Assembly (NCBI GenBank): GCA_965242725.1
Contig: CBDESZ010000030.1
Span: 32,001-96,000 of the forward strand
Direction of reading: 5' to 3'
Source of the DNA: Alkalispirochaeta sp.
GTDB lineage: Bacteria; Spirochaetota; Spirochaetia; DSM-27196; Alkalispirochaetaceae
Length of the DNA: 64,000 nt
The translations under genes and the position numbers were made by a program. Positions 1-64,000 of this stretch are shown piece by piece (position 1 is the first letter of the stretch; each line of letters starts with the position of its first letter). The notes below the pieces were generated by a model that worked only from the letters and a program-made list of their open reading frames with translations, did not search any database and was not told where the DNA came from.

Positions 1-2
1 AA

Positions 3-443
3 GAGGTTGACGAGCTGACCACCCCCTCGGAGAGCGGCGGAAATGATGCGTCTCCGGCCGCCTGGGACGTGTGGGTGCCTGAGGGGGACGGGATACCCAA
101 CAGCACGGGGGCGATCACACTCTGTTCCTATCCTCGCGGCCCGATTGTGGATGCCGTCCTGTACACAACCAAGAAGTATGACGTAAGCAGCGACAAACGC
201 GGCTTCGGCCTGACATCCCAGCTGGCTATGTTTGAGGAAGTTGTCGCGCTGGGCGGATGGGAAATTACCGGTGAGTTTGTCATTCCTGAAGACGGTGTCG
301 ATCCGGAAAACAGCACGGCTACACGATCAATCTGCCGTACTCCCGGCGCCCCGGACACCGGCACCGCCGCGGATTGGCATATCACTCCGACAGGCGGTGC
401 CTCTCCGGGTTCACAAAACTCGCCGGACCGCTACAGCCCCTGA
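3..443 (+). CDS. Hypothetical protein, C-terminal part (5'-truncated by window; possibly lamin-tail-like domain)
   Basis: Frame is open from position 3 (EVDELTTPSESGG...) into ORF 69..443; ends ...TPTGGASPGSQNS, a TPG..N-type ending seen in LTD-like domains. Confidence 0.6.
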   Translation, partial: EVDELTTPSESGGNDASPAAWDVWVPEGDGIPNSTGAITLCSYPRGPIVDAVLYTTKKYDVSSDKRGFGLTSQLAMFEEVVALGGWEITGEFVIPEDGVDPENSTATRSICRTPGAPDTGTAADWHITPTGGASPGSQNSPDRYSP

Positions 444-453
444 TGAGAGGCAC

Positions 454-780
454 CTACTCCTGTGACAGCACGGGAGCAAGCATTTCTTTCATCCGTGCGG
501 TAGGTGCCGCACCGAGGTGCTCTGCCACCACTTTCCCATTATGGAAGAGCAAAAACGAAGGGATACTGACCACTTCGTAGCGGTTGGCAAGATCCTGCTC
601 CTCATCCACATTGACCCTGACGATAACAAGCTTGCCTTCGTATTCTGCGGCAAGGTCGTCCAGGACGGGTTCCATCATTTTACACGGCATGCACCAGTCC
701 GCCCAGAAATCGACGAGCACCGGAAGATCCGATTGGAGGACGGCATCATCAAAACGATCGGTGGTGATATCGGTTTTCAT
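454..780 (-). CDS. trxA: Thioredoxin
   Basis: VLVDFWADWCMPCK active site, VVSIP cis-Pro motif; start placed at ATG 780, directly downstream of TTGCCT-17-TACTGT. Confidence 0.95.
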   Translation of the reverse strand: MKTDITTDRFDDAVLQSDLPVLVDFWADWCMPCKMMEPVLDDLAAEYEGKLVIVRVNVDEEQDLANRYEVVSIPSFLLFHNGKVVAEHLGAAPTARMKEMLAPVLSQE

Positions 781-843
781 GACCATACAGTACGGAGACG
801 CCATCAGAAAGGCAACTCATTTCCTTTTTTTCCGACCGTATCT

Positions 844-1680
844 CTAATCTGCACGTGCCAGCTCGCGGGTCAGATGAAAAATTCGTTGATAGAGTTTCCG
901 ATATGATCCGTCGAAATCGTTGCTGCCGCCGTCTGCCGCATCAGCCTCCCCGGCAGCACGGACAAAGGCCGATCCCACAACGGCTGCGTGGGCGTACCTG
1001 AGGACGGCGTCCACCTGCTCCACCGTGGAAATGCCGAAACCCGCAAGTATTTTCGGTGCCGGTGTCTCGTTAGCGCCACCCGGTACCTCTCGCTTTCCTG
1101 TTCCGCTGTCGCGGGTAAGAGATTGAAGAAATGCGACGTTTTCCGCCCCGATTTCGGTATACGCACCGGTTGTACCACGTCGCAATGACGCATATACAAA
1201 CTCGCTTTGCAGGCCGAGGGTAAGGTCAATCCGCTCAGCCGCGGCACCCAGCGCTATCACCGGTACGACTGCAACGCCGTGGGCTTCTCCCGCGGCATAG
1301 AGCCCCTCGTCCAGGTCAACAGGGAGATCCGGTACGATCAATCCCCGCACCCCCCTGGATGCCGCTTCCCGGACATACCGATCGATCCCATAAACGAAAA
1401 CCGGGGAGGCATAGCTCATTACGAAGACATCAACTCCCGCATGTGCCGCGTAGGGAACGATTTCTTCAAGAAAACGCCATCCCTCATCCAGCCGAAAGCC
1501 CGCATTCAAGGCCGCCGATCCTGCACCCTGTATCGCCGGTCCGTCCGCCGTGGGATCACTGAATGGGAATTGCACTTCAAGGTAGGAGGTTCCTCCGTCT
1601 ACCATCGCTCTGGCAATATCTATGCTTCCCCGGCGATCGGGAAAAAAGGGAATCATATGCGTCATCAGTACGTTTTTCAT
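844..1680 (-). CDS. trpA: Tryptophan synthase alpha chain
   Basis: EVQFPFSDPTADGPAIQ, PDLP, GFGIS, VVGSA motifs; ATGA overlap with trpB stop. Confidence 0.97.
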   Translation of the reverse strand: MKNVLMTHMIPFFPDRRGSIDIARAMVDGGTSYLEVQFPFSDPTADGPAIQGAGSAALNAGFRLDEGWRFLEEIVPYAAHAGVDVFVMSYASPVFVYGIDRYVREAASRGVRGLIVPDLPVDLDEGLYAAGEAHGVAVVPVIALGAAAERIDLTLGLQSEFVYASLRRGTTGAYTEIGAENVAFLQSLTRDSGTGKREVPGGANETPAPKILAGFGISTVEQVDAVLRYAHAAVVGSAFVRAAGEADAADGGSNDFDGSYRKLYQRIFHLTRELARAD

Positions 1681-2936
1681 GTTTCTCCCCTTCCCTTGTC
1701 GAATTCAATTTCACTGATAGTCGCGCTTTCACGGAGGAGAAACTCCTTCCACCGGCGCGGCATCAGTTCCTTGGCGGTAATAAACAGATCCTTGTCACCC
1801 CGTCCGCTCATATTGACAACTACCACCGCATCGGACGGCAGAGATCTGGCAACTTCCATTGCGTGCCATCCGCCATGGGCGGACTCAAGGGCAAAGACAA
1901 CGCCTTCATTGCGGGCAAAGAACTGCAGCGCCGAGAGAGCCTGCTCGTCGGTTGCGCGCTGAAACTCTATACGTCCCGATTGTCCGAGGTACGCCAGTTG
2001 CGGCCCGATTCCCGGATAGTCGAGCCCTGCGGAGACGGAATGGGTATCCTGAACCTGTCCCTCGTCATCTAAGAGAAAGAGAGACTTGTAACCCTGGACG
2101 ATACCCGCGCGGCCGGCACCATTCATACGCGCAGCGTGATCGCCGATGGCGGTCCCCCGCCCCCCTGCCTCCACGCCCACCAGCCGCGGTGTGTTCTCCT
2201 CCAGATAGGGCGAAAAAAATCCGATGGCGTTGGAACCGCCACCGACGCATGCCACGAGAACGTCAGGCGTAACTGAGCGGCCGGCGAGTTGCTCCTTCAC
2301 TTCCCGTCCGACCACCGACTGAAACTCCCTGACCATATCCGGGTACGGGGAAGGACCCAGAGCGGATCCGATAATGTAGTGCGTGTCGTCGCACCGGGCC
2401 GCCCAGTCACGGAGCGCCTCATTGACGGCGTCCTTCAGTGTCCGTGCACCTGATGTCACCGGTACCACCTTCGTCCCAAAGAGTTCCATCAGAAAGACGT
2501 TTGGCCGTTGACGGGCGATGTCCACCTCACCCATATAGACTGTGCACTCAAGGCCAAGTTTGGCGCATATCGCCGCGGTAGCGAGACCATGCTGTCCCGC
2601 CCCCGTCTCGGCGATAATTCGCGTCTTTCCCATTCGTTTCGCCAGAAGGGCCTGACCGATCGCATTATTCACTTTGTGGGCCCCCGTATTGGCGAGCCCC
2701 TCAAGCTTAATGTAGAGCTGTGCTCCGCCAAGCTCCCGCGTTGCGTTCTCCGCGAAGAGGAGCGGCGTCGGTCGTCCCGTGTACTCCCGGTGTATGCGGT
2801 TTACATCATCCCAGAAGGCGGTATCGGACATTGCGTCGCGGAAGGCACGCTCAAGTTCATCCAACGGACCGCGCAGTACTTCCGCCACGTATTTCCCGCC
2901 AAATTCGCCAAAGAATCCGGTTCGTTCACTTTTCAC
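1677..2936 (-). CDS. trpB: Tryptophan synthase beta chain
   Basis: GRPTPL, TGAHKVNN (PLP Lys), AETGAGQHG, CVGGGSN, SAGLDY, SGRGDKD; GTG start at 2936 after GGAGGAGG. Confidence 0.98.
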   Translation of the reverse strand: MKSERTGFFGEFGGKYVAEVLRGPLDELERAFRDAMSDTAFWDDVNRIHREYTGRPTPLLFAENATRELGGAQLYIKLEGLANTGAHKVNNAIGQALLAKRMGKTRIIAETGAGQHGLATAAICAKLGLECTVYMGEVDIARQRPNVFLMELFGTKVVPVTSGARTLKDAVNEALRDWAARCDDTHYIIGSALGPSPYPDMVREFQSVVGREVKEQLAGRSVTPDVLVACVGGGSNAIGFFSPYLEENTPRLVGVEAGGRGTAIGDHAARMNGAGRAGIVQGYKSLFLLDDEGQVQDTHSVSAGLDYPGIGPQLAYLGQSGRIEFQRATDEQALSALQFFARNEGVVFALESAHGGWHAMEVARSLPSDAVVVVNMSGRGDKDLFITAKELMPRRWKEFLLRESATISEIEFDKGRGET

Positions 2937-4609
2937 TTTGATTCCTCCTCCCACGTCTTTTCCGCCCCGGCGGCAGCGCCGTCAATGGCGGCAAAATACC
3001 GCTCCATTTTCTGCCGGTCTTTCACTCCCGGTTCCGACTCCAGACCGCTTGATGCATCGACCAGTTCCGGCTGCCACCGGATGATCGCCGAAGCGATGGT
3101 GTCCGGGTTGAGCCCGCCTGCAAGCCACAGTGCTCCGTGGGGTCGGCATCGCAGCGATTCGGTCACCGCCGACAGGATCTCTTCGTCTACCGATTGCCCC
3201 GTACCTCCCGGCGCGTACGGATCATAGGCGTCGATGAGGAAGCGCGGAGTACGCAAAGCCGTTACAACGGATTCCACCGCGGCGGGATCCGAAAAACGGA
3301 CCGCTTTGTACACCGGCCAACCGTAGTGCAACGCCTCGTCGGGACGGGAGGAGCCGTGCAACTGAATCGCATCGAGAACACCTTCCCGGAGATCCCGTAC
3401 GGCGGCGCTGCAGAGCGCGGCGTTCCGTTCTCCCTTCTCGCTTTCTTGCACCGGATCCCCCCCGGTCTTGCCCTTTTCCACCACCACTCCTACGAGGGGA
3501 ATCGTCACCCCCGCTTCCCTGAGCGACGAAGCAAGCCCGTCAGGCGCCGTCCGCGGCGATGCGGCGTATATAAGCCCCAGGAGATCCGCGCCGAGCCGCT
3601 GTGCCCAAAGGGCGTCCTCGACGGAGGTAATTCCGCATATCTTGACAAGGGGCCGCCGGAGAACAGTTCCACCCGCCCCGGTCTCTCCTGCTTTTGCCGC
3701 ATATTCATCCCGACGCAGAGCGAGGGCGGTCCAGAACGGCAGCTTCCCCGCACGGTCGGTCCGTGGCGGCCTCAGGGGCGGGCTCGCGGTCGGCTCACCC
3801 TGCGGTTCCCGCGTTCCGACGCGGCGGGTCGCGGCCTCACCGATTCCTTCACTGCGACTCTCGTCTACAAGCGCTCCGACCCGTCGCGGGTCGCGGACGA
3901 CCGACTCGCCAACCAGTACCGACCGAAATCCGCCGTCCCGGGCAAGACGGATATCTTCACGATTGAAGATTCCCGACTCAAAGACCCGCACACAATCCCA
4001 GTCGATTCGGGACGCGAGGGCAAGGGGCCCCAACAGATCCACCCGAAAGGTCCGCAGATCGCGGCTGTTTATTCCTATCACCGGGGGGCGAAGGGGAGCG
4101 ACTCGGCGCAGCTCATCGTCATTGTGTATCTCCACGAGCGGTGTGATACCGAGCTCCGTCGTACGTCGGAGCATTGCCGCCAGTTGCGGAGTATCAAGCA
4201 CGCCAGCGATGAGCAGAACCGCGTCGGCGCCGGATCGCCATGATGCGACAATATCCTCTTCATCTACGAGAAAGTCTTTCCGCAATACCGCAAGATCGGG
4301 GAAGGCTTCCTTGACCGCGATCAGATCCGCCAGCGAACCGCCGAAGTACTCCTCCTCCGTCAACACGCTGACCGCTTGTGCGCCGGCGTCCCTGTATCGG
4401 CGCGCCCGCTCCACCGGGTCAAGGCCGCCGTCGAGCTCGCCCCTCGAGGGACTGCGCCGTTTTATCTCGCAAATCACTGGCCCGGGAAAGGGAATAACCG
4501 GAACGTCTCCTCTCGTCGCGGGCAGATCAATACCCTGGGTGTGACCGCCGGCGGCGGCGATTCGCTTCCTCCGCGCATCGACGATACGGGTCAGAATATC
4601 GCCCTTCAC
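2933..4609 (-). CDS. trpCF: Bifunctional indole-3-glycerol-phosphate synthase / phosphoribosylanthranilate isomerase
   Basis: N-half EIKRRSPS, LRKDF, GINSRDL, ESGI; C-half VKICGIT, QLHG, GGTG, LAGGL, DASSGLE. Confidence 0.95.
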   Translation of the reverse strand: MKGDILTRIVDARRKRIAAAGGHTQGIDLPATRGDVPVIPFPGPVICEIKRRSPSRGELDGGLDPVERARRYRDAGAQAVSVLTEEEYFGGSLADLIAVKEAFPDLAVLRKDFLVDEEDIVASWRSGADAVLLIAGVLDTPQLAAMLRRTTELGITPLVEIHNDDELRRVAPLRPPVIGINSRDLRTFRVDLLGPLALASRIDWDCVRVFESGIFNREDIRLARDGGFRSVLVGESVVRDPRRVGALVDESRSEGIGEAATRRVGTREPQGEPTASPPLRPPRTDRAGKLPFWTALALRRDEYAAKAGETGAGGTVLRRPLVKICGITSVEDALWAQRLGADLLGLIYAASPRTAPDGLASSLREAGVTIPLVGVVVEKGKTGGDPVQESEKGERNAALCSAAVRDLREGVLDAIQLHGSSRPDEALHYGWPVYKAVRFSDPAAVESVVTALRTPRFLIDAYDPYAPGGTGQSVDEEILSAVTESLRCRPHGALWLAGGLNPDTIASAIIRWQPELVDASSGLESEPGVKDRQKMERYFAAIDGAAAGAEKTWEEESK

Positions 4610-6273
4610 GATTCCGACCTGCGATGTGTTACGGCAATAACCTTCTCCAGCGTTGCCATAACGTTACCCGATTCCAGCGCCTGCCGCGCCTCGGCGACGC
4701 CGGCAGTAATGGTCTCGGCGATACCATAGAGGTGGAGCGCAGCTCCTGCATTCAGCACCACGGCGTCATGGAGGGCCGCCAGCACGGGATTGACGATCCC
4801 GTCCGACCCATACCCGTTATCCCCGGAGAGGAGCTGCAACGCCACCTCCGCATTCTCCTCTGCATTTCCGCCAACGAGGGATTCCGACGGATGCGTGTGA
4901 AGACCATAATTCTCCGGTCCAAGGACAAACTCATCAAAAGACGCGGTCTCCGGGCCCGGCTCCTGACCTGAAACGCCCGCCTCAAAAAGAATGATCCGTG
5001 TCGGCGCGCATACGCTGATTTCATCCTGGCCGTCCAGACCGTGAACGACCATGCCCCGCTGTATTCCCAGGCGGATCGCCGCCTCCGCGACGGGTCGCAT
5101 GAACTCCTCCGCAAAGACGCCGATCAGCTGGAACTCCGCCCGGGCGGGATTCACAAGCGGACCAAGGAGATTCATGATCGTCTTGATGCCGAGCTCCCGA
5201 CGGGCGGGACCGGCAAATCGCATCGCCCCGTGGTAGAGGGGCGCGAAGAGAAAGGCGAATCCCGCCTCGTCTATGGACTCGGCGGCGCGTTGGGGCGTGA
5301 TATCGATGTTGATACCCAGAGCTTTATAAAAATCGGCACTGCCGCTTCGGGAACTTACGGCGCGGTTACCATGCTTGGCCACCCTGGCGCCGCAGCTGGC
5401 CGCTACCAGCGCCGTCAGAGAACTGATATTGAACGTCCCCAGGCCGTCTCCGCCGGTGCCGCAGGTATCCAGAAGCGGTCCCGCCACTTCAAGGGGTGTC
5501 CGCTTTCTCTGCAGCACCTGGGCGCATCCGGCAATTTCCTCCGCCGTGATCCCCTTGGCGTTCAGGGCGACGAGAAAACCGGCGATCTGGGCGTCGGTCA
5601 GGTTGCCGTCGGTCAGCTCCTCCATGAACTCCGACGCCTCAGCCTGGGCCATATCATTCCCGCCGATGATGTTCTGGAGGTAAAAGCGCGGTTCAAAGGG
5701 CTCCCGCCGATAGTTGAGAAAATTCGCCAGCAGTTTCTTTCCGTCGCCACTCGCAACTGATTCAGGATGAAACTGAACGCCCTCCACCACAAACTCCCGG
5801 TGGCGCAATCCCATGATTTCGCCGTCCTCGCTGCGGGCGCTCACTTCGAGCACCTCCGGAAGGCTTTCCTCCTCCACCGCGAGGGAGTGGTACCTCACAA
5901 ACTCTGCGGGCGAATTGATCGCCCGGAAAACACCACGACCGTCCACCTTCATGCGGTCCATCTTCCCATGGACGATACGGCGCGCCTTCACCACGACACC
6001 GCCGAAGGCTTCGCCTATCGCCTGATGGCCGAGACAGACGCCCAGGATGGGAATCTTCCCTGCAAACCGTTGTATCGCTTCGACCGAGATTCCCGCGTCG
6101 GCGGGACGTCCCGGTCCCGGAGAAATGATCAGCCGGCTCGGTCGCAGCTTCTCAAGATCGTCTACGGAAAGCCGGTCGTTCCTGACTACCCGCACCGGCT
6201 CCGTCGTCAGTTCGGATACATACTGATAGAGGTTGTGGGTAAATGAATCGTAGTTATCGATAAGGACAATCAT
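4606..6273 (-). CDS. trpGD: Anthranilate synthase component II fused to anthranilate phosphoribosyltransferase
   Basis: IDNYDSFT, SPGPG, GVCLGHQ, QFHPES, then DTCGTGGD, FNISS, KHGNR, NLLGPL. Confidence 0.97.
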   Translation of the reverse strand: MIVLIDNYDSFTHNLYQYVSELTTEPVRVVRNDRLSVDDLEKLRPSRLIISPGPGRPADAGISVEAIQRFAGKIPILGVCLGHQAIGEAFGGVVVKARRIVHGKMDRMKVDGRGVFRAINSPAEFVRYHSLAVEEESLPEVLEVSARSEDGEIMGLRHREFVVEGVQFHPESVASGDGKKLLANFLNYRREPFEPRFYLQNIIGGNDMAQAEASEFMEELTDGNLTDAQIAGFLVALNAKGITAEEIAGCAQVLQRKRTPLEVAGPLLDTCGTGGDGLGTFNISSLTALVAASCGARVAKHGNRAVSSRSGSADFYKALGINIDITPQRAAESIDEAGFAFLFAPLYHGAMRFAGPARRELGIKTIMNLLGPLVNPARAEFQLIGVFAEEFMRPVAEAAIRLGIQRGMVVHGLDGQDEISVCAPTRIILFEAGVSGQEPGPETASFDEFVLGPENYGLHTHPSESLVGGNAEENAEVALQLLSGDNGYGSDGIVNPVLAALHDAVVLNAGAALHLYGIAETITAGVAEARQALESGNVMATLEKVIAVTHRRSES

Positions 6274-7676
6274 GCTTCCGCCTCCAGTCCGACGGCGCGC
6301 ATCAGCGCCGCAAGTTTCTCATTTGTTTCCACAAACTCCCGCTCCGGCGTCGAGTCGTAGACAATACCGGCACCTGCCTGCAGAAAGAGAGAATCCTCCA
6401 TCTTCAGACCGGCACGAATGGTGATACAACTGTCCATATTGCCGTCGGGCTCGAAGTACGCAACCACTCCCGCATAGAACCCTCGCCGCACCGGTTCTAT
6501 GGAGTCGATCGTCTCGATTGCGCGAATCTTGGGCGCTCCCGAGACGGTACCGGCAGGAAAGGTTGCACGCAGTGCGTCTATTCCCCGTTTTCCCGGGGCA
6601 AGTTCGCCGTCCACCTGACTGACGATATGCATCACCCGGGAATAGCGCTCCACCGCATGATAATGGGAGAGACGGACCGAACCGGGCTTGCACACCCGCC
6701 CGAGATCGTTCCGGGAGAGGTCGACGAGCATGAGGTGTTCCGCAAGCTCCTTTTCATCATCAAGGAGTTCTTTTTCCAGCGCCCGGTCCTCCTCCTCGGA
6801 CGCGCCCCGGCGCCGTGTACCGGCAATGGGACGCATGGTGGCAACACCGTTCTTTACCCGAACATGCATTTCCGGGGAAGCGGCAAAGAGCTGATACCGG
6901 CCGAAGTCCAGGTAGACCAGGTACGGCGCGGGATTTGAAGAGCGCAGCCGCCGGTACGCCTCAAGCGCGGTCATGGCGGTCTTCACCTCACGTCGCCGGG
7001 AAAGGACTCCCTGCAGAAGATTGCCTTCGACAATCTCCTCTTTCACCGTCTCCACTCCTCTCTCAAAGCGGGAACGGTCCTCGGGGTCCTCCACCACCGC
7101 AGCGCCATGGTTCTCGCCGTCGTGCTGCATGTAATTGAAATTCAGGTCGTGAATGGCCGCCTCGGTCTCCCGGAGCGCCGACTCGAGATCGATTGAACGT
7201 TCCGCATAGTTCAAACCGATGAGGTACAGGAGATCGCTGTAGTGGTCAAATACGACAAGGACATGTCCAAAGAGGAAGACACCGTCGGGAAGACCGAGGG
7301 GGTCTTCGCGGTCGGAAAAATGAATCGTATCGCAGTACCGGGAGAACTCGTAGGAGAGGAAACCGATCCCTCCGGCGGGAAAGGGAAAATCCTGCCGCGG
7401 CGGGGCGTGCTGGTCCGCAAAGTAGGCCAGAATATCAAGGATATCCCGGGCTTTGCTTTTGATCCGCACCTTCTTTTCGCCGTCATCAAAGAAAATCCGC
7501 CCTCCCTCCTGAGAGACACGGAACGCCTCCCGCACCATGAGCAGGGAGTAGCGCGCCCGCCCGCCTTCAAAGGTTGCCGACTCCAGCATCGCCCGTGCGG
7601 AGAGTTTCCGGGCCAGCGCGTACGGCGTAAAGCGCTCGCCTGAAAGTACCTTGATCACCTGATTTCCCTCGCTCAT
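6270..7676 (-). CDS. trpE: Anthranilate synthase component I
   Basis: LES, NPAPY, ASPE, PIAGTRRRG, EHLMLVDLSRND, FPAGTVSGAPK, QAGAGIV; SD AAGGAGGAG upstream. Confidence 0.97.
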   Translation of the reverse strand: MSEGNQVIKVLSGERFTPYALARKLSARAMLESATFEGGRARYSLLMVREAFRVSQEGGRIFFDDGEKKVRIKSKARDILDILAYFADQHAPPRQDFPFPAGGIGFLSYEFSRYCDTIHFSDREDPLGLPDGVFLFGHVLVVFDHYSDLLYLIGLNYAERSIDLESALRETEAAIHDLNFNYMQHDGENHGAAVVEDPEDRSRFERGVETVKEEIVEGNLLQGVLSRRREVKTAMTALEAYRRLRSSNPAPYLVYLDFGRYQLFAASPEMHVRVKNGVATMRPIAGTRRRGASEEEDRALEKELLDDEKELAEHLMLVDLSRNDLGRVCKPGSVRLSHYHAVERYSRVMHIVSQVDGELAPGKRGIDALRATFPAGTVSGAPKIRAIETIDSIEPVRRGFYAGVVAYFEPDGNMDSCITIRAGLKMEDSLFLQAGAGIVYDSTPEREFVETNEKLAALMRAVGLEAEA

Positions 7677-7721
7677 CGCTCCTCCTTTTCAATTTGCCGC
7701 TGCCGTCTTATTTCGGGACAC

Positions 7722-7746
7722 AAAAAAAGCCGCGTATAGACGCGGC
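7722..7746 (-). terminator. trp attenuator terminator 2 (promoter-distal)
   Basis: Minus strand GCCGCGT-CTAT-ACGCGGC followed by T7. Confidence 0.85.
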
Positions 7747-7751
7747 TTCTC

Positions 7752-7793
7752 AAAAAAAAAGTGCCGCGAACCGAAAACCTCGGTCCGCAGCAC
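7752..7793 (-). terminator. trp attenuator terminator 1 (promoter-proximal)
   Basis: Minus strand 14-bp stem GTGCTGCGGACCGA-GGTTT-TCGGTTCGCGGCAC (two G-U pairs) followed by T9. Confidence 0.85.
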
Positions 7794-7817
7794 CTCATAC
7801 GACGGATGCGGACCGTG

Positions 7818-7892
7818 TCACACGGTCCACCACCACTGCTGATTCAACATTCGAGAATAGAATCCATGTGCGCGTAGCTTTGCTCCCCGCAT
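7818..7892 (-). CDS. trpL: trp operon leader peptide MRGAKLRAHGFYSRMLNQQWWWTV (alternative start at 7850 gives MLNQQWWWTV)
   Basis: Hand-translated; three consecutive TGG codons (7827-7835) just upstream of alternative hairpins and two terminators before trpE. Confidence 0.9.
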   Translation of the reverse strand: MRGAKLRAHGFYSRMLNQQWWWTV

Positions 7893-7899
7893 TCCGTAA

Positions 7900-7929
7900 A
7901 CTATAGCGCGAATGTCATATTATCGTCAA
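7900..7929 (-). promoter_or_regulatory. sigma70 promoter of trp leader
   Basis: TTGACG (7929-7924) N18 TATAGT (7905-7900), 7 nt before the trpL ATG. Confidence 0.65.
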
Positions 7930-7943
7930 GAATTCTCGATCAA

Positions 7944-8510
7944 CTAAATGACCGATAACTCTTCAAGGGCATCGATTTTCCGGGCGTCGCCGGTCGACGG
8001 TTTGCCGCTCATTCTTTTCCCCGCCGGTCCGGCGCCGGAAGATGTGCCGCCGGTGGATCCAACTGCGCCTTCTGCAACAGCCGTCTCTTCCGTAACGACG
8101 GCGCTCTCAAGGCTCTCCGACGCTCCCTCCTCAAGATCATACTCGTCACGTTCCACATCCTCGGGATCGACGAGCTCCTTCTTCCGCATCGGCCGAAACT
8201 CAACATGTTCCGCCACAATCTTCACCCGGGAACGCGGCCGTCCCTCACCGTCCTTCCACCGGTCCTGTTTCAGCCGTCCCACAACACGCACGCCCCGTCC
8301 CTTCCTGAGGAACTCAGCGCAATTCTCACCCAGCTTGCTCCACACTTCCACGTCAAAAAATGACGTCTCCTTGTGCTGATCTTCATCTTTCCGGTACAGA
8401 TGGTGGCTGCCCATTGAAAAATTGCACACCGACGTCCCCTGGGGCGTCGTCGTCAGCACGGGATCGCGGGTGAGGTTTCCCTCCATCAGAATCGAGTTCA
8501 GATCGTTCAT
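7944..8510 (-). CDS. ssb: Single-stranded DNA-binding protein with long atypical C-terminal tail
   Basis: LNSILMEGNLTRDP, FFDVEVW, LRKGRGVRVVGRLKQDRW OB-fold; SD AGGAGG. Confidence 0.93.
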   Translation of the reverse strand: MNDLNSILMEGNLTRDPVLTTTPQGTSVCNFSMGSHHLYRKDEDQHKETSFFDVEVWSKLGENCAEFLRKGRGVRVVGRLKQDRWKDGEGRPRSRVKIVAEHVEFRPMRKKELVDPEDVERDEYDLEEGASESLESAVVTEETAVAEGAVGSTGGTSSGAGPAGKRMSGKPSTGDARKIDALEELSVI

Positions 8511-8734
8511 ACGACCCTCCTGAAATTGGTTTACCTAACCCACGTCGGCGCCGGCAATATCGCTTGAAATATCGCCATATTTCAGGATTTTTTATGTTGA
8601 ACCGAAGGTCACCGCGGTCCCTTCCCCCTCCGCCGTCAGGCGCAAACATTACAAATGTGTAATCCCCGCCGCCCCGGTTTTCTTTGAAATTATCGTCCCT
8701 CCGTGGTAGCGTAAGCGCCTTACGGAGGTAATGA

Positions 8735-9628
8735 ATGATATCGAAACCAAAACCAGTGCAGAAACCGCTCCATGTCGTCATCATGGGAGCGACGCTCCTT
8801 CTCGCCGGTCTTATCGCCCTTCCCGCCGGCGGCCGACAGGAAAGGACGCCGCCGTCCCGACAGACCCGTGAGAGTGGTGATTCGACACGCATCGAAATCC
8901 AGCAGACGTCGAATCAAAACGCACCGACGACGCCACAACAGCAACCCGCCGAAGAGAAGGAACCCTCCCGACAGCAGAATTCGGAAAACACCGTCCCCAT
9001 CAACCGGCCTGCATGGCTGGTGACGGTCCACCGGTCCACGCAGAACATGCAGCAGGAGATTTCCAAGACCATTGACACTGGTTATATTCCCGTCGGCATG
9101 GAAGTGGATGTGGACGGCTCTTTTACGGTTCTGTACACAATTGCCGCGGAAATGGTGCCGGAACGCTGGATGATTGAAACGTATCAACCTGACGAGGTCA
9201 ATGAGGAACTGACGACCCGGCTGCTTGAAGGGTGGAATCCCCTCGGGTTTTCCGTACTGAACGATCAGATCGGGGTAATGTACGGCTCCGGTGCATCGGA
9301 GATTTCGGCGTGGCGTATTCATGAGACGAAACTTAATGAAGAGGAACTTCTCGCCACGATCCGGAGCTATAAAAATGACGGCTATTCCCTCGTGGATATC
9401 AGCATAGACCCCGAGGATGAAGTCTTGTGGTACCTCTTTGTGCAGCAGGAAGGCCGCCCGAGTGGACGCAATTCCCGGTTATTTCTCAACGCCTACCCCA
9501 AGGGAGAGAATACAATCGCCGGAATTTCAACGGATTACACCGCCGGCAGAGGAATGCCATATGGGATTGCCATCGGCGACGCCGTGAGTCTCGTACCATT
9601 TATCACTCCCGTTACTGAAAAAGAATAG
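8735..9628 (+). CDS. Hypothetical exported protein (signal peptide, Q/P/T-rich linker, repeated globular units)
   Basis: SD GGAGG; hydrophobic N-terminus followed by AGGRQE, a typical spirochaete exported-protein start. Confidence 0.8.
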   Translation: MISKPKPVQKPLHVVIMGATLLLAGLIALPAGGRQERTPPSRQTRESGDSTRIEIQQTSNQNAPTTPQQQPAEEKEPSRQQNSENTVPINRPAWLVTVHRSTQNMQQEISKTIDTGYIPVGMEVDVDGSFTVLYTIAAEMVPERWMIETYQPDEVNEELTTRLLEGWNPLGFSVLNDQIGVMYGSGASEISAWRIHETKLNEEELLATIRSYKNDGYSLVDISIDPEDEVLWYLFVQQEGRPSGRNSRLFLNAYPKGENTIAGISTDYTAGRGMPYGIAIGDAVSLVPFITPVTEKE

Positions 9629-9645
9629 TCTCATACGTTAAACAG

Positions 9646-9666
9646 AGGGGGCTTGCCAAGCCCCCT
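9646..9666. terminator. GC-rich hairpin, probable terminator
   Basis: AGGGGGCTT-GCC-AAGCCCCCT just after the 8735..9628 stop; weak U tails. Confidence 0.55.
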
Positions 9667-9675
9667 GCTTCAAAA

Positions 9676-9970
9676 TCCCGCCTTATGCACGACACGACAT
9701 ATCCGTCGTCGGCCCGCTAATCGTTGATCTATCGACCTGCCGGACAATTATGACGGACAGGTGTCTCGGTGAACATGTAAAACAAGACCGTACTCATTTT
9801 GGTTGGGTCGGAGTTTGACCCGCCGAAGCTTCCATGTCCATGCACGTACACTCTCCCGGCAATCTGTTCAGTACACCTCTATACCGGGTCTGAATCGCAG
9901 TCGCTACCCGCGACGACCCGGGCAAATCAACGCTTGTATTGAGACATATGAACCTGGACAAAGTGCATAA
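9676..9970 (-). ncRNA. Candidate structured non-coding RNA (possibly 6S-like); strand and ends uncertain
   Basis: No ORF >=60 aa; lies between two terminators; nested long-range complementarity (TTATGCAC/GTGCATAA, CGTTGATTT/AGATCAACG) plus internal hairpins; possible promoter TTGTCC-17-TACAAG (9961-9933). Confidence 0.5.
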
Positions 9971-9995
9971 AAAAAGAGCGGCCCGAAGGCCGCTC
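9969..9995 (-). terminator. Intrinsic terminator of the Msp-like gene
   Basis: GAGCGGCC-TTCG-GGCCGCTC followed by T7 (cUUCGg tetraloop). Confidence 0.9.
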
Positions 9996-10017
9996 CCGGA
10001 ATCAAATACCGTGTGAA

Positions 10018-11544
10018 TTAGTATTCGATCTTGGTGGCAAAGGTAAGCGTACCCATTTTACCGGTTACGTTATCAAGTGCCGTGTCGTAGTAGGCGCCCG
10101 CACCGTAGGTGAGGCCGTCATACAGACCGTTTCCGTCGCCAACCACGGTGTCGTCGTCGGAGAGGAGAAGGTTACCACTGGAGTACTCAACGGTGAAGGT
10201 CGTTGCCGAGATCACGTTGATGTCCACACCAAGGTTCAGACCGAGACCGACTTCGTCGTCAGTCGCGTTCACATCGTCCAGGTCGGAGTTTGCCCACATC
10301 AGACCGAAGAAGGGAGAAACCACGCCAAGGTCGGCATCCAGCTCAACGAGGAAACCGAGTTTGTTCAGCGCATCACCTTCTACGTCATCGACCGTGGAGG
10401 TCATGGTGGAGTACTCAACCAGTGCGATAGCTCCAACTACGGGAAGGAGTCCGTCGTCGCCACCGGCTTCGAGGAACGCCGCGCGGAAGAACATGTAGTT
10501 GTCAAAGGTAGCCGTGTCGTTTGTGGCGTGATAGTCGTTACCGAGACCGAACTCTACACCAACACCCTGCTGGGATTCATCGGATGCTTCAGCAAGAACT
10601 TCCTGGTCGGCATCGCCCCAGACAGCCTTTGCACCGGCAATGACTTCCCAGTCCATCGCGCCTTCGCGACCGGAAGTGGAGTCGTCGGCTTCACCGGCAG
10701 CTGCGTCGTTGAAGAGGTCAAATCCGAGGTAGGGGATGAGGGTGATCATATCGTCGAGAGGCATTTCGTACTCAAAGCCAAGACCGACGAAAGCGTTGTC
10801 GCCGAAATCACCGGCCGCTTCGGAACCGTTGTATCCGTCGCCATCAACATCACCGTCGGTGATATGGGTCCGCAGGGGAGAAGACAGGTCAACGGAAATC
10901 GTCAGCATGTCAATGGTGGTTTCCGTGAAGATCGCACCTTTGTAGTTGTTGTAGAGGTTGTCCGACCAGTCATCGGCAGTACCACCGGCGGCGGCGCTGT
11001 CGCTGGCAATAACCAGTTCAATGTTGAAAAGATCGGGGATGTCGTATCCGACTGCCACGCTCGTTCCGTCATCGGTGCCCGCAACGTTACCGGCGAGGCC
11101 GAAGATGGATTCCTCAAGGTTGAGGGAAACCGCAGCCTGATCGACGTCGTTGTCAGCGGTTGCCACGACGATGTATGCGGGACCCATGAAGACCTTGGCG
11201 GTGATGTCACCGTTGGTTCCGCCCAGAGCCGGTGCGGTACCTTCGGCGCCGTCGGCTGCAATGGTTACTTCGAAATCTTCGATTTCGATGTATCCGTAGG
11301 TGTCGCCTTCACCGAATTCAGTCGTCTGCTCTTCAATAAGGGTGATATTGAGATCGATGTTGTGGTCAAGCTGGAAACCACTGGTGGGGCCTTTAACCTG
11401 CTGACCGGCATTTGACACGCCGTCCAGGTTTACCCCGAAGGTAGCCGTTGCTTCTGCTTCCAGTTCGTACTCGACCTGGACCTGTGCGAAGACCATGGAG
11501 CTGACCATGAGCATCGCGAGTAGTAGGAGAGAAAGTTTTCTCAT
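10018..11544 (-). CDS. Major outer sheath (Msp/MOSP)-like outer-membrane beta-barrel protein
   Basis: Sec signal peptide (SMVFA/Q), ATATFGVNL N-terminal motif, amphipathic beta strands, C-terminal ...TKIEY, strong SD GAGGAGG, extremely acidic. Confidence 0.75.
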   Translation of the reverse strand: MRKLSLLLLAMLMVSSMVFAQVQVEYELEAEATATFGVNLDGVSNAGQQVKGPTSGFQLDHNIDLNITLIEEQTTEFGEGDTYGYIEIEDFEVTIAADGAEGTAPALGGTNGDITAKVFMGPAYIVVATADNDVDQAAVSLNLEESIFGLAGNVAGTDDGTSVAVGYDIPDLFNIELVIASDSAAAGGTADDWSDNLYNNYKGAIFTETTIDMLTISVDLSSPLRTHITDGDVDGDGYNGSEAAGDFGDNAFVGLGFEYEMPLDDMITLIPYLGFDLFNDAAAGEADDSTSGREGAMDWEVIAGAKAVWGDADQEVLAEASDESQQGVGVEFGLGNDYHATNDTATFDNYMFFRAAFLEAGGDDGLLPVVGAIALVEYSTMTSTVDDVEGDALNKLGFLVELDADLGVVSPFFGLMWANSDLDDVNATDDEVGLGLNLGVDINVISATTFTVEYSSGNLLLSDDDTVVGDGNGLYDGLTYGAGAYYDTALDNVTGKMGTLTFATKIEY

Positions 11545-11619
11545 TATGGATTCCTCCTCGAATGTGTCGGGGCTCAGGTCAACGACCCGGTTACACCCCT
11601 GATCTTAGGATTCTACGGT

Positions 11620-11648
11620 AGTATAGCAACCGCAAATTTCGCTGTCAA
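11620..11648 (-). promoter_or_regulatory. Strong sigma70 promoter of the Msp-like gene
   Basis: TTGACA N17 TATACT with extended -10 TG. Confidence 0.8.
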
Positions 11649-11768
11649 GAAATATTGTGACGCTATATCACCGTTATTTCGGTTTCTGACCGGTAAAACA
11701 GAGAATATATGAAAAGGTTACACTGTAAGTTTCTCGTTATATGTTGGTTTTTGGGTTATTCTTAAGGA

Positions 11769-12881
11769 GTGAAGCCCTTGGAGAAGCGTGTCGCCGGTGA
11801 GTGGTTTGAGGTGAAAGAGCGGTTGCATCGCCCCGAGGCGCTCTATGGCTATTTCAGGGAGATCGAGAAGAACGAACGCCGGCGGGAGCGGCAGGTGAGT
11901 GTTTTTGGGGAGGCGGCGGCGGCGCTGGAGTCCGCCGTCGAGGGGGGCGTGTTTGAGGTCCGCCGCCGCCTCATCACCGACATCCTTGGTGAGCTCGCCG
12001 AGGCGGAGTACTCAAGCGAGGTGTTTGGACGCCTCCATGAGCTCTCCTGCGAGGCTTCCGCACTGGTCGTGGTTACCGCCCTTGAGCACGCCCTGTTGCG
12101 GGGGGATTTGGCCTTTGAGGAGGGGACGGGCGAGGCGGAACCGTCAGGTTCAACAGAAAAAACAGAGGCGGAAAATGCGCAGATCAAGGACATCATTGCG
12201 GATATCAGGGAGATTGTCGCAAGCGATCCGAGCGCCAAAATGAATCAGGCGATCAAGAATATTCTCCTCCAGGCGCGGAAGTACCGCGATGAGGCGGCGA
12301 CCTTTAAGAAGCTCAGGGAACAGGCGTCTGATTATCGACTGGAGATGTACACCAAGACCTTTTCGGCGACCTTTCAGCAGATATTTGACAGTATTCGTCG
12401 CAATTACGGCAGCTATTTAGAGGAACGGGAGGAGGAGCTGCGACGGGAACGGGGCGACGAGGCGTCGCCTCTGGCGGGTCTGGAAACGCGGCCGTGGGTA
12501 CGTGCGACGGCGGAGGCCCTTGAGGATGCGAGCAGGCTGCGGGCGACCGTCGCCTTTGCTTCGGAGGAGCACAGCGGCATGCGCAGTGTTCTCGTCGCCC
12601 TCGCCCGGGAACGGGACCGCCTGCTTGAGCAGATTGAGAGTGAACGGGAGATCGCGGAAGGCGTCTGCCGCGACGCCTCGGGGGGAGACTCGGTGGAGGG
12701 CACAGCGGATGACGGGAGCGACGGCGGCAGAAGCGACGGTTCTGAGGATGGTAACAACACCGGAGGCGCTGAAAACAGTGGCGCGGGACGCTCCCGGGAC
12801 GGATCGGCGCAGGCAAAAAAACTTGCCCGCCTGATGTCCCTGGAGATAGCGGCGCGGTTGAAGAGATGGATTGAGACGTAA
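11769..12881 (+). CDS. Hypothetical helical/coiled-coil protein
   Basis: 370-aa ORF with normal coding bias filling the gap between the Msp-like gene and manC; G/D/S-rich insert near the C-terminus. Confidence 0.75.
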   Translation: MKPLEKRVAGEWFEVKERLHRPEALYGYFREIEKNERRRERQVSVFGEAAAALESAVEGGVFEVRRRLITDILGELAEAEYSSEVFGRLHELSCEASALVVVTALEHALLRGDLAFEEGTGEAEPSGSTEKTEAENAQIKDIIADIREIVASDPSAKMNQAIKNILLQARKYRDEAATFKKLREQASDYRLEMYTKTFSATFQQIFDSIRRNYGSYLEEREEELRRERGDEASPLAGLETRPWVRATAEALEDASRLRATVAFASEEHSGMRSVLVALARERDRLLEQIESEREIAEGVCRDASGGDSVEGTADDGSDGGRSDGSEDGNNTGGAENSGAGRSRDGSAQAKKLARLMSLEIAARLKRWIET

Positions 12882-12886
12882 CGTCC

Positions 12887-14038
12887 CTACGTCAAATCCT
12901 CATATCCTTTTTCATGGAGCGCCTCCACCGCGTCTCTGACGTGCTGGCCGCTGCCGCGGCGGGCGACGAGGACACGACCGTTTTTTACCACCACCATGAG
13001 ATCTTCCACGCCGCAGAGTACGACGGGGATTTCCGAGTAGACGTAGTTGTCTCCGCTCTCAACGGCGACCACCGGTGGACGGGGACGGCCGTCCCGGGGC
13101 GCGTAGGAGTTGTCTCCCTTACGGCCGACGACGCCGTCGGCGGTGAGCTGCGCCATTTCATCCCAGCTGCCGACGTCATTCCAGTGAAAATGCGTTTCGA
13201 TCATTGCGCCCTTGCGGGAGCGCTCCATGACGGCATAGTCGATGGAGATCTTCGGAAGGCTGTGATAGAGCTGGGCGAGATAGCTTGAGTGCCACGCGAC
13301 GGTGATACCTTCACGGTTGAGCTCGGGAAGGGCGATGCGGCGCTGCTCGTAGGGCAGCTCGTCGATCTCCGCGAAGGCCGTCGTAATTTCCGGCTGAAAT
13401 GCGGTGAGCTCGCCCCAGAGGTCGCTGTTACGAAAGACGAACATTCCGCTGTTCCAGAAGAAGCTGCCGGCCGCGAGGTACGTCGCCGCCGTCTCGGCGT
13501 CCGGTTTTTCCCGGAACGAAACCACACGCCGCCCCTTTTCTTCCGGTTCTCCCGCCTCGATATATCCATATCCCGTTTCCGGTCTTGTTGGATTGATACC
13601 GAAGGTCACAATGTGTCCCTTTTTCGCAAGTTCCGCCGCAGCCCCGACGTCGGTGACGAATTGCGCCACCGGTGTAATGAGATGGTCCGAAGCGAGGACC
13701 AGCGACGTCTCGTCGGCGGCCCCGCTGTCCCGGAGGTATGCGACGGCAAATCCGAGGGCCGGTGCGGTGTTGCGCATTTCCGGCTCCGGCAGGATGACGA
13801 TACGCTCCCTGATGGCACCCAGTTTGAGGCAGTCATCGAGTACGAGGTCCATCTGGGAGTGGTGGGTGACGATGACGATCGTCGCCCTGGGGGCCGTCTC
13901 GGCGGCCCGCTGAACGGTCATCTGGAGCAGGGAGCGTCCCGTTCCGGGATCAAAGAACTGTTTGGGTCGCCGACCGACGGAGGCGGGCCACAGGCGCGTT
14001 CCCGATCCACCGGCCAATATGATTACGTTATCTACCAT
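12887..14038 (-). CDS. manC: Mannose-1-phosphate guanylyltransferase
   Basis: ILAGGSGTRLWP, PKQF, EPEMRNTAPA, SDH, PETGYGYI, EKPD, WNSGMF, SIDYAVME, WNDVGSW; start moved to ATG 14038. Confidence 0.95.
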   Translation of the reverse strand: MVDNVIILAGGSGTRLWPASVGRRPKQFFDPGTGRSLLQMTVQRAAETAPRATIVIVTHHSQMDLVLDDCLKLGAIRERIVILPEPEMRNTAPALGFAVAYLRDSGAADETSLVLASDHLITPVAQFVTDVGAAAELAKKGHIVTFGINPTRPETGYGYIEAGEPEEKGRRVVSFREKPDAETAATYLAAGSFFWNSGMFVFRNSDLWGELTAFQPEITTAFAEIDELPYEQRRIALPELNREGITVAWHSSYLAQLYHSLPKISIDYAVMERSRKGAMIETHFHWNDVGSWDEMAQLTADGVVGRKGDNSYAPRDGRPRPPVVAVESGDNYVYSEIPVVLCGVEDLMVVVKNGRVLVARRGSGQHVRDAVEALHEKGYEDLT

Positions 14039-14045
14039 CACCGCC

Positions 14046-14092
14046 AATATATCCGTTTTTTCATTGACCGCCAACGATGGGACTTTTAGAAT
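14046..14092. promoter_or_regulatory. Overlapping divergent sigma70 promoters for manC and ilvE
   Basis: Plus: TTGACC(14064) N17 TAGAAT(14087), 6 nt, ATG; minus: TTGGCG(14074) N17 TATATT(14051), 7 nt, ATG. Confidence 0.7.
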
Positions 14093-14098
14093 GGTCCT

Positions 14099-15208
14099 AT
14101 GGCCGCACAATTTACACTCGCCCTGTACCCGTGGGTATACGTGGCACATTTCAACGGGTCTCCCGCCAACGGTGAAGAGGCGTGGGACTACGAGTTCAAA
14201 GAGCAGGAGCATATGACGCCGGCCGAAGAGGCGGCGCTCCCGGAAGACGAGCGGAAGAACCTTCTTGCACGTCGCAATTCCATCGCCGGATTGCCCCTGG
14301 TCAATTACACCACCCAGTACGGGTATGGCTGTTTTGAGGGGCTCAAGGCGTTTCCGCAGAAAGACGGTTCCCTCAGGATGTTCCGCCCCGACCAGAACGG
14401 CGAGCGCATGTACCGTTCCATGAAGGGATTGAAAATGCCGCCCTTCCCGGTTGAGATGTTTATTGAGGCGGTCATGGGCGTTGTAAGACGGAACAAGAAG
14501 CTCGGCTTTGCCCCGGAGTACGACGCCGCGTGGGAGAAAGACAACTTTCTCACCGCCCGGTCGGTGTATTTGCGCCCCTTTTCCTATTCAGAGCCGGGAA
14601 TCGGTCTTAATCTGAGCCACGAGCCCTATGTGGTCGTCATTTCCACACCGGTGGGCAGCTATTTTGACCTCGACGCCGACAGCAAGGCGACGACGACCAC
14701 CAAGATTCGCGCCACCAAGGGCGGGACGGGGTGGATCAAGTGCGACGCCAATTACGTGATTCCCACGATGGAAAAACACGCAATGATGGATCTCGGCTAT
14801 ATGGAGACGGTATTTCTGGACGCGGCGACGCAGTCCTATGTGGAAGAGGGTTCCTCGAGTAACATCTTCTTTCTCATGAGCGACGGCACCCTGGTTACCC
14901 CCAGCCTTGAGGACACCATCCTCCCCGGCATTACCCGCAGCAGCGTTATTCAGCTCGCCAAAGACCGGCACGTCACCGTTGAAGAACGGCGCGTGACGAT
15001 TCAGGAGGTGATGGATGATGCGATGGAAGCCTTTGTGACCGGAACCGCCGCAGGCCTTTCCTATCTGGAGTCACTGACGCACAAAGGGAAGGAACGGGTC
15101 TTCCGGGAACGTAAGATCGGTGAGCTGACCCGGGATATTCTGCATGAACTCAAGGGCATTCAGTACGGTGCGGTGGAAGACCGGCACGGCTGGATGTTTG
15201 AGGTTTAG
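14099..15208 (+). CDS. ilvE: Branched-chain amino acid aminotransferase (PLP fold IV)
   Basis: YGYGCFEGLKA, FRPDQN, YLRPF, KCDANY, EEGSSSN, ILPGITR, GTAA. Confidence 0.93.
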   Translation: MAAQFTLALYPWVYVAHFNGSPANGEEAWDYEFKEQEHMTPAEEAALPEDERKNLLARRNSIAGLPLVNYTTQYGYGCFEGLKAFPQKDGSLRMFRPDQNGERMYRSMKGLKMPPFPVEMFIEAVMGVVRRNKKLGFAPEYDAAWEKDNFLTARSVYLRPFSYSEPGIGLNLSHEPYVVVISTPVGSYFDLDADSKATTTTKIRATKGGTGWIKCDANYVIPTMEKHAMMDLGYMETVFLDAATQSYVEEGSSSNIFFLMSDGTLVTPSLEDTILPGITRSSVIQLAKDRHVTVEERRVTIQEVMDDAMEAFVTGTAAGLSYLESLTHKGKERVFRERKIGELTRDILHELKGIQYGAVEDRHGWMFEV

Positions 15209-15221
15209 GTACCGGAAGCAC

Positions 15222-18200
15222 CTACCAGAGGTCCTGTTCCGGATCTCTGGGTATTTCCACGTATATCTGAGGCTGAAAGCCTTCTTCTTCGGGATAGAGT
15301 ATTTCCCTGATATTGAGAAAGGCGAGATCCGTCGCCAGCGCCCGCTCCCCCGTCTCTGAATCTCTGAGGTAGTTTCCCGACAGTTCCGTGGAGCGCTGCA
15401 GATTGGTCAGCGCCTCCGAGAGGTAGGGGTTGCCGTCGGGACCGACCGATGTGGTCTCGCCCATGCGGTACTGTGCAATTCCCAGGTTGTTGGATACCCG
15501 CACCATGTTTTCTATAAGGGCCCGGTGTGAGGTATCTTCTTCCACGAGGAGTGTGTTGATCCGGGCGCGCTGCTGGTTGAGGCGATCCATCAGTTCCGCA
15601 TAGAGCGCCTCCGCGGCGATATAGTTTCCCCGCTGGTAGAGGGCATTTGCCCGGGCGTATATGACGTTGTTGTTGTAGCTGAAGATCTCACTGATGGATC
15701 CGATTGAAAAGAAGAGCTCCGTCGCCCGCTCATAGTTTTCATCACGGTAGTGGACGTACCCCCGCTTGTATTGAACCTCGTCGGTTACGTACCCGTCGGC
15801 GACGGCATCGTTGTATCGGGAGAGCGCCCGCTCATAGTCCCGACCGTGATAGTAGTAGATGTCGCCTAGACGGGAGTAGACCCGGGCAAGCTCCCCATCC
15901 TCGGAGAGGAACGCCGCCTCCTTTGCCCCTTCATAGCGGCGCAGTGCCTCGTCGAAGTCCTCCTGAGCGTTGAGGATCTCCTCCATGCGGTACCAGTATT
16001 CGCCGCGCATGATGTAGGTATCGATCTGTTTTCTCAGACGCCGCTGGGAAAGCGGTTCCGCCTCGCTGAATGCGGCGACAGCGTTATCAAGGGCGGTTTT
16101 CTCTTCCTGTGGACTGGTTGTTCGCCTGTTGTAGCGCGCAAGTTCGTAATGAATTTCCGGAACGAGAGGATCCTCGTCGTATGCACGGAAGAGCATGTCC
16201 CGGATGCCGGCGATGCGACCGCGATCGAGGAGGTACCCCGCAGCTTCAGCATAGATTTGCGGGTCTATCGCTGCCTCCGGTGAGACTTCTTCAAAGACGT
16301 TGACCAGTTGTTCCACCTGTCGCTCGTTGTCGGTCCTGATGAAGTAACGGAGGAATCGCATGAGAACTTCATCGGTGTCGCCGTGCCGGTTGAGGAGCGT
16401 TGCGTAGGCGAGACGGGCGCGTTCGTAGTATTCCCCGTTTTCCTCGGCCCAGCGCATATAATTGTCTCCCCGCCCGAGGAGCGCCTCGTAATCGTACTCG
16501 TCGGCGAAGAGGAGGATCGAGTAGAGTTCGTCCGCCCGGCGGTAATTTGCAAGGACCTCAGACTGCAGCGCCGCGTGGTCCAGTATGGCCGGCTTGTGGA
16601 CGTTGAGGACATCAAAGAACTGCAGTCGCCTGTTCCGGTCGTCTATCGCCCGGCTGACGCCGAGGTCACCATTCCGCACGATTTCAATGAGCCGCTCCCG
16701 CCGCTCTGGGGCCATTCCGAAGACGAGTTGATCGTATTTTTCTACCGCCAGCTGATACTGGTACTTCCGCTCGTAGAGCCGGGCGTACCGCAGGAACCAC
16801 TCGTCCCGTCGACGAAGGTCGTAAGCCCGTCGAAATGTGTCGTTTGCCTCTTCATAGCGGTCGTTTTCCGCCTGCTCATAGCCCTGTCGGTAGAGGATTG
16901 CCGCATGGACCGGCTGATATATGAAGCGGTATGCCAGGAATCCGACAACCGCGGCGATGACGGTTACAATGGCTATTGTACGCAGTGCCGGCAGGATGAC
17001 GTGGCGCAGCCGAAAGGCGAAGGTCCGCCGCTCTTCTTCAAAGGCGAGCCCCGTCCGCTTCTGATAACCCTTGGGTACGGTGATCCGGGTGTCCAGCATT
17101 TTGGACAGCTGGTCGGCAACCGCCTGGGGAGCGGCCCCTGCGATGAGAAGGTCGATGAGGGCATCAATCTCCTCGGGAGAACCCTTTCCGTGACCGACGG
17201 CCTCTTCCGCAGCGATTTTTACGTTGAGGGGGAGTGTTCCCAGGGTCTGCTGGATGTGGGTGAATTCCGTGTCCGACAGCTCCCGTTCCCGGGGAACTCC
17301 CGCCTCTTCCGGTACCGCCGTGGCTTCCTCAACCTCTTCGCCACCCTCGTCCAGGCCCGCGGTGTCCACTTCCAATCCGGCAAAATCGTCTATCGACTCG
17401 TCGGTGATTTCAAATTCTTCTCCAAAATCACCGAGGCTGAAGCCCTCTTCATCGAGAGATTCAAGGTCTTCGTCTACTTCCGGTATTTCAAATGAGTCGT
17501 CCAGCCCTGCCAGTGCGTCTTCGCCGCCGGCCACATCGTCTATATCAATGTCGCCGAAATCGGCATCGACCTTTTCACCGAAGTCTGCGCCGAATATGTC
17601 ATCTTCCGTTTCTTCCGGCTCTTCAGGCTCTTCTTCCTCTTCTATTTCTCCGGTGTAACCCGCGTCGACCGCGCGGGCGAAATCCTCCTCCGCCAGCTCT
17701 TCTACTTCCGAGAAGTCTTCCGCCTCTTCATATTCGCCCTCTTCCGGCGTCTGGTCGGAGAACTCGTCTACTTCATCGAGCCGTCCGAACTCTTCAGAGC
17801 CGTCCAGGTTATCGAGGTCGGGAAGTTCCTCGGCTGCTTCGAAATCGTCCGCGGCTTCAGGCACACCCTCGGAATCTTCATCGGTTTCGGGTTCGGGTTC
17901 GCCGAAATCTTCATCGCCGATGTCATCAAAATCGGGCGGAAGGAACGCTTCTTCGTCCTCCCCTTCTTCGTCCTCCCCTTCTTCGTCGCCTGCTGAAGGT
18001 TCAGACGGTCCTTCCGGCTCAGCGGTGGATTCCGCCGCCCAATCCTCGGTTTCCGGGAAATCGCCCAGGTCTGCCAGGTCATCAAGGTCGTCCAGATTGT
18101 CAAAGTCATCAAATGCAAAATCGTCGGACTCGGGCTCTTCGGTTTCCGGGACACCACTCTCCGGCTCCTCCGCGGGCGCTTCCTCGTCCGTTCCCGATTC

Positions 18201-18599
18201 GGAGGGTTCTCCCGCAAGCTCGTCCTCCGCCGTCCCTGAATCACCCCACTCGTCGGGCGTCTCCTCTGAGGAGAAATCGGAGGGAAAGGGAATATCGTCG
18301 CCGCCGAGATCCAGTCCGGCAAAGGGGTCATCCTCTTCGGAAGAGGGGGCTTCCTCTTCTTCCGGCGTCTCCTCTTCATCAAATACGGAATCGAGATTGG
18401 AGAGGAGTGCGGCGGTGTCGGAAAGGGACTCACTGTCCTCTTCCGCTTCGTCAAGAAGGGCGGAAAGATCATCATCGATGGTACTGTCGGGACGCGGCGG
18501 CGGCTCGACGATCTCACCCCGTTGGGCTGCTACCGCCGGCTCGTCGCCGAGATACGAGAGTTGCTGATGCAGTTGTTCAATACGTTCCGTTGACGGCAT
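15222..18599 (-). CDS. flcA: Periplasmic flagellar collar protein FlcA-like (acidic disordered N-region, TM helix, TPR domain)
   Basis: MPS..LGDE N-terminus, long D/E-rich region, LPLNVKIA block, TM at ILPALRTIAIVTVIAAVVGFLAY, TPR repeats. Confidence 0.75.
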   Translation of the reverse strand: MPSTERIEQLHQQLSYLGDEPAVAAQRGEIVEPPPRPDSTIDDDLSALLDEAEEDSESLSDTAALLSNLDSVFDEEETPEEEEAPSSEEDDPFAGLDLGGDDIPFPSDFSSEETPDEWGDSGTAEDELAGEPSESGTDEEAPAEEPESGVPETEEPESDDFAFDDFDNLDDLDDLADLGDFPETEDWAAESTAEPEGPSEPSAGDEEGEDEEGEDEEAFLPPDFDDIGDEDFGEPEPETDEDSEGVPEAADDFEAAEELPDLDNLDGSEEFGRLDEVDEFSDQTPEEGEYEEAEDFSEVEELAEEDFARAVDAGYTGEIEEEEEPEEPEETEDDIFGADFGEKVDADFGDIDIDDVAGGEDALAGLDDSFEIPEVDEDLESLDEEGFSLGDFGEEFEITDESIDDFAGLEVDTAGLDEGGEEVEEATAVPEEAGVPRERELSDTEFTHIQQTLGTLPLNVKIAAEEAVGHGKGSPEEIDALIDLLIAGAAPQAVADQLSKMLDTRITVPKGYQKRTGLAFEEERRTFAFRLRHVILPALRTIAIVTVIAAVVGFLAYRFIYQPVHAAILYRQGYEQAENDRYEEANDTFRRAYDLRRRDEWFLRYARLYERKYQYQLAVEKYDQLVFGMAPERRERLIEIVRNGDLGVSRAIDDRNRRLQFFDVLNVHKPAILDHAALQSEVLANYRRADELYSILLFADEYDYEALLGRGDNYMRWAEENGEYYERARLAYATLLNRHGDTDEVLMRFLRYFIRTDNERQVEQLVNVFEEVSPEAAIDPQIYAEAAGYLLDRGRIAGIRDMLFRAYDEDPLVPEIHYELARYNRRTTSPQEEKTALDNAVAAFSEAEPLSQRRLRKQIDTYIMRGEYWYRMEEILNAQEDFDEALRRYEGAKEAAFLSEDGELARVYSRLGDIYYYHGRDYERALSRYNDAVADGYVTDEVQYKRGYVHYRDENYERATELFFSIGSISEIFSYNNNVIYARANALYQRGNYIAAEALYAELMDRLNQQRARINTLLVEEDTSHRALIENMVRVSNNLGIAQYRMGETTSVGPDGNPYLSEALTNLQRSTELSGNYLRDSETGERALATDLAFLNIREILYPEEEGFQPQIYVEIPRDPEQDLW

Positions 18600-18676
18600 C
18601 TTTTCCTGCGTACTATGTCGGCTATTCTTGTGACGGAATCAAGCCCCATTGATCGGTTACCGATATACTGTAACAT

Positions 18677-19456
18677 ATGAGGTTATACGTGGCATCGATC
18701 TTGTGGATCCTTTTTCTCGGTGTTGCCCTTGAGGAGACGGACGCACAGGTATCGACGGACACCTTTCTTGAAGTTGCAGGAATACGTGAAGCGGGCCCGC
18801 CGCAGATCTTCAGCGACGTTGTCGTTTTTACCTATGAACAGCGGGAGTTTGCCCGCTATGTTGCCGCCGCCTTTGAACACGAGAACTTCCAGGAGTTACA
18901 TGTATTTACCGCCCGCAAGCGGGATGGGGAGCCCGATCTCTTCTACCTTTCCTATCCCATCGAAGGCCTGTCCGGCGAAATACGGTACCGGCTGATCGTG
19001 GACGGCGTATGGATACCCGATCCCAATGCGCGAAAGGTGAGCACCGATCGCCGCGGTATTTCATTGAGTACGGTTACCCTTCCGGAACCACCGGACTACC
19101 GGACGGTGTCCCCCCGGTTTCACCCTGACGGGACGGTGACATTTTCCTTTGCCTTTCACCCGAGGATCACCCCTACCCTGGAAACCGTCGACGCCCGTCA
19201 GCTGCGGGTATCGATGTTCGACAACCCGCGGGTCACCGTGGCGGGAACCTTCAACGGGTGGGATCCCTATATGCACCGGTTGAGCGGACCCGACGAGAAT
19301 GATTTTTACTCAATTCGCATTCCCGTACCGCCGGGTCCGCATTACTATTACTTTATTGTAAATGGCCGGCGCATTCTGGACCCGCTGAACGATCAACGTG
19401 GGACGGATCTTCAGACGGGAGCACTGGTATCCCGCATGTACGTCGAACGGCGTTGA
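18677..19456 (+). CDS. Exported protein with two CBM48/isoamylase early-set (glycogen-binding) domains
   Basis: Signal peptide; YRLIVDGVWIPDP, VTVAGTFNGWDP and YYFIVNG..DPLN motifs. Confidence 0.8.
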   Translation: MRLYVASILWILFLGVALEETDAQVSTDTFLEVAGIREAGPPQIFSDVVVFTYEQREFARYVAAAFEHENFQELHVFTARKRDGEPDLFYLSYPIEGLSGEIRYRLIVDGVWIPDPNARKVSTDRRGISLSTVTLPEPPDYRTVSPRFHPDGTVTFSFAFHPRITPTLETVDARQLRVSMFDNPRVTVAGTFNGWDPYMHRLSGPDENDFYSIRIPVPPGPHYYYFIVNGRRILDPLNDQRGTDLQTGALVSRMYVERR

Positions 19457-19479
19457 GCCGGGAGACGGGATGACGCAAT

Positions 19480-20085
19480 ATGTTTGATATAACTTTCCGC
19501 ATGAACAGACGAAGAAACGGTGCCGTCGTGCTGTCCTTCGGCATCGCCTTTCGCATCGTCTTTGCGGCCCTTGTCATTGTTTTCGGGTGGGGTATTGCAG
19601 ATCGCATGGTCAACGGCGAACCCCTGCCGATTCTTTCGGTCGTTCTTCTTGTCGTCGTCCTGCTTGGCGCGCTCTACGAAGAACGGTGGATCTTCGATCC
19701 GTCCTCTCAGACGGTGTCAAATCGTCAGGGCCTCATCGTCCTTTCCCGACGACGCAGCTGGAATTTCCACGAGATAGACTCAATCGAATACACGACCTAT
19801 CGCGTCGGTTCAAATCCCCGCACCGCGTCGGAGGATTCAGGGAACCATGGCGATGACGGCGGACGCCGCTCCCGGGGCGGGGAAGAGGACGGTACAGCTC
19901 CCGGGAGATTCGGCAATCTCGACGCCCTCTCAAGGCGGCGCTTTTTCCGCTACAGCATCATTCTGACGGACGGAAGTTCGATCCGAATTGAACTGCGCCG
20001 GGTCCGACGATGGCCTGAGGAAAAACGGATAGCCGAGGAGATTGCCCGTACCCTCGGCGTACCCCTCTCCTTTACTTCTCTGTGA
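19480..20085 (+). CDS. Hypothetical membrane protein (2 TM plus PH-like beta domain)
   Basis: Two hydrophobic helices then LYEERWIFD; likely co-transcribed with the upstream gene. Confidence 0.7.
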   Translation: MFDITFRMNRRRNGAVVLSFGIAFRIVFAALVIVFGWGIADRMVNGEPLPILSVVLLVVVLLGALYEERWIFDPSSQTVSNRQGLIVLSRRRSWNFHEIDSIEYTTYRVGSNPRTASEDSGNHGDDGGRRSRGGEEDGTAPGRFGNLDALSRRRFFRYSIILTDGSSIRIELRRVRRWPEEKRIAEEIARTLGVPLSFTSL

Positions 20086-21133
20086 CGTTGCGAACCGTGT
20101 TTTCCGGCGTGGCGTCAAAGTAGAGAAAACATGCAGTCTGATGATCTTCCCTGACATCCCGCAATCGCGGAATGTTTCCCGCGCAGATGTCCATTCTCTT
20201 GGGACAGCGATCGTAAAAGTAACAGCCCGTCCGCTCCTTGTCCGGCGAGGGGACGTCACCGGTGAGGATGATCCGTTGACGCCGGCTTTCCACCTCCGGG
20301 TCCGGTATCGGAATTGCCGAAAGCAGGGCCTGGGTGTACGGATGGAGCGGCTCCTCGTAAAGCTTTTCGGAGTCGGCCACTTCGACGATCACCCCGAGAT
20401 ACATCACCGCAACACGGTCGCTTATGTACTTGATGACCGCCAGATCGTGGGCGATGAACAGATAGGTAAGGTGAAACTCTTTCTGCAGATCCCGCAGGAG
20501 ATTCAGGATCTGTGACTGTATCGAAACGTCCAGGGCGCTCACCGGCTCATCGGCAAGGATGAGTTGCGGATTGAGCGCAAGGGCGCGGGCGATTCCGATT
20601 CTTTGGCGTTGTCCGCCCGAGAACTCATGGGGATACCGGTTCTTGAAGCGCTTGTTCAGTCCAACCTTCTCCATCAATTCCTCAACCCTGGCATCGATCT
20701 CGGTGCGGGACATTTGCATGAGCTTCCGGTTGACGAAAATCTGCATCGGTTCCGCGATGATGTCACGGACGGTCATGCGGGGATTGAGGGACGCGTAGGG
20801 ATCCTGAAAGACCATTTGCACATCTTTGCGGTACTTCAGGAGCTCGTGTGGCCGCGCCTTGGTCAGGTCCTTGCCGTTGAGATAGATTTCTCCGTCCGTT
20901 GCGGGATAGAGCTGCGCAATCGCCCGGGCCGTGGTGGATTTTCCACAGCCCGATTCTCCGACAAGACCAAGGGTCTCACCTTTCCGAATGGAAAAGTTGA
21001 CGCCGTCCACGGCCCGGATGTATCCGGTTGTCCGTTTCAGGATTACACCCTCTTCGATGGGAAAATGAAGTTTGAGATTCTTAACGTCGAGTAGCGTATC
21101 GTTGGTATCGGTCTTCTTATCGCTGTCAGGCAC
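20072..21133 (-). CDS. oppF: Oligopeptide ABC transporter ATP-binding protein
   Basis: [46 protein letters not shown]-terminal Cys cluster. Confidence 0.95.
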
Positions 21134-22142
21134 CTGCGGCCTCCTTGTTGTCCCGTTCCTTGTATAACCAGCAGCTCACCGACCGCGATTCGCTCAGCTT
21201 TTCCGCAGCGGGATATTGTCTCTTGCATATATCCATGGCGTGCTCACACCGCGGATAAAAAGGGCACGCGTCGGGCAGATCGATCAGGCTGGGGGGTTGT
21301 CCCGTGATGGAAAACAACCGGTCCTGATGAACCTGATCAAGACGCGGCACCGACCGTATCAAGCCCTTTGTATATGGATGTTTGGGATCCTTGAACAGTT
21401 CCCGGGCGTTACCCTTCTCAACGATCTTCCCCGCATACATAACGACGACGTTGTCGCACATTCCCGCAACGACACCAAGATCGTGGGTGATCATGATCAC
21501 CGCCGTTCCCAGTTCGTCGGCGAGGCGTTTTATGATTTCCAGAATCTGGGCTTGAATGGTCACATCCAGGGCGGTGGTCGGTTCATCGGCGATGAGGACA
21601 TCGGGATTGCAGCTCAATGCCATGGCAATCATGACGCGCTGACGCATTCCGCCGGAGAACTGATGTGGATAGTTGGTTATTCGTTTTTCCGGTTTGGGGA
21701 TTCCCACCATGGAGAGCATTTCAACCGCTTTGGTTCGGGCTTCCCGTTTTCCCAGTCCCTGATGGAGACGGATCGTCTCTTCAAGCTGTGTTGAGACGCG
21801 CAGGAAGGGATTCAACGATGTCATGGGGTCCTGGAATATCATCGAGATCTTGTTGCCCCGGATGTTTCTCATCTCCCGGTCCGGGATCTCAAGGAGGTCC
21901 GTACCGTTGAATTTCACCTTCCCTCCCACAATTCTTCCGGGAGGTGTCGGAATGAGACGCATCAGGGAAAGGTTGGTGACCGATTTCCCCGATCCCGATT
22001 CACCGACGATTCCGAGGGTCTCACCTTTGTGAAGATTGAAGGAGACGTCGTCCACAGCCTTTACCACCCCATCATCGGTCTTGAAATGGGTACGGAGGTT
22101 TTCCACCTGCAATATCGGATCGGCCAGTATTTTTTCACTCAT
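21126..22142 (-). CDS. oppD: Oligopeptide ABC transporter ATP-binding protein
   Basis: GESGSGKS, FQDPMTSLNP, FSGGMRQR, DEPTTALD. Confidence 0.95.
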   Translation of the reverse strand: MSEKILADPILQVENLRTHFKTDDGVVKAVDDVSFNLHKGETLGIVGESGSGKSVTNLSLMRLIPTPPGRIVGGKVKFNGTDLLEIPDREMRNIRGNKISMIFQDPMTSLNPFLRVSTQLEETIRLHQGLGKREARTKAVEMLSMVGIPKPEKRITNYPHQFSGGMRQRVMIAMALSCNPDVLIADEPTTALDVTIQAQILEIIKRLADELGTAVIMITHDLGVVAGMCDNVVVMYAGKIVEKGNARELFKDPKHPYTKGLIRSVPRLDQVHQDRLFSITGQPPSLIDLPDACPFYPRCEHAMDICKRQYPAAEKLSESRSVSCWLYKERDNKEAAGA

Positions 22143-22165
22143 ATCGTGTGTAACTCCATAAAGAA

Positions 22166-23263
22166 TCAGAGGCGGTTCTTGCTGTGGGGATCAAAGGCGT
22201 CCCGCAACCCGTCTCCGAGAAAATTCATCGCAAAGAGAAAGACGGTCATCGTCAATGCGGGAAGAAAGAGCTGCCACGGTGTCGTATTCATCCGTTCCAC
22301 CGCGTCGCTTACGAGGGATCCCCATGAGGCGTACGGCGCCGAAACACCCAGCCCGAGAAAGGAGAGAAACGACTCCTGCATGATAAACGCAGGTATGCGC
22401 AAGGTGGCAAAGACGATGATAATTCCGGCGGTGTTCGGCACAAGGTGCCGGAATATGATACGCCCCCGGGACGCCCCCATACTCCGTGCAGCTTCAACAA
22501 ACTCGCTGTTCTTGAGGGAGATGATTTGTCCCCGGACAACTCGAGCGACGACAAGCCAGCTCACAAGGGCCAGTGCGAGAAAGAGGTTGAAAATGTTACG
22601 GCCGAATATGGCCATCATGATAATGACCAGGAGCATATAGGGCAGACTGTACATGACGTCCACAAACCGCATGATGATATAGTCCGTCTTTCCTCCCACA
22701 TATCCGGCAATTGCCCCCACGACGATACCGATAAGCACCGAGGTGATGGTTCCGATAAGCCCGATAGCGATGGAGATCTGACCGCCGTATATGATACGAC
22801 TCAGGAGGTCTCTGCCCAGGTGATCCGTCCCGGCAATGTACCGCCGCTGGTGGATCATCACATCCTCTCCGTCGACCGTGCGTGTCTCCGTCGCGATGCG
22901 CTCCCGCATGGCATCCAGTTCCGCCAGCTCGTCTGCATTGAGAGTCGTTCTGCCGTCACGCTCGGCAAGGGCGTACATACGCGTTTCAACACGTTCAAGC
23001 CACAACTCCCCGGCGGTCTTCGTCAGTGACGGCGGCAGGTCGCGATGTTCAGATATCTGAAACCGAAAACTGTGAATCGGCAGAATCGGAGCCGTGATGG
23101 CCAGGAGTGCGTACACCACAACGATGACCAGACCGATCATCGCCATGCGGTTCTTTTTCAGACGACGCCATGCGTCCTTGGTGAGACTGACCCCTTCAAG
23201 GGGCTGGTCAAATTCGTTTACGTCCTCGCCGGGTTCGGCAACGATGGGTTGATGATTGCTCAT
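22166..23263 (-). CDS. oppC: Oligopeptide ABC transporter permease
   Basis: AWRRLKKN, GTDHLGRD, EAARSMGA, ESFLSFLGLG, GDGLRDAFDP. Confidence 0.95.
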   Translation of the reverse strand: MSNHQPIVAEPGEDVNEFDQPLEGVSLTKDAWRRLKKNRMAMIGLVIVVVYALLAITAPILPIHSFRFQISEHRDLPPSLTKTAGELWLERVETRMYALAERDGRTTLNADELAELDAMRERIATETRTVDGEDVMIHQRRYIAGTDHLGRDLLSRIIYGGQISIAIGLIGTITSVLIGIVVGAIAGYVGGKTDYIIMRFVDVMYSLPYMLLVIIMMAIFGRNIFNLFLALALVSWLVVARVVRGQIISLKNSEFVEAARSMGASRGRIIFRHLVPNTAGIIIVFATLRIPAFIMQESFLSFLGLGVSAPYASWGSLVSDAVERMNTTPWQLFLPALTMTVFLFAMNFLGDGLRDAFDPHSKNRL

Positions 23264-23272
23264 TACATATTC

Positions 23273-24202
23273 CTATTTATACGAAATGCGGGGATCGAGA
23301 AGGGCATACACGATATCCACAATGAAGTTCATGATCACAAGAATGACGGAGAATACGATGACCGTACCCATGATAAGCGTATAATCCCGGTTGAATGCGG
23401 ACTGGACAAAGAAGCGTCCCAATCCGGGTACTCGAAAGATCTGCTCGACCACGACCGATCCGGTGACGATACCGGCAAATGCCGGCCCCAGATAGGAAAC
23501 GACGGGAAGCAAGGCTCCCTTCAGGACGTGTTTCCAGATGACGACAGACTCTCTCAACCCCTTTGCCCGGGCGGTGCGAATGTAATCGCTTCGGAGCACT
23601 TCAATGATACTCGCCCGTGTCAGACGACCGATGTACGCAAAATAGGGAAACGCCAACGTAACGGCGGGCATAATAATGGTCACCCAGCCGTTGCGACCGC
23701 CGATCCACCCGCTCGTAGGCAGAAGCTGCCATCGCATCGCCAGAAAGTACATCAGTACCGGGCCGATCACGAAGAGGGGGACCGATATGCCTACCACGGC
23801 AAATGACATGGAGAGATAGTCCGCCAGCTTGTTCTGTCTGAGGGCCGATATGATACCGCTCCCGACGCCGAGGATGATGGCGATTGAGAGGGAGATGACG
23901 CCGAGCACCATCGAGACGGGGAGGCTGTTGAATATATAATAATTGACGTCCCGATCCATATACCGGTAGGAAGGTCCGAGGTCACCCCTGGCGATGTCCC
24001 AGAGGTACATTCCGTACTGCACCACCAGCGGTTTGTCCATGTTGTATTTTGCCTCGATGTTTTCCATTACCTGGGGAGGTAACGCCTTTTCCCGATCGAA
24101 GGGGCCGCCGGGGGCCACACGAATGACAAAGAAACTTATCGTGACAATGATAAACAATGTCGGAAATAACCCGAGAAAACGACGGATAATGTATTGAGTC
24201 AT
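23273..24202 (-). CDS. oppB: Oligopeptide ABC transporter permease
   Basis: PGGPF, GDLGPS, DYIRTARAKGL, VEQIF, LDPRI; start ATG 24202. Confidence 0.95.
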   Translation of the reverse strand: MTQYIIRRFLGLFPTLFIIVTISFFVIRVAPGGPFDREKALPPQVMENIEAKYNMDKPLVVQYGMYLWDIARGDLGPSYRYMDRDVNYYIFNSLPVSMVLGVISLSIAIILGVGSGIISALRQNKLADYLSMSFAVVGISVPLFVIGPVLMYFLAMRWQLLPTSGWIGGRNGWVTIIMPAVTLAFPYFAYIGRLTRASIIEVLRSDYIRTARAKGLRESVVIWKHVLKGALLPVVSYLGPAFAGIVTGSVVVEQIFRVPGLGRFFVQSAFNRDYTLIMGTVIVFSVILVIMNFIVDIVYALLDPRISYK

Positions 24203-24243
24203 GAGAGGGGTATTATAGCGGTACCGAAAGGATGCTGACAAGT

Positions 24244-24273
24244 AAAAAAGCCCCGCCTGAAGGCGGGGCTTTT
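24244..24273 (-). terminator. Intrinsic terminator after oppA
   Basis: GCCCCGCC-TTCA-GGCGGGGC with T6 on the minus strand (T4 on plus). Confidence 0.9.
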
Positions 24274-24304
24274 CATGAGCTCAGACTGATTCTCGAAAAT
24301 GGAA

Positions 24305-25885
24305 TCAGTTGGCGGAAATATCTCCAACGGGATGCCATCCCATGATGTTGGCGTACCATCCGTTCCACTTGTCAAGATCGATCATGTTCTTGTTGACGTA
24401 GTAGTAGATCGGCATGATGCCCATGTCCTCTTCGATAAAGAGGCGCTCCGCCTGGCGGAGAACGTTGAAACGCGCTTCTCCGGCGGGCATGCGTGCAGCC
24501 TGAGCGATCAGTCGATCATACTCGGCGTTGCTGTACTGGCCGCCGTTCATGGCACCGCCGGTGACAAACATATCGAGGAAGGTATTGGGATCCTGATAGT
24601 CGCCGATCCAGCCCGCCCGGGCGATGTCAAAGTTGTGCTCCCGTCGATTCGCGAGGTAGGTTGCCCATTCCTGGTTTTCGAGGGTGACCTCGATACCGAG
24701 ATTGACGCGCCACTGCTCCTGGATGAACTCACCGATTGCCCGGTGGCTCTCGTGGGTATTATACAGAACGGTCAGTTCGGGGAAGCCTTCTCCGTTGGGG
24801 AAACCGGCATCTGCGAGGAGCTGACGAGCCATTTCATAGTCTTCACCAAGTCCTTCAATCGCGGGGTAACCGGTCATGTCCGGAACGATTGAGTACGCGG
24901 GAATCTCACCAGCCTTGGTGACGGTCTCTACGAGCTCCTGCCGGTCAATTGCCAGCGCGAGGGCTTTACGGACACGAGGATCGTTCAGCGGTTCGCGACC
25001 GTTGTTGAGAACGTAGTAGTAGGAACCCAGGTAGGGGCTCACCTGAAAGTCATCGCGAAGCATAGCCGACTCGACCTGGCTGGCCGGGACGTCGGTGGAC
25101 CAGTCCATCTCGCCGTTCAGGTACATGTTGTGGGCGGTGGTGTTGTCGTCAACGGGGAGGAAGACAACGCGATCCAGCTCCACTTTTTCCGCATTCCAGT
25201 AGGTCGGATTGGGGGTCAGGACGATCTGGGACTGGGGTGACCATTCTTCAAGGACGTACGGACCGTTACCGACGTGGTTTTCAGGCAGCGTCCATTGATC
25301 GCCGAACTCCTCGATAGCGTGAATCGGCACGATGGCAAATGAGTAATGGGCCAGCGCGTCGAGGGTGTACGGGAGGGGTCCAACGGTCTCAAACTGGAAT
25401 GTCCGGTCGTCGATGGCGCGTACCGCAACTGATTCGGGGCCCGCTTCACCGGCGTTGTATTCCGCGGCGCCCTGGATAAACATCGAGGGGAACCACGCAT
25501 AGGGGGCTGCAGTCTCGGGATTCAGAACGCGCAGCCAACTGTCAACCACCTGCTGGGCGGTGATGGGCGTACCGTCACTCCATTGGGCGTCTTCCCGGAG
25601 AGTGAAGGTGTATTCAGTTCCGTCGGAGCTGATTTCCCAGCTTTCGGCAACACCGGGCATAGCAGTGGCCGTCTCCGGATCGGGGGTTACCAGACCTTCA
25701 TAAATACCCATCATGATGCGATGTTCGGGAACACCGGACACAAGATGGGGATCGAGAGATTCCGGTTCGGCACCATTTCCGATGATAAACTCGGTTCCTG
25801 CGCTCACTTCTTCGCGTCCGCCCGCGGCGAATGCAAGAGAAGCAACGAGAACGACAAGACCGACCATAAACAAGGTCTTTTTCAT
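24305..25885 (-). CDS. oppA: Oligopeptide ABC transporter substrate-binding protein (family 5)
   Basis: EPESLDP, PGVAESW, WSDGTP, NGPY, VRKALALAIDR, WIGDY; SD AAGGAGG before ATG 25885. Confidence 0.95.
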   Translation of the reverse strand: MKKTLFMVGLVVLVASLAFAAGGREEVSAGTEFIIGNGAEPESLDPHLVSGVPEHRIMMGIYEGLVTPDPETATAMPGVAESWEISSDGTEYTFTLREDAQWSDGTPITAQQVVDSWLRVLNPETAAPYAWFPSMFIQGAAEYNAGEAGPESVAVRAIDDRTFQFETVGPLPYTLDALAHYSFAIVPIHAIEEFGDQWTLPENHVGNGPYVLEEWSPQSQIVLTPNPTYWNAEKVELDRVVFLPVDDNTTAHNMYLNGEMDWSTDVPASQVESAMLRDDFQVSPYLGSYYYVLNNGREPLNDPRVRKALALAIDRQELVETVTKAGEIPAYSIVPDMTGYPAIEGLGEDYEMARQLLADAGFPNGEGFPELTVLYNTHESHRAIGEFIQEQWRVNLGIEVTLENQEWATYLANRREHNFDIARAGWIGDYQDPNTFLDMFVTGGAMNGGQYSNAEYDRLIAQAARMPAGEARFNVLRQAERLFIEEDMGIMPIYYYVNKNMIDLDKWNGWYANIMGWHPVGDISAN

Positions 25886-26037
25886 AAAAGCTCCCTCCTT
25901 ATTGGGATTATTGTAGAGAGAGATAATACACCATGAATTCAGGAGAACGCAACAACGGCGACGTTGACAAAGGTACCGGCCGGGACTACTGTAATACGTG
26001 TGACGTTTGAAACACACCCTTCTTTTCGGGAGTTACA

Positions 26038-26970
26038 ATGATACATATCGATACCGTATTTCGGCAGGTTACGGACCAACTCATTAAAAACAGCAAGGAA
26101 GAGCAATCTATTGACCGCAGCAGGGTCTTTCAGCCGGCAAATATGGAAAACCGCGGGCTTGTGGAAAAGATCATCGGAACGCTGCTCCTGCCGGGGAGCG
26201 GAATTGAGGGATATGAGAATCTGAAGGAGCTCTATGAGCGTTCCCAGCGCGGAGAATCATGCCTCATTCTCATGGAGCACTACAGCAATTTTGATATTCC
26301 CAACCTCTTCTATCTTGCAAAAAACTATCCCGACGGCATCTTCGTAACCGACGGGATCGTCGCGATGGCGGGGACAAAGCTGAATGAGGAGAGCCGGTTC
26401 GTACTTGCCTTTACCGAGGCATATACGCGTATCGTAATCTACCCGGCCCGGCTCCTCTCGGCCCTTGAGGGAAGCGACCGGTACGCATCGGAGCGGGCGC
26501 GGAGTCGGGAGATAAACCGAAGCGCCCTGCGGGAAATGATTCGACTGAAGCACTCGGGCCATATGGTTCTGCTCTTTCCCGCCGGTACGAGATACCGCCC
26601 GGGCAAGCCGGAAACGAAACAGGTCCTTCTGGAAGTCGATTCCTACATCAAGGGGTTTGACCATATGGTTTTTGTCGGTATCGCCGGCAATACCCTGGAA
26701 GTGAGCCCGGCGGGAAATATGGAACATGACTATCCCTGCACGGACGTCGTCGTCTACCAGGTGAGTGAAGTTACCGATTCAGCGAGTTTTCGAAATAGCG
26801 CCAGGGAAAACGTTCCCGAAGGTGGAGAAGCGGCCAAACGGGCCGTCGGGGCGGCGGTGGAACGACGTTTTGACGAGCTTCACGTCGAAGCGGAAATGGT
26901 CCGTGACGCTGCCGTCAAAAACCTCGAGAAAGAGGGAGTCAAACCGCAGCGCTTCGCATTTCCTACGTAG
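26038..26970 (+). CDS. Glycerol-3-phosphate / lysophospholipid acyltransferase (PlsC superfamily)
   Basis: Catalytic HxxxxD (EHYSNFD) and FPAGTR motif. Confidence 0.85.
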   Translation: MIHIDTVFRQVTDQLIKNSKEEQSIDRSRVFQPANMENRGLVEKIIGTLLLPGSGIEGYENLKELYERSQRGESCLILMEHYSNFDIPNLFYLAKNYPDGIFVTDGIVAMAGTKLNEESRFVLAFTEAYTRIVIYPARLLSALEGSDRYASERARSREINRSALREMIRLKHSGHMVLLFPAGTRYRPGKPETKQVLLEVDSYIKGFDHMVFVGIAGNTLEVSPAGNMEHDYPCTDVVVYQVSEVTDSASFRNSARENVPEGGEAAKRAVGAAVERRFDELHVEAEMVRDAAVKNLEKEGVKPQRFAFPT

Positions 26971-26986
26971 ACGCACGGCTCCGATT

Positions 26987-27899
26987 CTATATGCGCCGAT
27001 ACAAATGGCCGGCCGAATGAAATCCACCGCCCTTCGCCAGTGCCTTCACGGCGGGTGATTCCGGACCCGCCTCCCACAACATGACGATACCGTCGTCCAT
27101 GTCCGCAATGGAGGTGGCACGATACAGGAGCTCCGATGCAACTCCCATACCGCGAAATTCCGGCTCGACGTAGAGCTGACGTATGGTCATGATCGTATAG
27201 CCCCCTTCCACGCCGTGTGAGGTTATCCATACGAAGGCGATAATTTCCTGCTCAGGCGTGGATGCGGCAATCACGGTACTGTGTGGCCTGGCGGGAGATC
27301 CCAGGCTTGACCGACGCTCGGCAAAGAAGTGATCGACCACCTCTGGGGGCAACGTCGGGGAATGCATTTCGTAATATCCGATCTGATCCATATGAAGCAC
27401 CTTGTCCTCCGGGACCGGATCGAGTACTTCAAAAACGATATCGGTCATGAGCAGATCATGAAGCTCTTCGTCGGCGCCGAGCTCCAGCGTCTCAAGCCCT
27501 TTGAGACCCCGCAGCTCGTTATACCATTCGACAACCGCGTCACGCATCGCCATGTATTTATACCTGTAGTACCGGCGTTGTACCTCCGGCGCTTCCCGCA
27601 GGGTGTCCTTGAACCTTCTGAAGACCTTTGAGCCGCTGAGAAGGATGGTCTGAAGACGATCCCTCAGCGGGGGGTCCTGAATCTCCGATACAAAACGTTC
27701 CATCAGAAAGAAGCCGTCCGCGCTCTTCCATTGAGGAATATCCTGATATCGACCATCCGGATCGGTGAAGTCATCGGGCCGCTCTTCCGGATCCACCAGA
27801 TCCTCCCGAAGGAGCGCTCCTTTTTCGATATCAACGAGATATCGAATCTTCTGATTCTCCATGGCAAAGATCAGCTGGCGAATCAACGCCTCCCGAAGT

Positions 27900-27907
<8 letters not shown>
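26987..27907 (-). CDS. UPF0158-family domain fused to a C-terminal GNAT acetyltransferase
   Basis: LIFAMEN, W.SADGFFLMERF, FRRFKD.L (UPF0158-like); LYVEPEFRGMGVA acetyl-CoA motif A. Confidence 0.75.
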
Positions 27908-31015
<3,108 letters not shown>

Positions 31016-31054
31016 TCCATTCGGGCCGGACTCGAAGCCGGACATACATAAAAG

Positions 31055-31086
31055 AGGCCGTCTTACCCGGTGTAAGACGGCCTTTT
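31055..31086. terminator. Bidirectional terminator between eno and acyP
   Basis: AGGCCGTCTTAC-CCGGT-GTAAGACGGCCT with T/A-rich flanks on both sides. Confidence 0.85.
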
Positions 31087-31087
31087 C

Positions 31088-31381
31088 TTATTCCACGGTA
31101 AATGCGGAATATCCTTGCAGGCGGGAAAGACGGCGAATATCGATGCGGGTAACTCGTGCCGCCGGCGGCCCTTCACGCAACCACGAAGCGAATGTATCGA
31201 TCGCGGCAGGCGGACCCTCGGCGTGGACCTCCACACTCCCGTCAGGGCGGTTTTTCGCCCACCCGGTAATCCCCAGGCGGCGGGCATTGTTTCGTGTGTA
31301 GTAGCGAAATGCAACGCCCTGCACCCGCCCGTATATTTCCGCGTGGATTCCTTTCCGTGTATCTCCGACGTTATCGGACAT
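31088..31381 (-). CDS. acyP: Acylphosphatase
   Basis: GRVQGVAFR, GWAKNRPDGSVE, GPPAA. Confidence 0.93.
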   Translation of the reverse strand: MSDNVGDTRKGIHAEIYGRVQGVAFRYYTRNNARRLGITGWAKNRPDGSVEVHAEGPPAAIDTFASWLREGPPAARVTRIDIRRLSRLQGYSAFTVE

Positions 31382-31727
31382 CGAGACTATCCCGTATGGC
31401 TCCTTCCAACTCTGCGTAGTCAAAGGGCTTGTACATCACGGGAAAAGGTATTTGAAAATCGGGACGGAGAAAACCGCTCGTGACAATAACCTTATGGTCG
31501 GGACAGAACCGTTCAAGAAAACGGATCCAATAGTCGCCGCCAAATATGTCCATCCGGTAGTCGGTAATGATAATGTCGATCTTTGAATCGAGAATGTGTT
31601 TGATTGCGCCTACCCCGTCGGACGCTACCAGGACGGTATATTCCTTCCGCTCAAGGTAGTCCCGCAGGGTAAGACGAATAGCGTCCTCGTCATCAACAAG
31701 TAGGACTGTCGTGTCTGCCTGTTTCAT
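31371..31727 (-). CDS. Single-domain response regulator (receiver only)
   Basis: LLVDDE, ITDYRM (phospho-Asp), TSG, KPF. Confidence 0.9.
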   Translation of the reverse strand: MKQADTTVLLVDDEDAIRLTLRDYLERKEYTVLVASDGVGAIKHILDSKIDIIITDYRMDIFGGDYWIRFLERFCPDHKVIVTSGFLRPDFQIPFPVMYKPFDYAELEGAIRDSLDVR

Positions 31728-31741
31728 CGGTATGGGTACAA

Positions 31742-32362
31742 TCAGTCGGGACGAACCGAGCGATTTTCCGCGAGTTCCTCAATCAGTCCGGGTAACGCTT
31801 CCAGATCAATCGGTTTCTTTATGAATCCGTCCACTCCCGCTTCACGGGCCCGATTCTCCACCTCTCCATCGTCCAGTCCCGTAATAGCGATGACGATGGG
31901 TCGTGAGAGATTCTCATCGGACTTAATCTGCCGTGTCAGTTTATACCCGTCGACACCAGGAAGGTTGATGTCGAGGATCACCACGTCGGGACGTTGTTCA
32001 AGAATGGCACGACCGGCATCATATCCGTCCATCGCCTGGGTCACCTTGAACTCGGGATAGCGTTTGTCCAGAAACTGTTTGATCAGGTCATTGAGCGCCT
32101 GATCATCGTCCACGATGAGGACCTGCTCGATTCTCGCCTGCTCCGCAAGGATTTCCCTCACTTCGTCGGGCATGCGCATGCCCTGTTTCTGCATGAACTT
32201 TGCCAGTACGTCCGCATAGACGCGATACTGTCCGCCCGGCGTTGTATAAGCCTCAAGATGTCCCTGTCGTATCCAATTTATTGCCGTCTGGTTGACGACG
32301 TCACAAAAGTTCGCGACCTCGTGAGCCGAAAAGACGCGCTTCTTTTTCTTCACTTTAGCCAT
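31742..32362 (-). CDS. Response regulator with N-terminal excisionase-like HTH and C-terminal receiver
   Basis: WIRQGHLEAYTTPGGQYRV (HTH_17); IVDDD, LDINLPG, KP. Confidence 0.9.
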   Translation of the reverse strand: MAKVKKKKRVFSAHEVANFCDVVNQTAINWIRQGHLEAYTTPGGQYRVYADVLAKFMQKQGMRMPDEVREILAEQARIEQVLIVDDDQALNDLIKQFLDKRYPEFKVTQAMDGYDAGRAILEQRPDVVILDINLPGVDGYKLTRQIKSDENLSRPIVIAITGLDDGEVENRAREAGVDGFIKKPIDLEALPGLIEELAENRSVRPD

Positions 32363-32418
32363 GGTTCCACCTTATGTAACCGTTCTACACATATTTTACT
32401 CAAAAAATGTCTATAATG

Positions 32419-33012
32419 TCAACGAAAATGTTTACGAATATCATTCGTGGAGAAACCGCGTCGCAAGAGTCGAGTAATAACAGTTTTTCTTTGTTCCGGC
32501 GTAAGGTCTTCCACGCCCCTCCCGCCCTCGCCGATAAGGGGCCGGGTCACTTTTTCAATTGTACGTTCCAGGGCTTTTTCAAAACAGCGGGGATGCTCGT
32601 CCTCATACCGTGCAATCGCGTCAGAGGCGACTTCCCGGGAGAACCCCCGTTCAGCCAGGCGGGAGAGGAGAAAGGATCGGCTTTTACCGGATCCCTTCAT
32701 CGCTGCGCGTATCCAGCTCTCCGCTGCCGCCTCGTCGTTCTGATATCCCCGGCGTGCGAGCGTTTCTATCGCAGTGTCCGCCCCGTCGCGGGAAAACCCC
32801 TTCCGGAGGAGCTTTCTTCGGAGCTCAGCTTGTCCGTGGTCTCTTCGTGAGAGCAGATCCACCGCTGCGGGAAGCACGAAAAGGTGTTCACTTTTCCGGA
32901 CCAGCAGTCGCAGTCGTCCCACAGGTAACGCGACATCCGCCTCGATAGGTACATCGCTTGCATTACAGACGTCCCGGGCTATATCAAATCGAATTTTTTT
33001 GACGCGCTCCAT
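32419..33012 (-). CDS. recX: Regulatory protein RecX (start uncertain)
   Basis: LLSRRDHGQAELRRKLLRKGF, GYQND, C-terminal LLRRGF. Confidence 0.85.
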   Translation of the reverse strand: MERVKKIRFDIARDVCNASDVPIEADVALPVGRLRLLVRKSEHLFVLPAAVDLLSRRDHGQAELRRKLLRKGFSRDGADTAIETLARRGYQNDEAAAESWIRAAMKGSGKSRSFLLSRLAERGFSREVASDAIARYEDEHPRCFEKALERTIEKVTRPLIGEGGRGVEDLTPEQRKTVITRLLRRGFSTNDIRKHFR

Positions 33013-33091
33013 CGCCGTTCGTTCCGAGCGGGGAACAGATGGAGAGGACTCACCCTTACCGTTGAGGGGGTCGTACCACGCATAAACACAA

Positions 33092-33121
33092 ACGCCCGCA
33101 GCGATATGCGCATGCGGGCGT
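33092..33121 (-). terminator. Probable terminator after rpsI
   Basis: ACGCCCGCA...TGCGGGCGT followed by TTGTGTTT on the minus strand. Confidence 0.55.
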
Positions 33122-33160
33122 ATTGATTGTACCGTGACCACGTGGTCCGGCGGTATGTTT

Positions 33161-33547
33161 TTAACGCTTGGAGAACTGGAACTTACGGCGCGCACCACGC
33201 TGCCCGTACTTCTTCCGTTCAACCATCCGGGGATCCCGAGTGAGAAATCCGTTCACTCGCAGCGCTTTCACGAGGGTATCGTCAAAGTCAACAAGTGCAC
33301 GGGCGACGCCGTGACGAATCGCTCCCGCCTGGCCGCTCTCGCCGCCTCCACGTACCGTGACAAGCACGTCAAAGTCGCCATCTTTTTCAAGGACGCTCAA
33401 CGGCTGTCGGGCGATAATACGATTCTCTTCCCGATGAAAATAGTCGCTCAACTCACGACCATTGATGGTCATCTTTCCGCTACCCGGCCGAAGATAAACG
33501 CGGGCTACCGACGTCTTCCGACGTCCCGTTCCGAGATACTGATCCAT
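33161..33547 (-). CDS. rpsI: 30S ribosomal protein S9
   Basis: [43 protein letters not shown]. Confidence 0.99.
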
Positions 33548-33550
33548 CCG

Positions 33551-33997
33551 TTACGCCTCCTTTACCTTCGGAAGAGTAACTTCTTCCGGCTTCTGTGCCG
33601 CATGGGGGTGTTCATTACCGGCATACACTTTCAAATTGGTGAACAGTTTCCGACCAAGACGGTTTCGCGGCAGCATACCCCGTACCGCGTGTTCAAGGGG
33701 ATACTCGGGTTTCCGTGCGATCATCTTCTCGAACGATTCCGATCGCAATGAGCCGAGATACCCGCTATGGCGGTAGTACGTCTTCTGCGTGGATTTGCGT
33801 CCGGTCACGACGACCTTGTCGGCGTTAATGATGATAACGTAATCACCCACTTCCTGATGCGGGGTGTACTCGGGCTTTTTCTTTCCCCGAAGCAGATCCG
33901 CCGCTTCCGTGGCGACACGACCGAGCCGTTGTCCGGCTGCGTCGATAACGTACCACTTACGTTCTATCTCTTTTGGTTTAACGAAAATTGTCTTCAT
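33551..33997 (-). CDS. rplM: 50S ribosomal protein L13
   Basis: [38 protein letters not shown]. Confidence 0.99.
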
Positions 33998-34077
33998 AGT
34001 CATACTCAACCTGCGTAGCGAGGCGGTAATTTCTCATAGCGGCGGAGAAATGTCAAGATCCGCGTTCGTCGACGGCG

Positions 34078-34371
34078 TCAGTCCTCTTTTTTTTCCTCGC
34101 TTTTTGCCCCGCTCTGCTCCGATTTTTCCGCTTCTGCCGCAGCGCGAGCTTCTTCTTCCTCTTCCTTCTTGGCTTCTATCTTGTCCTTGATATCGGCGAT
34201 GCCGATCATGATGGCAATGAGCCCGATAAACACGGCGAGGAGAGGTATTCCCCCTGCCAGGACCACCTTCACCTGTTCCCACCAGTTAAGGAGAGCAAAC
34301 GGTAAACTCGCGGGGAGTATCGCGTAAACGGCAAAGAGAACAAAAACAATTCCGACAAGCAGTGCACCCAT
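34078..34371 (-). CDS. Small 2-TM membrane protein with charged C-terminal tail
   Basis: SD GGAGG; two hydrophobic helices, then IGIADIKDK and a K/E-rich tail. Confidence 0.8.
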   Translation of the reverse strand: MGALLVGIVFVLFAVYAILPASLPFALLNWWEQVKVVLAGGIPLLAVFIGLIAIMIGIADIKDKIEAKKEEEEEARAAAEAEKSEQSGAKSEEKKED

Positions 34372-34391
34372 GTGTTATTCCTCCATCCAAA

Positions 34392-34691
34392 TCATATACG
34401 TACATTTTTTATCATCGTGCTGATGCCTGCGATGATAAAAAGTAACGGAGTCGCCCGTAGAAGCATCCAGAACAGCGAAATACCGCCAATTTGGACGTCA
34501 ATGACCGAGATAATACCAAAGCGATGCAAAGTTTGGAAGGCCACATCGCCAAAACGAATTACCAATCCGATGATCAACAGCATCCACGCCGGTTCACGCG
34601 TCAATGACCAGAGCATGATTGCCGTAAATGCCACGACACCGGAGAGTACAAGATCAATAAGGAGTATACCCATATCACCGGGTCCAACCAT
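34392..34691 (-). CDS. Small 3-TM membrane protein
   Basis: AIMLWSLTREPAWM and three hydrophobic segments; operonic spacing. Confidence 0.75.
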   Translation of the reverse strand: MVGPGDMGILLIDLVLSGVVAFTAIMLWSLTREPAWMLLIIGLVIRFGDVAFQTLHRFGIISVIDVQIGGISLFWMLLRATPLLFIIAGISTMIKNVRI

Positions 34692-35475
34692 GACACATCC
34701 TTTCCCAGTTGCGCTGATCGGCCGAATTCATACCGTCCGGAATCACCAGTGGGGTCCAGGGGTCCGGCGGAAGAAGGATACCCAGGGTAAGGGCATCGTT
34801 TCTGTGTGATTCCCACTGCGTCGCATGGTCTCCGCTATTTCGGGCCGCAATATCCGGAAGAAACCACACTCCTTCCCGCCGGTACCCCGGCGGAACGGAG
34901 AGGCGCGCTGCCACATCTTCCCGCGCGTACCGTTCATCCCGCGACAGATACGCCGTCAGGGCGTGTGCCCCCTGGGTCAGCAGCGCAATCGCCGCAGCGG
35001 GCAGTCCTTCCACTACGGCGTTCCGGGGTACCACGACACCCGGTACCGGCAGCGTCACTTCGATCGCCGCGGGAACGGTCTCACCGCCGTGCGTGCCACC
35101 TGATGACGTTTCAAATGTCCCGGCGGGAAGCCACCGAAGGGAGCCCCCCTCCGGCACGGGTGAATACCTGCCGTTGATGAGGCGGATCTCATCGACCGGG
35201 AGCGCTGCGGCTCGGGAAAGCTCTCGGAGAGCTTTCCCGAGCCGCGCCTGCCACTGTGTGGGAAACGGCCCCCACAACCCGCGGTCGGTCTCTTCTTTCA
35301 CCAGCCGCCCGTATCCCCGAGGCCTGTGTCCGAGAAAGGCGGTACCGTCGGCCAGCCAGACATCGAGATACCGCTCGCCGGTCTGGTCATACAGATACCG
35401 CTCACGGGCTCGCCGAACGATTCGCCCCGGTGGCAATCGATATGTCCGTTGCGATGTATCCTGTCGTGAGACCAT
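34675..35475 (-). CDS. Shortened class-III PLP aminotransferase-like protein
   Basis: RARERYLYDQTGERYLD...LGH is the class-III N-terminal motif; 266 aa; no recognisable DEV or GK motifs. Confidence 0.6.
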   Translation of the reverse strand: MVSRQDTSQRTYRLPPGRIVRRARERYLYDQTGERYLDVWLADGTAFLGHRPRGYGRLVKEETDRGLWGPFPTQWQARLGKALRELSRAAALPVDEIRLINGRYSPVPEGGSLRWLPAGTFETSSGGTHGGETVPAAIEVTLPVPGVVVPRNAVVEGLPAAAIALLTQGAHALTAYLSRDERYAREDVAARLSVPPGYRREGVWFLPDIAARNSGDHATQWESHRNDALTLGILLPPDPWTPLVIPDGMNSADQRNWERMCHGWTR

Positions 35476-35477
35476 AC

Positions 35478-37742
35478 TCAGATATCTCCCATATAGTCGT
35501 CGCTCCCGGCGATTCGTTCCAGGGGTGTATACGCCGGAAGAAATTGCGCAGTCGCTCCCGTCTCAAAGCGAACCAGAACGACCGCTTCCGTTCCGGAGTA
35601 CCACGCCTTGGTGACGATGCCCTGACCGTAATTGTCATGGTATACAGCCGTACCCCGGGGAAAGGGATGGTCAACGTCTCCGGCACCCCGGCCTGCACGG
35701 AGTGCGGAAAGGGCCCGTCTCTGCGCATTGTGAGCGGATCCGTATCCCCCTGCTGAATCGGTTTCCACCGTCACGAGTTCCGGGGGAATTTCCGAGAGGA
35801 ACCGCGACGGAAGCAGGTCGGTCATACGGCCGTGGACACGGCGATACCGGCATGAGGTGAGGTGCAGATCGTGTTTTGCCCGGGTAATGGCGACATAAAA
35901 GAGACGTCTCTCCTCCTCAAGTTCCTCCGGGTCGTCGTCCCGGGGAAAGAGCGTCTCCTCCAGGCCGGTGATGACGACCCGGTCAAATTCGAGCCCCTTG
36001 GTATTATGCATGGTTATGAGAATAACCCTGGCGTCGGCGTTTTCCCCCTGTTCCCGGGCACTATCGAGTTCAATTCCTTCCAGGAACTCGCTCAACCCGG
36101 CGGCCGTTGCCGGATAGAGGGAGGCGGCATTCACGAGTTCTTCAAGGTTTTGTATTTTCTGCGTTCCGGAAACTTCGTCCTGTTCCTGATGATACCGGGC
36201 GAGTCCGCTCCTATCCAGCATCTCCTCAACGATTGCGGCCAATCCGGACGGCGCGTTTTCTTCCTCTTCGTCGGCATCTGACTCCGGAACCGTCGGGGAC
36301 TCAGTCTCATCTGGAATTTCAGCGTCGGAATCGCCTGGCGCCATACCCATGCCGTTCCGTATGGATTCGACCGTCTTCAGAAACTCGGCAAGTGCTGCGG
36401 CCGCCTTCTTTGAAAGTCGGGGAATCGCGTAGTCCGCGGCGGCGGAGAGGTCGCCCCGTGCGGCGGCAAGATTGGCAAGAATTGTCTCCAGGCCCTTATT
36501 CCCGATACCCCGGGCCGGTTTGTTCACAATTCGTCTGAAACTGACTTCATCGCGGGGGTTTGCAAGAAACTTGAGGAATGCAACCGCATCTTTCACTTCC
36601 TCCCGATCGTAAAACCGAACCGCACCGATAATGCGATAAGGGATTCCCTCCCGCAACAGCGCCGTTTCAAAGGGGCGGGACTGGGCGTTGGTGCGGTAGA
36701 GGACGGCTATCTCCCCCTCCCGTCCCCGTCGTTCGTCCTCACGGACAAGTTGTATGACGTAGTCGACCTCGCTTTCGTGGTCCTCCAGGAGGACAAGGCG
36801 GGGCCGCTCACCGTCACGGCGATCGGTGAAGAGCGTCTTTCCCAGACGTCCGGCGTTGTTGGCCACCACGGCGCCGGCGAGATCGAGAATGGGCGCCGTG
36901 GAGCGATAGTTCTGCTCAAGCCTGACCACATGGGTATGGGGAAATGTCTCGGGAAAGGTCAGAATATTCTGCACTTCCGCACCGCGAAACCGATAAATCG
37001 ACTGGTCGTCGTCGCCCACGACACATACAAAGGATTCGGGATCGCTCAGTCCGTGCAGGAGCCGGTACTGGGCGACATTGGAGTCCTGATATTCATCGAC
37101 CAGAATGTAGCGAAAGCGGCTCCTGATCCGATCGGCTACAGGCGAGTCCGACTCAAGAAGCTGTACCGGTTTCATGATGAGGTCGCCGAAATCGACATTC
37201 CCGATCTCCTCCAGGCGACTCTGATACTTGCGGTACACCTCCACAAGTTCGGGGTCGTGACTGATTTCCGACAGATCGTCGTCCGGTCCGAGGCAGTAGT
37301 CTTTCGCCCTGCTGATGAGATGATAAAAGCGGGCCATCACCGCACGTTTCTGTTCGGGGTATAAGGACCGCAGCAGCGTTATCGAGTCGTCATCGTCGTA
37401 TATTGAAAATCCCCGGGGTAACCCCATCAGTGAGGCGTTTCGCCTCAGCAGCCACGCCCCGAAGGAGTGGAAGGTGCGAATCGTGACATCCGAGGCGTGT
37501 TCGACGAGTGCCGCCGCGCGCTCCCGCATCTCTCCCGCCGCCTTGTTTGTAAATGTGACGGCAAGTATGGAGCGGGGATCCACTCCCATTTCGCCTATGA
37601 GATAGGCGATCTTGACGGTTACGACCCGCGTCTTGCCGCTGCCGGCTCCTGCAAGTATCAACAGCGGTCCCGACTGATAGAGAACCGCCTCCCGCTGTGC
37701 GGGATTGAGCCCGGTAAACGCTTCCTGAAGCTCAGGCGTCAC
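35478..37742 (-). CDS. pcrA: ATP-dependent DNA helicase PcrA/UvrD
   Basis: AGAGSGKT, TFTNKAA, DEYQD, GDDDQSIY, LEQNYRS, LYRTNAQSR, KGLEF, EEERRLFYVAITRA. Confidence 0.97.
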   Translation of the reverse strand: MTPELQEAFTGLNPAQREAVLYQSGPLLILAGAGSGKTRVVTVKIAYLIGEMGVDPRSILAVTFTNKAAGEMRERAAALVEHASDVTIRTFHSFGAWLLRRNASLMGLPRGFSIYDDDDSITLLRSLYPEQKRAVMARFYHLISRAKDYCLGPDDDLSEISHDPELVEVYRKYQSRLEEIGNVDFGDLIMKPVQLLESDSPVADRIRSRFRYILVDEYQDSNVAQYRLLHGLSDPESFVCVVGDDDQSIYRFRGAEVQNILTFPETFPHTHVVRLEQNYRSTAPILDLAGAVVANNAGRLGKTLFTDRRDGERPRLVLLEDHESEVDYVIQLVREDERRGREGEIAVLYRTNAQSRPFETALLREGIPYRIIGAVRFYDREEVKDAVAFLKFLANPRDEVSFRRIVNKPARGIGNKGLETILANLAAARGDLSAAADYAIPRLSKKAAAALAEFLKTVESIRNGMGMAPGDSDAEIPDETESPTVPESDADEEEENAPSGLAAIVEEMLDRSGLARYHQEQDEVSGTQKIQNLEELVNAASLYPATAAGLSEFLEGIELDSAREQGENADARVILITMHNTKGLEFDRVVITGLEETLFPRDDDPEELEEERRLFYVAITRAKHDLHLTSCRYRRVHGRMTDLLPSRFLSEIPPELVTVETDSAGGYGSAHNAQRRALSALRAGRGAGDVDHPFPRGTAVYHDNYGQGIVTKAWYSGTEAVVLVRFETGATAQFLPAYTPLERIAGSDDYMGDI

Positions 37743-38577
37743 CGCCGGCTGCTCCTTTTAGGTCACCCTCCGCCTCGACGGGTTTCCCATCCGCACGATT
37801 CTCTTCGTCACGAGTCTCCTCGTCACGAGTCTCCTCGTCACGAGTCTCCTCGTCACGATTCTCTTTGTCGGGATGCGCTCCCACAACGGCGCCCTTCCCC
37901 GATCCTGCGGCGTATGCCGTCTCTTCCAGCCAGTCCCGGAACGCCGTCATCTTTTCTGCGACGGTACCGACCCTGGGAATCACAAAAAGATACGCCCGTT
38001 CCTCCTGGGGAATGACCGCGGCGTGACGAATCGTTCCGGCATCTCCGAGGCGATTCATAAGGTTTTCCATCCACTTCCGTGACCGTTCCGATGTGGTGTA
38101 GAGGTGGAAGCGCCGAGTCCCCCACGTCACCTCTTCCTTCCGTAACGCTGCGGCGTTTTCAATCCGGTTACCCATCATTCGCTCAAAGCGCGGCTCCACG
38201 AGATGTGCTTCCTCGTTTATTGCCTTGCCCCTCTTACTGTAAAAAAAGAAGGTTTGCATACGGTCAAAGCGGCGCGTCAGCAGCGATACCGGCAGGTAAA
38301 GAAGGCTCTGCCGGGGAAGGATCGTCAACGTCGCGTCGATGCGTCGAATCGATCGCATGTTTCCGGGAACGATATTTGCGTGATACCCCGTCTGACCGCC
38401 GATATTGGTGAATTGCTGATCCTTCGCTTTAAAGACCTGCAGGAGCGGATCGAGGGCGTCCATGACGACGCGCCGATTGTATTTGCGGCCAAAGAGATAG
38501 CCGAAGGTCAATAAAAGGGAAAAGGCGATCAGAAAGTAGAACGCCGGTGTATAGACGAGATTTTCATACTGAAACAT
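37732..38577 (-). CDS. Single-pass membrane protein, paralogue of 41699..42349 (CCDC47/DUF1682-like by eye)
   Basis: N-terminal TM followed by YLFGRKYNRR; LTILPRQSLLYLP motif; SD AGGAG. Confidence 0.8.
   Translation of the reverse strand: MFQYENLVYTPAFYFLIAFSLLLTFGYLFGRKYNRRVVMDALDPLLQVFKAKDQQFTNIGGQTGYHANIVPGNMRSIRRIDATLTILPRQSLLYLPVSLLTRRFDRMQTFFFYSKRGKAINEEAHLVEPRFERMMGNRIENAAALRKEEVTWGTRRFHLYTTSERSRKWMENLMNRLGDAGTIRHAAVIPQEERAYLFVIPRVGTVAEKMTAFRDWLEETAYAAGSGKGAVVGAHPDKENRDEETRDEETRDEETRDEENRADGKPVEAEGDLKGAAGGDA
37790..37864. repeat. 15-bp coding tandem repeat (three exact plus two degenerate copies) encoding (DEETR)n
   Basis: TCGTCACGAGTCTCC at 37805, 37820 and 37835; variants at 37790 and 37850. 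Confidence 0.95.
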
Positions 38578-38586
38578 CGGTTCTCC

Positions 38587-39510
38587 TCACGGAAACAAAG
38601 TGGTCAGGTCGTATCCTATTTCATAGGACTTTTCCCGTCGATAGGGTTCCCAGGGAATGCGGGCAAGGACGGGACGCTGTTCCATACCGTTGAAGAGCTC
38701 AGCCTCCATTTCATCGGCAATTTCTTGCAGTCCCGACGTGTACTTGTTGTTCAGCGCAACATCCACACCGATTTTCAGATCGCTCAGCCCGGTAAAAATC
38801 CGCTGGCTTTCCCGGAGACTCAGGTAATCGGGGTTGAATACGACGGCGACGCGGCTGTTCGGTCCTTCCAGGTGCTGGGCTACCGCCACGTACCGGTCAA
38901 ACAGCTCCTTCAACTTTTTCATGACCGAGTCGTCGGCCTCGTCGTAGACGAGCTTCTCCCCCTCTTCCTTGAAGACACCGGTAATGGAGTGCACCGTATG
39001 GCGTTTATCCAGAATATCCCGGCGGATGCGTCGCAGCCGATCGATCCAGGTTATGGTAATCCGCGGAAGCGCCAGAATTCGCAGAGTCAGACCGGTGGGT
39101 GGCGTATCGACAATCACCACGTCATAGTCGTCGGACGTCCTGAGCATCTTTTCCATTGTCGTCAGTGCGGCATACTCTTCAACCCCGGGCGAATACCGGA
39201 GCACCTTGAAGTAGCGATCAAGATTGAACGCCTTGGTGTAGCTGTAGACTTCGGTGAGAATATCGGTATTGCTCTGAATATACTCCTGCGCCGCCTGGTC
39301 GAGGTCCGCCTCCTGGAGGTCCAGATTCTCGGAAAAGCGCTTCCGCTTGTGAGTGAGCGTCATGCCGAAAATATCGCCCAGATTGTGGGCGGGATCAAAG
39401 GAAATGGCGAGCACTTTTTTACCCTGTCGGGAGAGCTGCCACGCCGTCGCGGCGGACATGGTGGATTTCCCGACGCCGCCTTTACCCGTAAAAAATATCG
39501 TGTTTATCAC
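38587..39510 (-). CDS. GET3/ArsA-family SIMIBI ATPase, single domain, no cysteines
   Basis: GKGGVGKST, DPAHNL, PGVEE, DTPPTG, NNK; GTG start at 39510 after AAGGAA. Confidence 0.92.
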   Translation of the reverse strand: MINTIFFTGKGGVGKSTMSAATAWQLSRQGKKVLAISFDPAHNLGDIFGMTLTHKRKRFSENLDLQEADLDQAAQEYIQSNTDILTEVYSYTKAFNLDRYFKVLRYSPGVEEYAALTTMEKMLRTSDDYDVVIVDTPPTGLTLRILALPRITITWIDRLRRIRRDILDKRHTVHSITGVFKEEGEKLVYDEADDSVMKKLKELFDRYVAVAQHLEGPNSRVAVVFNPDYLSLRESQRIFTGLSDLKIGVDVALNNKYTSGLQEIADEMEAELFNGMEQRPVLARIPWEPYRREKSYEIGYDLTTLFP

Positions 39511-39529
39511 AATTATTCCTTTCTTCCGC

Positions 39530-39820
39530 CTACGCGTCGGCGTCAAGAGTTCCCATTATTTCGGCCAGGGCGTCGGAGGCGCTCTCCGCACGCCGGTTGA
39601 GTACCTTGATCTCCCGCTCGAGATAGGGGAGAAGTTCCACGGCGATAAAAGAGGGCGGTGACGGCATCCCGGTAAAGGAGCCGAGCAGCAACAGGACAAA
39701 CATGTTCTCCAGTTCCCGGGCTTCATAATTGGTGAGGGCGACAACCCGCTCCCGGTGTGCCTGGTCTATGCCCCGTACCAACGCCCGGACCAATCGAAAA
39801 AAGCGTCGGATCAAATTCAT
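39530..39820 (-). CDS. Small CstA/ArsA-associated protein (cory-CC-star-like, lacking the terminal Cys-Cys)
   Basis: ARELENMFVLLLLGSFTGMPSPP..VELLPYL core; located between cstA and the ATPase. Confidence 0.75.
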   Translation of the reverse strand: MNLIRRFFRLVRALVRGIDQAHRERVVALTNYEARELENMFVLLLLGSFTGMPSPPSFIAVELLPYLEREIKVLNRRAESASDALAEIMGTLDADA

Positions 39821-39943
39821 GGCTGGATCCTTCCCTGTGTGGATAAAAATAGGGCATCGGTTCCGTCCGGCAATGATCCGGATGACGCCGATGCCCGGAG
39901 GGACTCCCGGCCGGCTCGCATCGCCGCACCGGGAGTAATGCTT

Positions 39944-41671
39944 CTACGCTTCTGAAGTCTCGGCGTAGGGGTTATTGCGGGTCTTCACGAAGTCTATGAT
40001 GAAGACGACGTTCAACACGAGCATAACCGCTTCAATGATGAATACAACAGTGTTGGTCAGCGCATTATTCTGAATAGCCGGCAGCACAACGACAAACATG
40101 TGCCAGATGATGGCGGCGGTAACGGTGATCCATAGGAGATACGCCGGAATAAGTGCCATCGTCGCATTGCTCTTCAGCCGTTTGGTGACCCATGCCGTTC
40201 CGGTAAGAAGGGCGATGGAGGCGATCAGCTGGTTACCGGCGCCAAAGCTGGGCCAGAGAATGCTGAAGGCGCCGCTGTAGCCGAGGTACACACCAATGGC
40301 TGCGGGAATAATCGACGCGGTCCAGCGGTTGGAGAGGAAATTGTACGCAGCGTCGGCGCGTCCCTTCAGGGGCAGCGCGATCTCCGCCAGGGTGTACCGG
40401 GCGAGACGATTGGTAGTATCCAGGGTAGTCATGGCAAACCCTGCGACCCACATACCCGCGACGAGCTTCACAAACTCGGTCGGGATAAAGCGCAGCCACG
40501 TATCGGCAACCATCGCGGCGTAGGAGTTGGTGAACATGGAAGCCCCACCAAGACCGGCGGCGGCGCTGGCAGGAGTGTACATGTCACCCCAGTTAGCGGC
40601 GGTGATTTCCTGGCCCGCACCCTGCATGAGACCGAGACCGTAACCGGCAACGGCGACAACGACGATGGTGGAAAGGAACCCTTCAACGAGCATACCGCCG
40701 TATCCGATGACGAGACCGGAGGTCTCCTTGGAAATCTGCTTACTTGTCGTCCCTGACCCGACCAGGGCGTGGAACCCGCTCAGGCTTCCGCAGGCGATGA
40801 TCAGCGGAATGACCGGCCAGAAGGGACTCGGCTTGCCGCCGGAAACGATCGGCGCAAAGCGGGTAAACGCGGGAGCGGAGAAACCGGTGAAGCTTGACAG
40901 TGCGGCTACACCACCAAGAATGAGACCGATGTACAGCAGGTAGCTGTTCAGGTAGTCCCGGGGCTGGAGAAGCACGTTCACCGGAATCGCCGCGGCGATG
41001 ATGATGTAGGCAAACATGATGAAGAACCACGCTTCCCGGCTGGCGACGATGGGCATCTTGTCGGCGAGGTAGATGGTGAGCAGCAGCATCACCAGACCGA
41101 TCGCCGAGGCGAGTGCGAAATTCATCTTCACCCGGTAAATGAGCACACCCAGAATGAGGGCGGCAACGAGGAGGAGGACGAAGTTCGTCGGAATCGCGGG
41201 ATTGTTCAGGAAGAGTCCGCCGATAACCGCGGAGAACGCACCGACGATGAGGATGAGAATCATGAAGACGAGCCAGTAAAAGAGCTTGCCCGTACGCTTC
41301 GTGATCAGGTCGGAGGCGACAAATTGAATCGACTTGCCGTCGTATCGGACGGAAGCCATGATCGCCAGATAATCGTGGACGGCGCCGATAAAAATGTTAC
41401 CGAACCATATCCACGCCAGAGAGGGTAACCATCCCCATGCCATGGCGATAACGGGACCCACGATAGGTGCGGCACCCGCCACGGATGCAAAATGGTGACC
41501 AAACAGTACCGGAGTCTTGGCCGGGATGTAATCAACCCCGTCAAACAACCGGCTGGCCGGAGTTTCGATCTTGTCGTCCGCCTTGACTACACTGGTCTCC
41601 AGCTTCTTTCCGTACAGAAAGTAGAGCGCAATGTACACCACGACGGCGACAACAACAATTATTGAGGACAT
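39944..41671 (-). CDS. cstA: Carbon starvation CstA-family transporter
   Basis: TPA...DGVDY, FGHHFASVAGAAPIVGP, GAVHDY, QPRDY, IACGSLSGFH, TTLDT.NR, WPSFGAGNQL. Confidence 0.96.
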   Translation of the reverse strand: MSSIIVVVAVVVYIALYFLYGKKLETSVVKADDKIETPASRLFDGVDYIPAKTPVLFGHHFASVAGAAPIVGPVIAMAWGWLPSLAWIWFGNIFIGAVHDYLAIMASVRYDGKSIQFVASDLITKRTGKLFYWLVFMILILIVGAFSAVIGGLFLNNPAIPTNFVLLLVAALILGVLIYRVKMNFALASAIGLVMLLLTIYLADKMPIVASREAWFFIMFAYIIIAAAIPVNVLLQPRDYLNSYLLYIGLILGGVAALSSFTGFSAPAFTRFAPIVSGGKPSPFWPVIPLIIACGSLSGFHALVGSGTTSKQISKETSGLVIGYGGMLVEGFLSTIVVVAVAGYGLGLMQGAGQEITAANWGDMYTPASAAAGLGGASMFTNSYAAMVADTWLRFIPTEFVKLVAGMWVAGFAMTTLDTTNRLARYTLAEIALPLKGRADAAYNFLSNRWTASIIPAAIGVYLGYSGAFSILWPSFGAGNQLIASIALLTGTAWVTKRLKSNATMALIPAYLLWITVTAAIIWHMFVVVLPAIQNNALTNTVVFIIEAVMLVLNVVFIIDFVKTRNNPYAETSEA

Positions 41672-41698
41672 ATAACCTCCTGAAAGAGTAGGTGTGGT

Positions 41699-42349
41699 TT
41701 AACCTAGCGTACCCCCCCTTTCTGCTCCGGTCAAGAAAAAAACAATCGAGTCCACCCGTTCCAGGTCCAATTTTGTCAAATCCGGATGAGGTGTCAGAAA
41801 AAACGTCACAATATGTTTGCGGGAATCCAGAGTAATTTGGTTGAGATTTTTGATAGAACTGATATTCGGCACGATCGAACGCAAGCGTTCCGCGATGATC
41901 GGATTGAAATAGTAGAGATTGTAGACCGCTCCATTCTGCTCTACCACCTCCTCCTGCCAGTCGTCGTCATGTTCCACGGCGGACCAGCGGGAAACCTGAC
42001 AACTGGTGTGCACGAGCGTTCCCACGCCCGGAGGGAGCATATCGGCGCAGTGATAGGTAAGTTTCAGCAGGTCCTGTCTGCCGATCATACGGGCGATCGG
42101 CAGGTACAGGGGCGCATACCGGGGCAGCAGCGTCAGGACGCCTTCCACCAGTTCTATCGGTCCGGCAAGATGGTACTCAAAGCCGTACCCCAGGTCCCGG
42201 CCGAGGGTCGCATACTCCGCGGACACCGGCGCAAAATGTTCTTCAAGCATGGAAATGTGGCGGCGGGCCCTGAGCTGATTGCGCCGACGGCCCATACCCA
42301 CCCCAATGACGAGGGCAATTGTGAACACGATAAGTATTGAGAATCCCAC
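41699..42349 (-). CDS. Single-pass membrane protein, paralogue of 37732..38577
   Basis: N-terminal TM followed by GRRRNQLRA; LTLLPRYAPLYLPIARMIGRQD motif. Confidence 0.8.
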   Translation of the reverse strand: MGFSILIVFTIALVIGVGMGRRRNQLRARRHISMLEEHFAPVSAEYATLGRDLGYGFEYHLAGPIELVEGVLTLLPRYAPLYLPIARMIGRQDLLKLTYHCADMLPPGVGTLVHTSCQVSRWSAVEHDDDWQEEVVEQNGAVYNLYYFNPIIAERLRSIVPNISSIKNLNQITLDSRKHIVTFFLTPHPDLTKLDLERVDSIVFFLTGAERGGTLG

Positions 42350-42413
42350 TGAACCATCCTACACCCGATCAAATAGCTTGACACGATGAATGATGCGACC
42401 CATTCTCAAAAAA

Positions 42414-44054
42414 ATGGACCATCCTGCCCTCTCGACGGGGCTTATCACCTACATTGGTAATAAACGCTCCCTCATTCCATTCATTTCAGGTGCGCTGGAC
42501 CGTATCGAATCCGAGCGCGGACCGACCGAAACGATGGCAGACCCCTTTGCAGGTTCCGGCGTTGTGGCGCGCCTGGGTCGCCTGCGAGGGTATCGCGTCG
42601 CGGCGGGGGACCTGGAAGTCTATACCCGTCCCTTTGGAAGGGCCTTTCTTGAAGTAGATCGGGACGAGGTGGACGCCGTCTTCTCCGAATCGGGAGGGTA
42701 TCAGGAGACCATTTCATACCTCAACAGCCTCACCCGTCCCGAGAGGAGCGACGATTGCCTCTTTTCCGCGCATTACGCTCCGTCGGAGACACAATCGGCC
42801 GATCCGGAACGTGAGCGCATGTTCTTCACGAGGGAAAACGCCCTTCGCATTGACGCAATGCTTGCGGCGATTCATCGCGATCTGCCCCTCACACCGCAGG
42901 GACGGGACATTCTCCTGGCAAGCCTCCTCGTGGAAATGAGCATACACAACAACACCTCGGGAGTGATGAAGGGTTTTCATCACGGATGGGGCGGGAGAGG
43001 GGGCGACGCCCTCGCCAGGATCATGGCGCCGGTCATGCTGGAAGAACTACCCTTCATCGACGGCCCGCGGGGTTATACCCATGTCGGACCGGCTGATTCC
43101 CTCGCGACGGCGGCGCGGGACTCCATGGGTATCGATTCTTTTGACGTGGTCTACGCCGACCCTCCCTACAACATCCACCAGTACGGCGCCAATTATCACC
43201 TTCTCACGACGGCGGTCCGATGGGACTTTTACGATCCCGGTCCGGTGGAACGGGGAGCCCGGGCGGGGATCAGACGTGACCATAACAAGTCCGACTTCTG
43301 CAGCCGCCGCGGTGACCGCGCACGGGTCGCCTTTGAGAGCTTCCTTGATTCCATTACGACCCGGACCGTACTCGTTTCATACAATAACGACGGTATCATC
43401 GACGCGCCGACGATGGCCGAAATCCTTATGGAGGATGGAATTAATACCGTTATTCCTCTCGTGCGGGAGCACCACAAGTTCCGCGGCGGTAAAGCGACAC
43501 AGAGCGCCCTTCGGACAGACGAGTATCTTTTTATTGTCTATCGGGGGAAGCGTCAGAGCAGCACTGAACGGGACGGACTGCGGCGATACATGGAAGACCT
43601 CGCACTGCGGCGGGAGCTCAATGACCGGTTCATCCTTCCTTCACGATGGCAGGGGCAGGACCGGTCCGCCCGCTACAATAAGGACTCTTCCACGTGGATT
43701 CTGAAAACCGGCAGCGGCGGTCACATTCAGCTGTCCGACGATTTTCGGGTGCGTCACGTCTCCCGGGACAATGCTGATACGGGACAATCCGACGAATGGC
43801 ACCGAATCGTGAAGGTCGCGCGATTAAGCAGCGGCACAATGGTGGAGACTGTGGATGAACTCATACGACATGAAATGTATGACGCCGCAATCAGACAGCT
43901 TCGCCGATTGAAGATAAAGAAGTATCGCAGCGACTTCCTCCGGATCGTCCGGGAGCTGCGCCACAGGGAGCTGACATCGGCGGGCAGGCGGCGTCTGTCC
44001 GCCCTCTATACCCGCGTCACCGGCGAGGTCCTGGAGGATGATGGGATTTACTGA
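42414..44054 (+). CDS. DNA adenine (N6) methyltransferase, alpha/D12-like, with C-terminal extension
   Basis: YIGNK, DPFAGSG (motif I), ADPPY (motif IV), VSYN; start ATG 42414. Confidence 0.88.
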   Translation: MDHPALSTGLITYIGNKRSLIPFISGALDRIESERGPTETMADPFAGSGVVARLGRLRGYRVAAGDLEVYTRPFGRAFLEVDRDEVDAVFSESGGYQETISYLNSLTRPERSDDCLFSAHYAPSETQSADPERERMFFTRENALRIDAMLAAIHRDLPLTPQGRDILLASLLVEMSIHNNTSGVMKGFHHGWGGRGGDALARIMAPVMLEELPFIDGPRGYTHVGPADSLATAARDSMGIDSFDVVYADPPYNIHQYGANYHLLTTAVRWDFYDPGPVERGARAGIRRDHNKSDFCSRRGDRARVAFESFLDSITTRTVLVSYNNDGIIDAPTMAEILMEDGINTVIPLVREHHKFRGGKATQSALRTDEYLFIVYRGKRQSSTERDGLRRYMEDLALRRELNDRFILPSRWQGQDRSARYNKDSSTWILKTGSGGHIQLSDDFRVRHVSRDNADTGQSDEWHRIVKVARLSSGTMVETVDELIRHEMYDAAIRQLRRLKIKKYRSDFLRIVRELRHRELTSAGRRRLSALYTRVTGEVLEDDGIY

Positions 44055-45373
44055 AGAAATTGACCCTGCATATCCACACCGGTTACACCGGTGACCTTCA
44101 CCCGGATGATCTGCCCGGGGGTGACGGAATCGGGGACACCGTGAACAACCACCAGCCCGTCCACGTCGGGCGCCTGCAGGGGCGACCTTCCAAGCACAAC
44201 CGGGACGCCGTCCATGCATTCTTCAACGAGAACGGGAAGAGCCCGTCCCTCAAACCGTGACAATCTGCGATAGACTACTGCCTCCTGGGCGTGTTCTATC
44301 GACCGCTTCCGCTCCCGCGCGAGGGAAACAGGCACTTTCGGCTTCATTTTTGCCGCGGCCGTTCCCGTCTGGGGGCTGAATTCAAATACACCGACCCACT
44401 CAAGTTCCGCCCGGTCGATAAAGTCCATGAGCTCCTGGATGTCGTTTTCGCCCTCTCCGGGAAAACCGACGATAAAGCTCGAACGCAGGGCGACATCGGG
44501 CAATACCGAGCGGATACGTTCAATCAAACGCAGATATGAATCGGCACTGCCGGGACGTCCCATACGACGAAGGACATCCCGCGATGCATGCTGAAAGGAA
44601 AGATCGAAATAGGGGAGAAACCGCCCGTCCGAGGATGCGATCTCAAGAATCTCGTCGGGGAAGGTATCGGGATAGAGGTAGAGCGGCCGCAACCAGAACT
44701 CACCCTCTTCCCGCAGCAGCGTCCGGATCAGAGTGGTAAACTCCGCATCGTCGTCGCGCCACGCCGCCAGATCCTGAGCGATCAGATTAAACTCGTATAT
44801 ACCCCGCTCCCGAAAATGTCGAAACTCTTCAACGACGTCGGAGATCGTTCGTGTCCGCAGGCGGCCACGAATTGACGGAATGGCGCAGAAGCTGCAGTTG
44901 TGCTCACACCCTTCCGCGATTTTCATATAGGCAGATCCCGGGTGGGAGAGGAGACGGTCCCGCCGACCGCCGACAAGTCGTGGCTCTCCATCGGGCAGCA
45001 GTGAATACGGCGGGGCGCCGGGGGCCCGGCCAAGGACCCCCTCCACAAACCGCACGACTTCGCCGGGCTGACGGTTCCCGAAAACCCCGGCGATCTCGGG
45101 CATTCCCCTGACAAGATCATCGGCAAAGCGCTGTGCCATACATCCCGCCATCGCCACCGGGGTGTCCGGATATGCGTGGATGAGGGACAGTGTCGTGTCT
45201 ATGGATTCCTGCTGTGCCGGCTCTATGAATCCACATGTATTTACGATGATGAAATCCGCCGAATCGGCCTCTCCGGTCCACTCCCATCCATGGAGCTGCA
45301 TGTGTCGACCCATGACTTCGGCGTCGACCTGGTTTTTTGCACACCCAAGATTTTCGATGTAAAAGGCAGGCAT
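44048..45373 (-). CDS. rimO: Ribosomal protein S12 methylthiotransferase
   Basis: LGCAKNQVD, NTCGFI, GC, CEHNCSFC radical-SAM motif, YLYP, APDVDG, TRAM domain; start ATG 45373. Confidence 0.95.
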   Translation of the reverse strand: MPAFYIENLGCAKNQVDAEVMGRHMQLHGWEWTGEADSADFIIVNTCGFIEPAQQESIDTTLSLIHAYPDTPVAMAGCMAQRFADDLVRGMPEIAGVFGNRQPGEVVRFVEGVLGRAPGAPPYSLLPDGEPRLVGGRRDRLLSHPGSAYMKIAEGCEHNCSFCAIPSIRGRLRTRTISDVVEEFRHFRERGIYEFNLIAQDLAAWRDDDAEFTTLIRTLLREEGEFWLRPLYLYPDTFPDEILEIASSDGRFLPYFDLSFQHASRDVLRRMGRPGSADSYLRLIERIRSVLPDVALRSSFIVGFPGEGENDIQELMDFIDRAELEWVGVFEFSPQTGTAAAKMKPKVPVSLARERKRSIEHAQEAVVYRRLSRFEGRALPVLVEECMDGVPVVLGRSPLQAPDVDGLVVVHGVPDSVTPGQIIRVKVTGVTGVDMQGQFLQ

Positions 45374-45389
45374 AGGACTGGTACGTACC

Positions 45390-46514
45390 CTAGTAGAGGG
45401 GAAGGACTTCCAGCTGATACTGTCCCGACGCCGCATCGTTCCAGTGAACGACTGCCGTCGCGATTTCGCCCTGGCCACCGAGCTCCACAGGTGTTCCGGC
45501 GATCTCGATGCGGGTATTACCGGCGTTGGAGATCCACAGACGGGCGATTTCATTGACCCTGACGGATAGACTCTCACCGTTCTGTACCATCCGCTCTACC
45601 CGCGGCTCTTCATCGATTTCCCATCGGAAGAGCGTCGTTCCGCGAAAGTCGATCTCAAGCAGATAGTCTTCAATCTCCGGGAACTGGCCCACCACGATCG
45701 CATCCCGCCTCCGACTCGGCTGATTGGTCTGGCCGAGGGCGAGATCGATACGTCGCGATTCCGATATTTCTCCTGCAGGAGGCGCCTCCTGACTTCCCTG
45801 GTCCAGGACCCTGTCGATTCGCACAACCGCCGAAGCGGCTTCGCCGTCGGAAGCGGGATAGATCTGCCGTACCGCGATGGTGACGTCTCCACCGCCTTCA
45901 CCGGTGAGGTCCACCAACCGTCGTTCTCCGTTGTCTATGTGAACGATGCCACCCTCACTGCCGAGAGCGACTCGTTCGGATATTTCCAGAAATTCCAGAA
46001 GAACTTCTTCTTCATCGATGGGTACCGCAACACGCTCACCCACCGCGAATCGGCGCTCCACAAACTGCTCATCAAGAACGATTGGAGCGACCGCATTTTC
46101 AGCACGTACAGAGCCGTCTGTCGTCGCTTCACCTCGCCGGGGGAGGGAAATGACGCCGGTCACGAACAGGGCAACGATTCCTCCCACGAGTAGCACGGCC
46201 AGAAAGAGGATAATCAGCCCCACAGGCGGCGGGCGCCGTCTCTTCCTATCCAGGAGTTCATCTATCGGGGCCGGTTGTTCCTGAAGACGAAGGTTGTGGT
46301 AAAGCGTAACGATCTCTTCACCTTCCAGCCCGAGATAGGAGGCGTAATTGCGCAGGAATCCGAGAAGATAGGCCTCACCGGGAAACTGGTCGAAATCCTC
46401 CGCCTCCATCGCTTCAATGAACCGTTTGGTGATATGGGTATCACGCACGGCTTGTTCGATCGACAAGTCCTTGGATTCACGAGCGGATTTGAGCTTGTTC
46501 CCGATTGATTCCAT
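45390..46514 (-). CDS. rodZ: RodZ-like HTH_25 / TM / DUF4115 protein
   Basis: IGNKLKSARE, GFLRNYASYLGL, TM helix, SNAG near C-terminus; lolA-rodZ-rimO synteny. Confidence 0.8.
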   Translation of the reverse strand: MESIGNKLKSARESKDLSIEQAVRDTHITKRFIEAMEAEDFDQFPGEAYLLGFLRNYASYLGLEGEEIVTLYHNLRLQEQPAPIDELLDRKRRRPPPVGLIILFLAVLLVGGIVALFVTGVISLPRRGEATTDGSVRAENAVAPIVLDEQFVERRFAVGERVAVPIDEEEVLLEFLEISERVALGSEGGIVHIDNGERRLVDLTGEGGGDVTIAVRQIYPASDGEAASAVVRIDRVLDQGSQEAPPAGEISESRRIDLALGQTNQPSRRRDAIVVGQFPEIEDYLLEIDFRGTTLFRWEIDEEPRVERMVQNGESLSVRVNEIARLWISNAGNTRIEIAGTPVELGGQGEIATAVVHWNDAASGQYQLEVLPLY

Positions 46515-46516
46515 TG

Positions 46517-47191
46517 TCAGCCCTCACCCTCAAAGAGAAAGTTTTCAAAGAAATTCGCCGAGGGTGGAGGATCGTATTCAAATCGACTCTCGGGTATTCC
46601 GTTGTTGACTACGATATTCTCAAAATCAAATTGCAATTCCTCATAATTGGCGGTCACACCGATGATCCGTCTGATCATCATGTCATCGTCGATCGAGAGA
46701 ATGAGCTGTCGATACCCTTCGTTGCTGGCACGCCAGTCGAGGCGGAGTTTAGTCACCAGCTCCTCCGACCCCTCTTCGAGAGGAGTCGGTTCCGGAGAGT
46801 CAAGGTAGGCAATGCTGTAGTTGCGACGCAGAAGGTTGAGCCCCTGTTCGCTGGCGAGCGTCGCAAGGGATTCATCGCTCCGGCGACGCAGCTGCTGCTG
46901 CAAGACGACATTGTATTGAGGGATATAGACCTGAAGAATTTCTCCGTCGGAGACGAGGATCTGACCTTCCGGCTCGGTATAGTCGATACGAATCAAATTG
47001 GGTAAAAGGTATTCGATCGTTCCGGTGGTCGTCGTTTCTTCCCGGGTAATGGTTATGTCCGCAGTATAGTCTTCCACCTGCCCGTACCGGGCGGAAACCC
47101 GTTCAAAAAAGGCAACTGCCGTGAGGATCTCCTGGGCCGGCGTTGAGAATACCGGTATTAGCAGCAATGCTAGAATAGTTAGTTTACGCAA
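46517..47191 (-). CDS. lolA: Outer-membrane lipoprotein carrier LolA-like protein
   Basis: Signal peptide; PNLIRIDYTEP..QILVSDG..L.VY.P; C-terminal F.YDPP. Confidence 0.8.
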   Translation of the reverse strand: MRKLTILALLLIPVFSTPAQEILTAVAFFERVSARYGQVEDYTADITITREETTTTGTIEYLLPNLIRIDYTEPEGQILVSDGEILQVYIPQYNVVLQQQLRRRSDESLATLASEQGLNLLRRNYSIAYLDSPEPTPLEEGSEELVTKLRLDWRASNEGYRQLILSIDDDMMIRRIIGVTANYEELQFDFENIVVNNGIPESRFEYDPPPSANFFENFLFEGEG

Positions 47192-47265
47192 TGTCCCCTG
47201 TCCATCGTATTGGTCTTTTCGTAGTCTAATAACTTGTTCCCGTTTGTCAACAACCGGAAGCAGCG

Positions 47266-48021
47266 CTACTCCCGCCGGCGGAGTAAGTCGCGGATCCGCG
47301 CCGCCCGTTCATAGTCTTCCGTTTCCACGGCATTTCTGAGCTCCCGTTCCAGTTGGGACCGCTCATCGGGGTCTTCCGCCTTGACATCGTCACCCGATAG
47401 CTTCCGCTGCAGGGCTCGCAGGTAGTTGACCGAACGTATGCGTTCAAACTGAAATGCAGGACTGTCGATCTCCTCAAGCTCTTCTATCCGGACAATTCCT
47501 TCATGGATTACCGCCTGGGCATTCCCCGCCATCGAACCTTCGGCAATTGCCATCGCCCGGGCGGCGGAATACATGCGGATGATGTACGGTCGAAACTGGA
47601 GGACACCGTTACGCGCCTCTTCGTTCTCGCAATACCGTTCCAGGAGATCGCATAGATTGAGATTATGGGTGGTATCCCGTACGACCCGCTCATAGTGACT
47701 GAGTTGAAAAAGGAGGAGATAGCGGTAGTAAAAGAGAACGCCCTCCCCCTGGAGGAGTGCCGCATCCTCCACTGAAACGTGAAAACCTGCGTCGCCTCCG
47801 GTGTCAACAATATGCTGTTTCAGACGATCCTGAACATATTCAAGGATGGTCCCGTACCCGTGGGGATGGGTTCCATCGGGACGGCCGTCGAGTTCGTACT
47901 GCTCTATACCCAGCGGCTGGCGAACCTGCAGGACACTTCTACCGTCCAGGGCGGTAATTATTCGCATTGCGTGTTCAGGATCATACGGCCAGGCGTTGAG
48001 AATTTCCGTAAGGTCTTCCAT
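47266..48021 (-). CDS. Conserved protein with C-terminal UVR (UvrB/UvrC) motif
   Basis: ELDGRPDG, RDT.HNL, QFRPYI; C-terminal LRNAVETEDYERAARIRD. Confidence 0.85.
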   Translation of the reverse strand: MEDLTEILNAWPYDPEHAMRIITALDGRSVLQVRQPLGIEQYELDGRPDGTHPHGYGTILEYVQDRLKQHIVDTGGDAGFHVSVEDAALLQGEGVLFYYRYLLLFQLSHYERVVRDTTHNLNLCDLLERYCENEEARNGVLQFRPYIIRMYSAARAMAIAEGSMAGNAQAVIHEGIVRIEELEEIDSPAFQFERIRSVNYLRALQRKLSGDDVKAEDPDERSQLERELRNAVETEDYERAARIRDLLRRRE

Positions 48022-48119
48022 AGCGTCTATCTTCTAAAGTATCACCCCCGACGCCTCACCGACTACTGAAGGAGGAGCGTAACGTTGTCGGAGCGGCGGT
48101 TTTGCCATACCATACCGCC

Positions 48120-48803
48120 ATGTTTGTCATATCACTAGGCGGGTCTATCGTTGTACCCGACGAGCCGGACGCGGGGTTGATTGCGGCGTACAGGGACCTT
48201 CTTTTCGAATATCTCGAAGAGACGGAGGAAAAACTCATCGTCGTCGTAGGCGGCGGCGCAACGGCGCGAAAATACCAGGGCGCTCTCCGGGATGTTGCCG
48301 GATCGGCGGGGGGCCCCGACGCCCAGGACTGGATTGGCATCATGGCGACGCGGCTCAACGCAGAACTGCTTCGTCACGCCCTTGCACCGGTCTGCAGCGA
48401 CCCCGTCGTCTACGATCCAACGGGACCGATCGCCTTTGAGGGACGTATCCTCGTAGCGGCGGGATGGAAACCGGGATTCAGTACGGACAATGACGCGGTG
48501 CTTCTGGCGGAACGCTACGGAGCGGATACGGTCATCAATTTAAGCAATATCGCCCAGGTCTATACCGACGATCCCCGGACCAACCCCTCTGCCCGCCCGC
48601 TGGAACACGTAACGTGGGAGGAGTTTCGAAGTATCGTCGGGAGTGAGTGGACACCGGGCAAGAACCTTCCCTTCGATCCCGTCGCGACACAGAGAGCCGC
48701 CGAGCTGGGGTTGCGGGTCATCGCGGCCGACGGAAAAAGCATCGAAAACACCAAGGCACTGTTGCGGGGGGAATCCTTTTTCGGAACCACTATCGGCGAC
48801 TGA
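48120..48803 (+). CDS. pyrH: UMP kinase, archaeal type
   Basis: VISLGGS, VVGGG, DWIGIMATRLNA, GWKPGFSTD, VYTDDP, PFDP, GTTI. Confidence 0.93.
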   Translation: MFVISLGGSIVVPDEPDAGLIAAYRDLLFEYLEETEEKLIVVVGGGATARKYQGALRDVAGSAGGPDAQDWIGIMATRLNAELLRHALAPVCSDPVVYDPTGPIAFEGRILVAAGWKPGFSTDNDAVLLAERYGADTVINLSNIAQVYTDDPRTNPSARPLEHVTWEEFRSIVGSEWTPGKNLPFDPVATQRAAELGLRVIAADGKSIENTKALLRGESFFGTTIGD

Positions 48804-48818
48804 CGTCGACTGAATCGA

Positions 48819-50474
48819 TCACCCTCCGGCGATGCGGGCAAGGACGGCGTTGCTTGCGGGATTGGGAAGGAAATCGGCAGGGAGCGAGACGAGAACGCGG
48901 GCGGTTTCCATCGCATTCAGGCCGTCCACGGTCGCTACGGCGCGATCAAAGTCCCCCAATCGGCGGTATATCGTCGCAGTCCGGTATCGCGGAGAGACAT
49001 CGTCCATGAAACCTGCTTCAGGTATGTCGCTCATTGCGGACAGGGCGGTTCGGGCGTCTTCCGGCCGCTCTGCCTCTTCCATGTACTCCGCAACAGAAAG
49101 CAGGACCCTGTTGTATTCGTCGATACTTCCGATCAACCCTCTCAGACGACTGAACTCGTCAAATCTCTCGGAAAAATAGTAGGACGCCCCCAGATCTGCG
49201 AGAACCTGCACCCGGACCGTCGGTTCCATGCCCGATAAAGACGCGCTTCCCAGCAGTCTGGAAACTGCCTCTCCCGGATTCCATTCAGGATGAAGCCGTG
49301 ACCGCTTCCGAATGAATTCGGCGGAGACCGTTGTCCGGGCGGAATCATCGGTCAACGCAAGCATCCGGCCGTATACGTCGCCAAGGGTGTTGGATCCGGT
49401 TACCAGGGCGATAGCCCCGGTGGCGCGGACGCGCATGCTGAGGGGACTTACATTGGCAACAATGGTTTCGAGGACGGCGCCGGCGTCGTCGGGAAGATCC
49501 GCGGTTTCCCGCGCTTCGAGGTGCAAAATGCCGTCGATGATCGCCGTTATTCGGTGGAAGTCGGAAGGTTCCACAATAAGGCCGCTTTCGGCACGCTCCA
49601 TAGCCTGACCAACCAGATATGCAACGTCTCCCGGTCGTCCCAATTGATCACTCAGGACGGCGAGGCGGATACCGAGGCTGGCCGCCGTCAATGAGGGTTC
49701 AATGATGGGCAGTACCGCAATGCTCTGCTGCACCACGGGATTCAGTGTCCGGTTGTCGTTCATGCGGGCAATGCTCTCCGCGGCGTAGACCAGAGTATCA
49801 ACCCGTGCCGTGTCGTCATCGATCAGGTACATTTCGTCGAGGGTGTGCCGGACCGAGTCCTCTTCCAGGTTGGGATTCTCAAGCTGTGCATCCAGAATTC
49901 CCCGTAACGATGAAACGATGTCACCTGAACCGTCTCCGCCGTTCCCGGCAGCCTGGTCGATCGTATCGGAGGTTACCTCTCGTGCCACAGGAACGTACCT
50001 GTCGTCCGCTCCGGCAAGGGCATGCCACGCCCGCACCCGTTCAACTTTCGCCTGGAGGGTTGGTTCAGTGTCCCGCGCGAGGATATGCTCATCAGCAGCC
50101 CTCAGGACCGCTTCCGCCCGGTCGAGGCGGGACATCTCCGTAAACCGGCGCGAAGCGTTGCTGTAGACGATGAGGAGATCGTCTATCGGTCCGTCCTGAA
50201 CGAGAGAAAAGGCGACATCAAAGTGATTTACACCGGAGAAAAACGGTTCGACGACGGCAGGTGCTCCCTGGGCGCTGCGACAACCGACGGTTATCGAAAA
50301 CACGACGATCACGGCAACAATCGTACGTATGAGAGATGCAGGGGAAGAAACGATTACCGATTCAGGACAACGGGCATCGCAACCGACGGGTGTATCTTTC
50401 CAGTAGCAAAATTCGGCGTCTCCGCGGTCATTCATCGTCCAAACGAACATAGGCGATTCCATTCTTTTGGTCAA
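48819..50474 (-). CDS. Helical-repeat (TPR-like) putative lipoprotein; true start probably downstream of the ORF start
   Basis: Hydrophobic IVAVIVVFSITVG-C lipobox candidate followed by alpha-helical repeats. Confidence 0.7.
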   Translation of the reverse strand: MTKRMESPMFVWTMNDRGDAEFCYWKDTPVGCDARCPESVIVSSPASLIRTIVAVIVVFSITVGCRSAQGAPAVVEPFFSGVNHFDVAFSLVQDGPIDDLLIVYSNASRRFTEMSRLDRAEAVLRAADEHILARDTEPTLQAKVERVRAWHALAGADDRYVPVAREVTSDTIDQAAGNGGDGSGDIVSSLRGILDAQLENPNLEEDSVRHTLDEMYLIDDDTARVDTLVYAAESIARMNDNRTLNPVVQQSIAVLPIIEPSLTAASLGIRLAVLSDQLGRPGDVAYLVGQAMERAESGLIVEPSDFHRITAIIDGILHLEARETADLPDDAGAVLETIVANVSPLSMRVRATGAIALVTGSNTLGDVYGRMLALTDDSARTTVSAEFIRKRSRLHPEWNPGEAVSRLLGSASLSGMEPTVRVQVLADLGASYYFSERFDEFSRLRGLIGSIDEYNRVLLSVAEYMEEAERPEDARTALSAMSDIPEAGFMDDVSPRYRTATIYRRLGDFDRAVATVDGLNAMETARVLVSLPADFLPNPASNAVLARIAGG

Positions 50475-50492
50475 CGAGATACAATTCGGGCA

Positions 50493-50858
50493 ATGTTTCG
50501 ATCACAGAATTTTCTCGCCCAGGAACAGAACCTGCATAAGAGCCATACCGTTGATTCCGATGGGTACTTCAATGCGCTCAGGGACGTCCTGCGACGGCAT
50601 CTGCCCCGCTTCAATGAAGAGTTTATCGCGGAAGTATTCGATTTTGCCATGGGACGCGGCGAAGACACCGAAGGGTCCGTTCAATTCATGGCTGACACGG
50701 TAGATTTGTTGTGGATGCAGTATGACGACCACAATGATCCCTACACCACGGAGGACTGGGTTTTTATACGGGATCTCATTAACGAAAACGCTCTTGAACT
50801 CGATATGGATCTCGTTCAGTACGTAATGGAACGTGTCGTCGCACACCATGCAATTTGA
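50493..50858 (+). CDS. Hypothetical acidic protein
   Basis: C-terminal part of ORF 50022..50858; ATG 50493 lies 7 nt after TACAAT; ends ENALELDMDLVQYVM. Confidence 0.7.
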   Translation: MFRSQNFLAQEQNLHKSHTVDSDGYFNALRDVLRRHLPRFNEEFIAEVFDFAMGRGEDTEGSVQFMADTVDLLWMQYDDHNDPYTTEDWVFIRDLINENALELDMDLVQYVMERVVAHHAI

Positions 50859-51051
50859 AGTATTGAGAAGCCTGTTGATAACTGCACCGTAACCGCCGAC
50901 AGCATAAGGACCTTTTCAATCAATGGGTAGCGACCGGAGGTAACTTGTTCTCCGGGAAAGAGCTGCCTCCGGAATATCAACACTCTTGTGAATACTGGAG
51001 AGACCTTGCACCGGGTTGGCAATGCGTGTAGTATAGCGACGCTTTTCTCGG

Positions 51052-51135
51052 GCCGGCGTGGCGGAATTGGTAGACGCAGCAGACTCAAAATCTGCCGCCC
51101 GCAAGGGTGTGGGAGTTCGAGTCTCCCCGCCGGCA
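51052..51135 (+). tRNA. tRNA-Leu(CAA)
   Basis: Acceptor GCCGGCG/CGCCGGC, D-loop GGAATTGGTAGAC, anticodon arm GCAGA-CTCAAAA-TCTGC, long variable arm, T-loop TTCGAGT; CCA not encoded. Confidence 0.97.
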
Positions 51136-51138
51136 TAC

Positions 51139-51218
51139 GATGCGTACCGGACCGGCGAAGCCGGGAGGAACGCGTCGAAATAAGATGCGTACCTTACCGG
51201 CGAAGCCGGGAGAAACGC
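51139..51218. repeat. Two tandem 35-bp palindromic (REP-like) elements
   Basis: 51139-51173 and 51184-51218, 32/35 identical, each with CCGGC-GAA-GCCGG. Confidence 0.85.
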
Positions 51219-51578
51219 AACGGCACATTACGATTCAGCTTTTTTAACCGTGTGCGGAACAATGCCTTCCGCGGCTGAGATTCCCTGATTCCATTCTGTC
51301 ATGATTCTATTCTCATCGATATTGCCCCTGAAATCGGGAGCAGGACCGTTGCCTCATTGTATCTGAACACCATTCTACATTTTCATGAACCGGTCGGTTT
51401 AAATATCACTTCCAACTATTCAGATTGAGACCCGAGTTTGTAAGTACAATGATATGCAGTAAGTAAAATAATATGTTTCACAATATTTATATTTTATTCT
51501 CATTTTATGATTGACAATTCGACAAAACCTGATAAGAATCACGTAAACATATATGACTTGTCTTTTCAGGAGGGCAAT

Positions 51579-52298
51579 ATGACCAAAAAACTGTTGGTGC
51601 TTTTTGTAATGCTGTCGGTGATCGCCGGAGTCGCTGCCGCACAGGACCTGACGATTGACTATCGGTACAATGTGAACCGAAACGACAATCGGAGTTATCT
51701 GACCTTCACCGGACCGATCCGATACATGGCAGTGGAACAGGACCACGTCGACACGACGTCGGGCGCATCGGTTAAGCAGTCTACAGAGCTGTTTCAACCG
51801 TACCGTGTAGACGTACTGGGAAAACCCGTCATTCCCCAGGGCTTCCGCGGTCTACTTCTCTTTGCCGTTGCGGTTCCGGAGCAGCGGGAGTTGGATAATC
51901 TGACGGTTACCAAGGAACGGAACGGCGTCATCACCATTCAGTATTCCCACCGGGGGACCGCCTACCGGATGATCACCGATTCTCAAGGTCGCCTCAGCTT
52001 CCCGAACGGTCGCTTCGAGCAGAGAAAAATCGGGTATATTGTCGGCGGTGATCCTCAAGTGATCAGTCGCGATTTTTCGAGCAACGGTACCGCCGCACGC
52101 ATCGATTTTGACAAGGTTTGGAACGCAAGCATTCCCGGCGGAACGGTCATTGACTCAAGCCGCTCGGACACGACCGGAGATATCGTTTCCGATGTTGCCG
52201 CCGCGGATTCCATGTTTTACTGGGATGGGCGTCTGCAGGTTGCGTTTGATCGGAACATACTCACGATCACGGGCGGGCTGAACGCCGTCAAGCGGTAA
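51579..52298 (+). CDS. Hypothetical exported protein
   Basis: SD AGGAGG, signal peptide ending AAA/Q, beta-rich mature region, own terminator. Confidence 0.85.
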   Translation: MTKKLLVLFVMLSVIAGVAAAQDLTIDYRYNVNRNDNRSYLTFTGPIRYMAVEQDHVDTTSGASVKQSTELFQPYRVDVLGKPVIPQGFRGLLLFAVAVPEQRELDNLTVTKERNGVITIQYSHRGTAYRMITDSQGRLSFPNGRFEQRKIGYIVGGDPQVISRDFSSNGTAARIDFDKVWNASIPGGTVIDSSRSDTTGDIVSDVAAADSMFYWDGRLQVAFDRNILTITGGLNAVKR

Positions 52299-52317
52299 TG
52301 TCTGTTGCGATGATTTG

Positions 52318-52349
52318 AAAAAAGCCACCCTCCGGGGTGGCTTTTTTTT
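52318..52349 (+). terminator. Intrinsic terminator
   Basis: GCCACCC-TCCG-GGGTGGC followed by T8 (A6 on the other side). Confidence 0.92.
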
Positions 52350-52532
52350 GGGGGATTTTCACCTCCCATTGAACTCCCATTGAGCGCCATGGTCCGAGTT
52401 TCTTTCGGCAGTACTTCCCTCCGCCGGACGCGAAATCGCACCTCAGTCTGTATTTCGAAATCAAAATCCGCTACTGTGTAGATATCAATGGGATCCCACG
52501 GATAAAGGACTGCGCGGAGGGAGAAAAAGGAA

Positions 52533-53732
52533 GTGAAGAAAAGCCTGCAGGTTGCGACACCGTCGCGGATAGGGTTCCTCAAGGATGTCCTGATTTGTTC
52601 TCTCGGCGCCTACGGTGGTCCTGAAACACACATCAGTGTCTTTCTGAACCAGATGGTTCACCGGAAGAAGTATCTTTCGGAAGAGGAGCTTATAGAGCTT
52701 CTCGCACTCAACGGAATCCTTCCCGGCCCGACGAGTACTCAGACAATCGTCTCCATAGGGTACAAGGTTGGCGGCCGTCTCCTCGCGCTCTATACGCTAA
52801 TGGTCTGGGCGCTGCCGGTCATCTCGCTCATGACCCTCGCATCCTTTGCCTACACCTTTCTCGAACGGCGGGGGCTCTCAGGCTCCGTTCTCCGGTTTAT
52901 CGGGCCGATGGCGGTAGGATTTATCATATACGCTGCAACCAGGATCGGAAGGAAGGTCATCATCGACAAGGTGACGGCTGCTCTCTTTCTGTTCAGTGCA
53001 GTGACGACATTTTTCTTTAGACAACCATGGGTCTTTCCGGTCGTCCTCCTCTGCGGCGGTGTCGTGACGGCCACCGTCAACCGAGAACCTGGAATGTGGA
53101 AGTCCGTGTCCCTTCGTCCACCGTGGATATTTCTCGTACTCTTTGTCGGTATCGCCGTCGGCGCGGCCGTGATGGCAGGCCTTTCGTCGGCAAAACCGAT
53201 CCAGCTTTTCGAGAGCTTTTATCGATATGGATACCTTGTCTTTGGAGGGGGCCAGGTGGTGGTCCCGATCATGCAAAGCGAACTGGTTGACCTCCGTCAT
53301 TTTATGACCAATCAGGAATTTCTGACCGGCTACGGCCTTGTCCAGGGGCTTCCGGGACCAATGTTCAGCTTTGCCGCCTATGCCGGTGGTATGGCGAGTC
53401 GAGACATGGGCGTGACAATGCAAATTGTTGGCGCCGCCATCGGAGGCCTCGGTATCTTTCTGCCGGGAATTCTACTCATCTATTTTGTCTATCCCGTCTG
53501 GGAACGGCTGAAAGTAATCGGCGCGATACGTCTTGCACTGACAGGCATTAATGCAATTGCCGGAGGGCTCATCGCCGTGTCCATCGTTGTATTGGCGATT
53601 TCGACGGGACTTACCGCTCTCAATGTCGTCATCATGGGTGTCACGGCATCTCTGCTCACTTTTACCAGAATACCGGCGCCGGTGATTGTGGTGGTGACAC
53701 TCCTTGGGGGCATCCTTCTTCCGCCCTTTTAA
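52533..53732 (+). CDS. chrA: Chromate efflux transporter (long-chain CHR family)
   Basis: AYGGP, LPGPTSTQ, VFGGGQVV, LPGPMFSF duplicated halves. Confidence 0.93.
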   Translation: MKKSLQVATPSRIGFLKDVLICSLGAYGGPETHISVFLNQMVHRKKYLSEEELIELLALNGILPGPTSTQTIVSIGYKVGGRLLALYTLMVWALPVISLMTLASFAYTFLERRGLSGSVLRFIGPMAVGFIIYAATRIGRKVIIDKVTAALFLFSAVTTFFFRQPWVFPVVLLCGGVVTATVNREPGMWKSVSLRPPWIFLVLFVGIAVGAAVMAGLSSAKPIQLFESFYRYGYLVFGGGQVVVPIMQSELVDLRHFMTNQEFLTGYGLVQGLPGPMFSFAAYAGGMASRDMGVTMQIVGAAIGGLGIFLPGILLIYFVYPVWERLKVIGAIRLALTGINAIAGGLIAVSIVVLAISTGLTALNVVIMGVTASLLTFTRIPAPVIVVVTLLGGILLPPF

Positions 53733-53773
53733 GACACGAAGAAATGACATAGGCTGGACGAAGCTGGACCAAA

Positions 53774-54394
53774 ATGAAGACAAAACAGCAGAATACGATC
53801 CCCATAGAACCCCTGTACACCGAGTTGCACGACGATCTTCATGTCTATTTTGCCAGGCGGGTGGAATCGTCGGAGGCGGCGGAAGACCTCGTCCAGGAGA
53901 CATTTCTGAAGTTCCTCCGCGCCCTTGAACAAGGGCGCACCGTTTCAAACGCGGAAGCGTATCTGTTTCGACTCGCACGAAATCTGGTCATAGACCATTA
54001 CCGGACACGGCGGCACAGTTCCCCGCCTCCGGAGCTGCTCGACGAGTCCCAGGAAGATGCGCGGAACGAGGAAACCCGGCGGGTTATCGCCGGATGGATG
54101 AGAGACTTCATTTCCACCCTCCCTTCGCCCTATCGGGAAACGTTGCTGTTGAGTGAATTTCACGGCCTTCCCTACTCCGAAATTGCCGGACGGACGGGAG
54201 GTACCGTGGGAACGGTCAAGAGCCGTGTTCACCGAGGCAGGAAGCTCCTGCGGGAGCGACTCATCACCTGCTGCCGTTTCCATTTTGATGCCGCGGGGCG
54301 TGTGGTTGACTACGAACCTCACCACTGGACGCCTGCAAAAAACGAGGAACGGCCCGACGGGTCGAACCGTTCCCGCTGTTCCGATTGCGAATAG
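53774..54394 (+). CDS. sigZ: ECF sigma factor, SigZ-like, with Cys-containing C-terminal extension
   Basis: AEDLVQETFLK, ARNLVIDHYR, VKSRVHRGR, CCRFHFDAAG.V.DY, terminal CSDC. Confidence 0.85.
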   Translation: MKTKQQNTIPIEPLYTELHDDLHVYFARRVESSEAAEDLVQETFLKFLRALEQGRTVSNAEAYLFRLARNLVIDHYRTRRHSSPPPELLDESQEDARNEETRRVIAGWMRDFISTLPSPYRETLLLSEFHGLPYSEIAGRTGGTVGTVKSRVHRGRKLLRERLITCCRFHFDAAGRVVDYEPHHWTPAKNEERPDGSNRSRCSDCE

Positions 54395-54416
54395 ACGCCG
54401 GAAGCATCGTCGGACT

Positions 54417-55178
54417 TTACGGTTTGTGTGCCGAAATGGTCGCCGAAAATACCGCCACGACCGGCGCGTCCGGATCACCCCAGTTGAACGGCGTCGAGTT
54501 CACCTCTATGAGTATGTCCGTGAAGCCTGCGCCTTCAAGCAACCCCCTGATCACCTCTCCCGTCTCCGCTCCGCTCACACAGGCACTGTAGAGATCCATG
54601 TCGGAGCGTTCCGCGTCGGTCGGTTTGCGTTCTGCGACAAGGTCGGAGACGACAAGCCGTCCGCCCCGTTTCAGCACCCGGTGGGCTTCCCCAAATACAC
54701 GCCCCTTGTCCGGAGAGAGGTTGATGACGCAGTTGGATATGATGAGATCGACGCTTTCATCGGGAAGTGGAAGCTCTTCTATTGCTCCGAGAAGAAACTC
54801 AACATTTCCGTAGCCTCCCTCCCGGGCATTGTTCCGCGCCTTCTCCACCATTTCCGGGGTCATATCGACACCGATTACGTGCCCTTCAGGACCTACTTTC
54901 CCGGCGGCGAGAAAACAATCGACCCCGGCGCCGCTGCCGAGATCCAGAACCGTCTCTCCCTCAACCGGTTCCGCGGCCACTGTGGGGTTACCGCATCCGA
55001 GACCGAGATCGGCGCCGTCCGGCAGCGTCTGCAACTGCTCAAAGGTATAGCCGCCGCCGCAACTCCCGGTGGAGCAATCGCTCAGAGGATCACCGCAACA
55101 ACTGGTGCTTGCTTCCCGTGCCCTGGCTGCGTAGCGATCCTTGACCGCCGTTCTGATTTCGTCATGTGAATAGTTCAT
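54417..55178 (-). CDS. arsM: Arsenite S-adenosylmethionine methyltransferase
   Basis: [41 protein letters not shown]; alternative start at 55205. Confidence 0.9.
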
Positions 55179-55212
55179 AAGGACTCTCCCGTTTGTAGAT
55201 TTCATTCTCTAT

Positions 55213-55238
55213 GACGAACGGGCGCGTCCGAGGTTGCA
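55213..55238 (-). promoter_or_regulatory. ECF-type promoter upstream of arsM
   Basis: TGCAAC N16 CGTC. Confidence 0.6.
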
Positions 55239-55270
55239 TTGGCGGTGAAATTTCTCCGTATGATTTCTTT

Positions 55271-56527
55271 TCAGGAGACAATTGCCCCGTAGAACAGACC
55301 CGCCGCTGTGGACATGCTCACGACCAGGAAGATGTAGGTAGCCGTTTTCTTCATACCAAGTTCACTGCCGATCACCATGATTGAGGGCAGTGAAAGGGAG
55401 GGACCGGCCAGCAGCAGGGCCAGTGCGGGGCCGTCGTTCATACCCGCGCCGAGAAGGCCCTGCATGATGGGTACCTCCGTCAGCGTGGCAAAGTACATGA
55501 GAGCACCGGCGAGGGCTGCGATAAGATTGCTTCCGAGCGAGTTGGTTCCCACCAGATCGGCGATCCACTCTTCCGGGATGAGGGCCGCGTGACCCGGGCG
55601 CCCCAGAAGGAAGCCCGCCACAAGTACTCCGGCAAAAAGCAGCGGCAGGATCTGAACGGCAAAATCTCTGGTTGCCGAGACCCAGTCAGTAAGCTCACTC
55701 CTGCTGAACCATCGCAGGAGCGTATAGCCCAGGATCACGGTAAAGACTCCAGTGATTGGCCACTTCCATCGATAGATGACATCCCACCATGTGACGGAAC
55801 CGCCGGACGGCGCCCAGTTCACGAAGAGGAGTATCCCGACCATGGATGCCATGTAGAGCGCCATTTGCGGGAGAGTGCGGCCCCTGGTATCGTCAAAGGG
55901 CTGAAACATCGCGGCGTTCGTCGTACGGTCTTTGTCCTCCCGGAGGTAGACCATCTGCATGACAACTCCAATGACAAAGGCAAAAAGGATCGCTCCCACG
56001 GCTCGGGCGACTCCGAGCCGTACTCCCAGCACCTTGGCGGTGAGAATAATCGCGAGGATGTTAATCGCCGGACCAGAGTAGAGAAAGCTTACCGCCGGGC
56101 CAAGACCGGCACCTTTCCTGTAGATGCCTTTGAACAGCGGCAGGACGGTACAGGAACAGACCGCCAGGATCGTACCCGATACCGATGCAACTCCGTATGC
56201 CGTGAGTCTTGGCGCATCGGGTCCAAGGTAGCGAATGACCGCCTGCTGATTGAGGAAGATCGTAATCGCGCCGGCGATGAAAAATGCGGGAACGAGACAA
56301 AGCAGCACATGTTCCCGGGCATACTCCCCGAGCATGAGGAACGCCTCGTTTACCGCCGAGGAAACTCTTGGTGCCGACCAGGGGACAAAAAAGGCAACAA
56401 GAAAGACAAGAGCCATCGCCGTGAGGATTCGGTTCTTGTCCTCCCCCCAGAACGCATTGATTCGCCGAATGATAACCCGTCCGGAGGACCCACCGGCTTC
56501 ATCGGGCGCTGACGTCGTCGTGTTCAT
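55271..56527 (-). CDS. DUF318/ArsP-family permease
   Basis: VCSCTVLPLF, FLYSGPAIN, YFATLTEVP, LLAGPSLSLP. Confidence 0.88.
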   Translation of the reverse strand: MNTTTSAPDEAGGSSGRVIIRRINAFWGEDKNRILTAMALVFLVAFFVPWSAPRVSSAVNEAFLMLGEYAREHVLLCLVPAFFIAGAITIFLNQQAVIRYLGPDAPRLTAYGVASVSGTILAVCSCTVLPLFKGIYRKGAGLGPAVSFLYSGPAINILAIILTAKVLGVRLGVARAVGAILFAFVIGVVMQMVYLREDKDRTTNAAMFQPFDDTRGRTLPQMALYMASMVGILLFVNWAPSGGSVTWWDVIYRWKWPITGVFTVILGYTLLRWFSRSELTDWVSATRDFAVQILPLLFAGVLVAGFLLGRPGHAALIPEEWIADLVGTNSLGSNLIAALAGALMYFATLTEVPIMQGLLGAGMNDGPALALLLAGPSLSLPSIMVIGSELGMKKTATYIFLVVSMSTAAGLFYGAIVS

Positions 56528-56590
56528 CGTTCTTTCTCCCCCATATCATCGATCAGAGAAATCTCCTGGACCGGTACTGAAGGCTTCAGC

Positions 56591-56836
56591 CTATCCGGCG
56601 GTGTAGGCTCTCAGAGACTCGGCTATCTGTGCAGGTGAGTAGACTTTGCCGAACTTCTGCACCACGCCGTCAAAGGCGTAACCCGGTGTCCTCAAAACAC
56701 CCATCTCGAGAATCCGATCACTGTCAGTCACTTTTTCTATCGTCACATCGATACCCAGTTGTGTTGCAGCTTCGATCGCGTTCTCCTCGAGTTTTTTACA
56801 GTTTGGACACCCCCCACCCAGTATTTGTATGGTCAT
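56591..56836 (-). CDS. Small thioredoxin-family protein (MTH895-like)
   Basis: IQILGGGCPNCKKL, GVLRTP; SD AGGAG. Confidence 0.9.
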   Translation of the reverse strand: MTIQILGGGCPNCKKLEENAIEAATQLGIDVTIEKVTDSDRILEMGVLRTPGYAFDGVVQKFGKVYSPAQIAESLRAYTAG

Positions 56837-56865
56837 GGCGGACTCTCCTTTCTGAATTTATTGTT

Positions 56866-56968
56866 TATTTGTCTATATAACCAAGTTTACATCAACATCG
56901 TACACCCGTCAATTCGTTTTCCCGACATCAGAGTTGACATGGCGGAATATTTGCTTATATTTGCAAGT
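56866..56968. promoter_or_regulatory. Divergent promoters with two putative ArsR operator boxes
   Basis: TATTTGnnTATATnnnCAAGT at 56866-56886 and 56948-56968; promoters TTGACG-17-TAAACT (minus) and TTGACA-16-TATATT (plus). Confidence 0.7.
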
Positions 56969-57304
56969 ATGCAGCAAACAGCCAGATTCAAGGCCGAAGC
57001 GCGCTCGGAGATTCTGAAAGCCCTCGCTCACCCGACCCGCATTTACATCGTAGATCTCCTCGATCGGGAAGGCCCCCGCTGCGTCTGCGAGCTCGCCAAA
57101 GAGATCGGCGCGGACATGTCCACCGTTTCCCGGCATCTTTCGCTCCTGAGAAATGCGGGCATCCTCGAAGATGAAAAGAAGGGTACCACCGTCTACTACT
57201 CTCTTGCCTGCGACTGCATCTCGGAGTTCATGAAGGGACTCGAGAAAATCCTTCGTTCAAAGCATCAGCGGGAAAACAGGCGTTTCCAGGCGCTGGTCGA
57301 GTAG
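56969..57304 (+). CDS. arsR: ArsR/SmtB metalloregulator
   Basis: KALAHPTR, CVCEL, STVSRHL, VYYSL, extra CDC. Confidence 0.92.
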   Translation: MQQTARFKAEARSEILKALAHPTRIYIVDLLDREGPRCVCELAKEIGADMSTVSRHLSLLRNAGILEDEKKGTTVYYSLACDCISEFMKGLEKILRSKHQRENRRFQALVE

Positions 57305-57426
57305 CGCAGGAATCCCCTAGGTCACAATATCAGCATGAGTGTTTCCGACACCTCCGGCTGATGACAACCCTTGTCCCTGAAGACGCAAGTCGGACATACC
57401 GCAATCATGAAGAATTCAGGAGGAGA

Positions 57427-57906
57427 ATGGTGAACAAGAAACCAAGAGTACTCGCAATTTGTATCCATAACAGCGCCAGAAGCCAGATGACCGAGGAGTT
57501 TATCAGACAGGCCGCAGGTGATCGGGTGGAAGTCATGAGCGCGGGGATCGAGCCGGGAAAAATCAACCCCGTCGTCGTCGAGCTTCTGAAAGAGGACGGA
57601 ATCAATATCGAGGGGAAGGGGACACAAAGTGTCTTTGAACTACACCAACGGGGAGAACGTTTTGACTACGTCATCGCCGTGTGCGACAAAGAAGCCGCCG
57701 ATCGTTGCCCTATATTTCCCGCCGAGAAAAAACGACTTCACTGGCCGTTTCCTGATCCATCGAAAGCAGAGGGGACCATGGAAGAGAAGCTCTCGTATGT
57801 GCGTCCCATCCGGGATCAAATACGGGACCAGGCACGCCGGTTTGTACAAGACACACTTTTTGCAGAACCGCAACCGCACGACACCACACAGGTGAACGAC
57901 CAATGA
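57427..57906 (+). CDS. arsC: Arsenate reductase (LMW-PTP, thioredoxin-coupled)
   Basis: CIHNSARSQM, SAG, VCD...CP, HWPFPDP; SD AGGAGGAG. Confidence 0.93.
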   Translation: MVNKKPRVLAICIHNSARSQMTEEFIRQAAGDRVEVMSAGIEPGKINPVVVELLKEDGINIEGKGTQSVFELHQRGERFDYVIAVCDKEAADRCPIFPAEKKRLHWPFPDPSKAEGTMEEKLSYVRPIRDQIRDQARRFVQDTLFAEPQPHDTTQVNDQ

Positions 57907-58985
57907 ATGAACAGCACAGCTCCAGGCAGATAGATGGTCTCGGTCTGTTCGGAAAATATCTATCGGTCTGGGTCGCCCTCTGTATCGTAGCAGGTGTCGC
58001 GGTCGGTCGGTTTATGCCGGCGGTGCCGAATTTTCTCAGCCGCTTTGAATACGCCCACGTCTCCATTCCGGTTGCACTACTGATCTGGGTGATGATCTAC
58101 CCGATGATGCTCAAGGTCGATTTTTCGAGTGTCCTTGGTGCATTGAAAGCACCGAAAGGGCTCACCATCACTACCGTCACCAATTGGCTGATCAAGCCCT
58201 TCACCATGTTCTTCTTCGCGTGGCTCTTTTTCACCGTCGTCTTCCGATCTATCATTCCGGAAAAACTTGCACGGGAGTATCTTGCCGGTGCAGTCCTTCT
58301 CGGTGCCGCTCCGTGCACGGCAATGGTCTTTGTATGGAGCCACCTGACCAGCGGGAATCCCGGTTACACGCTCGTGCAGGTCGCCGTAAATGATCTCATC
58401 CTGATCGTCGCCTTCGCTCCCATCGTCATGTTTCTCCTTGGTATCTCCGACGTTGTCATTCCTTACGACACACTTTTCCTTTCAGTGGTGATATTCATCG
58501 TCATTCCTTTGACCGCCGCCGCGCTGACGAGACGGTTTCTCATTCGCCGGCGGGGGACAGCCTACTTTGAACACGTCTTTCTTCCGAGATTTGACGGTAT
58601 CACCACCACAGGACTGCTGGCCACGCTTATCCTGCTGTTCTCATTTCAGGGTGAGACGATTCTCAATAATCCATTTCACATCGTGTTGATCGCGGTTCCG
58701 TTGATCATCCAGACATTTTTTATTTTCGGGCTTGCATACGGATGGGCAAGGTTGTGGCGTGTACCGCATGATATCGCCTCTCCCGCGGCGATGATCGGAG
58801 CGAGTAATTTTTTCGAACTTGCCGTTGCGGTGGCCGTTTCTCTCTTCGGACTCTCATCGGGTGCCGCCCTGGCAACGGTAGTCGGGGTTCTTGTGGAAGT
58901 TCCTGTCATGCTCGCGTTGGTGAGTATCGCCAATTCGACACGGGATCGCTTTCCGCGGTCTTATTCGTCGATCGATTCCGGATAG
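57903..58985 (+). CDS. acr3: ACR3-family arsenite efflux transporter
   Basis: MIYPMM, NWLIKPF, APCTAMVFVW, SNFFELAVA, GVLVEVP. Confidence 0.96.
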   Translation: MNEQHSSRQIDGLGLFGKYLSVWVALCIVAGVAVGRFMPAVPNFLSRFEYAHVSIPVALLIWVMIYPMMLKVDFSSVLGALKAPKGLTITTVTNWLIKPFTMFFFAWLFFTVVFRSIIPEKLAREYLAGAVLLGAAPCTAMVFVWSHLTSGNPGYTLVQVAVNDLILIVAFAPIVMFLLGISDVVIPYDTLFLSVVIFIVIPLTAAALTRRFLIRRRGTAYFEHVFLPRFDGITTTGLLATLILLFSFQGETILNNPFHIVLIAVPLIIQTFFIFGLAYGWARLWRVPHDIASPAAMIGASNFFELAVAVAVSLFGLSSGAALATVVGVLVEVPVMLALVSIANSTRDRFPRSYSSIDSG

Positions 58986-59149
58986 GATTCCTCGGTCAGG
59001 CGGGTCAGTTCGTTGATTCTGTCACGCAAATCGGCGGCACGTCGCGTATCTGCCTCTAATTTTTCCTTGTCGGCGGCGATTGTTTCCCTGAGTTGATCGT
59101 ACTCGGCCGTTAGATCAGCCAGCTGAGACTGAATTGTCATGTGTTTCAC
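58961..59149 (-). CDS. Small coiled-coil protein
   Basis: Strong SD AGGAGGAG before GTG 59149; heptad-like L/E-rich sequence. Confidence 0.6.
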   Translation of the reverse strand: MKHMTIQSQLADLTAEYDQLRETIAADKEKLEADTRRAADLRDRINELTRLTEESYPESIDE

Positions 59150-59286
59150 CGTTCTCCTCCTTTCGCTGCTTGAATGCCAACCCATTACAATGTGCTGCGC
59201 CGCCGGTGCGAGGTCAAGTGCAACAGTTTACCCCGAAGTCGACGAGCCCCTTGACCTCAGACCGGATATCCTCATGTAGTTACCGT

Positions 59287-60465
59287 ATGCAAGGGAACGG
59301 ACGGGAAGAGGACTATCCTCGGAGAATTGACCGGGACGGGGAGAAAGCAAACCCCGACGCATTCCGATCGCCAAATGACCCTGACGAACCGACAACCGTT
59401 TTTCAGCGCCATTTCCATCGCGTTTTTCGAGCATCCGCCGGAAAAACACTTCGACGATTCCGTATCATTCGTCCGTTGCTTATTCTGGTTTCGGCGGGCG
59501 TCGGATTTGTGGTTGTCGTGGTCACTCTCAACAGTGCACATCTATTCAGATTGACCCACCCGATACCCCCGAATAACTCCGCCCCGACGCCGAAACTCAT
59601 CGCACATCGCGGCGTCCACCAGCCCTTTGATACAACAGGACTGACAAACGATACGTGTACCGCGGCACGAAGCCTTCCTTCATCCCACGGATTTCTTGAA
59701 AACACGATTCCCTCGATGGCGGCCGCCTTTCGTATGGGTGCAGACGTCGTTGAGCTTGATGTTCACCTCACCAGGGACGGCCGATTCGCCGTTTTTCACG
59801 ATTGGACTCTGGAATGCCGAACCGACGGCGCAGGGGTGACCCGGGAATCCGATTGGGAAGAACTCAAATCGCTGGACGTGGGATATGGTTATACACGTGA
59901 CGGCGGCGGATCATTCCCTTTTCGCGGAACAGGTGTCGGCATGATGCCGAATCTCCGGGAGGTATTTGAAGCGTTCCCGGATGGAAAGTTTCTTATTGAC
60001 ATCAAAAGCAACGTGGCGTCCGACGGCGACGGTCTTGTGCGGTTTTTCCGGGACAATCCGAACTGGCTCAACAAGGTCTGGGGGGTCTATGGAGGCCCCG
60101 TCCCGGTCGAACGATTCTCAGACGTCTACCCGGACATTCCAACGTTCACCGCCGGGAGTGTCGTGAACTGCCTGAAAGATTATTTGATGACGGGGTGGAC
60201 CGGACGCATACCGGAATCCTGCACCGGAACGACGGTGTACATTCCGGTCAATTTTGCGCCGATTCTCTGGGGGTGGCCCGACCGTTTCCTGTGGCGTATG
60301 GAGAACGCCGGGACAACGGTTGTACTTATCGGTCCGCATACATGGGGCAATACGGGAACCCGCGGTTTCGATGATACCGTACTCCTCGAAAAAATTCCCC
60401 GGACATATACCGGTTACATTCAGACCGATCGTATCGAGCTCCTCGGTCCCGCGCTGAGAAACTGA
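59287..60465 (+). CDS. Glycerophosphodiester phosphodiesterase family protein (membrane-anchored; start uncertain)
   Basis: IAHRG, ENTIPS, ELDVH, FHD, DIK, TDR. Confidence 0.9.
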   Translation: MQGNGREEDYPRRIDRDGEKANPDAFRSPNDPDEPTTVFQRHFHRVFRASAGKTLRRFRIIRPLLILVSAGVGFVVVVVTLNSAHLFRLTHPIPPNNSAPTPKLIAHRGVHQPFDTTGLTNDTCTAARSLPSSHGFLENTIPSMAAAFRMGADVVELDVHLTRDGRFAVFHDWTLECRTDGAGVTRESDWEELKSLDVGYGYTRDGGGSFPFRGTGVGMMPNLREVFEAFPDGKFLIDIKSNVASDGDGLVRFFRDNPNWLNKVWGVYGGPVPVERFSDVYPDIPTFTAGSVVNCLKDYLMTGWTGRIPESCTGTTVYIPVNFAPILWGWPDRFLWRMENAGTTVVLIGPHTWGNTGTRGFDDTVLLEKIPRTYTGYIQTDRIELLGPALRN

Positions 60466-60563
60466 CGGTACTCTCCGGCGGTACAGAATTTCGTCGAAAT
60501 CGCGCTATCACGGTAAATGAGGATTCTTGTGTCGCCGTTCGGGATATACTACACTCGCCTATT

Positions 60564-61826
60564 ATGCCGTCGGATCAACAAAATGTAGATTACCCTGTCC
60601 AGGATGATACGATTTCGCTGCTTGATTTGGTTGCCGTACTGGTCCGACACAAATGGCTCATTGTCGGCACAACGTTTGCCGCGGCGATCGGTATTTTGAT
60701 ATTTTCGATCATTTCGCTGGTCCTGCCGTCCGATATTTCCCCCCTGCCGAACTACTTCAAGGCGACCGCAGAGGTCCTCATTACGGAGGAGAGCGGCACC
60801 AATCTGCAGTCGGTCCTCGGGAATTCCCAGCTTGCAAGCCTGGCGGGACTGTCCGGAGCGGGCGGCGGATCGAGTAACGGCGAGCTGGCCCTCTCCCTCC
60901 TCACCAGTCGCACGGTTCTGGATCAGATCGTCAACGAGTTCAACATCATTGAACGATACGAAATCGAAGAATCACCGCGGGCACGAAGCAGACAAGTGGT
61001 GCGGGAGATGATGGAGAGCAACCTTGAGCCGGAAACGGGAATTCTGTCGGTCTCCATTCAGCATATCGATCCCGCCTTTGCCCGGGATGTGACCAATCGC
61101 CTCGTTGAAATTCTCAATGGCCGTTTCCAGGAACTGGGTGTCGACCAGAACCGAAGTCGCGCAAATCTTCTGGAACGCAAGATATCTGAAGTGGATGAGG
61201 AAATCCTGCAGCTGGAGCAGCAAATCAAAGAGTTTCAGCGTCGGTACGGAGCGTTCAACGTCCAGAGTATGGTGGAAGAGCAGGTCGCCATGCGGGGTCG
61301 TATTCGAAGCGATCTCGTTCTCAAGGAGATTGAAATCAGCACCTACGAAGATTTTTCGACGATAAACGATCCTGTTCTTCAACGCCTCAGGACGGAGCGC
61401 GACAACCTGCGTCAGCTTCTACGGGAAATGGAAGAGGGTTTCTCCGAATTTTCCACAGGACTGCCGTCACAGCAGGAGCTGCCGGAACTGGCGGCGGAGT
61501 TTGCACGACTCCAGCGGGAAGCGCAGGTGCAGCAACAGATTTATACGACCCTTCGTCAGCAGTATGAACTGGCTCAACTGTCACTGGAGGGTGAAGAGCG
61601 AACGTTTCAGATTCTGGAGCTCGCGGAAGTCCCCGACCAAAAGGCGGGACCGAGCCGTGCGATGATTTCAATCATTACGACAATTACCGCGTTCTTTGTA
61701 AGTGTATTTCTCGCCTTTGTTCTGGAGTACTTCTCCAGGGTGAAGGAAGATCCGGAAGAAGGCAGGAAACTCAAAGAGATCGAACAGGGTCTCCGGATAT
61801 TCCACCGGAGAGCACAAGGGAGATAG
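60564..61826 (+). CDS. Polysaccharide chain-length determinant (Wzz/GumC-like)
   Basis: DTISLLDL, N-terminal TM, coiled coil, AEVPDQKAGPSR followed by a C-terminal TM. Confidence 0.88.
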   Translation: MPSDQQNVDYPVQDDTISLLDLVAVLVRHKWLIVGTTFAAAIGILIFSIISLVLPSDISPLPNYFKATAEVLITEESGTNLQSVLGNSQLASLAGLSGAGGGSSNGELALSLLTSRTVLDQIVNEFNIIERYEIEESPRARSRQVVREMMESNLEPETGILSVSIQHIDPAFARDVTNRLVEILNGRFQELGVDQNRSRANLLERKISEVDEEILQLEQQIKEFQRRYGAFNVQSMVEEQVAMRGRIRSDLVLKEIEISTYEDFSTINDPVLQRLRTERDNLRQLLREMEEGFSEFSTGLPSQQELPELAAEFARLQREAQVQQQIYTTLRQQYELAQLSLEGEERTFQILELAEVPDQKAGPSRAMISIITTITAFFVSVFLAFVLEYFSRVKEDPEEGRKLKEIEQGLRIFHRRAQGR

Positions 61827-61843
61827 CCCTCCGGCGAGTGGAG

Positions 61844-62221
61844 TCATGAAAAACTCGCCCAAAGGATTTTCAGGTTCTCGGAAATTGACAATACGGTTTC
61901 ATCCGCAGTGGGGAGTGCCAGTGTCTCAATAATCCCCATTGATTCTCCGGGCAGGACCGCTACCGATTCGACGATCCGCCGATAGAAGACCTGTTCCCCC
62001 GCGGACAATCGAAAGACAAAATCCACATGAGAAATCGTCTCACCGCCGACGTTGGTGATCGAAAAAACGACATCACAGAGCCCTTCGGCGTCGACACTCA
62101 GCGCTTCCGCCCTTACAACGCCTTCCGGGACCGGAGGCTCGTCCAGGGGACACCCGGACAGCATCAGAGCTGCAACGATACACATGCCGATGACCGCGAC
62201 TCCTACGATTCTGGTTTCCAT
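61844..62221 (-). CDS. Small lipoprotein with Ig-like fold
   Basis: GGAGG SD, signal peptide with lipobox LSG-C, ITNVG and VLPGES Ig-type motifs. Confidence 0.75.
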   Translation of the reverse strand: METRIVGVAVIGMCIVAALMLSGCPLDEPPVPEGVVRAEALSVDAEGLCDVVFSITNVGGETISHVDFVFRLSAGEQVFYRRIVESVAVLPGESMGIIETLALPTADETVLSISENLKILWASFS

Positions 62222-62925
62222 AGCCATCCTCCACGAACATTCAATTCCGATGGGCCTTCCATATGGTGCATCACGGTCGACGCGCCGACGTGAAATCGGT
62301 CCCATCCCCATCTCATGGAGATAACTGCGGCAAATGAAACCTGCGTAAATGTCGGCCCGTTGCGAATGAGCGGTACAATTTCGAATTGGATTGAGGTTAT
62401 GTCGTTTGTCACCAGCACCGAAGAAAGCGGCATTTGCAGGACCATCTCCTCGGGAGATTCCGTCGAAAATATCGCCACGACTCCGCATCCGTGAACCATC
62501 GGATCTCTGATGAACATCACATTTGCCGATCCGGTGACCGCCCTCCCCGTATCGAGGGAAGCGGCAATGCGGCTTTTTCGAAAAGCCGGACCGAAGGTAT
62601 ATCCCGTCTCAAACGAAACGACACCGTCGGCGGTATATCCAAGAACCAACCCGTCCGCAGTTGTACGATGGGCTCCTATCGGAACGCGCCCTTCCACGGA
62701 GAAATCGTACCGCTGGCGCACCTTCCCGCCGATTTCAATGTTAACGTCTCCTTCAAAGACGGACACGACACTGCGATAGTAACGTTCTGTCTGTGGCAGG
62801 ATAGATAGACCGCCGTTGAAAAAAAGTTCGATCCGGCGATGGGTTTCAACTGCGATGCGCTGGTGATCGGATTGTTCCTCGGAAAAGGTTGATATGCCAG
62901 GAACAATCACGAGCAGAATCAGCAT
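62203..62925 (-). CDS. Putative outer-membrane beta-barrel (FapF-like transporter)
   Basis: Hydrophobic N-terminus, alternating beta strands, IRDPMV and VTNDITSI motifs, aromatic C-terminal strand. Confidence 0.55.
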   Translation of the reverse strand: MLILLVIVPGISTFSEEQSDHQRIAVETHRRIELFFNGGLSILPQTERYYRSVVSVFEGDVNIEIGGKVRQRYDFSVEGRVPIGAHRTTADGLVLGYTADGVVSFETGYTFGPAFRKSRIAASLDTGRAVTGSANVMFIRDPMVHGCGVVAIFSTESPEEMVLQMPLSSVLVTNDITSIQFEIVPLIRNGPTFTQVSFAAVISMRWGWDRFHVGASTVMHHMEGPSELNVRGGWLWKPES

Positions 62926-62929
62926 CGTC

Positions 62930-63475
62930 CTACCTGCCGTCACGGACCGCCTCCAGCCGCTTCCATCGAGAGCGTGCAGCATCCATTGCCGCCGCAAATG
63001 CCTCCGTGCGGACCTGCCCGTCAATAACAATGGCAGCACCCGACGCGCGACGTGCCCACCAGATCGGTGTCACGATAATCATGCCCCGTGCGGGATCTCC
63101 CAACAGCATTGTCTCCTTGTCTTCGTCAACCGCTCCGAAAGCAAGCGCGTAGTGTCCGTAGGGACGGTCAAAGTGCACGATGACTGGACCAAACCTCGTC
63201 GTACCCTCATGAACCAGCTCCCAGGTAAGCCAATATGCCCTGTTTGACAATCCGATCTGCCGGAGAATGTCGGTTACCTCTCGAACGGAGAGGCTGTAAT
63301 CCCCGCTCACGTCATCCCGGGAGAGCTCGAGATCCGTCACCCAGAACGACTCCACAGCCGACTCGATAACGGCGTGAGCGCAATCGGTGTCGTACTGTTG
63401 TTCATTCATAAAGGTGAAAAGGAGCGCCTCCATGGAGACAACGCCTGCCAACGCAGTCGAAAGAAGTATATTCAT
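62930..63475 (-). CDS. Stand-alone C39-family cysteine peptidase (FapD-like)
   Basis: QQYDTDC (Gln..Cys), GHY (His), GDPARG (Asp); hydrophobic N-terminus; no ABC domain. Confidence 0.8.
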   Translation of the reverse strand: MNILLSTALAGVVSMEALLFTFMNEQQYDTDCAHAVIESAVESFWVTDLELSRDDVSGDYSLSVREVTDILRQIGLSNRAYWLTWELVHEGTTRFGPVIVHFDRPYGHYALAFGAVDEDKETMLLGDPARGMIIVTPIWWARRASGAAIVIDGQVRTEAFAAAMDAARSRWKRLEAVRDGR

Positions 63476-63999
63476 CGTGGTTTTGGTAAATAGTCACCTT
63501 CCCAGGGCCCAAGGCTTTCTCTCAGCTGGGGAAAGCGCCGATATACCGGCGGGAGCGCATAGAGCGGTGATATATTGATCTCGGATACGCCCGCCAGAGC
63601 CTCAAGCTCTTTGGGAATCGGTCGTATTTCCAGTCTGTAGTTATAGCGAAGCGACACGGTGCGAAGGGTCGGGGGAATGTGGTTTATCAGGGGCAGTTCC
63701 TCTTGGAAGTAGAAGGTGATCGCAAACTCCGCCAGAGACGGAAAACTCTTGAGTGAGATATACGAAAGGTTGCCCGACCATAGACTGTCCTGGATGGTGA
63801 GTCGCTTCAGGTTCTTTGAACCGAAGTAAAAAAGGCGCAAATCTTCAAACCACATCCCCGTGATAGTCAGCTCCTCCAGATTTGGAAAACTTCTGAGGAT
63901 GGTCCAGTCATACGGTTCAGTGAGATTCCAGAGATGCAGAGAACGGACATTGACCGTCGTTTCGGATCTTCGAATCGAAGAAATCCGTGACCGCGTCAA
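63472..63999 (-). CDS. Leucine-rich-repeat protein (5'-truncated by window)
   Basis: FPNLEELTI, NLKRLTI, FPSLAEFAI, TLRTVSL LRR units; ATGA overlap with the C39 gene. Confidence 0.8.
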   Translation of the reverse strand: MTRSRISSIRRSETTVNVRSLHLWNLTEPYDWTILRSFPNLEELTITGMWFEDLRLFYFGSKNLKRLTIQDSLWSGNLSYISLKSFPSLAEFAITFYFQEELPLINHIPPTLRTVSLRYNYRLEIRPIPKELEALAGVSEINISPLYALPPVYRRFPQLRESLGPWEGDYLPKPR

Positions 64000-64000
64000 T

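Follow-up and report, generated by a model that had tools for sequence, protein, structure and literature searches.

Do the genes beside the transporter gene cstA in a spirochete encode a machine for inserting membrane proteins, or do they serve the transporter itself? A run of five minus-strand genes in Alkalispirochaeta sp. raises this question; a preliminary description had proposed that their Get3-type ATPase and two CCDC47-like proteins form a GET/PAT-type insertion or chaperone system. We analyzed the 64,000-nucleotide stretch that holds the run (the window, to which all positions refer).

The five genes fit the cstA-cstX-ATPase-cstY operon type

All five open reading frames were found where they had first been reported (Table 1), separated by gaps of 27, 123, 19, and 9 nt in the order A, cstA, cstX, ATPase, B, and the 3′ end of paralogue B overlaps the start of a uvrD-like gene at 37742. 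Judged from the sequence, the ATPase most likely starts at the GTG at 39510, behind an AGGA site, rather than at the listed TTG at 39546. Promoter and terminator scans gave chance-level results only.

In 2010, Castillo & Saier (PMC2963123) reported, from sequence data, an operon of the order cstA-cstX-ATPase-cstY that includes a single-TM CstY of ~210 aa. The five genes match this type, here with a probable cstY in two copies. In the accessible part of that paper, the operons of ArsA clusters 14–18 resemble ours in combining CstA, a ~90-aa CstX, a single-domain ATPase of ~310–330 aa without the ArsA cysteines, and a single-TM ~210-aa CstY, with no ars genes; our operon, which is free of ars genes, likewise brings together cstA, a cstX for ~90 aa, and a gene for a single-domain ArsA homologue. 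The ars cluster of the window (methyltransferase, ArsP, ArsC-like LMWPc, and Acr3-like SBF) lies at about 54.4–59.0 kb, distant from the operon and lacking arsA, as originally claimed. Compared with the 2010 CstY by its published description only, paralogues A and B fit in size, single TM, position, and archaeal members, as do archaeal-looking loci of the same order with a doubled cstX. However, the accessible account gives CstY from five archaea only and assigns it no family, whereas the CstY described here is bacterial, duplicated, and widespread and has a predicted CCDC47 fold. What is new is thus the placing of CstY in a family; the gene cluster itself was already known in 2010.

Table 1. 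Genes of the cstA operon in the window
Feature	Position	Strand	Remarks
CstY paralogue A (216 aa)	41699..42349	-	divergent second cstY copy; one N-terminal TM helix and a predicted cytoplasmic CCDC47-type globular domain
cstA (575 aa), CstA-family transporter	39944..41671	-	Pfam PF02554
cstX (96 aa), cory-CC-star-like, DUF7990	39530..39820	-	NF041419 match below cut-off
Get3/ArsA-family ATPase (307 aa, GTG start), single-domain, Cys-free	38587..39510	-	TIGR00345
CstY paralogue B (281 aa)	37732..38577	-	TM helix at about 12–30; CCDC47-fold domain to about 216; low-complexity tail

CstY is predicted to share the fold of CCDC47

That A and B are paralogues was confirmed by BLASTP (27% identity over 97 aa, E 4e-8) and by HHalign of the two family profiles (99.4%, E 6e-22, 203 columns). 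Paralogue A scored 184 bits with the CstY profile A3, and 8 other homologues were found; the last ~60 residues of B form a low-complexity tail that is not common to its relatives. The family comprises 256 clusters at 50% identity in bacteria and archaea, and archaeal-looking loci keep the same gene order with a doubled cstX. The 112 aligned members span 194–244 aa (selection window 190–260 aa), and only three of the 150 best library matches exceed 260 aa; none of 7,994 candidates of 428–2000 aa scored as a longer or fused form, which is weak evidence. A quick tree of the 112 rows, with 18 of 109 branches starred, served only for subset choice. A tblastn search of plasmids with two CstY proteins returned no match, and no RNA holder was listed.

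The structure model of B (pLDDT 92.7) matched CCDC47 in Foldseek (E 2e-7 and 7e-7). In VIA comparisons of this predicted model, residues 9–216 of B aligned with residues 135–389 of chain 4 of 7TUT/7TM3 (Z 16.1, rmsd 3.5–3.6, 201–203 of 216 residues aligned) and with residues 76–359 of 9I78 (Z 15.0). Besides CCDC47, only TtfA (6T84) reached Z ≥ 8 among 48,161 chains, and unrelated chains came next at Z 6.4. An archaeal CstY member, for which an independent Atlas model named PF07946 was available, gave a TM of 0.75 to CCDC47. The Pfam CCDC47 family (PF07946) was weakly matched by 43 of 46 CstY relatives (best E 3.3e-5), the next family by one; its gathering score of 27.7 bits was reached neither by B (15.4 bits) nor by the best of the 21 relatives listed singly (21.6 bits). 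The kinship of A and B with CCDC47/DUF1682, proposed in the preliminary description, holds by fold match, weak Pfam matches, and the Atlas model.

We consider it highly improbable that this likeness reflects convergence on a common alpha/beta fold by genes without a shared job. Convergence would fit the sequence identity of about 10%, the Pfam matches below the cut-off, and the absence of CCDC47 among PDB sequences at E ≤ 10 with profile A3; PDB sequence profile searches with A1, A3, and the CstX alignment likewise returned no CCDC47 and no other credible match. However, the structural match covers the whole length including the TM helix and stands far above unrelated chains, CCDC47 is the sole recurrent Pfam match, the Atlas model agrees independently, and gene order is kept from spirochetes to archaea.

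Like CCDC47 (PF07946; 7TUT, 7TM3, 6W6L, and 9I78), CstY has one TM helix with basic residues after it and a matching globular fold over about 200 residues, and the models predict a CCDC47-type TM helix and globular domain with the N terminus outside and the domain in the cytoplasm. Unlike CCDC47, it has no N-terminal lumenal part and no latch helices, comes with no Asterix that we could find, and is tied to one transporter gene. The latch, the C-terminal helices that block Sec61 at the ribosome exit and hold the known translocon role of CCDC47, lies beyond the match, which ends at residue 389 in 7TM3/7TUT or 359 in 9I78 (modeled to 447), and the CstY family length ends where the latch begins.

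TtfA gave the next fold match to the B model after CCDC47 (Z 9.4, rmsd 4.1, 144 aligned). In the accessible text of PMC6593404, TtfA is a stable accessory of the MmpL3 transporter, and its residues 1–205 are necessary and sufficient for copurification with MmpL3. TtfA (6T84, PF28092) resembles CstY in its related fold, its functional length of ~205 aa, and its partnership with a multipass transporter; however, it lies further from CstY than CCDC47 does, its transporter is an unrelated exporter of lipids, and no ATPase partner is noted in that text. An Atlas feature score of 0.76 between TtfA and CstY is a lead only. A literature search, mostly outside subscription journals, brought up no CCDC47-CstY, CCDC47-TtfA, or prokaryotic CCDC47 link among the matches listed.

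The operon ATPase is closest to archaeal Get3

The ATPase scored 186 bits against TIGR00345 (cut-off 135) and was the only one of the seven matches in the genome above that cut-off. Its model (pLDDT 90.3) predicts a continuous helix at 139–177 after DTPPTG; with a single domain and no cysteine at all, this bears out how the protein was first described. The best PDB matches by both sequence and fold were archaeal Get3 (3ZQ6 and 3UG6/7; fold match to archaeal Get3/TRC40 at E 3.6e-22, TM 0.74), and the ATPase aligns through the TRC40 insert of 3ZQ6 and 3UG6, with its extended helices 7–9. Features of an arsenite-pump ArsA were not seen: cysteines and a second domain are missing, TIGR04291 gave 98 bits against 650, and the ATPase falls outside the two-domain ArsA clade. 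Its assignment as Get3-like rather than arsenite-pump thus stands.

In the accessible text of PMC6593721, Get3/TRC40 proteins (also 3ZQ6 and 3UG6/7) resemble the operon ATPase in having a single domain, a segment of TRC40-insert length with an extended helix, and no metalloid cysteines. Unlike them, the operon ATPase lacks CxxC and CxC, has a Met-poor, basic groove helix, and belongs to a separate clade tied to cstA/cstX. Among 155 ATPases of such modules, CxxC occurred in one and CxC in none; the helix-7/8 segment holds 0–5 Met and a conserved basic pattern, W..RL..IRR.ILEKR. By the same source, as far as accessible, CxxC, CxC, and a Met-rich groove are not universal among Get3 proteins. Across 89 ATPases, the Walker A and DTPPTG motifs show little or no variation. 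Unlike the setting of Get3/TRC40, the 92%-complete host genome yielded no Oxa1-type Get1/EMC3 gene when searched for the EMC3/TMCO1 family (PF01956).

These likenesses bear on a possible but doubtful reading in which the operon is a dedicated biogenesis kit, a narrower form of the preliminary proposal: the Get3-like dimer would protect hydrophobic CstA or CstX helices and deliver them to the membrane, and there CstY with an Asterix-like CstX would chaperone CstA folding and then release it. The archaeal Get3/TRC40 matches speak for it, as does a CstY fold nearer to CCDC47 (Z 15–16) than to TtfA, and PAT likewise pairs a small hydrophobic protein with CCDC47, Asterix binding the CCDC47 TMD. However, substrate helices in PAT are bound by Asterix, not CCDC47; CstA is no tail-anchored protein, and its E. 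coli counterpart functions with YbdD; the genome has YidC and no EMC3/TMCO1-family gene that we could find.

CstA is a likely pyruvate or peptide transporter and CstX a small conserved partner

The cstA product matched PF02554 almost end to end (E 1.9e-123, profile positions 3–559 of 560), and no solved CstA relative was found among PDB sequences at E ≤ 1. From the family literature and the neighbors of its relatives, which include LytS/LytTR sensors (7–8 loci), pyruvate carboxylase B/OadA (8 loci), or a lactate MFS transporter, the likely substrate is pyruvate or another monocarboxylate, or peptides. In the accessible text of PMC5847655, E. coli CstA requires its small downstream neighbor YbdD for pyruvate uptake. 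E. coli CstA-YbdD and BtsT, a characterized pyruvate/H+ symporter, belong to the same transporter family as the CstA described here, and LytS/LytTR sensors stand beside both E. coli-type pyruvate transporters and relatives of the operon. At 575 aa, CstA is shorter than E. coli CstA/BtsT (197 bits against a cut-off of 1188 for NF011590), and, unlike E. coli CstA-YbdD, the operon adds an ATPase and CstY, and its CstX matches no YbdD Pfam family.

CstX scored 27 bits with the cory-CC-star model NF041419, below the curated cut-off of 80, yet 87 of 89 relatives matched the model at E ≤ 1, and one was assigned DUF7990 (Atlas score 0.96). E36, F41, G51, P55, E70, and D83 are invariant. The small frame reported as a 96-aa membrane protein is real; its membrane nature is uncertain because its hydrophobicity is marginal, with a segment broken by G-x-P-x-P-P and a best 19-residue Kyte-Doolittle window of 1.34 (20 of 89 relatives exceed 1.6). 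Asterix (PF03669) was matched by none of the 89 CstX members and by nothing in the 92%-complete genome at E ≤ 1.

CstY and the ATPase are conserved but separable neighbors of cstA

The claimed co-occurrence with cstA and the ATPase proved well conserved: all of cstA, cstX, and the ATPase gene adjoin cstY at 69 of 80 genome loci and 60 of 80 metagenome loci, and 28 of the 31 loci short of the full set lie at contig ends. Two cstY copies occur at 26 of the 80 genome loci. Each of the three outcomes that the preliminary description had named as counting against it, namely no similarity to CCDC47, grouping of the ATPase with ArsA, and no co-occurrence, thus failed to appear.

The partners also come apart. 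CstY adjoins cstA where the ATPase and/or CstX was not found (L075, L109–L111, and L246), and CstA of the operon type stands with CstY alone in L075 and L246, the L075 genome having no detected ATPase. Two cstA-cstY genomes, G021 and G132, were examined for CstX as well as for the ATPase, and in each of them both were missing. Conversely, at least five spirochete genomes (L112–L116) carry cstA-cstX-ATPase without detectable cstY. Two loci (L198 and L199) have cstY with CstX and the ATPase and no adjacent cstA, L240 keeps an intact cstY beside decayed cstA and cstX relics, and three genomes of one genus (L106–L108) have an orphan cstY, their sole CstA being of a ~700-aa type. Orphan and off-operon cstY genes may point to other clients, a point in favor of the biogenesis kit. 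We set aside an MFS transporter as the client of a CstX-CstY pair in L241: in the sister locus L240, the MFS gene ends in front of a terminator-like hairpin, and a cstA operon with two ATPase genes is convergent with the pair.

Castillo and Saier proposed, from CstA-CstX-ATPase co-evolution in 26 operons (PMC2963123, accessible part), that the ATPase, coupled through CstX, powers transport by CstA in the way that ArsA powers ArsB, CstY being an auxiliary subunit that is not essential. That CstX and the ATPase travel together and that the catalytic motifs are nearly invariant agrees with this; we nevertheless judge it unlikely, given operon-type CstA with CstY alone, the H+ symport of BtsT, and an ATPase nearer Get3 than ArsA.

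Discussion

A GET/PAT-type insertion system is not upheld by these results. The operon is not a PAT complex, given that CstY lacks the latch helices and that the 92%-complete genome yielded neither Asterix nor an EMC3/TMCO1-family gene. In addition, cstA is found with CstY but no ATPase, and with the ATPase but no CstY. These points also weigh against the biogenesis kit.

The helpers likely serve CstA itself rather than act as a general insertion machine. We give about an even chance to the reading that the two CstY copies, CstX, and the Get3-like ATPase are dedicated helper and control subunits of CstA that bind it and keep it folded and switched on. By analogy with TtfA on MmpL3, CstY would use its helix and domain to form a lasting complex with CstA, the two copies being alternative or paired subunits. 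The ATPase dimer may have CstX as its client or as its dock at the membrane, with conserved acidic residues of CstX meeting the basic face that is conserved on helix 7/8. Through ATP turnover, CstX would be loaded or released, and uptake, likely of pyruvate or a related monocarboxylate, would thereby be licensed or tuned. The CCDC47 and TtfA fold matches, the family stop at the latch, and linkage to one client, cstA, argue for helper subunits, as do the separability of CstX/ATPase from CstY, the basic, Met-poor helix-7/8, the YbdD precedent, and the genes beside cstA in relatives. However, CstY is not obligatory and also occurs as orphan and off-operon genes, the ATPase still has the two features by which helix-binding Get3 is defined, the insert and the hydrophobic periodicity, one-client linkage fits a dedicated assembly chaperone equally well, and TtfA is more distant than CCDC47. 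Complex prediction of CstA, CstX, and CstY-B with paired alignments (ipSAE 0.00 in two runs) weighs neither way. Inter-protein MI-APC over 89 paired rows (Neff 61) peaked at 5.9–6.9, inside the range of the shuffled maxima (4.9–8.9) or exceeding them by no more than about 0.3, so no contact signal was taken.

More speculatively, and in our view rather unlikely, CstY would be a prokaryotic ancestor-type CCDC47 and the operon a miniature of two eukaryotic ER pathways: a Get3 dimer would deliver hydrophobic helices to a CstX-CstY pair, a proto-PAT chaperone within the membrane that serves CstA and possibly further multipass proteins, and the latch for Sec61 recruitment would be a later eukaryotic addition.

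PAT components are absent from prokaryotes according to a 2022 paper (PMC9630114), and a 2026 review finds no obvious bacterial homologue (PMC13261788). Whatever the job of CstY, the occurrence in bacteria and archaea of a protein of ~210 residues with the predicted helix and globular domain of CCDC47 calls that absence into question for one subunit. CstY sets an old CCDC47 core apart from the latch, which is specific to eukaryotes, and connects CCDC47 with TtfA. Its operon is a small, genetically tractable system for probing the role of the CCDC47 globular domain, and it also lets one ask what non-arsenic prokaryotic Get3-like ATPases bind.

The cstA operon of the window

All five minus-strand ORFs of the run noticed at the outset (paralogue A, cstA, a small protein, an ATPase, and paralogue B) were confirmed, with intergenic gaps of 27, 123, 19, and 9 nt; the nearest named homologues of their products come from Alkalispirochaeta and other spirochaetes. 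CstA matched PF02554 over its full length. The small protein, CstX, matched cory-CC-star below the cut-off, and one of its relatives is labelled DUF7990 in the Atlas. Full-length A and B were assigned to no Pfam or NCBIfam family; a profile-profile comparison found them homologous over 203 columns (99.4%). The ars cluster of the window lacks arsA, as had been noted.

The operon itself has been known since 2010. Castillo and Saier (2010; PMC2963123) report cstA together with an ArsA homologue 26 times, with cstX in 24 of these, describe CstY as a single-TM protein of ~210 aa seen in five archaea, and propose that the ATPase energises CstA via CstX. From their size, topology, and position, we infer that A and B are this CstY; named archaeal members of the A/B family fit. 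In the literature searched, we found neither a bench study of the cstA-cstX-ATPase-cstY operon nor a paper tying CstY to CCDC47 or TtfA.

The tail of B, which reaches into the start of a uvrD-like gene, contains a 15-nt repeat in about five copies (coding for DEETR/DEENR) that is not common to its relatives. On the opposite strand, 40 nt separate paralogue A from the start of a D12-class adenine methyltransferase gene. At a related locus (L044) this gene shares the strand of paralogue A and comes after it, downstream of B; the block has thus undergone rearrangement.

Coordinates of features in the window and at related loci
Feature	Locus	Coordinates	Strand
Paralogue A (cstY)	window	41699-42349	-
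ATPase start, GTG (most likely)	window	39510	-
Paralogue B (cstY)	window	37732-38577	-
Repeat in tail of B	window	37790-37870	-
Methyltransferase gene	window	42390-44054	+
ars cluster	window	~54.4-59.0 kb	
Second ATPase	L060	1771-2751	
DUF59-like gene	L130	4696-4998	
DUF59-like gene	L151	4708-4998	
DUF59-like gene	L182	4656-4949	
Orphan cstY	L106	6165-6788	
Orphan cstY	L107	5998-6639	
Orphan cstY	L108	6113-6739	
103-116-aa protein	L109	5872-6222	
103-116-aa protein	L110	6983-7294	
103-116-aa protein	L111	5744-6055	
Distant CstY subfamily	L241	5745-11292	
Distant CstY subfamily	L240	6055-6693	

The ATPase is Get3-like

The preliminary description took the ATPase to be Get3-like and not an arsenite-pump subunit, and our comparisons agree. 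By both sequence and fold (predicted model, pLDDT 90.3), its best matches were archaeal Get3 (3ZQ6, 3UG6/7), and ArsA was first reached at rank 42 of the fold matches. It passed TIGR00345 (186 bits, cut-off 135), as did no other gene of the genome, and failed the arsenical-pump model TIGR04291 (98 bits, 650 required). The insert that separates Get3 from ArsA (PMC6593721) is present. Cys is missing altogether from 57 of the 155 module ATPases, one of the 155 has CxxC, and none has CxC; 25 sampled segments hold 0-5 Met and a common basic pattern, W..RL..IRR.ILEKR. A quick tree of 57 rows placed 37 single-domain ATPases in one clade (SH-aLRT 99), almost all of them encoded at cstA/cstX loci; halves of two-domain ArsA-type proteins (10 rows, 99) and ~400-aa proteins (7 rows, 100) grouped apart from it. 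The tandem ATPase pair of another cstA operon type fell outside the 37-member clade. Because this tree was midpoint-drawn and built without archaeal or eukaryotic Get3, it speaks to separation from ArsA and not to origin.

At L060, a second ATPase of the same clade is divergent from cstA, and a second cstY lies inverted downstream. The library protein P0196 (323 aa) joins an N-terminal part resembling the C-terminal half of the ATPase to a CstY domain; it comes from a single 3.5-kb contig, and the fusion may be an assembly artefact.

CstY has a predicted CCDC47-like fold

The suggested kinship of the paralogues with CCDC47/DUF1682 was supported by a predicted model of B residues 1-216, built with 46 relatives (pLDDT 92.7, pTM 0.85). 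Foldseek returned two matches at E<=0.001, 9I78 chain 4 (2e-7) and 7TM3 chain 4 (7e-7); 6W6L chain 7 ranked eighth. Of 48,161 chains compared exhaustively, only three reached Z>=8: 7TUT_4 (Z 16.1, rmsd 3.6, 203 aligned), 9I78_4 (Z 15.0, rmsd 3.3, 201 aligned), and TtfA 6T84 (Z 9.4, rmsd 4.1, 144 aligned), the nearest prokaryotic fold relative; the fourth-best Z was 6.4. The titles given with the matches refer to whole entries and not to chains. Numbering identifies 9I78 chain 4 as CCDC47, since residues 76-447 are modelled in the paper, the chain counts 371 residues, and the match runs from 76; chain 4 of 7TUT/7TM3, matching the same model, is probably CCDC47 too. An independent Atlas model of a crenarchaeal CstY (P0190) matched a cluster named CCDC47 (TM 0.75, 203 residues); its nearest Pfam-bearing clusters by features, as leads only, were CCDC47 (0.77) and TtfA (0.76). 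Its Atlas rows also hold bacterial DUF3137 (TM 0.58) and a Prok-RING_1-bearing cluster (TM 0.60), which may also belong to the CCDC47/TtfA fold group.

The relatives listed individually all fell below the cut-off of the CCDC47 family PF07946. At E<=1 this family matched 43 of the 46 close relatives (best 3.3e-5; other families once each), and at E<=0.1 it matched 39 of a diverse set of 112. In several, the match covers residues 15-116, spanning both motifs singled out in the preliminary description. B and CCDC47 are ~10% identical, and the CstY family profile did not find CCDC47 among PDB sequences. We consider true homology of CstY and CCDC47 very probable; paralogue A would join the group through its homology to B.

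Of the GET/PAT-like system first proposed, the predicted CCDC47 fold and the Get3-like ATPase stand, but the latch is absent, and the 92%-complete genome, in which YidC is present, yielded neither Asterix nor a gene of the EMC3/TMCO1 family. The CCDC47 match ends at residue 389 (359 in 9I78). CstY measures 194-244 aa in the family alignment, for which members of 190-260 aa were picked (118 of 147 library hits qualified), and among the best 150 of 256 CstY hits just 3 are longer than 260 aa, leaving no room for a latch. By the positive-inside rule, the positive flank of a TM helix lies cytoplasmic; net positive charge directly after the helix in 112/112 members thus indicates a cytoplasmic domain, like that of CCDC47. 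In CCDC47, C-terminal latch helices keep Sec61 closed at the ribosome exit, while the TMD binds Asterix (PMC12572126), the PAT subunit responsible for binding substrate helices (PMC13261788). According to two papers, prokaryotes are without PAT components (PMC9630114, PMC13261788).

CstY travels with cstA

The paralogues co-occur with cstA and the ATPase elsewhere, as expected from the earlier proposal. cstY is flanked by cstA, cstX, and the ATPase at 69 of the best 80 of 219 genome loci (the misses are 10 contig ends and L075, cstA-cstY alone) and at 60 of the best 80 of 163 metagenome loci (18 contig ends; L198 and L199 without adjacent cstA), both sets including many kin; 26 of these genome loci carry two copies. 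In even samples, cstY occurred in 16/301 genomes of the window's phylum, its own included, and in 14/301 of the phylum of L028's genome. In the window's phylum, the other 15 comprised 8 full modules, 3 cstA-adjacent genes without the ATPase, 3 orphans, and a single fragment at a contig end. The 14 of the second phylum comprised 10 full modules, 1 truncated at a contig end, 1 lone cstA-cstY pair, and 2 members of a distant subfamily. L112-L116 have cstA-cstX-ATPase with no detectable cstY. The ATPase-free loci weaken the 2010 model, in which the ATPase drives CstA through CstX, and we regard it as improbable.

At the ATPase-free loci L109-L111, a protein with no annotation and no Pfam family is encoded upstream of cstA, on the cstA strand and divergent from cstY; it may replace CstX. 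The orphans L106-L108, from three genomes of one genus without the ATPase, have what we take to be a folK-like gene on one side and an mcsA-mcsB-clpC-like run on the other, and are the best place to test whether CstY has a role independent of CstA. The distant subfamily (E 9e-8 to the family alignment, HHalign 89.6%) has its own CstX-like gene and converges on a cstA operon with two ATPase genes; in the sister genome (L240), cstY is intact and cstA and cstX are relics.

At 36 loci, a Cys-poor DUF59-like (PF01883) gene, absent from the window, lies between the ATPase and cstY; its ~97-aa DUF59/FeS_assembly_P-like product, mostly without Cys, is a possible fifth module component. Among the genes that recur at the flanks are those for LytS/LytTR sensors, at 7-8 loci, and for pyruvate carboxylase B/OadA, at 8 related loci. 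In E. coli, pyruvate sensing by BtsS/BtsR controls the CstA paralogue BtsT, and CstA requires YbdD (PMC5847655).

A dedicated biogenesis kit for CstA would account equally for the linkage to cstA, and fits the Get3 groove of the ATPase, the orphan cstY genes, and the closer match of CstY to CCDC47 than to TtfA; we nevertheless think it rather unlikely. The genes track one transporter, cstY can stay with cstA in the absence of the ATPase and CstX, neither latch nor Asterix is present, and TtfA is stably associated with its transporter (PMC6593404), all of which favours CstY, CstX, and the ATPase being dedicated helper and control subunits of CstA, a reading we hold with about even confidence. 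CstY would be bound to CstA, and CstX would serve the ATPase dimer as its dock or client.
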